From: Thermoproteota archaeon
Lineage (GTDB): Archaea; Thermoproteota; Methanomethylicia; Nezhaarchaeales; WYZ-LMO8
Reading direction: 5' to 3'
NCBI GenBank assembly: GCA_011605835.1
Contig: JAAOZJ010000130.1
Coordinates: 1-35,643, forward strand
Length of the DNA: 35,643 nt
In this document: positions 1 through 35,643 of the stretch, piece by piece
How positions within the stretch are numbered: the stretch's first letter is position 1
Layout of the letters: every line of letters begins with the position of its first letter
Made by a program: the position numbers and the translations under genes
Notes under the pieces: model-generated
Database searches by the model: none
What the model was told of the DNA's origin: nothing
Seen by the model: the letters and a program-made list of their open reading frames with translations, nothing else

Positions 1-323
1 CTCAACGAATAGACCATTATCAAGAAGCTTATCCACGCAACGACGTTGGCCATTATTATGCTCAAGGGGTCGACTATTACCCCCATCTTAACTCCAAGCG
101 AGGGAATCCAGTCGTAACCTCTTGAGTTAAAGAAAGGTACGCGACCTGACCACAAGAGGGGAACCATGAAAGACGCAAAGACCGCAGCGAGGAAGGAGGA
201 AAGCACCGCCGCGTAGTCCCTGACTCGCGGGCCGAGTTTCGCGAAGGCAGGAGTCAGAGAAGCACCAACCATTGGTATTATCCAGCAGAGCCAAGCACCG
301 GCGTAGCCAATGCTCTCTGACAT
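1..323 (-). CDS. NuoL/MrpA-like proton-translocating antiporter subunit, N-terminal fragment (gene runs off the left edge)
   Basis: Not in the ORF track because it touches the window edge. Reverse-strand translation from the ATG at 323-321 gives MSESIGYAGAWLCWIIPMVGASLTPAFAKLGPRVRDYAAVLSSFLAAVFASFMVPLLWSG...GVIVDPLSIIMANVVAWISFLIMVYSL. It has hydrophobic helices and a DPLS..M..V..IS.L..YS pattern typical of NuoL/ND5/MrpA N-termini. Confidence 0.6.
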   Translation of the reverse strand, partial: MSESIGYAGAWLCWIIPMVGASLTPAFAKLGPRVRDYAAVLSSFLAAVFASFMVPLLWSGRVPFFNSRGYDWIPSLGVKMGVIVDPLSIIMANVVAWISFLIMVYSL

Positions 324-518
324 CAAGCGCGTCACCCGCGACGCCCTTCTGGTTTTTGGGGAGTGTATTTAACGCTTACTCGCGCACCTCGATTTAGGCC
401 ATGTTCTACGCCAAGTCGGATTAGCACGCAACGTTGAAGATCAATGCCTTGCTTAACCGTTTCACAACACTACGCTGGCTCGCTCAATAGTTGAAGCGAG
501 CTGCCAATACGGGCTCTT

Positions 519-1808
519 TTATTTGAGGTAGTCGACGATGCTTGTCTGGCCCTTGCGGTCAACGGGCTCGGCTCGCTCTTCTTCATCAAGTATCAATCTC
601 CCATAAACCCCGTCGTAGCCCGGCCTCACGATCACGCGTCCTTCCCTGACCCTTACTATTGCCTCTGCCACTCTGCTTGGGACTACGGCCTCGAGCTCTT
701 CGAGGCTCGCGCCCAGCAACACGTTCAGCTCGTTTCCGAACCTGTTGACCAGCTTCATGTACAGCTCCCAAACCTGCCCTGAGTACAGCCTCGCCTCCCC
801 CCTTATCTTCAAGCACTCAGCTATTATCTCGGCCAACGGCAGGAGCCTCTTGAAGTCGATGGCGCCGGGGGGCCTAAACCCCTTGGGCCTGTCCGCCAGC
901 TCCTCGACCCTCTGCTCGACCCCCTTCGTCAATTGCCTCCCGCAGACCGGGCACTTGTTGCCCCTCTTCATGGCCTCCTCAGGAGGCATCGACACTCCGC
1001 ACCTTCTGTGGCCGGTCCAGTGGTACTTCCCGTAGGCCGGGTCGACCTCTATGGTCATCAAGAACTTCGAGGGGTCCTTGCTCGCTATGGCGTTTATGAG
1101 CTCCTGATAAGTGGGCTTCTTCAAGTTGAAGACGTTAGCCTCCCTGCCGAGCCTGTGGGGGTACGGGCTATGGCTGTCGCTGTTGCTCAGGAGGGCCAGC
1201 CTGTCGAGCGCGGACACGCGCCAGTTCATCTCTGGGTCGGAGCTGAGCCCCGTCTCGAGGGCCCTTATCTTGTGGCTCTTGTCTCCGTAGCACTCCTCTA
1301 AGCTGTCGACGCCGCCTATCGACCCAAAAATTGACCACCAAGGGGTCCAAGCGTGGGCTGGGAAGATGAACACGTCGTCGTCCACCTGCAAGAGGGTTTC
1401 GACTAGCTCCGCGGGCTCTATGTTGAACACCGGCCGCCCGTCAGCTTTAAGATCGCCGAGCTTGCCGAGAACGTCAGCGACCTGCTCCGCCACCTCTAGG
1501 CTCGGCATCAAGACGACGTGGTGTATCCTCCTCGCCTTCCCCTTGACCTCGTGTATCGTCCCCACCTCCGTCTGGACCACCAAGAATAGGTCTACCGAAG
1601 AGCCCTTGACTTTGTAGAGGCCAGTCCCTGGGACCTCTTCAAGGGTCTCTTTCAGCTCTTTGAGCCACAGGGGGTGAAGCGCATCGCCAGTCCCCAAGAG
1701 GTTTATCCCCTTGAGGGGCGCGTATGTCAAGAGCTCCCTTATGTCCATCTTCTCCGACGTAGCCCCACTGTACTTCGAGTGCACGTGAAGATCGGCACAG
1801 ATAATCAC
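519..1808 (-). CDS. Endonuclease Q-like PHP-domain nuclease with a C-terminal zinc finger
   Basis: 429 aa. PHP metal-binding motifs are present: ADLHVHSKYS, GTGDALHP, PAHAWTPWWS, LSNSDSHSPYPHRLGRE. It also has the GKYHWTGHRRC...KCPVCGRQLTKGVEQRVEELAD zinc-finger region and a C-terminal VRPGYDGVYG. From memory this is co-linear with Pyrococcus EndoQ. Confidence 0.75.
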   Translation of the reverse strand: MIICADLHVHSKYSGATSEKMDIRELLTYAPLKGINLLGTGDALHPLWLKELKETLEEVPGTGLYKVKGSSVDLFLVVQTEVGTIHEVKGKARRIHHVVLMPSLEVAEQVADVLGKLGDLKADGRPVFNIEPAELVETLLQVDDDVFIFPAHAWTPWWSIFGSIGGVDSLEECYGDKSHKIRALETGLSSDPEMNWRVSALDRLALLSNSDSHSPYPHRLGREANVFNLKKPTYQELINAIASKDPSKFLMTIEVDPAYGKYHWTGHRRCGVSMPPEEAMKRGNKCPVCGRQLTKGVEQRVEELADRPKGFRPPGAIDFKRLLPLAEIIAECLKIRGEARLYSGQVWELYMKLVNRFGNELNVLLGASLEELEAVVPSRVAEAIVRVREGRVIVRPGYDGVYGRLILDEEERAEPVDRKGQTSIVDYLK

Positions 1809-1867
1809 GAGTGGCTACCTGCCTAGAACCAGGCTTACTCTTACGTGTTAAAAGGGATTTTTCTCAC

Positions 1868-3421
1868 TCACGGTTGGAGCAAGGCTGAAGCCGCGCTTCG
1901 GGCAATGTCCAACAAAGGCCATGGATAGCAACCAATTATTATGAGCAGTATCATCAAGATCACTAATGGCGCTACTATCACCGGCGAGGCCTCCCTCAGC
2001 TCTTTAACGCCCTCCCCCCTAGGCCTAATAACACATATCTGCAGGAGTCTCAAGTAATACGCGGCGGCGAACACGCTATTTACCAACATTAATGATGTCG
2101 CCACGTTCATGAATGCATTGCCCACGCTGTAACCAGCCATCAGTAAGAAGAACTTGCTCACGAAGCCCGCTAGAGGAGGAGCTCCGCTAAGCGACAATAG
2201 TCCTACGGAAAAGGCAACGCCGGTCCATGGCATCGCCCTACCCGCTCCTTGGAGCTCGTAGATGTTCCTAGTCTTCGCCCTCGTGATGAAGGAGCCAGCG
2301 GCAAGGAATAGAAGTCCTTTGCCTATCGCGTGAGAGAGTATATGCATGAGCGCCCCCACTAACCCCAGAATACCTGCGATGGCAACTCCTAAATGTGAGG
2401 CATAAGCTGCGGTACCCAAGCCGAACAGTATGAAGCCTATGTTGACTGTGCTTGAAAAGGCTAAAAGCCTCTTCACGTCCCTCTGGAGCAAAGCCATTAT
2501 GTTCGCGACGGTCGTGGTTATGACGGCGAAGACCACGAAGAGCGTGCCGTAGTCGAAAGCCGTTGGTTTGAATATCATGAAGGAGCCCCTTGCAATGGCG
2601 TAGACGCCAGCCTTGATCACGAGTCCCGATAGCATCGCGCTTATGGAACTCGGAGCGGCTGGGTGGGCGTCTGGCAACCAAGTGTGGAAGGGCACTATCG
2701 AAGCCGTGACGCCGAAGCCCACAAATATCAACATCAATATCACGTAACCGTAGAGTTTGAGGGTGCCATCCGGCCTAGCAAAGGCCTCTGAGAGTAGCAC
2801 GAAGTTCAAGGTCCCAGCATAGTAGTAGAGCAATGAAATGCCGAGCAGTGCCACGAGAGAGCCCAGAGTACTCATCACGAGGTACTTGAAGCCAGCCTCT
2901 ATGGGCTCCCACCTGTACTTCCTGAAGGAGACCAAGGAGTACGACGATATGCTCATGAGCTCCCAGAAGACGAAGAGCGTGAAGAAATCACCTGCAACGG
3001 CGACTCCTACCATGCCAGCTACTAGAAGCAAGAGCATCGCATAGTACCTGTCTAAGCCCGTGTCGTGCTCCATGTACTTTATGGAGTATATGGATATTAG
3101 AAGGCCGAGGCCGATGAACAACAAAGCCATAAAGGTACTGAAGACGTCTACTCTAATTTCAACTCCTAAAGGGCGACCGAAGTTAGGGAACAACGATGAC
3201 GTGAGGGCGACTCCCTTGGCTAGTGAGCTCCAGAACCTCCAGAGGAAGTGCGCTAAGTAAATTAGTGCGAAAGAGAAGCCTACGGACGCCGCGACCCCCG
3301 TTAGGTACTTGTATTTAAGCTTCCCCTCGATGTAGCCTAATATCGGCATCGAGGCCGAAAAAACTATTAATGCTATCACAGGTCCCATAACTTCGGCGAT
3401 GCCTACTCCTGTCGCCATCAT
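1868..3421 (-). CDS. Antiporter-like membrane subunit of the hydrogenase (NuoM/N / MrpD / MbhH family)
   Basis: 517 aa multi-pass membrane protein. Family signatures FWELMSISSYSLVSF and PFHTWLPDAHPAAPSSISAMLSGLVIKAGVYAI are present. Its ATG directly abuts the stop of the upstream gene (TGA-ATG at 3424-3419). Confidence 0.8.
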   Translation of the reverse strand: MMATGVGIAEVMGPVIALIVFSASMPILGYIEGKLKYKYLTGVAASVGFSFALIYLAHFLWRFWSSLAKGVALTSSLFPNFGRPLGVEIRVDVFSTFMALLFIGLGLLISIYSIKYMEHDTGLDRYYAMLLLLVAGMVGVAVAGDFFTLFVFWELMSISSYSLVSFRKYRWEPIEAGFKYLVMSTLGSLVALLGISLLYYYAGTLNFVLLSEAFARPDGTLKLYGYVILMLIFVGFGVTASIVPFHTWLPDAHPAAPSSISAMLSGLVIKAGVYAIARGSFMIFKPTAFDYGTLFVVFAVITTTVANIMALLQRDVKRLLAFSSTVNIGFILFGLGTAAYASHLGVAIAGILGLVGALMHILSHAIGKGLLFLAAGSFITRAKTRNIYELQGAGRAMPWTGVAFSVGLLSLSGAPPLAGFVSKFFLLMAGYSVGNAFMNVATSLMLVNSVFAAAYYLRLLQICVIRPRGEGVKELREASPVIVAPLVILMILLIIIGCYPWPLLDIARSAASALLQP

Positions 3422-3763
3422 TCACCACCTCAATCTCTTAAGCTTCTTCAAGTCCAACGTCTTATAGTGACGATAAGCATTAACTACCAATGACAAAGCG
3501 AGCGCAGCTATGGCTCCTCCAATCACTATTGATATTATGACGAGGGCTTCAGCTAGAGGCTCCACCATTGCTCCTGTAATATGTGAAATTGTCGCTACCC
3601 TCGCCCAGCTTAACGATAGCAAGGCAGTATTGACCGCGATGGTCGTTACCTCGATCCCTATGACCGTCTTTATCATGTTCCTTTTGGAGACTAAACAGTA
3701 GACACCTATCGCGAGGAGGATGATCGAGAAGGCAATATATGCCTGTGGAGAGGTGAGCCCCAT
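3422..3763 (-). CDS. NuoK / MnhC / MbhG-like small membrane subunit
   Basis: 113 aa with three hydrophobic segments. The pattern (LLAIGVYCLVSKRNMIKTVIGIEV...LVIISIVIGGAIAALALSLV) is typical of NuoK/MrpC. It lies inside the overlapped operon. Confidence 0.65.
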   Translation of the reverse strand: MGLTSPQAYIAFSIILLAIGVYCLVSKRNMIKTVIGIEVTTIAVNTALLSLSWARVATISHITGAMVEPLAEALVIISIVIGGAIAALALSLVVNAYRHYKTLDLKKLKRLRW

Positions 3764-3767
3764 TTTA

Positions 3768-4070
3768 CTATACCTCCTCCGCGGTCTCTTCCACTTCTTC
3801 TAAGGGGGCCTCAATGACTGCTTGCTCCTCTTCTGCGACCTCCTTTGGAGGTTCTATTCTGAAAAGTGCAGTGACGCCGCAGGCAGCGCCTAGTATCAGT
3901 AAGGCTTGAGTCAGCATGTCTATAGCTCTATAGCCCCAAAGCATTTCGCCTAACTTTTTGTCGAGCATGGTGATGCCCACGGGCGATGGCATACCATAGG
4001 AGAGCGAAATTAGAAGTAATGCTAAAGTCGCTATTGCTAAAATCGCACCAACTATCGTGAGGCCCTTCAT
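3768..4070 (-). CDS. MnhB-domain small membrane subunit (MbhF-like) with an acidic C-terminal tail
   Basis: 100 aa. WGYRAIDMLTQALLILGAACGV resembles the YRGxDTLGE core of the MnhB/MrpB domain. It has an ATGA start/stop overlap with the upstream gene at 4067-4070. Confidence 0.55.
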   Translation of the reverse strand: MKGLTIVGAILAIATLALLLISLSYGMPSPVGITMLDKKLGEMLWGYRAIDMLTQALLILGAACGVTALFRIEPPKEVAEEEQAVIEAPLEEVEETAEEV

Positions 4071-4303
4071 GCAGTTCGCCTCCTCCTAATGGTGTGGACA
4101 GTTACTATTAGTAAGACCGAGACCGCGCCTGCGTAGATCAAGAGCTGAAACACGGAAGCGTAGACCGCGCCCATGGCGTAGTAGATGATCGCCACAAAGA
4201 TGCACATGATTAGGAAGGCCATTATGCTCCTTATGAGGTCCTTGGCCTCGACGGCGAGTATGGCGGCGAGCACCGTCAAGAATATCAGCGCGAGGTCCCA
4301 CAC
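4067..4303 (-). CDS. NuoJ-like small membrane subunit (MbhD/E-like)
   Basis: 78 aa. LAAILAVEAKDLIRSIMAFLIMCIFVAIIYYAMGAVYASVFQLLIYAGAVSVLLI resembles the NuoJ/ND6 N-terminal half. It overlaps the ferredoxin-like gene by 19 nt. Confidence 0.5.
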   Translation of the reverse strand: MWDLALIFLTVLAAILAVEAKDLIRSIMAFLIMCIFVAIIYYAMGAVYASVFQLLIYAGAVSVLLIVTVHTIRRRRTA

Positions 4304-4647
4304 GGCTCGACGACCTCCGCCTTCCTGTTGTAAGTGGCTAACTCGTAAATTTGAGTCGACTTAATAGCGTTTCGGGGGCAGGATTCAACGCACTGCGCGC
4401 AGAACGTGCACCTAGCCACGTAGTACCTGGGCTTCTTCTTACCGTCCGGCAACGTCACGAGCTCGAGGGCTTGCGAGGGACACTCCTTGACGCATAAGCC
4501 GCAACCGACGCACAGGTCGTAGTTTATCTCGATCCTGCCCCTGTAGTCCAGTGGCACGTCCCTTTTCTCGAACGGGTAGAGTAAGGTAGCCCTCTTCTTA
4601 GGGGCGGTCCTCAGCACTTCGCGGAATATTGGCATTCGCTCCACCAC
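4285..4647 (-). CDS. 2x[4Fe-4S] ferredoxin-like subunit (NuoI / MbhN family)
   Basis: 120 aa with two canonical cluster motifs, CVGCGLCVKECP and CTFCAQCVESCP. Confidence 0.85.
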   Translation of the reverse strand: MVERMPIFREVLRTAPKKRATLLYPFEKRDVPLDYRGRIEINYDLCVGCGLCVKECPSQALELVTLPDGKKKPRYYVARCTFCAQCVESCPRNAIKSTQIYELATYNRKAEVVEPCGTSR

Positions 4648-4648
4648 C

Positions 4649-5662
4649 TCAGAGGGTTAATAGATGTATCATCAGGGGGGCCACCACGACTGCCAAGAGC
4701 AACTGGAATATGGAGAGGGGCACCAAGTACTTCCAAGCGAAGTTCACCATCTGATCGATCCTCAACCTTGACATGGCTGCTCTTATCACCGTCAGCAGTA
4801 GGAGCACTACGATAGACTTTATGACGAAGATGATCGTTGAGACTATCGCTCCTCCAAGGCCTGGTACTAAGGGGCCTGGCCAAGGACCTCCCAAGAAGAG
4901 CGTGGCCCCTAGGCCGCATAGAAAGGCCAGCTCCACGTCTCTCGCAAGTCTTAGGAGGGCAAGCTTCTTGCCCGAGTACTCGGTGGTCCAGCCAGCGACT
5001 ATCTCCGTCTCTGCTTCAGGTATGTCGAATGGCACCCTCTCCAGCTCGGCTTGTGCTGCTAGTAGAAAGATGGCAAAGCCCAACGCTTGAAAGCCCAAGA
5101 TGCTCCACCAATCTCTCTGAGCGTTTACGATGCCCTCGATGGACAGCGAGCCTCCCAGTCCAACGGTCATGGCGGTTGCTCCTAGGATCGAGGCCACGAG
5201 GGGTATCTCATAGCCCAAGAGCTGTAGTACCGATCTCTCGGCCCCCACTTCCGGATACCTGCTTGCGGGAGAAAGACCTCCTAAAAAGACGAGGATCACG
5301 AGAAGAGTCAATACGACCGCCAAGACTATCACGTCCCCGGGAAACGAGACTATCCCCTGAGGACCGCATACCGGCAAGAACAGCGCCGCGAATAAGCTCA
5401 GGGCGAGAGCGAAGACTGGAACCGAGGAGAAGATGGGCTTGATCGCGCCCTCCGGCACTATGTCCTCCTTGGCCATAAGCTTGACGAAGTCTGCGAGGGG
5501 TTGGAGCAAGCCCCAAGGGCCTGTGTAGAGGGGGCCCACCCTGTTCTGGAGCTTCGCGTAGAACTTCCTGTCTATCCACTCGAAGAAGAGGCCTAGGATT
5601 ACGAAGAAGAGGAAGCCTGGGAAGAGCAACGTCCTGAGGACGTCTATGAGCTCTTGGATCAC
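4649..5662 (-). CDS. NuoH / HycD / MbhM-like membrane anchor subunit
   Basis: The GTG at 5662-5660 overlaps the TGA of the large-subunit gene (GTGA). From that start the protein begins VIQELIDVLRTLLFPGFLFF... and contains NRVGPLYTGPWGLLQPLADFVKLMAKED, the NuoH/ND1 signature. The 82-codon upstream extension in the ORF track (5663-5908) lies inside the large-subunit CDS and is rejected. Confidence 0.8.
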   Translation of the reverse strand: MIQELIDVLRTLLFPGFLFFVILGLFFEWIDRKFYAKLQNRVGPLYTGPWGLLQPLADFVKLMAKEDIVPEGAIKPIFSSVPVFALALSLFAALFLPVCGPQGIVSFPGDVIVLAVVLTLLVILVFLGGLSPASRYPEVGAERSVLQLLGYEIPLVASILGATAMTVGLGGSLSIEGIVNAQRDWWSILGFQALGFAIFLLAAQAELERVPFDIPEAETEIVAGWTTEYSGKKLALLRLARDVELAFLCGLGATLFLGGPWPGPLVPGLGGAIVSTIIFVIKSIVVLLLLTVIRAAMSRLRIDQMVNFAWKYLVPLSIFQLLLAVVVAPLMIHLLTL

Positions 5663-6864
5663 GGCCTCTCCCTCCAACACGGCTTGTCCTTCCAGTACAT
5701 GCGTTTTATCTGGCTGAAGGTCCAGACCCAGCTCTTGCCGCTCGAGACGTCGACGAACTTCACAGCCCTGTCCGTGCAGCTCAGGCAAGGGTCTATGCTG
5801 GCAAACGTTATGGGGACGTCCGCTATGTAGACCACGTAGTCGCCCTTTGAGGTCAGCATAACTGGGATTGAGAGGAGGTTGGCGAGCGTGGGCGCCCTCA
5901 CCTTCCACCTAAACGGCCTGTCGGTCCCGTTAGACCTGACGTAGTGGATCACCTCACCCCTGGGGGCCTCAGTCCTCCCAACGCCCTCTCCGACTGGAAC
6001 GGCCCTCGGCAACCTAGCCCTTATTGGCCCCGAGGGCATCTTCTTTATCGCCTCCCTGACTATGTTTATCGACTCGAGGGTCTCGTCGATCCTGACCAAG
6101 ATCCTCGCCGTCACGTCGCAAGTGTCGTAGGTAACGACCTTAAACGGTATCTCGTCGTATGCAGCGTGGGGGTCGTCGGCCCTAATGTCAAAGGGCACCC
6201 CCGACGCCCTAATCGTAGGACCTACAGCGCATAAAGCTATGGCGTCCTCCTTCCTGAGCACGCCGACGCCGTCGCATCGCATCCTTATTGTCTTCTCGTT
6301 CAAGCACATCTCCTTGTACTTCTTCACGGTCTCCTCCAATGCGTCCATAACCCTCAGCATCTTCTCCGCCTTCTCCTGCGGCAGATCTCTCCTCACGCCC
6401 CCTATGGTCACCAAGGCATACGTGACCCTGTTGCCAGTAAAATCCTCTATCACGTCCATAACGACCTCCCTGTCCCTCCAGACGTACATGAACAGCGTGT
6501 CGAAGCCTATCTCATGGGCCGCGACCCCGAGCCACAGCAGGTGGCTGTGTATCCTGTTGAGCTCCAGGCCTATCGTCCTCAAGTAGTCAGCTCTTCGGGG
6601 GATTTCCTTGCCTATGATATGCTCAGTCGCTTGGGCTAAGTCAAAGGCATGGACTATGCCGCAAATGCCGCAAATCCTCTCAGCTATGTAAAGGTTCTGG
6701 ATGAAGGTTTGGTACTCGCCCGCCTTCTCGATGCCCCTGTGATTGTAGCCTATCCTGAGCTTGGCGCCGACGACCTGCTCCCCGTCGACGTAACAGGTTA
6801 TGTTGAGAGGTTCCTTTAATGCGGGGTGCTGAGGGCCTACCGGGACGTCAACTATGTTACTCAT
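5659..6864 (-). CDS. Group-4 [NiFe] hydrogenase large subunit (NuoD homologue retaining all four Ni-Fe cysteine ligands)
   Basis: 401 aa. The N-terminal motif is RICGICGIVH (RxCGxCxxxH) and the C-terminal motif is DPCLSCTDR (DPCxxCxxR). About 35 residues follow the last Cys motif. Confidence 0.85.
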   Translation of the reverse strand: MSNIVDVPVGPQHPALKEPLNITCYVDGEQVVGAKLRIGYNHRGIEKAGEYQTFIQNLYIAERICGICGIVHAFDLAQATEHIIGKEIPRRADYLRTIGLELNRIHSHLLWLGVAAHEIGFDTLFMYVWRDREVVMDVIEDFTGNRVTYALVTIGGVRRDLPQEKAEKMLRVMDALEETVKKYKEMCLNEKTIRMRCDGVGVLRKEDAIALCAVGPTIRASGVPFDIRADDPHAAYDEIPFKVVTYDTCDVTARILVRIDETLESINIVREAIKKMPSGPIRARLPRAVPVGEGVGRTEAPRGEVIHYVRSNGTDRPFRWKVRAPTLANLLSIPVMLTSKGDYVVYIADVPITFASIDPCLSCTDRAVKFVDVSSGKSWVWTFSQIKRMYWKDKPCWRERP

Positions 6865-6867
6865 CCA

Positions 6868-7344
6868 TCAATCCCTCTCCTTGGTTATCCTCCTAAACAG
6901 CTCCTCGAGCTTCACGTCCTTCCTAAGCGGGTACAGGCCCTCGGGCCAGTCGTCCGGGAGCTCCAAGTGTGTGAGGTCGGGGTGGCCCTTGATGTCGATC
7001 CCAAACATCTCGTGAACCTCCTTCTCGTAGAAGAGGGCCCCCGGGATCACGTCGGTTATCGTGTCTATTTCGGGCTTGTCCTTAGGGACTATAGCTCTAA
7101 CTGATACGACTATGCCCTTGTACGAGAGGTGAGGTATAACTTCGAAGTGGTCTATGGCGTCCACCCCCGAAATGGTCGACACGTGCGTCACTCCCACGTC
7201 ATTTCTCAAAAACCTGATGACGTCTTTATAGGCCGACCTATCGACCGTTACGAATATCCTCCTCGCCCTCTGGACCTTGGCCTCGAGAATTCTATCTCCA
7301 AATCTTTCCTTGAGCTTGCTCACGAGCTCCTCTTCGAGTGTCAA
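6868..7344 (-). CDS. NuoC / MbhK-like 30-kDa-type subunit
   Basis: 158 aa. The YEKEVHEMFGIDIKGHPD motif is typical of NuoC/HycE-N/EchD-type subunits. It overlaps the small-subunit gene by 4 nt. Confidence 0.8.
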   Translation of the reverse strand: MTLEEELVSKLKERFGDRILEAKVQRARRIFVTVDRSAYKDVIRFLRNDVGVTHVSTISGVDAIDHFEVIPHLSYKGIVVSVRAIVPKDKPEIDTITDVIPGALFYEKEVHEMFGIDIKGHPDLTHLELPDDWPEGLYPLRKDVKLEELFRRITKERD

Positions 7345-7778
7345 GATGCTCCACCCTTGAGCTTCTTTAGCTTCTCGAGTAACTTCACGACCCCGTTTAT
7401 TATGGCCTCAGGCTTGGGGGGACAGCCCATGACGTACACGTCGACTGGTATCACGTTGTCTAACCCAGGGTAGACGTTGTAGCAGTTCCTGAACGCGCCG
7501 CTACTGGCACAACAGTTCCCCACGGCCATCACGAACTTGGGCTCTGGCATCTGCTCGTAGACCCTCTTCAACCTCTTCTCGACCTGTTTGGTCACGGGGC
7601 CTGTGACTATCAATATGTCGGCGTGCCTAGGCGAGCCAACGAGCCTGATGCCGAACCTCTCGACGTCGTATCTGGGCGTCAGCGCTGCCACGACCTCTAT
7701 GTCGCAACCATTACAAGCGCCTGTATTGAAGTGCAACACCCAAGGGCTTCGGAGCCTAGCCCAGTCGACCAACCCCAT
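7341..7778 (-). CDS. Group-4 hydrogenase small subunit (NuoB / MbhJ family, one [4Fe-4S])
   Basis: 145 aa. The Cys ligand pattern is CNGCDIE ... GNCC ... GCPPKPE. This is the hydrogenase-type CxxC rather than the complex-I CC doublet. Confidence 0.85.
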   Translation of the reverse strand: MGLVDWARLRSPWVLHFNTGACNGCDIEVVAALTPRYDVERFGIRLVGSPRHADILIVTGPVTKQVEKRLKRVYEQMPEPKFVMAVGNCCASSGAFRNCYNVYPGLDNVIPVDVYVMGCPPKPEAIINGVVKLLEKLKKLKGGAS

Positions 7779-7779
7779 T

Positions 7780-8121
7780 CTACCACCTCCTCCTCGCGAG
7801 GAGGAGTATGGCCTCTAGGGCTATGATGGCGTATATAGCGATTAAGAAGTGCGAAGTAAGTAATATCTCGGGCGACAATATGGCGAATGCTATCACCATA
7901 GCCACCATATCGAATACCAAGAAAACGATTGCGAAATTTATGAGGTGGATGGTGAATGGGACGACTTCTGCGGGGACTTCCTCGCCGCAAGCGTAGGGCT
8001 TGACCTTATCGGGGCTTGGCTTGGGTTTGGGGGCTATCTTAGCGCCCCATGCATAGGTCAAAAGAGATACCACGAGGGCGATGATGAAGGAGACCACGGG
8101 TATCGTGATCACAGAGCTCAC
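7780..8121 (-). CDS. NuoA-like / MbhI-like small membrane subunit, first gene of the operon
   Basis: 113 aa with an N-terminal TM helix. KPYACGEE resembles the NuoA YECGF loop and is followed by two more TM helices. The gene ends 1 nt before the small-subunit start. Confidence 0.5.
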   Translation of the reverse strand: MSSVITIPVVSFIIALVVSLLTYAWGAKIAPKPKPSPDKVKPYACGEEVPAEVVPFTIHLINFAIVFLVFDMVAMVIAFAILSPEILLTSHFLIAIYAIIALEAILLLARRRW

Positions 8122-8164
8122 AGCGCATCCCCGTCCGACGTGGCGCCAGTTCTCTGCTCAGGGG

Positions 8165-8178
8165 TTTAAAATATAAAT
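8165..8178. promoter_or_regulatory. A/T-rich TATA-like box in a divergent spacer (hydrogenase operon on - / proS on +)
   Basis: TTTAAAATATAAAT is the only A/T block in the 93-nt spacer. It lies ~37-50 nt from GTG 8215 and ~44-57 nt from ATG 8121. Confidence 0.4.
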
Positions 8179-8214
8179 CCTTCGCCCGGCCTCACTTAGG
8201 GGCAAAGTACTCGG

Positions 8215-9660
8215 GTGTCTGGGGTGGCGGTGCCGCGCAACAAGAAGCACGAGAACTTCAGCGAGTGGTTTGAGCAGGTGACCCTCCACACCATGGTCTA
8301 CGACTACAGGTTCCCGGTCAAGGGCTGCGGCGTGTGGCCTGGATATGGATTCAAGCTCAGGAAGAACGTGCTCGACGTCATGAGGAGGTTGCTGGACGAG
8401 AGCGGCCACGAGGAGTGCCTCTTCCCGACCCTCATCCCCCAAAGCCTCTTGGGGAAAGAGGCGGAGCACATAAGGAGCTTTGAGGGCGAGGTCTTCTGGG
8501 TCACGAGAGGGGGCTTCACCGAGCTCGGGGAGAGGCTAGCCCTGAGGCCCACAAGCGAGACCGCGATAATGCCCATGTTGAAGTTGTGGATCAAGGACTA
8601 CAAGGACCTCCCGGTCAAGCTGTACCAAGTGGTGAGCGTGTTCAGGTGCGAGACGAAGGCGACCCACCCGATGATAAGGGTCAGGGAGGTCACGACGTTC
8701 AAGGAGGGGCACTCTGCCCACGCCACCTACGAGGACGCTGAGAGCCACGTCTGGAGCATGGTAGAGCTCTATAAGAGGTTCTTCGACGAGCTCTGCATAC
8801 CGTACTTGATATCGAGGAGGCCGGACTGGGACAAGTTCGCTGGCGCGGTCTACAGCATCGCGTTCGACACAGTCATGCCCGACGGGAGGGCGCTCCAGAT
8901 AGGGACCGTGCACCACTTGGGGCAGAACTTCTCGAAGGCGTTTGACGTCAAGTACCTGAAGCCAGATGGAAGCCACGAGTACGTCTGGACGACCAGCTAC
9001 GGCATATCCGAGCGGGTGGTAGCCGCCTTGATATCGATACATGGAGACGACCACGGTTTAGTGTTGCCGCCGAACGTGGCCCCGATACAGGTAGTAGTCA
9101 TACCGATACCCTACAAGGGCAGGGAGGCGGAGGTCTACGGCGAGGCCCGGAGGGCCTATGGCGAGCTCAAGGCGGCGGGCTTCAGGGTGGTGATAGACGA
9201 CAGACAGGACGCGACCCCGGGCTCCAAGTTCTACGAGTGGGAGCTCAAGGGGGTTCCCATAAGGGTCGAGATAGGGCCTCGCGACGTCGAGAGGGGGACG
9301 GTGACCCTCGTCAGGAGAGATTGTCTGACTAGGACGGCGTGCCCTTGGGGAGAGCTCGTAAACTATGTGAAGCAACTGGCAGAGAGGATCACGGTCGACC
9401 TGCGAGAGGCTGCGTGGAGGTACCTGAAGGAGAGGACCTTCAGGGTCAGGAGCCTCGAGGAGGTCGCGGAGCTCGTAAAGGCCAGAAGGGGAATAGTTGA
9501 GGTGCCGTGGTGCGGTCGCGGCGAGTGCGGGCTGACCCTCGAAGAGGGCTTGGAGGCTAAGATCCTGGGGACCGCCGTGGAGCCCGTGATGGTCGAGGGT
9601 CGGTGTGTCAACTGCGACCGAGAGGCCACGAAGCTGTTGAGGACGGCCAAGACCTACTAA
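8215..9660 (+). CDS. proS: Prolyl-tRNA synthetase (archaeal/eukaryal type)
   Basis: 481 aa. It starts NFSEWFEQV...[24 protein letters not shown] and has class-II motifs ([16 protein letters not shown]). The C-terminal Zn-like CGRGEC...CVNC domain is typical of archaeal ProRS. GTG start. Confidence 0.9.
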
Positions 9661-9723
9661 AGTCGATGCAAAACCCTTATAAGATAACGTCGTCCTTGCT
9701 CTAATAGCCGGAGCAAAGGGTTG

Positions 9724-10059
9724 ATGCGTGTGCCCAAGAAGAGGAAGAACAGGGGGAGGGCTAAGGGGGACAAGGGAAGGGACTCAATGGTCATGTGCGA
9801 CGGTTGCGGGAGGCCCGTTCCGAGGGGAAAGGCTATAAAGATCACGAAGTACGTCAGCTTCGTTGACCCTCAATTAAGGAAGGAGCTCGAGAACAAGGGC
9901 GTCCAGATAAGCAAGACCCTCGTGACCAAGTACTTGTGCGTGAGCTGCGCGATATTCCAAGGGATTAGGAAAGTGAGGGCCGAGGAGGAGAGGAAAGTGC
10001 TTCCAGGACAGGCCAAGACTAGGATAATCAGAGGCGTGGGGTGGAAGGGCCAGCAATAG
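9724..10059 (+). CDS. rps26e: 30S ribosomal protein eS26
   Basis: MRVPKKRKNRGRAKGDKGRDSMVMCDGCGRPVPRGKAIK...YLCVSCAI matches the eS26 signature (PKKRRN.GR.K.GRG...C..C...PKDKAI...C.SCA). The ATG at 9724 is preferred over the TTG at 9721. Confidence 0.85.
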   Translation: MRVPKKRKNRGRAKGDKGRDSMVMCDGCGRPVPRGKAIKITKYVSFVDPQLRKELENKGVQISKTLVTKYLCVSCAIFQGIRKVRAEEERKVLPGQAKTRIIRGVGWKGQQ

Positions 10060-10120
10060 CCCTTAGAAAGATGTGCCCCTAGAGGGCCTCTCTAAGTTCT
10101 ATGTTGTCAAGATCACCCGT

Positions 10121-11044
10121 ATGGTCGTCTACGATCTTGTAGCCATAGGCAACCCGGTGTACGATATCATAGAGACGCCATTTGTTAAGAGCATCGGCAG
10201 GGTCCTATCAGGCTGTAGCTTCAATGTAGCCTTTACCGCAAAGAGGTTGGGGATGAAGGAGGTCGCTTTGGTCGGTAGCATTGGAGGGGACTTCGAGGAG
10301 CGATTTCTCAAAACTCTGAGGAGGATTGGCCTACACTTCATAAAGGCCGGGGACGCGGATGAGACTGCTGGCTTCAGGCTCAGGTACCTCAGCTACGGGG
10401 ACAGAGAGCTGGAGGTCCTAGGCTTCGGCGGAGAGGTCTCGATGAAAAGGGTCCCTCAAGAGGTATTCAACACGAGTGCCGTCGTCGTGGGCCCAGTCCT
10501 AGGCGAAGTGGGGATCGAGGTCCCATCGACCTTCAGGAAGAGGGGATCGGTCGTTTTCCTCGACCCACAGGGCTATCTTCGCAGAGTGAGGGGGAGGGTC
10601 GTCGAGTACCACAGCAACCCCGAGGCCCTCGAGGCCTGCCGCGAGAGCTACTTGGTGAAGCCCAACGAGCTTGAGGCGAGGCTCCTCTCCGGGTTCGACG
10701 AGCCCCTGAAGGCCGCCGTGTCGATACATCAGAAGGCCGGGGCCGTAACGGCCCTAACGCTGGCCGAAAGAGGGTCAGTGATAGTCAGCGGCAAGAGGGC
10801 GATCCTAGTCCCGGCCTACCCAACGCACGTCGTGGACCCTACCGGGGCTGGCGACGTGTACTTGGGCGCCCTAGCCTATTACATACGCAATGGGCTGAGC
10901 CTAGAAGACGCGGCCTCGTACGCCTCGGCGATAGCGTCCCTGAAGGTCGAGGGCATCGCCGCCTACTTCAACCTCGACTTGGAAAAGGTCGTCAGGCGAG
11001 CTCGATGGATAAGGAGCAGGGTCAAGGTCAAGAGGTTGAAGTGA
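10121..11044 (+). CDS. PfkB-family carbohydrate/nucleoside kinase
   Basis: From ATG 10121 the protein begins MVVYDLVAIGNPVYD (N-terminal GxG-like sheet). The C-terminal region has DPTGAGDVYLGAL, the PfkB signature 2. Substrate is not assignable. Confidence 0.8.
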   Translation: MVVYDLVAIGNPVYDIIETPFVKSIGRVLSGCSFNVAFTAKRLGMKEVALVGSIGGDFEERFLKTLRRIGLHFIKAGDADETAGFRLRYLSYGDRELEVLGFGGEVSMKRVPQEVFNTSAVVVGPVLGEVGIEVPSTFRKRGSVVFLDPQGYLRRVRGRVVEYHSNPEALEACRESYLVKPNELEARLLSGFDEPLKAAVSIHQKAGAVTALTLAERGSVIVSGKRAILVPAYPTHVVDPTGAGDVYLGALAYYIRNGLSLEDAASYASAIASLKVEGIAAYFNLDLEKVVRRARWIRSRVKVKRLK

Positions 11045-11047
11045 TTC

Positions 11048-11212
11048 TCACATCAGAGGCCACTCGTGGCCGCACCTAGGGCACCTAGCGTACTGACAGC
11101 CTATTGCCGAGGAGGGGCAACCCCCGCAGGCGAAGGTCCTGGCATATGATAAGTCGAACTCGTAGCCGCACTTAGGGCACCTAATGATCCTCGTGGAGGC
11201 CCTCATCTTCAT
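11048..11212 (-). CDS. Small zinc-ribbon protein (54 aa), below the ORF-track size cut-off
   Basis: My translation is MKMRASTRIIRCPKCGYEFDLSYARTFACGGCPSSAIGCQYARCPRCGHEWPLM. It has three CxxC pairs. A GGAGGAG lies 8-14 nt upstream of the ATG. The ORF fills an otherwise empty 240-nt gap. Confidence 0.45.
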   Translation of the reverse strand: MKMRASTRIIRCPKCGYEFDLSYARTFACGGCPSSAIGCQYARCPRCGHEWPLM

Positions 11213-11286
11213 CTTGATATCTCCTCCTCTAGACAGTGCTAGAAGCCCTTTAAAAACGGTTCTACGGAAGATAGTTTAGGTGGGCC

Positions 11287-12096
11287 TTGAGCTTGCTCAG
11301 CTCAGTAGCCCTCGCCAAGGTAATCCTCTGCGCCGCGGCCCTCGGGCTGGCGTCCGTTCAGGACTGGAGGACCAGAGAGGTCGGCGACACCATTTGGCTG
11401 GTGATGGGTTGCTGTGGGGCGGCGTTGAGCGCTCTAGAGCTCTTGATCAACTTTTCCTACTTCCGCCTCGCGGCCTTGGCCCTGTCGGCGGCGCTCTGCT
11501 TCGCACTCGGCCTCGGGCTGTACTACTTGGGCTTCTTCGGGGGCGCGGACGCGAAGTGCTTGTGGTGCTTAGGGGCTACCTTGCCGTCCAACCCGCTGGA
11601 GAAGCTGGGGCTCAGCCCCCTAGGCCCCCAGAACCCGATATTCTCGATATCAATATTTAACAACTCCGTTTTGACTGCTGCCTTCCTAGCCTTGGGCATC
11701 GCGCTCTTGAACGCCACCAAGAGAGCTAAGGGCCCGCTCTTCACCAATGAGGAGAGGAGCTTCTGGAAGCGCCTCGTCGCGGTTGTGATGGGTTACAAGG
11801 TTAGTGTCTCTAAGGTCCTTGAGAGGAGGGACTTCTACTTCCCCTTGGAGGAGTTCGCCATCAAGGGAGGAGAGGTCGAAAGGAGGTTCAAGCTCTCGAC
11901 TAAGGTCACGGACAGCGACCCCTACGCGGTGCTGGAGAAGCTGGTGAAGGAGGGATTAATGAGAGGGGACGAGGAGATCTGGGTCTCGCCAGCGATACCG
12001 CTCATCGTGAATATAACTTTGGGCTTCTTTGTATCCCTGCTCTACGGCGACCTAGTGCTGGCCATAATAGAGAGCCTCTTGGCTCCCACGCTATAG
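11287..12096 (+). CDS. A24-family aspartic peptidase (prepilin/preflagellin peptidase, FlaK/PibD-like)
   Basis: 269 aa polytopic membrane protein. The two catalytic-Asp contexts are QDWRTREVGD and GFFGGADAKCL (GxGD-type). It also has a soluble C-terminal insert as in FlaK. TTG start ~30 nt downstream of CCTTTAAAAAC. Confidence 0.7.
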   Translation: MSLLSSVALAKVILCAAALGLASVQDWRTREVGDTIWLVMGCCGAALSALELLINFSYFRLAALALSAALCFALGLGLYYLGFFGGADAKCLWCLGATLPSNPLEKLGLSPLGPQNPIFSISIFNNSVLTAAFLALGIALLNATKRAKGPLFTNEERSFWKRLVAVVMGYKVSVSKVLERRDFYFPLEEFAIKGGEVERRFKLSTKVTDSDPYAVLEKLVKEGLMRGDEEIWVSPAIPLIVNITLGFFVSLLYGDLVLAIIESLLAPTL

Positions 12097-12105
12097 CTGG
12101 GAGCA

Positions 12106-12470
12106 GGTTTCTCCAAAGCAATTCCTTGCAGTAATTATGAATACCTACAAGGACGCCCTAGGGGTCCCTCACGTTGGATCAGACCTTCATTCCCTTGCTC
12201 GCTAGGCCATCAAGACTCCACGTAACCCGAAAGCCCCTCATCTGCTCTTTGCCTTTCTTTTTTGTTCGGGCAAACCGTCATGATGACGGTTGCGTGCTCC
12301 TCATCGTTTCTCGTGGGCTCTCGCAGGTTCGTGGTTTAAATGACAGATGGGTTATAGGTGTTGTGGAAGCCGACTTCTTCCCCACCTTGAAAGGCGAGGC
12401 TTTCAGTTGTAAAAGCGAGTTACCACGTCTTTGCAGTTATTTATCGGGGCGGTTCGGCGTTTTATCTGAA
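12106..12470. repeat. Non-coding repeat element, copy A (homologous to 34424-34761)
   Basis: It shares ordered identical cores with copy B: GGTTTCTC, GCAAT, AGGCCATCA, CTCCACGTAACCC (12216-12228), AAAGCCCCTCA, CGGTTGCG, CCTCATCG, GTGGTT, GTGTTG, CCACGTCTTTGCA (12423-12435), TATTTA, TTTATCT. The intervening indels are not multiples of 3. Confidence 0.7.
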
Positions 12471-13475
12471 ACTCGTAAGGGCCTCCCTCGCGCGCCTAGC
12501 AACCTCTCGAGCGACGTCCACGGTCTTGGCCGTGCCGCCCATGTCCGGTGTCAGCACCCTGCCCTCCGCTATTAGCTCATCGACGGCCACCTCTATCGCT
12601 CTCGCCCTCTTGGCATCCCCCAAGTAGCTTAACATCATCGCCGCCGAGAGTATGGAGGCTATGGGGTTAGCAACGCCCTTGCCAGCTATGTCGGGAGCGG
12701 TCCCGTGAACCGGCTCGAACATCGCGTAGCCGTCGCCTATGTTCGCCGAAGGGGCGAGCCCTAGGCTCCCCACGACCCCCGCCGCGACGTCCGAGAGTAT
12801 GTCGCCGAACATGTTCGGCGTCACGAGGACGTCTAGGGTCTCGGGGGCCACCACTATCCTGTAGGCGGCTGAGTCGACGACGATCTCCTCGGCTTGGATC
12901 TCGGGGTAGAGCTTTGCGACCTCGAAGAAGGCGGAGCGAAAGAGGCCGCACGACTCCTTCATCACGTTGGCCTTGTGGACGACCGCGACCTTCCTCCTGC
13001 CCTCCCTCTTGGCCAACTCGAAGGCGAATCTCGCTATCCTCTTGGAGGCCCTCTCGCTCACGACCCTGAGGGTTATGGCCGTGGAGCCCAGCCTGTACTC
13101 TATGCCAGAGTACAGGTCCTCGGTGTTCTCCCTCACTATGACCATGTCGATCTTCTTGGATGCTTTGCCGAAGCTCTTGAACGGCCTGACGTTGGCGTAG
13201 AGGTCCAGCGTCTGCCTCAGCATCACCGTGACCGACCTGTAGGAGTCGGTGCCTGGGGGCGTCATCAGCGGTCCCTTGAGCACGCACCTACAGCTCCTTA
13301 TTACGTCTAGGGCGCCGTCCTCCATCGGCTTGCCAGTCCTCCTCCAGTACTCGTAGCCAGCCTTTACCTCCACGTACTCAGCATCGAAGTCCAGCGCCTC
13401 GAGGACCTCGAGAGCCGCCTTTATGACCTCGGGACCTACACCGTCGCCGTAGATGAGAGCTATCTTAAAGCTCAA
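12462..13475 (-). CDS. 3-isopropylmalate / homoisocitrate dehydrogenase family protein (LeuB-type beta-decarboxylating dehydrogenase)
   Basis: A TTG at 13475 is preceded by GGAGG 8 nt upstream and gives MSFKIALIYGDGVGPEV. VRENTEDLYSG and GSLGLAPSANIG motifs are present. The ~337 aa length fits LeuB/HICDH rather than the longer ICDH. Confidence 0.8.
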   Translation of the reverse strand: MSFKIALIYGDGVGPEVIKAALEVLEALDFDAEYVEVKAGYEYWRRTGKPMEDGALDVIRSCRCVLKGPLMTPPGTDSYRSVTVMLRQTLDLYANVRPFKSFGKASKKIDMVIVRENTEDLYSGIEYRLGSTAITLRVVSERASKRIARFAFELAKREGRRKVAVVHKANVMKESCGLFRSAFFEVAKLYPEIQAEEIVVDSAAYRIVVAPETLDVLVTPNMFGDILSDVAAGVVGSLGLAPSANIGDGYAMFEPVHGTAPDIAGKGVANPIASILSAAMMLSYLGDAKRARAIEVAVDELIAEGRVLTPDMGGTAKTVDVAREVARRAREALTSFR

Positions 13476-13517
13476 TAGCGAGGACCTCCGATAAGGCTTA
13501 GAAGTAGGTGCTCGCAC

Positions 13518-14483
13518 GTGAAATTTAAGGATTTATGCGAAGAGCTCGACAAGGTCTTGAGGCTCGACGTCGGCTTCAGAGGGATAGTCGACAAGCTTTA
13601 CTACGCGGCCAGGTCTCTAGTCGGCTCGCCCCTTGTCGAGGCCGCGGCTAGGTTGATCAGTGAAGTAGAGCGCGAGCAAGTGATGGTAGTCACGGGGTTT
13701 AAGGTCTTGCCGAGAATGGTTCAAGAGACTGACGGCCCTCCCGGAGTGCTGGTCTTGGCCAAGACCCTCGCGGATCTGGGACTTGAAGTCTCCCTCGCCA
13801 TAGAGGAGGACTCCGTAGAGGTCTTGAAGGCTGGCGCTGAGATCATCGATTTAGAGTGCCAGATCGTCTCTTTGCCGATAAATCGCCCATTGACTGACTA
13901 CTCCCGCGAGCTATTCGAGCTGCGCAAGCCCGCGCTACTCGTCTTCGTCGAGAAGGCAGGTGCAAACGACGTAGGAGTCTATCACACCATGTTTGGCGTT
14001 GACATCAGTAAGTACCACTCTAGGGCCGAGAACCTCTTAGAAGAAGCACGTAAGATCGGTACTAAGACAATCGCCATAGGCGACGGCGGCAATGAGGTAG
14101 GGTTCGGTGCAATAAAGGACGCCGTGAGGGCGTTCGTCCCTCGAGGGAGGGACTGCGGGTGCCCCTGTCGAGGAGGAATCGCGGCGTCCTCTAAAGCTGA
14201 CATAATCGTCGCCTCATCGATATCCAATGTCGGTTGCTATGCAGTCTCCTGCGCGCTCTCCGCGCTCCATCGCCTCAAATGGCATCACGACCGCAACACG
14301 GAGCTCAAGCTCCTAAGGGCGATGATTGATGCTGGCGCGGTCGACGGGCTCAGCGGCGAGGGCATCATGAGGGTCGACGGCGTGCCCGTCGAGGTCTCCG
14401 CGTCGTTAGTAGATCTAATGTCCTACATGACCGCCGAGCACTCGAAGAGGGCGGAGGGCCAAGGATATCGGGACGAGGCCTAG
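13518..14483 (+). CDS. DUF4392-like protein (D-glutamate cyclase-like fold family)
   Basis: 321 aa. The QETDGPPG and IAIGDGGNEVGFG motifs recall the DUF4392 family. This assignment is from memory and needs an HMM check. Confidence 0.5.
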   Translation: MKFKDLCEELDKVLRLDVGFRGIVDKLYYAARSLVGSPLVEAAARLISEVEREQVMVVTGFKVLPRMVQETDGPPGVLVLAKTLADLGLEVSLAIEEDSVEVLKAGAEIIDLECQIVSLPINRPLTDYSRELFELRKPALLVFVEKAGANDVGVYHTMFGVDISKYHSRAENLLEEARKIGTKTIAIGDGGNEVGFGAIKDAVRAFVPRGRDCGCPCRGGIAASSKADIIVASSISNVGCYAVSCALSALHRLKWHHDRNTELKLLRAMIDAGAVDGLSGEGIMRVDGVPVEVSASLVDLMSYMTAEHSKRAEGQGYRDEA

Positions 14484-14969
14484 AGAGACGTACACCCCCT
14501 CTACTGACTTCAAGCACTCGTCGACTTCCTCGAAGGGCATAAGCGCCAAATGCGATCGACACGTACAGTCGCTACACCCAAACCCTTCGACAGGTTCGGC
14601 GATGGAGTTAATGGCCGACGCGATTACGCACTCAAACACCTTCTCCGCTTGAGAGGCTACCACCCCAACCACCATTGAAGAGTCCGACGAAGTGAGGTAG
14701 TCTATGTGCCACCTCAGCTTCTTGCGCCTGCCGAGGTGCCTCGAGACCCTACCTCTTAGGCTCAGGGCGCCTCGACCCAGGCCGGAGCCCGTGTAGGCGT
14801 AGAGGCCCCTCTTCATCCTCACAGAGCCCAGCGAGCCCACATCTATAACCTCATCCTCCACGAGGAGAATCACTACCGTGTAGACGCCTCTCTCCGGCAG
14901 TAGGCCGAGGGAGGGCTCGTCTAGCCTGTCTACATCACCCGCGGAGTCAGAACCCGAGTTACAAGTCAT
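14415..14969 (-). CDS. DUF123 / GIY-YIG-superfamily (Uri-like) nuclease-domain protein
   Basis: GVYTVVILL...GLYAYTGSGLG...RVSRHLGRRKKLRWHIDYL...CSDCTCRSHL matches the DUF123 pattern (GxYxYvGSa...RH...K..WHIDYL...C.C.SHL). The 3' end overlaps the convergent DUF4392-like gene by 69 nt. Confidence 0.65.
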   Translation of the reverse strand: MTCNSGSDSAGDVDRLDEPSLGLLPERGVYTVVILLVEDEVIDVGSLGSVRMKRGLYAYTGSGLGRGALSLRGRVSRHLGRRKKLRWHIDYLTSSDSSMVVGVVASQAEKVFECVIASAINSIAEPVEGFGCSDCTCRSHLALMPFEEVDECLKSVEGVYVSLGLVPISLALRPLRVLGGHVGH

Positions 14970-15049
14970 TGCCCCAACTTGTCTAGGGCTTCAGAGGGCG
15001 AATTAACCTTTTGCGCAACAATATAAGGCCGAGGCGCTAGAGCTCTGCC

Positions 15050-15113
15050 GAGGGCTGTGATCGAGGGTTCAAAGCGCTGAGGACTGATGAAGCCGACTAC
15101 ACCGTGAGCCCTC
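15050..15113 (+). ncRNA. Candidate C/D box sRNA (2'-O-methylation guide)
   Basis: The layout is GAGGGC-U-GUGAUCGA(C)-12 nt-CUGA(D')-GGA-CUGAUGA(C')-12 nt-CGUGA(D)-GCCCUC. It has a perfect 6-bp terminal stem and both spacers are exactly 12 nt. AATATAAG lies ~25 nt upstream. The C and D boxes each carry one extra nucleotide (C and G) that can pair with each other. Confidence 0.55.
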
Positions 15114-15177
15114 GAAACCTTTAAGGTTAAGCGCCTGAAGTGCTTATTTGAGGCTAGTTGGTCGAGGAGGAAACTTG

Positions 15178-15687
15178 ATGTCCAAATCCAAGGGCCAGAA
15201 GAAGCAAGAGGCTGGCGACGAGAAGTCCATACTCATACACTCGGAGAGAGGCAATATCAAGAGGGTCGTGGAGATCGAGGGCCCTCTCCACGAGGCTGTC
15301 AAGAAGGCCGCTTTTGAGGCCCTACAGTTGTGGAACCCTGAGACCTCGGACTTCGTGGTGATGAAGGACAGCTACACCAAGACCCTTAAGCTACCGCTGT
15401 CGAAGGAGGAGTACGAGTTCTACTCGAGGTTCGAGCTACGGAGGAGCTCTAAGGAGGCCGAGGCCATCATACCCATATACATAGCATCCTTCAACAATGA
15501 GTGGAGGGAGACGGACTACTACGACAACGAGATATTCATAATAGCCCCGAAGTTGCCTCCTGAGGACCTAGAGGAGCTCAAGAGGAGAGCGATGATAGCC
15601 ACCTCAGAGGAGCAGCTCGAGGTAAGCGACCTAGGCGGGCTCGAGGAGGACCTAGAGGAGCTCGAAGAGAAAGAGGAGGAAGAGTAG
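15178..15687 (+). CDS. Hypothetical protein with a strongly acidic C-terminal tail
   Basis: The ATG at 15178 is preceded by GGAGGA 9-14 nt upstream. 169 aa ending ...EVSDLGGLEEDLEELEEKEEEE. I recognise no family. The stop abuts the polB stop (convergent). Confidence 0.55.
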   Translation: MSKSKGQKKQEAGDEKSILIHSERGNIKRVVEIEGPLHEAVKKAAFEALQLWNPETSDFVVMKDSYTKTLKLPLSKEEYEFYSRFELRRSSKEAEAIIPIYIASFNNEWRETDYYDNEIFIIAPKLPPEDLEELKRRAMIATSEEQLEVSDLGGLEEDLEELEEKEEEE

Positions 15688-18291
15688 TCACCTGTTGAAG
15701 AACGAGGTTATGCTCCTCACTCCAAGTATTTCATCGAAGTCCAAGCCTAGGGCCGTGAGCACCTGCTCGAACGTGGTCCTCATGTGCTCGACGTACTTGT
15801 CGACGTCCACCTCGTCTATCCTGGCCAGTTGGACAGGCTTCACGCCCGGCTCGCCCTTCACCTTCACGTACCTTATTATCGAGCCAGCGTCCACGTTCTT
15901 CTTGTAGGCCATCAAGAGCTTGGCGGCCTTCACGTGCTGGGAGGCCACGGCATACTCTGATGGGTGCTTCGAGAGCATGACGGTGAAGGCAAGCTCGTCC
16001 AAGCTGTACCTCCTCTCCCTCAGCTTGTCGTAGACCTTCTTCGCCAAGTCCCTGAGCAAGACCTTCGACTTCTCGAAGTCCTCGGGGGTATCGACCTTGC
16101 TCAGTATGCCGACGAAGTTCAAGAAGGCCTCCTTCAAGAAGGGTGGCGTGTTCCTCTTCTTGCCCACGAGACCCTTTATGTCGACCTCTCCGTTGACGAG
16201 GACCCCCACGTAGTTCTTCTTGAGCCCAGAAAAGGCAACGAATCTGTAGCGTTTGTCGTAGTCCAGGTCGACCTTGAGCTCCTCCTCGGCCCACTTCATG
16301 AGTTCCCCTATCTTCGACTCGTCGGGGTTGTGTATGAAGATGCTGTCCGTGTCGCCGTAGAGGACCCTAAGCCCCAAGCTCTCGGCCTTCTCTATGGTCT
16401 TGGTTATTATGTACCTGCCTATCGCTGTGGTGCTCTCGGCCACGGGCGGGCAGTACAGCGAGAAGTTGGAGGACCCCATCACACCGTAGGACGCGTTGAG
16501 TATGACCTTCAGGCTCTTCTCCACGACCTCGTAGAGGCTCTTCTTGACTTGGTCCTTGACCTTCTTCGACATGGGCTTGAACCACAAAGCCCTTATGTCC
16601 CTCAACATGCCTATGAGGATCGATGTCAGCCCCTGCCTCTTGGTGCATACCCAGTGGGGTGTCGAGGGTATGACGTTGGACCTGCACTCCGGGTGGTCGC
16701 AGTTTATGACCTCGTAGGACAAGTTCCTCGTCTTGACTATGCTCGGGTACAGTGATGTGAAGTCGAGGACGGCCACGTCGAAGTACACGCCAGCGGGGGG
16801 CTTCAGCACTATGGCCCCCATGTATTTCTTGCCCTTTATCTTGGCCTCCGTGACCGCCTGCCCCTTCACGGCTATTATCTCGTCCTTCCTAGGTATCAGG
16901 TAGTTTCTCTTGCGGTGCTCGAAGTAGAGCATGTTCCTTATCCAGTTCGATATCCCCTGCCTCGTCACGTCCTCCATGCTCATCTTCGATATGCGCATGA
17001 AGAGTATTATGAGCTTCATGACTAGGTTGTCATCGAACTTCGTGAACTGCATTGTTATCTCAGCGTCCCTTAAGCAGTAAGCGGCCAGCTGGGCATAGCT
17101 CAGCTGCGAGACGGGGGCCATGAGCTGGATCTTCCTAATCGAGAGGAGGGCCTCAGCTATGGCATCCAAGGTAACGTCCCTGTACTTGCTGCCGAAGGCG
17201 TAGCCTTGGATAGACCTGTTGTGGAAGAACTTGTAGAGGTCCACGTGGACCGCTGCCGTCAATAGAGCGGCTGGGTGCTCGCCGACGGTCATGGATATGG
17301 GGATCTTGTCCCTCGAGAAGCCGAGCTTGAGCGCCCTGTGGAGCATGTAGTTCAGGTCGAAGTTGTCCCCGTTGAACGTGAGGACCACAGGGTACTCGTT
17401 GAGGAGCTTGAATATCTCCTCCAGCATCTTGTACTCGTCGTAGAAGAACCTCACCTCGATGTTATCGGAGAGCTCATCGGATTGGCCTGTCTCGACGCTG
17501 TCCCTCCTCAGCAGGAAGACGAGCCTCCTACCGTCAGAGTCCACGAGGGCGAACGCTATTATTGGGTATAGGGCCTCTCTCGGGTTCGGGAGCTTGTCGG
17601 GGTCGGGGGAGTAGACCTCTATGTCTATCGCGGCCCTCCTTATGTCCGGGACGGGGGCTAGGAAGAGCGGGAGCCAGTCCTTGAGAAGCTCCTTGGCGGC
17701 CTCCTGCCCTTCAAATATCTTCAAGACCTCTTGGGCCTCCTCTCCGCTGAGCTCCACGTCCACCCTGACCAACTTCCCGTCCTCGACTTTGTAGAGCATC
17801 CCGGGCACGAGCTGCCTGTCGAAGATGTAGCAGTTGTGGTACTTGATGTCCGCCTCCCAAGCCCTTGGCAACAGGTCCCTTATGGCCCCCTTCTTCCCGC
17901 CTATCGCTAGGGGGTCGGAGGCTATGATCTTCGTCATCTCGATCTCCCTCCCCCTCAGCACGTCGAACTTCTTGACCCTCTCGAAGCCCAAGAAGCCGGG
18001 GTGGGAGACCACCTTGCTCCTCTTGAGCTCCTCGACGCTCATGTCGGTCAAGCAGTAGGGCCTGTGCCCGGTGTCGTCGTACCAGAAATGCATCACCCTC
18101 TTCTCCAAGTCGTAGAGCTTCAGGAGGGCCCTTCCGGCCTCTCCACTATACGACACCGAGAGCAGGATGCAGGTCCCGGTGTTCCTAGAGGGCTTGAGCT
18201 CCGGCTTGCCGGCTATGTAGAGCTCCTCCTCGTACTCCGCCTCGTACTCCGCCTCAGCCTCCTCGAGGTACTCCTCTAGGTTGCTCACCAT
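15688..18291 (-). CDS. polB: Family-B DNA polymerase (PolB1-like replicative type)
   Basis: Exonuclease motifs AIDIEVYS and FNGDNFDL are present. Polymerase motifs are LDFTSLYPSIV, KVILNASYGV and LYGDTDSIFI. The start ATG at 18291 (MVSNLEEYLEE) overlaps the stop of the upstream 70-aa ORF (ATGGTGA). The 22-codon extension in the ORF track is rejected. Confidence 0.9.
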   Translation of the reverse strand: MVSNLEEYLEEAEAEYEAEYEEELYIAGKPELKPSRNTGTCILLSVSYSGEAGRALLKLYDLEKRVMHFWYDDTGHRPYCLTDMSVEELKRSKVVSHPGFLGFERVKKFDVLRGREIEMTKIIASDPLAIGGKKGAIRDLLPRAWEADIKYHNCYIFDRQLVPGMLYKVEDGKLVRVDVELSGEEAQEVLKIFEGQEAAKELLKDWLPLFLAPVPDIRRAAIDIEVYSPDPDKLPNPREALYPIIAFALVDSDGRRLVFLLRRDSVETGQSDELSDNIEVRFFYDEYKMLEEIFKLLNEYPVVLTFNGDNFDLNYMLHRALKLGFSRDKIPISMTVGEHPAALLTAAVHVDLYKFFHNRSIQGYAFGSKYRDVTLDAIAEALLSIRKIQLMAPVSQLSYAQLAAYCLRDAEITMQFTKFDDNLVMKLIILFMRISKMSMEDVTRQGISNWIRNMLYFEHRKRNYLIPRKDEIIAVKGQAVTEAKIKGKKYMGAIVLKPPAGVYFDVAVLDFTSLYPSIVKTRNLSYEVINCDHPECRSNVIPSTPHWVCTKRQGLTSILIGMLRDIRALWFKPMSKKVKDQVKKSLYEVVEKSLKVILNASYGVMGSSNFSLYCPPVAESTTAIGRYIITKTIEKAESLGLRVLYGDTDSIFIHNPDESKIGELMKWAEEELKVDLDYDKRYRFVAFSGLKKNYVGVLVNGEVDIKGLVGKKRNTPPFLKEAFLNFVGILSKVDTPEDFEKSKVLLRDLAKKVYDKLRERRYSLDELAFTVMLSKHPSEYAVASQHVKAAKLLMAYKKNVDAGSIIRYVKVKGEPGVKPVQLARIDEVDVDKYVEHMRTTFEQVLTALGLDFDEILGVRSITSFFNR

Positions 18292-18497
18292 CTCAGCCTC
18301 TCCAGCTCGCGGACCTCCTCGCTCCTCTTCTTGTACTCCTTGTAGTGTCTCTTGCACAAGTACACCCTGCCCCGGGCTTCGGCCTCCACTTCGAAGTACT
18401 TCGAGGCTTCAGAGGCGGAGAGCGATCTGACGGCTGGCTCAGAGCAAAGAGAGCACTTCTCTCCCTTGGACACCTTGCCCAACACCCGTACCTCCAA
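18285..18497 (-). CDS. Small Cys/His protein (70 aa), translationally coupled to polB
   Basis: MEVRVLGKVSKGEKCSLCSEP...VYLCKRHYKEYKKRSEEVRELERLRW has a CxxC...CxxH putative Zn site and a basic helical tail. GATTTTAAG lies ~25 nt upstream of the ATG, suggesting a leaderless transcript. Confidence 0.6.
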   Translation of the reverse strand: MEVRVLGKVSKGEKCSLCSEPAVRSLSASEASKYFEVEAEARGRVYLCKRHYKEYKKRSEEVRELERLRW

Positions 18498-18582
18498 TCC
18501 TAGTGTGCGGCGGTCGATTTTAAGCTGTTGCGAAGGAAGCTTGGCGACAACAAAATATCTAGGAGGGCCGGAGTAGTGAAGA

Positions 18583-18670
18583 GGGCCCGTCGTCTAGCTT
18601 GGACAGGACGCCAGCCTGCGGATGACCAGTAGAGAGCTGGAGGTCCGGGGTTCAAGTCCCCGCGGGCCCG
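18583..18670 (+). tRNA. tRNA-Arg (anticodon GCG) with a 13-nt intron at the canonical 37/38 site
   Basis: Hand-folded cloverleaf. Acceptor GGGCCCG/CGGGCCC; D arm GTCT-AGCTTGGACA-GGAC; anticodon stem CCAGC/GCTGG with loop CT-GCG-G. The insert ATGACCAGTAGAG precedes A38. T arm CGGGG-TTCAAGT-CCCCG; discriminator G. CCA is encoded at 18671-18673. Confidence 0.85.
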
Positions 18671-19045
18671 CCACTAACTTGCAAGGATCGATGACATGTG
18701 AGGTCTAGGCCCTAGCCGTCCAATTCTCACAAACCTGTCGTTCTTAAAGCATCAGCCCAACAGCGATCTCGCCAAGCACTTCGGAGCCCTGCGTGAAAAC
18801 TATTTCCCCGAGACTATTCCTTTGCAAGGAATTGCCTTAGGGTTTCCGACTCCATTCAGGGCCTTCATCGACTACTTCGTGACCTCCACGGGCGACTCAA
18901 GGGCCTCGAGATCCTATGTCTTTGTCAGGTACTTCTCCGTGGCGCAGACCCTCGCTAAGCTCGTCGGCGCTACCATTACCAGCCGCTCGCCCCATGCTGG
19001 CTTGAGGGCGAAATTCTAATTATGGCAGTAGGCCTACTTATCTTG

Positions 19046-19222
19046 ATGAGCGAGCCGGGGAAGAAAAAGAGCGAGTGCGCCCACGACAAGCTAGAGTACT
19101 TGGGGGATCAAAAAGGCGAGAGAGGTGTCAACAAGTATTACAGATGCATGAGGTGTGGAAGCGTGCTAATACTGTCTGAGGACGGCACTTGGTACGAGGT
19201 GCCAGCGTCGAAGCAGCAATAG
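19046..19222 (+). CDS. Hypothetical small protein (58 aa), possible CxxH...CxxC zinc-binding
   Basis: MSEPGKKKSECAHDKLEYLGDQKGERGVNKYYRCMRCGSVLILSEDGTWYEVPASKQQ. The A/T block TTCTAATTAT lies ~25-33 nt upstream of ATG 19046. ATG 19022 is an alternative start. Confidence 0.4.
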   Translation: MSEPGKKKSECAHDKLEYLGDQKGERGVNKYYRCMRCGSVLILSEDGTWYEVPASKQQ

Positions 19223-19549
19223 CGACGTCGTTGGAATTCCTCGATCACTTCGTCAAATGGCGCTTCACGAGCCGCTACCTTGTTTCAAGATCGTCTGGGA
19301 ACCGCCCGCACCCCTGCTAGCGTTTCCCCGACTAACGGTACTTGGTGGTATCTTTGGATATCTGCAGGCCGTTAGTGAGGGCCTAGGCGAGATCATCAAC
19401 ATCACCCGCATCTCATGGGCGTTAGTCGAGGCCGAATGCCACGGGCTCCCGATCGCCTCTCCTTCATCCCCTCATCGCGTCGCAATAAAGAGGATCTGAG
19501 CTTTCTATGGATAAATGCACTGCCATCATATCTGGCCTTGTTCTTGCAT

Positions 19550-21526
19550 CTACATTCTCTGGGCCAGCTTGAAGTTAAGAGCCTTCGCGCAACTTTCCAT
19601 GACTATCTTGAGCGAGTAGACCAGCATCAGCCTAGCCCTACGGGCCTCTTCGTCTTTCTCCCTTATCACATTCACCTTTTCGTAGTAGGAGTTGAAGACC
19701 TCGCTTATCTGGTTCAAGAAGCCCGTAAGCACCTCGGGCCTAAGCCCGTCGGCCGCCTCGACGAAGAGCTTGGGGTACTTGGCCATCTGGATGACCAGCT
19801 CCCGCTCGTACTCGTGGACCAACTTGGTCGTGTCCACGTCGGCCGTGGGCTCGAAATCGCTCTTCCTCAGAATCCCAAGGGCCCTCACGTAGGTGTAGTT
19901 TATGAAGGGGAAGCTGTTCCTCTCGAAGTTGACTACCTGCTCCCAGTCGAAGGTTATGGGCTTGCTGGCTGTGACGTTTAAGAGCGCATACCTGACAGCC
20001 CCAACGCCCACGACCTCGGCTATCTCCTCCTTCTCCTCCTCGCTCAGCCTCCAGCCTCTCTTCTCAACCTCCAGCTTCACCCTGCCGACCGCCTCGTTGA
20101 GTAAGTCGTCGAGTGCGACGTACCTGCCCCTCCTGCTCGACATCTTGGCCCCCGGGAGCTTCACCAGCTCGTAGGCGTAGTGCAGATAGCGGGACTCGAC
20201 GTCCTTGACCCCTAGGAGGGCGAGCGCAACCCTCAGCTGCAACTGAGCCATGCTCTGCTCTGCTCCTATGACGTTTATGACCTTGTCAGCCCTCCTGAGC
20301 TTCCAGAGCGCGTAGGCTATGTCCCTCGTCGTGTAGAGGGTCGTCCCGTCGGCCCTCTTCAGCGTGAGCTTCGGTATCTCCTTGTTGGCTAGGCCCCATT
20401 TCTCCTTAAGGCCGAGGGCCGAGGCCACCGCGTCGACGTCGAGCACGAGGGCCCCTTGAGAGGTGTCTAGGGCCCAGGGAGCCAAGTCCCTTATCCTCTC
20501 TATCGCCTCCTCCGTCGCCCCGCTCCATACAGTCAGCTCGCTCTCCCAGTCCCACTCGTCGAACTCGATCCTCATTCGGGATAGGGTCTGCCTGAAGCCC
20601 TCTATGACGGCACTACAGAGCTCCCTCACCGCCTTCACGGCCTCCCTCGCCCCCTCCTCGTAGTCCCTGTTGAGCTTAGATATCGCCGCCCTGGGGTCCC
20701 CGTCCTCCTTCATCCTGTCCAAGAGGTGGTCGAAGAGCTCGGGGTCCCTGCTCCTCAGCTCGTAGGCTATCCCCACCCACTCGTCGAGCTCCTTCATCAG
20801 CTCGCGCCTCGCCTCGTCGTCTTGAGCACTCTCGATCCTCTTCCTGAGCTCCGATATCTCCACTATGGCATTAGTCATCGGGTACACGAGCCCCACCACG
20901 TGGTCTGGCTTCCCCCTCCCTCCCCCGAGCCTGTCCCTGACCTTGGAGTAGCCGTAGGCCGCTATCATGACCTGGAGGCCGACGTCGTTCACGTAGAAGT
21001 GGGTCTCGACGACATGGCCCCGAGCCCTGAGGAGCGAGGCTAGGCTGTCGCCTATGACCGCGTTCCTCGCGGTCCCTATCGTCAGGGGGTGGACGGGGTT
21101 GCCGCTCGTGTGCTCCACTATTATCTTGAGGGGCCTGTCGACCTTCACGAGCCCGTAGTCCGGCCCCAGCTCGACCACGGCCTTGAAGAGCTCTCGGGCC
21201 AGCTCGAAGTGGTTGGCGTAGAAGTTCACGTAGCCCGAGCCCGCGGGCTCCACTCTGCCCACGTACTTCCTATCCATAGAGGCTATCTTGAGTGCGAGCT
21301 CGTCGGCGAGCTCCTTGGGCCTCTTGCCCATGGCCCTTGCGAGCTCGAAGCAGGGAAAGGCGAGCTCGCCCATCTCCTTTGAAGGAGGGACCTCCAGCCC
21401 CCTGGTCAAAGTTCTCTCGACTACTTCTCTCGCCTCTTCTGCCAGCTCGCCGAGCGAGGCCCTGAGCAGTCTAAAGCATTCCTCCTCGAACAGCCGGAAG
21501 GGCACGGGGTTCGCCATACCCATCAA
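19550..21526 (-). CDS. argS: Arginyl-tRNA synthetase
   Basis: 658 aa. It has the class-I HIGH region EHTSGNPVHPLTIGTARN, an anticodon-binding DALR-type C-terminal domain, and the characteristic C-terminal ...RM. Confidence 0.9.
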   Translation of the reverse strand: MMGMANPVPFRLFEEECFRLLRASLGELAEEAREVVERTLTRGLEVPPSKEMGELAFPCFELARAMGKRPKELADELALKIASMDRKYVGRVEPAGSGYVNFYANHFELARELFKAVVELGPDYGLVKVDRPLKIIVEHTSGNPVHPLTIGTARNAVIGDSLASLLRARGHVVETHFYVNDVGLQVMIAAYGYSKVRDRLGGGRGKPDHVVGLVYPMTNAIVEISELRKRIESAQDDEARRELMKELDEWVGIAYELRSRDPELFDHLLDRMKEDGDPRAAISKLNRDYEEGAREAVKAVRELCSAVIEGFRQTLSRMRIEFDEWDWESELTVWSGATEEAIERIRDLAPWALDTSQGALVLDVDAVASALGLKEKWGLANKEIPKLTLKRADGTTLYTTRDIAYALWKLRRADKVINVIGAEQSMAQLQLRVALALLGVKDVESRYLHYAYELVKLPGAKMSSRRGRYVALDDLLNEAVGRVKLEVEKRGWRLSEEEKEEIAEVVGVGAVRYALLNVTASKPITFDWEQVVNFERNSFPFINYTYVRALGILRKSDFEPTADVDTTKLVHEYERELVIQMAKYPKLFVEAADGLRPEVLTGFLNQISEVFNSYYEKVNVIREKDEEARRARLMLVYSLKIVMESCAKALNFKLAQRM

Positions 21527-21614
21527 CGTTGAGGGCCTTGTACTGTTCTAGCGTGCTGTCTCGCTAGGTATTAACCTTGTCCTTGAAAGGCGATGAACGA
21601 AGGCCTCGAATCCC

Positions 21615-21950
21615 CTAGCCCAAGAGCTTCTCCGGTATGCTCTTGGAGGCGACGAGTGTTGGGATTCCGGCGACCCGCGCCGTCACTAGTATGGTCTCGA
21701 TCATCTCATCCTTCGTCGCGCCAGCCTCGAGGGCCCTAGCTAAGACCTTGCGCGCCTGCCTCTCCTCGACTCCTTGGCAGATGCTAAGGGCCAGTGCTAT
21801 CAAGCGCTTGTACTTGAGAGGCAATGCTCCATCCCTCCATATCGTGGAGTAGAGGGACTTGATGGCCTCCCGGAGCTGAGGGTCGACCTTGTCAGCAACC
21901 TCAAGAGACTCAATGGGCTCCTTACAACCTCTAGCTCGACTCATACACAT
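21615..21950 (-). CDS. Carboxymuconolactone decarboxylase (CMD/AhpD-like) family protein
   Basis: 111 aa. DGALPLKYKRLIALALSICQG...EAGATKDEMIETILVTA is the CMD helix pattern. It has a single Cys where AhpD-like members carry CxxC. Confidence 0.7.
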   Translation of the reverse strand: MCMSRARGCKEPIESLEVADKVDPQLREAIKSLYSTIWRDGALPLKYKRLIALALSICQGVEERQARKVLARALEAGATKDEMIETILVTARVAGIPTLVASKSIPEKLLG

Positions 21951-22126
21951 TCTCCTACAGGTTTTTGGTTATCGTCGTACTAAATTAAACTTGCTACTAC
22001 ATGTACGAAATCGAAGGTCATAACGTTAGGCTTGTCACGCTACAGCGAGATATTTGGGCTGCCGGAAATCCTGAAGAGGACTCGATGCTTCGGGGTCGGC
22101 CACTTAGCCGTCCATGGCGCTGGACT

Positions 22127-22465
22127 TTACGTGCACAGGAGCTCCTTGGCCGCTTTATACGCCTTAGCTCCGTAGGCCAGCGACGGCCCACCACCCATGG
22201 CCACCGCCACCTCTATCACCTCGACCACCTCGTCGATGCTCGCCCCAGCCTTTGCTGCTTCGCTCAGATGCCTCATGGTGCAGGGCTCGCACCTTATGGC
22301 TATCGATATCCCGAGGGCGAGGAGCTCCTTAAACTTCCTGTCCAAGACCTTGGACCCTTTGGCCTTCTCCGAGTACTCCCCGAATATCCGTAGCTCGGGA
22401 GCCCTCGAGAAAAGCTCCTTCAAGTTCTCGTCGAGCTCCTCCAGAATCTTCTTGGCCTCGCCCAT
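22127..22465 (-). CDS. Carboxymuconolactone decarboxylase (CMD/AhpD-like) family protein with a CxxC motif
   Basis: 112 aa. LDRKFKELLALGISIAIRCEPCTMRHLSEAAKAGASIDEVVEVIEVAVAMGGGPS is the canonical CMD core with CEPC. Confidence 0.8.
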   Translation of the reverse strand: MGEAKKILEELDENLKELFSRAPELRIFGEYSEKAKGSKVLDRKFKELLALGISIAIRCEPCTMRHLSEAAKAGASIDEVVEVIEVAVAMGGGPSLAYGAKAYKAAKELLCT

Positions 22466-22642
22466 ACCTCGTTGCCACTAGCCATCTGCTCAGCCTTCTA
22501 TTAAGGCTTTTCTTGAGGTACATAATGCTCGAACGCCGAAGAAACTGGAGCGCTTTGAGGACTCTTCTCAAGACTCGGGCTTCACATGCACCTCACTCTA
22601 CATGGTAAGCCATTGCTCTTTCGAGTGTCCATCAGACTTCGA

Positions 22643-22715
22643 TTTGGGTTCCTAGAAAAGCTCACAAATACGCCTTGCTCGCTAAAAGTGTCCTCGAGAC
22701 TTCCAAGGTCAACAA
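22643..22715. repeat. Partial, more diverged copy of the 12.1 kb / 34.4 kb non-coding element
   Basis: TTGGGTTCCT...CTCAC...CCTTGCTCGCTA (22673-22684, identical to 12193-12204). This is followed by GTCCTCGAGACTTCCAAGGTCAAC, compared with GGCCATCAAGACTCCACGTAACC in copy A. Confidence 0.45.
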
Positions 22716-22787
22716 ATAATGGTGTTATCTACGTTGGAAAGACTTATTAAAACGCGGTAACATAGAACCAGAGGACTGTAACACGAG

Positions 22788-23480
22788 GTGGCCTATGTGG
22801 TTGACTCGTCCCTCGTCGAGAGAGCAAGGGAGCTCCACGGCCACATATGCCCCTTTGTAGTCTTGGGCTTGAGAGCCTCGGAGATAGCCATGAAGAGGCT
22901 GGGCATCGAGAAGGCGGGCGAGGCGGAGACCGTGGGCGAGGAGATCCTAGCCATAGTCGAGTGCAACAACTGCTTCGCCGATGGGGTGCAAGTCGCGACG
23001 GGCTGCACGCTCGGGAACAACAGCTTGATATACTTGGATTTGGGCAAGAACGCCGTCACCTTGGTCAAGAGGGGCAACTGGAGGGGGATCAGGGTCTACG
23101 TGGACTTCGATAGGCTGAGGAGCCTCTACTTCAGCGAAGATGCCTTGAAGCTCTTCGAGAAGGTGGTCGTGAAGAGAGAGGGGACAAGAGAGGACCAGGA
23201 GAGGCTCGGGAAGCTTTGGACCGAGATCGGCCTGTCGCTCGCGAGCGCGCCCGAGGATCTCTTTAAGGTGGAGGAGGTGAGGGTTGCTGAAATCGAGAGG
23301 GCCCCGATATTCGAGAGCGTAAGGTGCGAGGGTTGCGGAGAGCTCGCCATGGCTACGAGGGTTCGTGAGGTCGACGGCAAGAGGCTCTGTCTAGGTTGCG
23401 TGGGCGAGTGCGAGGCAGTGGTCGGGAGGGGCATAGTCTCGAGCTTCAAGGTCCCGCTCTCGAGGGGTGGAAGGCCGTGA
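22788..23480 (+). CDS. FmdE-domain protein with a C-terminal zinc ribbon
   Basis: HGHICPFVVLGLRA...ECNNCFADGVQVATGCTLGNNSL is the FmdE (PF02663-type) core. CEGCGE...CLGC forms the Zn ribbon. Its stop overlaps the start of the binding-protein gene (GTGA). Confidence 0.8.
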   Translation: MAYVVDSSLVERARELHGHICPFVVLGLRASEIAMKRLGIEKAGEAETVGEEILAIVECNNCFADGVQVATGCTLGNNSLIYLDLGKNAVTLVKRGNWRGIRVYVDFDRLRSLYFSEDALKLFEKVVVKREGTREDQERLGKLWTEIGLSLASAPEDLFKVEEVRVAEIERAPIFESVRCEGCGELAMATRVREVDGKRLCLGCVGECEAVVGRGIVSSFKVPLSRGGRP

Positions 23481-24625
23481 AGAGAGGCTTGACGAAGGTA
23501 CAAGCAGTCGCGTTGGTAGCGATCGCGGTAATAGCGGTCGCAATAGCTTATCTATCGCTCAGCTACCTTGGACCATCCCAGCAGAAGCAAGCTCCTGCGA
23601 GCCCCGTGGTCGTGACCGACATCCTAGGGCGCAACATCACGTTGCCTAGCAAGGTCCAAAAGATCGTCGCAATAGGACCTGGGATGCTCAGGCTCGTGTG
23701 CTACTTGAATGCCACGGAGCTACTCGTAGGGGTCGAGGAGAGCGAGACGAAGTGGGGCTTCACTGGCCGAGACTACGCCATGGCCTACGGCGAGCTCTTT
23801 AAGGGCCTGCCAGTGATAGGGCCTGGCGGCCCTGGCAAACCTCCAGCGCCCGAGCTCATAATAGCTGCCAAGCCCGACGTGGTCATAATGAGCAGGACTT
23901 ACTGCGAGTTCTACGACCCCGATAGGCTCCAGAAGGAAGTCAACGCGACCGTCATAGTCATGGACTACGGCCCCGCGGGGTACCTCGACGTCGAGGCCAT
24001 CTCCAAGGCCTTAACGACCCTAGGGAAGGTCCTGAACCGCGAGGAGAGGGCCAAGCAACTAGTCGACCTCATTAAGAGCGTGTGCGAGGACCTAGACAAA
24101 AGGACCAAGGACGTGAGCTCGAGGCCTAAGGTCTACGTGGGGGCGGTGTCGTACAGAGGGCCTCAACCGTTCACGTCGACTCAATCGCCCTTCCCGCCTC
24201 TAGCCCTGTTGAACACACCGTCTATAGCCGACAAGTACGCTAAGCCCAGCGGCTTCGTCAGCTTGGACTTCGAGGTGATAATAGCGGAGCAACCCAAGGT
24301 GATATTCATAGACGAAAACAATCTACAGACCGTGAAGATGGACTTCGACAAAGATCCCAATAAGTACTTGCAGCTAGAGGCCTTTAAGGAGGGCAGGGTC
24401 TACGGCACTCTGCCATACAATTACTACCACACTAACATCGCAGTCGCTCTGGCCAACGCATACTACATAGGCAAGATATTGTACCCAGACAAGTTCAAGG
24501 ACGTGGACCCCGAGAAGAAGGCTGACGAGATATTTCAAGCGTTCCTCGGAAAGCCCCTCTATCGTGCTTATGCTGAAGCGTACGGAGGCTTCAGGTGCTT
24601 AGCGGGCTTCTTCAGGGTGCCATAG
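23477..24625 (+). CDS. ABC transporter substrate-binding protein, FecB/BtuF (iron-chelate/corrinoid) class, membrane-anchored
   Basis: The GTG at 23477 gives VKRGLTKVQAVALVAIAVIAVAIAYL (N-terminal anchor). ILGRNITLPSKVQKIVAIGPGMLRLV and KPDVVIMS follow, typical of PF01497-type binding proteins. Confidence 0.8.
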   Translation: MKRGLTKVQAVALVAIAVIAVAIAYLSLSYLGPSQQKQAPASPVVVTDILGRNITLPSKVQKIVAIGPGMLRLVCYLNATELLVGVEESETKWGFTGRDYAMAYGELFKGLPVIGPGGPGKPPAPELIIAAKPDVVIMSRTYCEFYDPDRLQKEVNATVIVMDYGPAGYLDVEAISKALTTLGKVLNREERAKQLVDLIKSVCEDLDKRTKDVSSRPKVYVGAVSYRGPQPFTSTQSPFPPLALLNTPSIADKYAKPSGFVSLDFEVIIAEQPKVIFIDENNLQTVKMDFDKDPNKYLQLEAFKEGRVYGTLPYNYYHTNIAVALANAYYIGKILYPDKFKDVDPEKKADEIFQAFLGKPLYRAYAEAYGGFRCLAGFFRVP

Positions 24626-25669
24626 ATGAGGGGCTCGGCCCCTAGAAAACGGGCAATACTGACCGCCCTAATCCTCCTCACCTTCTTTTTGGTCCCGTTG
24701 TCAATCTGGTTGGGCTACTACAAGGCTTCGATGGCCGACATCCTCCGCGTGCTCTTCATGCCCGACAACAGCCCCCTGTCGACCGTAGTGTGGGACTTGA
24801 GGCTCAGGAGGATCTTGGCAGCCATAGTAATAGGTGCCGTCTTGGGAGGAGCTGGCGCCGCCATTCAAGCTGTCATGCGCAACCCCTTGGCCTCGCCGTT
24901 CACCTTTGGCCTCTCATTCGCCGCCTCCCTCGGGGTGGCCGTCGCTCTCTTGATACTGCAGGGAGGAGCTCTTCAGCGCTACCAGATCTATGTCTACAAC
25001 CCGTTTATGGTCTCGATGTGCGCGTTCGCCTTCTCGCTTGTCCAAGTATTGGTAGTCCTCTTGCTGGCGTACAAGGCTGGGCTGAGCGCTGGCTCTCTGG
25101 TACTATCGGCTATAGCCACTTCATTCGCCTACCAAGCCGTGCTGTACCTTCTGCAGTACTTCTACCTCAACGAAGTATTGGTCTCAACCGTGGTTTTCTG
25201 GACATTCGGGGACTTGGGGAGGATATCTTGGGAGGAGCTCAGGCTCGTCGCAACGGCCTCGGCCCTCTTAGTCATCCCCTACTTCATCTACAGGAGCTTG
25301 GACTACGACCTGATCTTGGGGGGAGACGAGCTGGCCAAGTCCTCTGGCGTAAGCCCTGAGAGGTTGAGAGTGGAGACAACGGTCCTCGCGGCCTTAGGGA
25401 CCGCGTTGGCAACGTCGTTCGTTGGGGTCATAGGCTTCGTCTGCCTTCTAGCCCCTCACGCCGCTAGGTTACTTGTCGGCGGTGGGCATAGGTACTTGAT
25501 GCCGACGTCCATGGTCATGGGCTCCCTCATACTTTTGCTCTCCGACACGCTCGGCCGGACGATAATCTCGCCCATAGTCATTCCGGTGGGGATAATGACC
25601 TCCTTGCTCGGCGTCCCGCTCTTGGTCTACCTGTTAATCAGAGGTGGCGGACATGGTTATAGAGATTGA
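24626..25669 (+). CDS. ABC transporter permease, FecCD/BtuC family
   Basis: 347 aa polytopic protein. RLRRILAAIVIGAVLGGAGAAIQAVMRNPLASP and the C-terminal IPVGIMTSLLGVPLLVYLL are FecCD signatures. The start abuts the stop of the binding-protein gene. Confidence 0.85.
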   Translation: MRGSAPRKRAILTALILLTFFLVPLSIWLGYYKASMADILRVLFMPDNSPLSTVVWDLRLRRILAAIVIGAVLGGAGAAIQAVMRNPLASPFTFGLSFAASLGVAVALLILQGGALQRYQIYVYNPFMVSMCAFAFSLVQVLVVLLLAYKAGLSAGSLVLSAIATSFAYQAVLYLLQYFYLNEVLVSTVVFWTFGDLGRISWEELRLVATASALLVIPYFIYRSLDYDLILGGDELAKSSGVSPERLRVETTVLAALGTALATSFVGVIGFVCLLAPHAARLLVGGGHRYLMPTSMVMGSLILLLSDTLGRTIISPIVIPVGIMTSLLGVPLLVYLLIRGGGHGYRD

Positions 25670-26411
25670 AGTGAGGGGCGTGAAGGTGTATTACAAGAGC
25701 GTGAGGGCGCTCGACGGCGTATCCTTGAGCGTGAGGAATGGCGAAGTCCTATCGATAATAGGGCCCAACGGAGCTGGCAAGAGCACTCTTCTGAGGGTGA
25801 TAAACGGAGTCTTGAAGCCCCACGTGGGGACGGTCCTCATAGACAAGACGTCCCTTCACGACTTGCGGCCGAGGGACGTAGCTAGAAAGGTAGGATACGT
25901 GCCGCAAAGATTGCGAGCCACGGGCATGCTGACAGTCTACGACTTCGTCATGACCGGCAGGAGGCCCCACGTGAGCTTCGCACCAACTAAGGAGGATGAG
26001 GAGAAGGTCTACGAAGCGCTTAAGGTTGTTAGGCTTTCCGACCTCGCCGACAGAGCTCTGGAGGAGCTGAGCGGAGGAGAGCTCCAGAGAGCCGTGATAG
26101 CTAGAGCCCTAGCGGGGGAGCCGGAGGTAGTGCTCTTAGACGAGCCCACAAGCAACTTAGACCTTAAGTACCAGCTAGAGGTCTTGAGCCTCGTGAGGTC
26201 TCTCAGCAATAGGGGCTTGATAGTCATAATGGCACTGCACGACCTCACTCAGGCCTACAGGGCTTCTGACAAAATCCTGTTGTTGAACAGCGGCAAGGTC
26301 GTCGCTGTTGGAGATCCCGACGAAGTCCTCCGGCCAGATCTGATATCGAAGGTCTACGGAGTCCCGGTGATAATCATCAAGGAGCACAAAATAATCGTGC
26401 CATTGTTCTAG
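25653..26411 (+). CDS. ABC transporter ATP-binding protein (FepC/BtuD-like)
   Basis: Walker A GPNGAGKST, signature LSGGELQR, Walker B VVLLDEPTSNLD and an H-loop ALHDL are all present. The ATG at 25653 has GAGGTGG 6 nt upstream. GTG 25644 is an alternative start. It overlaps the permease 3' end. Confidence 0.9.
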   Translation: MVIEIEVRGVKVYYKSVRALDGVSLSVRNGEVLSIIGPNGAGKSTLLRVINGVLKPHVGTVLIDKTSLHDLRPRDVARKVGYVPQRLRATGMLTVYDFVMTGRRPHVSFAPTKEDEEKVYEALKVVRLSDLADRALEELSGGELQRAVIARALAGEPEVVLLDEPTSNLDLKYQLEVLSLVRSLSNRGLIVIMALHDLTQAYRASDKILLLNSGKVVAVGDPDEVLRPDLISKVYGVPVIIIKEHKIIVPLF

Positions 26412-26512
26412 GGGCTCTGACAACACTGAAGGAGTCATCAGCTCACGGAGGATTAATTGGTGGGACAGGAAAAATTATAAGTGGGTTCTTAGCCCTTTGC
26501 ATAGGTGGGACC

Positions 26513-26785
26513 ATGAATGTCCTAAGGGTTAGGAGGGCCGACGCGAAGGGCAGGGTTTACCTATCGAAGGAGTTGAAGGGCTTGGAGCTCTACATGGCTG
26601 AACTTGATGGCGTAATCCTCCTCTCTACCTCAAGGGAGCGTATCTTGTCGGCCGTCGAGCAACTGGCACCTCGCAACGCCCTAAGGGAGTATCTCGCAAT
26701 CTTAGAGGAGCTCGAAGAGCCTGCTCCAAAGGAGGTCGAGGCTCTTGCGAGGTCGGGAGCGTGGAGGAGCGTGGAGGAGCAATAG
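26513..26785 (+). CDS. AbrB/SpoVT-fold antitoxin (VapB-like)
   Basis: MNVLRVRRADAKGRVYLSKELKGLELYMAELDGVILLS is the swapped-hairpin AbrB motif. It overlaps the downstream PIN gene by 25 nt. AAAAATTATAAG lies ~35 nt upstream. Confidence 0.7.
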   Translation: MNVLRVRRADAKGRVYLSKELKGLELYMAELDGVILLSTSRERILSAVEQLAPRNALREYLAILEELEEPAPKEVEALARSGAWRSVEEQ

Positions 26786-27183
26786 TTGACACGTGCGTCT
26801 TGGCATCTAAGAAACTTGGAGCTCTGAAAGCTCTTAACGTAAAGCCATACGTCACTCCTGTCGTCCTACTCGAGTACTTCAACTGGGCGCTGGAATCAAG
26901 AAACCTCAGGTTAGCGAGAGGAGACGTCGAGAGGGCTAAAGGTTATGAGCGCTTAATCGAGTTGCTACCTTTGGTGTTAGCGGAGCTCGGGATGGAAGTC
27001 TTAGAGCAGAGGTTTACGATCGCAGAGCTCAGAGAAGTCGCTAACTTGATCTTACAACGAAGCGTGGACCCCGGAGATGCGCTCAACGCGGTCACGGCCA
27101 AGAAGGAGAAGATGGGCATCGTGACGCTTGACGAAGACTGGCAACGCCTCTCGGATTACGTGACCGCCGTGATCACTCTCTGA
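26761..27183 (+). CDS. PIN-domain ribonuclease toxin (VapC-like)
   Basis: Acidic residues sit in PIN positions: IVDTCVL, LLEY, DPGDAL, TLDEDW. The GTG start lies in the first unit of a 10-bp tandem duplication. Confidence 0.7.
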   Translation: MEERGGAIVDTCVLASKKLGALKALNVKPYVTPVVLLEYFNWALESRNLRLARGDVERAKGYERLIELLPLVLAELGMEVLEQRFTIAELREVANLILQRSVDPGDALNAVTAKKEKMGIVTLDEDWQRLSDYVTAVITL

Positions 27184-27461
27184 GTCGCTACGCCATCGAG
27201 AAGGTCTCGTGAAGTCTGGAGGTCAAAGCAATTTTCCTGGTATTTTTTAGCGTTAGAGGTTATGCCTGAGCTACGATATGTTCCATTCGTTATGCAGTAA
27301 TGAGCACATAATTAATGCTTGAAAGATAGAAAGCGGTGAGCATTTTCATCGCACGGCAGGTTTTCATGATAAAAAGACGTCGTCTACCATATTAACCTCG
27401 ACCCTTCTCAGCAACTCGAGAAAAATAGTTAAAGAGGCCGAAAAGAGAATCAGCTCGGCGC

Positions 27462-27861
27462 TTGAGATTGAGCTTCGAGGAGGCCGAAAAGCTGAGGAAA
27501 AGAGCTGAGGGTTTCCTCAGGAACGCCATGCGCTTAATTGATGAAGGAGAGGCCGACTTGGCCATCTCTAACCTAGAACAGTGCTGCCAGACTCATGCTC
27601 AAGTACAGGTTGCTGATCACAAAGGGAACGTACTTGCGGACGCGCTCGCTCAGGAGGCTGATAAAGGAGCTCGGAGAGGTGGACTCAAGGGTCTTGACGT
27701 TGATCAGCGACTTAAGGAACTTGCACTACGTCGCGCGCCTCGAGGAGTCCTACATAGCTTCGAGGTACCTCCCCATCGAGTATACAATAGAGGAGGTCAA
27801 GGACGTTGCCAAGTTTGTCTTGGAGGTGTTCAAGCCGCTTGTCGAGTCAGCGCAGGCCTGA
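27462..27861 (+). pseudogene. HEPN-domain protein, apparently disrupted by a +1 frameshift near 27577-27597
   Basis: The N-terminal HEPN helices (EKLRKRAEGFLRNAMRLIDEGEADLAISNLEQCCQ) are in frame 0. The rest (LMLKYRLLITKG...LRNLHYVARLEESYIASRYLP...) is in frame +1, open from 27577. Joined, they give a normal ~130-aa HEPN protein. Confidence 0.55.
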
Positions 27862-28159
27862 CCTCTACTACCTCAGGAACTACCTAGAGGTCGCCAAGAG
27901 AGTGAAGGAAGTGATACACTCGATAGACCCCAGCGCGAGGGTCTACGTCTTCAGCTCTGTTGTGCGAGGGGATTACACGGCCTCGAGCGATATAGACCTG
28001 CTCGTCGTGACCCTCAACGCGAAGATGAAGTACGACATCATGGTCGCGGTGTATAAAGAGATCGAAGCGCCTGTGGAGTTGCATGTAACAACACCGGATG
28101 TCTTTGAGAGGTGGTATAAGAGGTTCATAAAGCCGGGAGAAATGAAGGAGGTCGCGTAG
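27839..28159 (+). CDS. Minimal nucleotidyltransferase (MNT, Pol-beta superfamily), partner of the HEPN gene
   Basis: VYVFSSVVRGDYTASSDIDLLVV is the GS-x9-DxD nucleotidyltransferase motif. The TTG at 27839 overlaps the HEPN 3' end. ATG 27806 in the ORF track is an alternative start. Confidence 0.75.
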   Translation: MSSQRRPDLYYLRNYLEVAKRVKEVIHSIDPSARVYVFSSVVRGDYTASSDIDLLVVTLNAKMKYDIMVAVYKEIEAPVELHVTTPDVFERWYKRFIKPGEMKEVA

Positions 28160-28165
28160 AGTTGA

Positions 28166-28261
28166 TGGCCCGGCCGGGATTTGAACCCGGGTCTCCGGCT
28201 CGAAAGGCCGGGATACTTGACCTGGCTCTACGGCCCACGCAGGCCTCTATACGACCGGGCC
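28166..28261 (-). tRNA. tRNA-Glu (anticodon UUC) with a ~21-nt intron in the D-loop
   Basis: The reverse complement reads GGCCCGG-TC-GTAT-AG[AGGCCTGCGTGGGCCGTAGAG]CCAGGTCAA-GTAT-C-CCGGC-CTTTCGA-GCCGG-AGAC-CCGGG-TTCAAAT-CCCGG-CCGGGCC-A. Removing 21 nt restores a normal 75-nt cloverleaf. The intron core forms a GGCC-TGCGTG-GGCC helix. Confidence 0.8.
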
Positions 28262-28365
28262 CTTGTCTACGATTTTAGCGCGAGCTCTTAAATGTTAGGT
28301 CTTTTGTGCCTAGGTTAGCTTTATTTCATCGAACTCACAATATATCCTCGGTGTCCTGCTTGGAC

Positions 28366-29094
28366 GTGAAGATAGTCGGTAGGGGGTTTAGAGAGAGCTG
28401 GCTCGTCGTCGGGCTTCCAGATGCAGGGCTCGTGGGCGCTATCTCGGCGGCCCACGTGGTCAGGGCGCTGGGCTTGGAGGCTGTCGCCTACGTCGAGAGC
28501 GAGCTACTGCCGCCCGTGATAGTCGTCCACCAGTCCAAGGTCTGCGACCCGATGAGGGTCTTCGGCAGGCAGGGCTTGATGGTCTTGAGTAGCGAGGTCC
28601 CGGTTCACCCCTCGCTCGTCTACCCGCTGGGCAAGAGCGTAGTCGAGTGGGCCGTGAGGGAGGGGGCTAAGGGGATAATAACCATTACCGGCATCGCCGT
28701 GCCGAACAGGCTTGAGATAGAGACTCCGGAGGTCTACGGCATAGCGGGCAACTCCGAGCTCTATGACGTGCTGGCCAAGGCCAACGTCAAGAGCTTCGAG
28801 GAGGGCTTCGTGGTCGGGCCCGCGGCGGTAATGATGAAGGAGGGCATAAAGAGGGGGCTCCCGACTATGACGCTCTTGGCCCAGTGCTTCTTGGAGTACC
28901 CGGACCCCGGCGCTGCTGCCCAAGCGCTCACGGCATTGAACAGGATACTCGATATAAACGTGGACGTCAAGCCGTTGCTTGAGGAGGCCGAGATGATAAG
29001 GGTGAGGACGCGCGAGCTCATGAGGAGGACGGCGGAGGTCATGAAGCAGATGAGGAAGGGCCACGAGTACGAGGTCCCGTTGATGTACACGTAG
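28366..29094 (+). CDS. PAC2-family proteasome assembly chaperone-like protein (PbaA/PbaB-like)
   Basis: WLVVGLPDAGLVGAISAAHVVRALGLEAVAYVESELLPPVIVVH is the PAC2 (DUF75) N-terminal core. The GTG at 28366 lies ~22 nt downstream of AATATAT. GTG 28306 is the alternative start. Confidence 0.7.
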   Translation: MKIVGRGFRESWLVVGLPDAGLVGAISAAHVVRALGLEAVAYVESELLPPVIVVHQSKVCDPMRVFGRQGLMVLSSEVPVHPSLVYPLGKSVVEWAVREGAKGIITITGIAVPNRLEIETPEVYGIAGNSELYDVLAKANVKSFEEGFVVGPAAVMMKEGIKRGLPTMTLLAQCFLEYPDPGAAAQALTALNRILDINVDVKPLLEEAEMIRVRTRELMRRTAEVMKQMRKGHEYEVPLMYT

Positions 29095-29096
29095 AG

Positions 29097-29531
29097 GTGG
29101 CGCATGTGTTCAGAAGGAGGAGGACTATCTTCGAGTCTATATCAGACCTCTTGGACGAGATCAGGGGCGAGGTCGAGAGGTTATCGTCGCTCTTCGAGGA
29201 CTTAGAGGAGCCCATGTGGAACGCCAGTGAGTGCTGCCTCATCCCCCTGTCCACGATAAGGGACTTGGGGGACGAGTACGAGGTCGTCGTCGACCTGCCC
29301 CTAGTCGACAGCGGCAAGATAAACGTCTACGTGGAGGGCGAGGACACCTTGAAGGTCGAGGCGGAGATAAGGGAGGGGGTCAGGTTCGAGCGCTGGGGGA
29401 CAGTTCAGAAGAACGTCGAGTTCCGGAGGTACAGGAAGATTGTGAGGTTCCCCGAGCCCGTCGATCCCACGTCTTTGAGGATAGTGTCGTTCAAGCAAGG
29501 GTTCTTGGTCGTCAGGGTCAGAAAAGTTTGA
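29097..29531 (+). CDS. Small heat-shock protein, Hsp20/alpha-crystallin family
   Basis: DLGDEYEVVVDLPLVDSGKINVYVEGEDTLKVEAE...FRRYRKIVRFPEPVDPTSLRIVSFKQGFLVVRV is the alpha-crystallin domain pattern. Confidence 0.8.
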   Translation: MAHVFRRRRTIFESISDLLDEIRGEVERLSSLFEDLEEPMWNASECCLIPLSTIRDLGDEYEVVVDLPLVDSGKINVYVEGEDTLKVEAEIREGVRFERWGTVQKNVEFRRYRKIVRFPEPVDPTSLRIVSFKQGFLVVRVRKV

Positions 29532-30942
29532 GATCTAGGTCGACGTCCCCCCTCTCGATCAGCATGGCCCTGACCCTCTCCGCCACCTCGACCACGGCGT
29601 CGTAGAGCTTGGCCGTTATCGCGCCTTTATTCACGAGTTCTCTGGCCTTGTCCAAGTCTAGGACCCGGACCTCTCCGTTAGGCTTGGCCACTACGTCCAC
29701 TTCTAGGTCGACGTACCTGACCCTTTTAGGCGCTATCTCCACGGGGGTCGAGATGTTGACGTAGATCCCCTTCAGGGTCCCTCCCTTGTCGTAGTAGGCG
29801 GTCTTCGATATAGGCGACCCGAGCCTGTAGGTCGAGAGGCCGTAGTCCCCCTCCTCCTTCGGAACTCCGAGGCCGTCGTAGACCCCGCCGCCCTTGAACC
29901 TCCTCCTTAGTGTAACGGTCGCGCTCTCGACGTCGAAGTCCTCCACGACCCCCGGCGTCAGCTCGTACACCCTGCCATCGGGCTTCACGTGCTCCACGAC
30001 CATTCTCGCCCCCTCCTTGACCACGCTCCTCGTGATCACGCTGGAGGCCATGGCACCAGCTCCCGAGCCTAGAGGGAGAAAGGCCATGAGCTTCTCCACG
30101 ACGTCGACGGCGTACGCGTACTTCCTCCCCCAGCTCTTTATCAAGTGGTGGTTGGGCATGGTGGTGACTACGAGGCCTCGGAGCTCGTCGAGGCGCTTCT
30201 TGCTCCCGTAAGGCACCATGACCACGTAGCGCGTCGGCGGCTCGTAGACGAGGCAAGGTGCCTTGGACTCTTGAGCCCTCTGCATCAGCTTCAGGGCCTC
30301 CTCCTTCAACCTCTGGAGCTCCTCGAGTAACTCGCTCATGCTCGCTGTTAATGCCTCCCTCTTCCACTGTACTCCCCAGTCCGGCGGCCTCATCAAATTG
30401 CCTAAGTTCATCAACTTACTGGTCGTAGTCGGGGGCGCGTCTTTAGGCGTGGAGACCCAGCCCTCCTTCACCAAGTCCGCATAGCGGCCGATTATCCTCA
30501 CTCTCTTCGTCAGGGCAACGTGATTGCCCTTGGAATTCGCGTTCCTGATCGGCGAGACCATAACTTCCTGCCCCTCCACGAGCTTCTCGGGCAAGAGGCC
30601 CATACCCTCGCCGTAGTTTATGTAAGAACCCCTTTCGTCTACTTTCTCGACGATCCCTTTGTAGATCTCGTAGCCAGCCTTCTTGCTCACGACGACGACG
30701 TCAGGCAGGCTCTCCATTAAGAGCCCCACGACCTCGCGAGCCCTGGGGCCCTCGACGGCTATGGAGCCCTGGGGCGGCTTGTAGTCCCTGATAACCGCGT
30801 CCCACTCCTTGGGCGGGTCTTTGAGCCCGAACCTCTCGGCCGTGGTGGTCGAGGGCTTGGCGATCTTGAAGCCGTGGTCGAGCAGTAGCTTGACAAGGGC
30901 CGTCGTGTATATCCCCCTAACCATCACGGAGACATCGGCCAC
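29518..30942 (-). CDS. FAU-1 / RNase E/G-like RNA-binding ribonuclease (DUF402-containing)
   Basis: 474 aa. The N-terminus VRGIYTTALVKLLLDHGFKIAKPS is typical of archaeal FAU-1. The length and C-terminal DUF402-like region are consistent with this call. Confidence 0.75.
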   Translation of the reverse strand: MADVSVMVRGIYTTALVKLLLDHGFKIAKPSTTTAERFGLKDPPKEWDAVIRDYKPPQGSIAVEGPRAREVVGLLMESLPDVVVVSKKAGYEIYKGIVEKVDERGSYINYGEGMGLLPEKLVEGQEVMVSPIRNANSKGNHVALTKRVRIIGRYADLVKEGWVSTPKDAPPTTTSKLMNLGNLMRPPDWGVQWKREALTASMSELLEELQRLKEEALKLMQRAQESKAPCLVYEPPTRYVVMVPYGSKKRLDELRGLVVTTMPNHHLIKSWGRKYAYAVDVVEKLMAFLPLGSGAGAMASSVITRSVVKEGARMVVEHVKPDGRVYELTPGVVEDFDVESATVTLRRRFKGGGVYDGLGVPKEEGDYGLSTYRLGSPISKTAYYDKGGTLKGIYVNISTPVEIAPKRVRYVDLEVDVVAKPNGEVRVLDLDKARELVNKGAITAKLYDAVVEVAERVRAMLIERGDVDLDLKLF

Positions 30943-31059
30943 GGCGAAGCACCCACGTCCTCTCGCCTACCGCGTTCGACTTTATTATGAAAGATTTTTA
31001 AGAAAGAGCTTAAGCCTTTTCTTATCAGGCTCTGCATCTGCTCTCCCTCCTGGCTTGCT

Positions 31060-31347
31060 TTGCGCGAGGTGTCGTCTGTGTCTGCCGAGAGTGACGTCGA
31101 GCGTAAGATACAGCAAGCCATCACGGTTCTGCAGAGAATAGCCGACGACCTCGGGGTTCCCCGAAACATCAGGAGGGCTTGCAGCGAATCAATAAAGGTC
31201 TTGAAGGACAAGAAGTACACGCCCGGCGTAAGGGCGGCGAACGCCATAAGCATACTCGACGAGTGCAGCCAAGATCCCAACATGCCGCTCTTCGCCAGGA
31301 CGGCCATCTGGCAAGCCGTCAGCATACTGGAGCAGGTGAAGGATTAG
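31060..31347 (+). CDS. UPF0147 family protein
   Basis: IQQAITVLQRIADDLGVPRNIRRACSESIKVLKD...VRAANAISILDECSQDPNMPLFARTAIWQAVSILE is the UPF0147 pattern. The exact start is uncertain (TTG 31060 or GTG 31069). Confidence 0.7.
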   Translation: MREVSSVSAESDVERKIQQAITVLQRIADDLGVPRNIRRACSESIKVLKDKKYTPGVRAANAISILDECSQDPNMPLFARTAIWQAVSILEQVKD

Positions 31348-31400
31348 AAGCCTAGGTCGGTGGTCTCCTCGTGAGCAGGGATAGGGACGAGGCCGTTAGG

Positions 31401-31733
31401 ATGAAGCGCATGGTTGACCTTCTGAGAAGCGGAGCGACGATGCTCGCCGACGTATGTCCAATATGCAACTCCCCTCTTTTTAAATTGAAGAGCGGCGACG
31501 TGTACTGCCCAGGGTGCGAGAAGAGGGTCGTTTTCGTAAAGGAGGGGGAGGACGTAGCTAAGACTATGCAAATACAGGTCATAGGCGAGCTAACGTCGAC
31601 TGCGAGCCAGAAGCTCATGGAGCTCACGAACATGGCCAAGTACGAGAGTGACGTGGACAGGCTCTACGAGCTCGGCCGTTGCGTGCTCACGTGGCTCGAG
31701 ATATTCGAGAGGGTCAGGAAGCTCCAGGCTTAG
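31401..31733 (+). CDS. UPF0148 / Sjogren-scleroderma autoantigen-1 (p27) family zinc-ribbon protein
   Basis: MKRMVDLLRSGATMLADVCPICNSPLFKLKSGDVYCPGCEKRVVFV. GTG 31371 is an alternative start. The gene is adjacent to UPF0147, as in many archaea. Confidence 0.7.
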   Translation: MKRMVDLLRSGATMLADVCPICNSPLFKLKSGDVYCPGCEKRVVFVKEGEDVAKTMQIQVIGELTSTASQKLMELTNMAKYESDVDRLYELGRCVLTWLEIFERVRKLQA

Positions 31734-32983
31734 CCCGAGGCCCTCTTCAGCTTCAACGCCTCGACTGCCTCGCGCAAGAGTACTCGAGCCAAGGCCCTCT
31801 TGGTCAGCCTGCCAGTCGCGAACGTTCTGACCCTGGTTATGATGACGCCTTCGTTGAAGTCTGAGCCGAAGCCTATGTCGCGCCTCGAGACGTCGTTGGC
31901 AACTATTATGTCGAAGCCGTGTTCCTCCATCCTCGCCCTCGCCCTCTTCACGTGCTCCTCGAGGGGGATGCCGTGCTCAGCCTTGAAGCCCACTAGGACG
32001 GCTCTTGGCGCCCTCTCTCTCAGGGCCTTCGATATCTTGGGTGTAGGCTTTAAGGTGACTCTCAGGGTAGTGTCCGAGCTCACCTTGTCGCTATAGCTCT
32101 CTTCGAAGTAGAAGTCCGAGGGCGCCGCCGCCAGCACTATTATTTGGGGGCCCTCCCTGTCAACGACGTCTAGACATGCGTCCAGCATATCCCTCGTGGA
32201 GGTGACGCCCTTGAAGCGCACGCCCTTGGGCGGCTTGAGGTTCGTGGGGCCCGATACCAAGAACGTCTCAGCGCCATTGTTGGCGCACACAGAGGCTATG
32301 GCGTAGCCCATCTTGCCCGAGCTGGCATTGCTGAGAAACCTCACGGGGTCCAAGTGCTCGCGCGTCGGCCCTGCTGTCACGAGGACCTTTAAGCCCCTTA
32401 ACCCGACCACGGGGTTCAGAGAGTCCTCCACGACGTCGGCTATCTCCTCCACAGAGGCCATCCTCAGCCTACCCTCATCGAAGTCCGGGTCAACCACTAC
32501 TACCCCCATCTTCCTCAGTCTCTCGAGCCCCTCTTTAACCACGGGCGAGAAGTACATGTCTGAGTGCATGGCTGGGGCCACTACTATCGGCTTCTTAGAG
32601 CCCAAGGCCGTCACCAAAACGTCCATTACCACGTTATCAGAGATCCCGTTGGCGAGCTTGCATATGGTGTTGGCAGTCGCGGGCGCCACAACCACGGCGT
32701 GGGCCCAACCACTCCCGCTAGCGATGGCTATATGCTCAGTCCTCCCGGTGCCCTTTACTATCGGCTTCTGGCCAGAGGCCCAGTACATCATGGTCGGGGT
32801 CACGAACCTCAAGGAGGCGGGGGTGGCGACGAACCTTACGCTCGCCCCTCTCCTTATCAGCTCTCGAGCTAAGTCCAAGGCCCTATAGGAGGCGACGCTA
32901 CCTGTGACGCAGAGCGCTACGTTGAAGCCCTTTAAGTCCTCGCTCTTCGAGCACCTTATCTCGTCGACCGGGTGTGGAAGCAA
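31730..32983 (-). CDS. coaBC: Bifunctional phosphopantothenoylcysteine decarboxylase / phosphopantothenate-cysteine ligase
   Basis: The N-terminal flavoprotein domain is NVALCVTGSVASYRALDLARELIRRGASV...PATANTICKLANGISDN. The C-terminal DFP domain is VTAGPTREHLDPVRFLSNASSGKMG. Confidence 0.85.
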   Translation of the reverse strand: MLPHPVDEIRCSKSEDLKGFNVALCVTGSVASYRALDLARELIRRGASVRFVATPASLRFVTPTMMYWASGQKPIVKGTGRTEHIAIASGSGWAHAVVVAPATANTICKLANGISDNVVMDVLVTALGSKKPIVVAPAMHSDMYFSPVVKEGLERLRKMGVVVVDPDFDEGRLRMASVEEIADVVEDSLNPVVGLRGLKVLVTAGPTREHLDPVRFLSNASSGKMGYAIASVCANNGAETFLVSGPTNLKPPKGVRFKGVTSTRDMLDACLDVVDREGPQIIVLAAAPSDFYFEESYSDKVSSDTTLRVTLKPTPKISKALRERAPRAVLVGFKAEHGIPLEEHVKRARARMEEHGFDIIVANDVSRRDIGFGSDFNEGVIITRVRTFATGRLTKRALARVLLREAVEALKLKRASG

Positions 32984-33015
32984 GGGACCTCTGAGCTAAA
33001 GCCTTCCCAAGCCCC

Positions 33016-33035
33016 TTTAAATAACCTTTTTAAAT
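33016..33035. promoter_or_regulatory. Twin TATA-like boxes in the coaBC / tpiA divergent spacer
   Basis: TTTAAATAA (33016-33024) and TTTTTAAAT (33027-33035). The second lies ~25 nt upstream of ATG 33058, so tpiA is probably leaderless. The first, read on the minus strand, lies ~33-41 nt upstream of ATG 32983. Confidence 0.5.
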
Positions 33036-33057
33036 GATCCCAGGGCTCGGTATTGAT

Positions 33058-33768
33058 ATGAAAGAGCTCGAGCCTCCTCTCATCATAGTGAACTTCAAGA
33101 CCTATCTGGAGGCGACCGGTCGGAGGGCCCTGGAGCTGGCGAGGAAGTGCGAGAAAGTAGCAAGCGAGCTTGGAGTCAGCGTTGCGGTGGCTCCCCAAGC
33201 AGTCGACATCGCTGCGGTGGCCTCCTCGGTCTCGATCCCTGTCTTGGCACAACACGTCGACCCCTACCCGCCTGGGGCCTACACCGGGAGCATATCGATC
33301 GAGGCAGTCAAGGAAGCCGGGGCCGTGGGGACCCTGGTCAATCACTCAGAGAAGAGGCTACGGATAGACGAGATAGACGAAGTCGTCAAGAGGGCTAGGG
33401 ACGCGGGCCTAGAGGTCGTCGTGTGCGCGAACACACCCGAGGTAGCGGCCTCTCTCTCCGCCCTGAGGCCTAGGTTCATAGCCATAGAGCCCCCGGAGCT
33501 CATCGGCACCGGGAAGGCCGTCTCCAAGACCAGGCCGGAGGTGATAACTGACACGATAAAGCTAATCAGGCAAGTGAACCCCGAGGTCATCGTCATATGC
33601 GGTGCGGGGATAACGAGTGGCGAGGACGTGGAGGCCGCGCTCAATCTTGGGGCCCAAGGAATCTTGGTAGCCTCTGGCGTGGTCAAGGCCAAAGACCAAG
33701 AAGGGGCCTTGAGGGACTTGGTCAACGGGCTCGTGAGGGGGGCTAGGTTTAGATTTCGGGGCGTTTAA
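33058..33768 (+). CDS. tpiA: Triosephosphate isomerase (archaeal short type)
   Basis: MKELEPPLIIVNFKTY...LVNHSEKRL...IAIEPPELIGTG...ICGAGI. The catalytic K, H and E contexts are conserved. Confidence 0.9.
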   Translation: MKELEPPLIIVNFKTYLEATGRRALELARKCEKVASELGVSVAVAPQAVDIAAVASSVSIPVLAQHVDPYPPGAYTGSISIEAVKEAGAVGTLVNHSEKRLRIDEIDEVVKRARDAGLEVVVCANTPEVAASLSALRPRFIAIEPPELIGTGKAVSKTRPEVITDTIKLIRQVNPEVIVICGAGITSGEDVEAALNLGAQGILVASGVVKAKDQEGALRDLVNGLVRGARFRFRGV

Positions 33769-34204
33769 GGGCCATCCTCCTAATCCTCTCTATGGCGCCG
33801 TAGAGGGGCTCAGCGGGCTTCACGAGCCTGTAGCTCAGAGGGGGCCTGAAGTTCGGGATCTCTTCCCTCAGGGCTCGCAACGCCACCTTGACCTCGTACT
33901 CCACCGGGTCCAAGACCTCTATCGCCATCGGCTTCCTCCTGCCGACTAAGTAGCCCCAGTCCTCCTCATCGACCCCCGGATCCTCAAGGCTCTCCACGAA
34001 CCTCTTAATCTCATCGACCCCGAAGACTATCCTCCCAGCCCTGAACTCCCCGCCTATGGCTTGAACTGGAGAGCTCAAGTAGAGGACAACCACGTCGCCT
34101 GAAGCTATCTCGCCCACAAAGCCCCTGAGCTCGACCTTCTTGCGGCCCCTCAATATCTCCAGGCCGTACTTGGGCTTGATACTCATCAACGCTAGCCTCT
34201 CCAC
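33749..34204 (-). CDS. ASCH/PUA-like domain protein
   Basis: LMSIKPKYGLEILRGRKKVELRG...GDVVVLYLSSPVQAIGGEF resembles the ASCH N-terminal beta-barrel pattern. It overlaps the tpiA 3' end by 20 nt (convergent). Confidence 0.55.
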   Translation of the reverse strand: MERLALMSIKPKYGLEILRGRKKVELRGFVGEIASGDVVVLYLSSPVQAIGGEFRAGRIVFGVDEIKRFVESLEDPGVDEEDWGYLVGRRKPMAIEVLDPVEYEVKVALRALREEIPNFRPPLSYRLVKPAEPLYGAIERIRRMALKRPEI

Positions 34205-34251
34205 GGCTCGCCCAAGAAAGAGGCTTAAAGGAGGGGCCAGTTAAAATTAAG

Positions 34252-34326
34252 GGGCCCGTAGCTCAGCCAGGATAGAGCAACGGCCTTCGGAGCCGGAGGT
34301 CGGGGGTTCAAATCCCCCCGGGCCCG
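34252..34326 (+). tRNA. tRNA-Arg (anticodon UCG), intron-less
   Basis: GGGCCCG-TA-GCTC-AGCCAGGATA-GAGC-A-ACGGC-CT-TCG-GA-GCCGG-AGGTC-GGGGG-TTCAAAT-CCCCC-CGGGCCC-G. The acceptor stem and discriminator are the same as in the GCG isoacceptor. There is one A-G mismatch at 27:43. No CCA is encoded. Confidence 0.85.
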
Positions 34327-34423
34327 TCTTCTACATTGTCATCTAATGTAGAACGAGCAAATGATGTGGATAATCGTGAAGGCCAAGACTCTCTCTCTTT
34401 GCGTCCTCTACAGTTGTGCTAAG

Positions 34424-34761
34424 GGTTTCTCTAAGGCAATCACTTTAATCAGCTCTGAACAGTTTTGAACGTTCACAACTCGATCGCCTTGGGGTTCCTC
34501 GCATCGGTCGGGTTCTCACCCTCTCACATGCGAGGCCATCAGGGCTCCACGTAACCCCAAAGCCCCTCACACGCCTTCAGCCTTTTACTCCTGCCCTCTC
34601 TTTGGCTCGGGGCAATAGTCATCGATTCTGCGGTTGCGCGTCCCTCATCGCTCTCACGAGCTCACGGGCGTGGTTCAAGTGGTGAGCGGCTAGCAAGTGT
34701 TGCGTTGGGCGGAGGTGGTCTCCACGTCTTTGCAACTATTTACAAAGACGCTTTATCTAAA
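34424..34761. repeat. Non-coding repeat element, copy B (homologous to 12106-12470)
   Basis: It has the same ordered cores as copy A, for example CTCCACGTAACCC at 34545-34557 and CCACGTCTTTGCA at 34722-34734. The ORF track shows no ORF of 60 aa or more on either strand across 34424-34696. Confidence 0.7.
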
Positions 34762-35643
34762 AGCTACAACGGCTCTCCTCACAGCTTCTCTGTGCAACGG
34801 CGTTTGCCAAGCAACGTCCTTCCCGATCCCCAGCTCCAGGTCCTTCTCAGGTGGGGGCTCGTCGATCCAGAACCAAGGGTCCCTGTCGTATATGTTGTAC
34901 ACTATGAGGTTCTTAGCGATGAGCTCTTCTCTGAGGCCATCCGGGAAGTCCTCTTCCCATAGGCTTTGAGGATCCTCAACTACCCTCTTCAAGTAAGAGC
35001 TCCACTTTTTAATGAAGTCCTTCGTCAATTCCTTTGCCCTCACGAGCTCTGCCACGACCGCGTCCGCCTTCCACTTGGCCTCGTAAAGCTTCGCGAGCAT
35101 CTCGGGGTTACCGCCTGTGAGCCTCCACGCCTCCTCGAAGTCGGGCTTAGGCCCGGGCAACTTCTCGTACAGTTCCTCGAACCCCTTCTTACTCATGTTC
35201 CACATGGGCCTAATGGTCGCCCACCTGTGCCTGCCTATCTCCCTCCTTGACAGGCCCTCACTCGTGGCGGCTATCGCCACTATCCTCTCATAACCCTCAG
35301 GAGGATATTCCACTAGACCTAGCAGGGCCTTAACGTACATGGCAGCCTTGTCCGGCCCTATGGCTTGAAAGGCGTCGTCGACCAAGACCGCGACCTTCCC
35401 CCTCCTCCACTTGCTCACCAGCCACTTGACCGCGTCTATCGCCAGCGTCGCTAGCTTCAGCTGAGCCACCCCGATGGCCTCGGAGGTCGCCTCAGCGAAC
35501 TTCTCGACGAGTTCCCTGACGTCCGTGCGAACGACGAAGTCCCTCCGCATCGGATCCACGTAGATCGCCTCATAGCCCATCTCCCTCAAAGTCTCGGTCG
35601 CCTGCTTGAGCCATGCTGTCTTACCGCAGCCCTCGGGCCCGAA
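34753..35643 (-). CDS. Archaeal-type ATPase (PF01637-like P-loop NTPase), 5' end beyond the right edge
   Basis: The reading frame stays open upstream of the ORF-track start to the window edge. It reads FGPEGCGKTAWLKQATETLREMGYEAIYVD (Walker A GxxGxGKT), followed by VLVDDAF (Walker B-like). Confidence 0.7.
   Translation of the reverse strand, partial: FGPEGCGKTAWLKQATETLREMGYEAIYVDPMRRDFVVRTDVRELVEKFAEATSEAIGVAQLKLATLAIDAVKWLVSKWRRGKVAVLVDDAFQAIGPDKAAMYVKALLGLVEYPPEGYERIVAIAATSEGLSRREIGRHRWATIRPMWNMSKKGFEELYEKLPGPKPDFEEAWRLTGGNPEMLAKLYEAKWKADAVVAELVRAKELTKDFIKKWSSYLKRVVEDPQSLWEEDFPDGLREELIAKNLIVYNIYDRDPWFWIDEPPPEKDLELGIGKDVAWQTPLHREAVRRAVVAFR

Follow-up and report, generated by a model that had tools for sequence, protein, structure and literature searches.

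Two gene-less elements in a Nezhaarchaeales contig are very probably decaying, protein-less derivatives of a tnpB-only IS200/IS605 element

The window analysed here is the whole stretch of 35,643 nucleotides of contig JAAOZJ010000130.1 (assembly GCA_011605835.1) from a Thermoproteota archaeon of the Nezhaarchaeales. Two of its spacers, copy A and copy B, were compared by pairwise alignment. They align end to end in the same orientation, with identical cores in a common order and variable blocks between them whose indels have lengths that are not multiples of three, in agreement with an earlier sequence-only reading that had described whole-length homology and listed these cores. Two of the cores, CTCCACGTAACCCNAAAGCCCCTCA and CCACGTCTTTGCANNTATTTA, have exactly two occurrences each in the window, where none would be expected. 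A covariance model (R1) built from relatives of the two copies likewise found only two matches in the window, both on the minus strand, at 34423-34581 (copy B, 144 bits) and 12105-12252 (copy A, 103 bits), so that the number of copies reported earlier is upheld. The neighbours of copy A are a type IV prepilin-like peptidase A24 gene (plus strand) and an isocitrate/isopropylmalate dehydrogenase family gene (Iso_dh, minus strand); those of copy B are tRNA-Arg(tcg) (plus strand) and an archaeal ATPase_2 gene (minus strand). The genes flanking A show no relationship to those flanking B. By homology with family members the elements extend over 12105-12479 (375 nt) and 34423-34770 (348 nt); the limits proposed before, 12106-12470 and 34424-34761, are about 10 nt too short on the high side. 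The features assigned to the two copies, in which PATE stands for palindrome-associated transposable element and omega RNA (reRNA) for the guide RNA of TnpB, are as follows.

12105-12479, minus strand: copy A, whole gene-less element, very probably PATE-type, with the right end at 12105 and the left end at 12479, from homology to short and full-length members
12105-12252, minus strand: copy A, predicted omega-RNA scaffold (right-end module), degenerate, R1 score 103.3 bits, 7 non-canonical pairs
12085-12104, minus strand: copy A, putative omega-RNA guide flank GCUCCCAGCUAUAGCGUGGG, directly 3' of the right-end tip ..GGAGAAACCU
12161-12259, minus strand: copy A, TnpB C-terminal coding remnant (..RGFRVTWS..), overlapping the scaffold, from tblastn of full-length TnpB against the window
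12266-12304, minus strand: copy A, tnpB start stub, ATG at 12304-12302 and about 12 codons, aligned to full-length tnpB 5' ends
12373-12414, minus strand: copy A, private stretch of ~40 nt with a hairpin and a weak HgcC-like match, missing in alignment from B and the other short elements
12420-12479, minus strand: copy A, left-end region holding the Iso_dh stop codon (12462-12464), from alignment to family left ends and the ORF list
12480-12483, minus strand: copy A, GGCC by the left end, candidate transposon-adjacent motif, aligning with host sequence of the empty site
34423-34770, minus strand: copy B, whole gene-less element, very probably PATE-type, with the right end at 34423 and the left end at 34770, from homology to family members
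34423-34581, minus strand: copy B, predicted omega-RNA scaffold, mildly degenerate, R1 score 144 bits, two C.A mismatches in terminal stem P3
34403-34422, minus strand: copy B, putative omega-RNA guide flank UUAGCACAACUGUAGAGGAC, 3' of ..GAGAAACCC
34490-34615, minus strand: copy B, TnpB C-terminal coding remnant, tblastn 62% identity over 42 aa, E 1.5e-10
34603-34648, minus strand: copy B, tnpB start stub, ATG at 34648-34646, aligned to full-length tnpB 5' ends
34715-34770, minus strand: copy B, left-end region holding the ATPase_2 stop codon (34753-34755), from alignment to family left ends and the ORF list
34771-34774, minus strand: copy B, GGCT (AGCC on the tnpB strand), candidate transposon-adjacent motif from comparison of left-end flanks

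The two minus-strand host genes run into the left ends of the elements. Iso_dh reads into copy A and stops at AGATAA (..ALTSFR*), and ATPase_2 reads into copy B and stops at AGATAA as well (..AVVAFR*); in a relative with an empty site, the C-terminus of Iso_dh is ..DVYFRL* instead. Transposon sequence thus supplies the C-termini and stop codons of both neighbouring genes. The two stretches had been described as intergenic spacers. Their placement between genes is borne out, but they are not purely intergenic, since both host stop codons lie inside the element. Because of this arrangement host transcripts could run into the elements. On the other side of copy A, the putative guide flank overlaps the stop codon of the peptidase A24 gene (12094-12096).

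Relatives of the two copies were found by a core-motif scan of public contigs from genome and metagenome collections. The genome collection gave one true match, in a Thermosphaera MAG, and the metagenome collection gave 71 loci with about 60 clear family members, most of which come from a small number of hot-spring data sets. Similarity among the copies begins abruptly at (G)GGTTTCCCCGAGGCAAT, the flanks upstream being unrelated, and its limits at GGGTTTC.. and ..ACGG are sharp in all copies. The family members occur at unrelated loci and in either orientation relative to their neighbours. One of them lies antisense between two ABC permease genes.

These observations bear on the possibility that A and B are edges of a segmental duplication, or an ordinary 3'-UTR or terminator conserved by chance of context. 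Each copy does follow a minus-strand gene and provide its stop (..SFR*, ..AFR*), and the host genes reading in are the one observation on the side of the 3'-UTR-type module that had been considered earlier. The flanking genes of A and B are unrelated, which also disposes of paralogy of the flanking genes, the limits of similarity are sharp, some 60 further copies stand at unrelated loci and in other contexts, and an empty site exists. The probability left to such an explanation is close to nil.

At 33 loci the conserved core is contained within the 3' end of an ORF of 410-427 aa on the opposite strand. In at least 21 of them at least 300 aa are covered, and about nine more are interrupted by contig ends, so that at least 30 are supported. 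The ORF matched the NCBIfam model guided_TnpB with E 2e-20, a match under the cut-off of that model, and TIGR01766 with 45.6 bits (cut-off 32); it exceeded the cut-off of Pfam Cas12f1-like_TNB. Its RuvC D/E/D residues align with those of a solved Cas12f. In the protein collection 521 homologues were found; they come from Desulfurococcaceae and Ca. Verstraetearchaeota MAGs and carry the NCBI name 'IS200/IS605 family accessory protein TnpB(-related)'. As judged from these matches, the parent ORF is a divergent TnpB of the IS200/IS605 (IS1341-type) group. The zinc-finger cysteines are missing in this TnpB clade. The core noticed at the outset encodes ..RMRGFWVTWSPDGLA.. close to the TnpB C-terminus, and the tnpB stop follows 85-106 nt past the core, within a conserved block ending ..GGGGAAACCC. 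The full-length element measures about 1.55 kb and has, in window plus orientation, the following order.

Part 1: right-end tip GGGTTTCCCC..
Part 2: tnpB, on the minus strand
Part 3: tnpB start, within ..CTCGGGGGCAACCGCC..GCGGTTGCTCTGACCCTCATCGT
Part 4: TATA-like region
Part 5: small ORF of ~48 aa, on the strand opposite to tnpB
Part 6: left end, terminating ..TTGACAAATGATGCTAACTCAGCAACGG

The ~48 aa ORF gave no Pfam match, and no tnpA was seen beside family members at any locus.

Copies A and B and the loci L036, L003, L012, L045/L062, L067 and L071 align as internal-deletion derivatives of the full-length copies. Each derivative keeps the right end with the C-terminal remnant of tnpB, the first ~15 tnpB codons and the left end; these first codons correspond to the cores CGGTTGCG and CCTCATCG of the earlier list. 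Read in window plus orientation, the 5' half of A and B is thus the tnpB 3' end with the right end, the middle is the region of the tnpB start codon and the 3' part is the left end. In blastn against full-length copies A and B matched over the right-end half only, and their left half was placed solely by multiple alignment of the short elements with full-length left ends. A second short type of ~270 nt dominates the Thermosphaera-like loci, and the tnpB body is missing from about 25-30 of 64 copies. L036 is the ortholog of A (97% identity, flanks included). L003, which has an ATPase_2 gene by its left end, was considered as a syntenic ortholog of B and rejected; its other flank differs and its insertion point is ~25 nt away, which indicates a separate insertion beside a paralog.

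No full tnpB was found in the window by tblastn of full-length TnpB. The TnpB similarity left in A and B covers 33-42 aa only, the start stub and the C-terminal remnant are out of frame with each other and no intact ORF is present. Coding of a protein by the two copies was therefore rejected: their minus-strand ORFs (MRGFRVTWS.. and MRGFGVTWS..) represent what is left of the TnpB C-terminus, and no other part is conserved. The plus-strand ORF at 12174-12575 over copy A has no counterpart in B in the ORF lists, as had been stated. The earlier view that conservation acts at the nucleotide or RNA level rather than the protein level is borne out.

To address mobility, the junction occupied by copy A was compared with that of relatives. 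In L074 and L075, where Iso_dh is 91% identical, the gene order GLUCM-like_C / Iso_dh / peptidase A24 is kept and the spacer between Iso_dh and the peptidase is 20 nt. The order is also kept in the Nezhaarchaeales genomes L076 and L077 (Iso_dh 82-83% identical), in which Iso_dh and the peptidase A24 gene overlap. R1 gave no match at the Iso_dh/peptidase A24 junction of any of these four. With the two genes 20 nt apart or overlapping and no R1 match between them, copy A is seen to be an insertion of ~375 nt, its boundary in the empty-site alignment not being base-exact, with the relative ~15% diverged and ~35 nt of host sequence without a window counterpart. A contig of the same species, L080, has copy B (144 bits). 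R1 found no match beside tRNA-Arg in L078 and L079, in which triose-phosphate isomerase is 88% identical and the gene content after the tRNA differs too.

The earlier failure to see terminal inverted repeats was reproduced by a repeat search, which found no inverted or direct repeats linking the termini or the flanks of A or B. The sequence bordering one end of the element differs from that bordering the other, so that no target duplication is present. The family left end carries a subterminal imperfect palindrome, GTTGACATCACTTGTCAAC, ~12 nt from the tip. This palindrome has diverged in A and B, and B has other hairpins; its right-end counterpart is P3, a 13-bp stem. On the tnpB strand, RGCC flanks the left end in 13 of 13 copies and in A and B, with the left boundary approximate, and the right-end tip is AACCC. 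RGCC is a plausible transposon-adjacent motif.

Structure was analysed on a set of 55 different right-end sequences, all taken in tnpB sense, and three helices found support. P1, GGGGCUUU/GGAGCCCU, is the same as the helix GGGGCU-14 nt-AGCCCU that had been proposed from the minus strand of the two copies alone. P2 has 7 bp with compensatory changes in five of the seven pairs across three sub-lineages (CCUCGCA/UGCGAGG, CCCGGGC/GCCCGGG and CCCCCGC/GCGGGGG). P3 is the 13-bp terminal stem; it encloses a variable insert and stops 6 nt short of the right-end tip. A possible pseudoknot joins GGGUU with AACCC at the extreme 3' end. P1, P3 and the proposed pseudoknot are invariant in the 55 sequences. 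The share of paired cells is 97.3% in total and falls to 57% when the partners are slid by one column. The covariation score of 0.171, compared with 0.079 for the shuffles, was reached by none of 500 shuffles.

In P1, three base pairs are G-U in 52-55 of the 55 sequences; read from the opposite strand they would be A.C. The functional strand is thus the tnpB sense, the window minus strand, in line with the strand preference noted before. The same asymmetry would equally fit a single-stranded top-strand DNA recognised by a transposase and by itself is no proof of RNA. The last ~50 codons of tnpB together with the sequence up to the right-end tip form the predicted guide-RNA (omega RNA/reRNA) scaffold, and nearly all of its ~160 nt sits within the TnpB reading frame. 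Past the right-end tip the flanks of different copies are ~25-28% identical, compared with 87-92% for the last 24 columns of the scaffold; unrelated flanks here are as expected for guide positions. A search of the window for second matches to the putative guides of A and B returned only the flanks themselves.

Rfam, the check that had been recommended, gave only three tRNAs in the window at gathering thresholds and no match that explains the elements. A sub-threshold match to HgcC (RF00062; 24.6 bits, gathering 50) was rejected as chance or partial similarity: it covers the 3' hairpin of that family only and falls in the private ~40 nt of copy A. No HgcC match was obtained in copy B at permissive thresholds. 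Since no Rfam family matches, the identity of the right-end module as an omega-RNA scaffold is a prediction from position and analogy rather than from a curated model.

The leading idea of the sequence-only reading was that the element, then unassigned, is an independent and novel structured ncRNA family unrelated to mobile elements. Conserved cores separated by variable blocks with indels that are not multiples of three, covarying helices (the covariation analysis that had been advised) and the lack of an Rfam match to A or B at gathering score are all compatible with it. However, TnpB insertion-sequence ends and gene stubs explain the whole length of A and B, the copies stand in unrelated contexts and in both orientations relative to their neighbours, and close relatives lack the insertion that is copy A. 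A mobile-element match accounting for the whole element is precisely what that reading had named as a refutation of its proposal, and a new family now merits hardly any credence. Its third suggestion, a non-autonomous mobile repeat family, is the one upheld here. A and B are, with high confidence, non-autonomous protein-less derivatives of a tnpB-only (IS1341-like) IS200/IS605 element of the PATE type, and in this genome they look like decaying relics. They are not an independent RNA family, and gene-less TnpB derivatives bearing omega RNAs have already been described.

A mechanism can be proposed for such derivatives. An internal deletion took nearly all of tnpB from the ~1.55-kb parent, leaving on the minus strand, in this order, the left end, a start stub of ~15 codons, the C-terminal remnant that is also the omega-RNA scaffold, and the right end. 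The shortened element may be mobilised by a TnpA-type transposase supplied in trans. Transcription of the minus strand could continue into the element from the upstream host gene, which stops inside the left end, or could begin at a TATA-like box that has been kept. It would produce an omega RNA, and the guide of this RNA would be the ~16-20 nt of flank past the right end, on the 3' side. With such a guide the RNA would direct TnpB from another source to cleave the empty site, by which retention of the element would be favoured.

The state of the scaffolds was assessed to see how A and B stand within the family. Copy A, jointly with its ortholog L036, has the lowest R1 score of any full-length match. 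Among the 60 other full-length matches most score 145-182 bits, with four lower at 124-144. Copy A has seven non-canonical pairs and copy B two (C.A, in P3). Between strains the scaffolds diverge by 4.0% (A against L036) and 4.4% (B against L080), compared with 0.6-1.8% for the flanking genes, and in L080, the ortholog of B, an otherwise invariant core base is mutated. Low scores, broken pairs and a scaffold that diverges faster than its flanks indicate that A and B look unconstrained in this lineage. The two copies are probably inactive relics and not working guide-RNA genes.

The family as a whole presents a different picture. In copies without tnpB, with the search pattern excluded, the scaffold core is 93% conserved against 83% for the rest in the Thermosphaera type, and 82% against 60% in the B type. 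The Thermosphaera-type short copies have a near-perfect structure (160-173 bits) and a TTTAAATTTATTA box upstream of the scaffold. Such conservation could be due to selection acting on the guide-RNA/right-end module, or simply to the needs of transposition from master copies.

It could be argued from this that the short elements serve as stand-alone guide-RNA genes that still work and are under selection, with a promoter of their own or one of the host. Their omega RNAs would be loaded in trans on the TnpB of full-length copies, for protection of the insertion site or targeting of other DNA, and A and B would still be functional. The higher conservation of the scaffold core in copies freed of coding constraint speaks for it, as do the structure and upstream box of the Thermosphaera-type copies and the host genes that run into A and B at their left ends. 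That PATE omega RNAs are used in trans has also been proposed (Meers et al., PMC10055086). Set against this are the non-canonical pairs in the terminal stem by the guide, from two in B to seven in A, the divergence of both scaffolds beyond that of the flanking genes and the mutated core base in the ortholog of B. Moreover, right-end conservation may reflect only what master-copy transposition needs, and the motif search brings some ascertainment bias. That A and B still function in this way is judged quite improbable. A related proposal concerns the family: its tnpB-less elements would be stand-alone guide-RNA genes using transposase and TnpB from elsewhere, a dispersed, array-like guide pool in thermophilic archaea of which A and B would be worn-out members. 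The stronger conservation of the scaffold in copies free of coding constraint is compatible with it, as are TATA-like boxes upstream of the scaffold. This remains speculative and on present evidence rather unlikely. The reading of A and B as decaying protein-less derivatives of a tnpB-only element is the one retained here.

The correct annotation of the two loci is therefore that of IS200/IS605-derived gene-less elements with an omega-RNA remnant, and not of a new RNA family. The family, with ~60 copies and 521 TnpB homologues, could be a useful natural data set. Its scaffold contained in the reading frame and its TnpB without zinc-finger cysteines bear on the evolution of guide RNAs once freed from coding constraint, and also on the engineering of thermostable TnpB/omega-RNA systems. 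The interest lies in the family and not in the two decayed copies of this window.

Several known systems resemble these elements. With classical MITEs, A and B share small size, lack of autonomy, occurrence in multiple copies and descent from insertion sequences. A and B have neither the terminal inverted repeats of MITEs nor the target-site duplications that usually accompany them. TnpB omega RNAs (reRNAs) of IS200/IS605 elements, ISDra2 and others, were reportedly described by Karvelis and by Altae-Tran in 2021. Archaeal sotRNAs form a comparable group (Gomes-Filho 2015, PMC4615843). As with both, the predicted module of the A/B family is in tnpB sense, overlaps the tnpB 3' end and reaches the right-end tip, it has a stem-loop and a possible pseudoknot right before a putative flank-derived guide, and the flanks past the tip are unrelated. 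It differs from omega RNAs and sotRNAs in matching no Rfam model and in a scaffold lying almost wholly inside the TnpB frame, and in A and B the cognate tnpB is deleted.

Gene-less IS200/IS605 elements of Geobacillus stearothermophilus have been described as PATEs that 'often encode omega RNAs', with TnpB acting in trans (Meers et al. 2023 preprint, PMC10055086). A and B are similarly protein-less, with a left end, a right end and a predicted guide-RNA module, and would need TnpA and TnpB in trans. In contrast, the G. stearothermophilus elements are bacterial, their partner TnpA is known and their activity was tested, while no partner TnpA was seen beside members of the A/B family. The closest parallel is given by the PATEs themselves, which derive from IS605/IS1341-type elements and were first described in Haloquadratum walsbyi (Dyall-Smith et al. 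2011, PMC3119063); some of them are core-deleted tnpB elements that retain a disrupted C-terminal coding sequence (PMC3119063). The A/B family belongs to a thermophilic archaeon (labelled Ca. Verstraetearchaeota, with Nezhaarchaeales as its nearest named relatives) and to Desulfurococcaceae/Thermosphaera rather than to haloarchaea, shows no sequence similarity to the haloarchaeal PATE families and, unlike these, also keeps the region of the tnpB start codon in A and B. Like PATEs, A and B are too short for a transposase, are without terminal inverted repeats or target duplication, have near-terminal palindromes, arose as core deletions of tnpB-bearing elements and are polymorphic between strains.

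At both copies, the left end of the transposon contributes to the coding sequence of the adjacent host gene. The stop codon (window 12462-12464) and the last 5-6 codons (..TSFR*) of the host Iso_dh gene at copy A are supplied by the left end, and a relative free of the insertion (L074:3430-3620) has a different Iso_dh C-terminus, ..DVYFRL*. The same was observed at copy B, where the stop codon (window 34753-34755) and final 5-6 codons of ATPase_2 (..VAFR*) are left-end sequence. Copy A also gave a weak match to Rfam HgcC on the minus strand (window 12357-12489; 24.6 bits vs a gathering score of 50). This match is driven by a hairpin, CCUCGCCUUUCAAGGUGGGG, lying within the ~40 nt that are present in A and missing from B.

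Gene content downstream of tRNA-Arg(tcg) varies among close relatives:

Window, tRNA at 34252-34326 and downstream: ATPase_2
L078/L079, 4695-5676: in L078, a 281-aa ORF without a Pfam match
L081, 4530-5585: another gene set

These differences suggest that the region is a variable or integration-prone locus. Among the other tRNA genes of the window, tRNA-Ala(tgc) (18583-18673) has a 16-nt intron, and tRNA-Glu(ttc) (28164-28237) scores low in Rfam, at 35.5 bits, and aligns irregularly in the acceptor/D-arm part.

A second gene-less type of ~270 nt, with an almost perfect scaffold (160-173 bits), was found in Thermosphaera-like contigs (L001:1371-1660, L019, L037, L038, L040, L044, L049, L058, L060, L066 and L069). 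A TATA-like TTTAAATTTATTA lies ~75 nt upstream of its scaffold. The L001 copy is flanked by two ABC permease genes and lies antisense to both. Weak but significant matches to the scaffold model (28-36 bits) were obtained at further positions in the fetched loci:

L038, 1581-1672
L038, 8217-8321
L044, 11661-11765
L044, 5767-5870
L013, 1770-1919
L052, 9820-9920

These may be more distant right-end/omega-RNA relatives belonging to other TnpB families. Within the scaffold of copy B, the core, which reads GCUUUGGGGUU in RNA sense, could pair by complementarity with AACCCCAAGGC, the 5′ arm of the terminal stem P3 (window 34486-34496 with 34553-34563). This pairing would be an alternative to P1/P3, and the family consensus could form it as well.

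Each full-length element carries a conserved ORF of ~48 aa (MSLVYVFEGKVIRYGGGRYVVYPPREYQEKLRRLHGEKVKVIVVKEGE), divergent from tnpB. Relative to the core it lies at about +1250 to +1400 nt, as in L025, L010, L063 and L068. The ORF has no Pfam match, and a tnpA gene is absent from the full-length elements. The TnpB clade of this family, to which protein P0001 and full-length loci such as L052:8297-9700, L025, L010 and L068 belong, retains the RuvC D/E/D residues (GVDLN, IAFEGL, SRDVIASWNIA). At the place of the CCCC zinc finger of TnpB/Cas12f proteins, the clade lacks cysteines and reads TSRRSPNGK.. and VELGGV...
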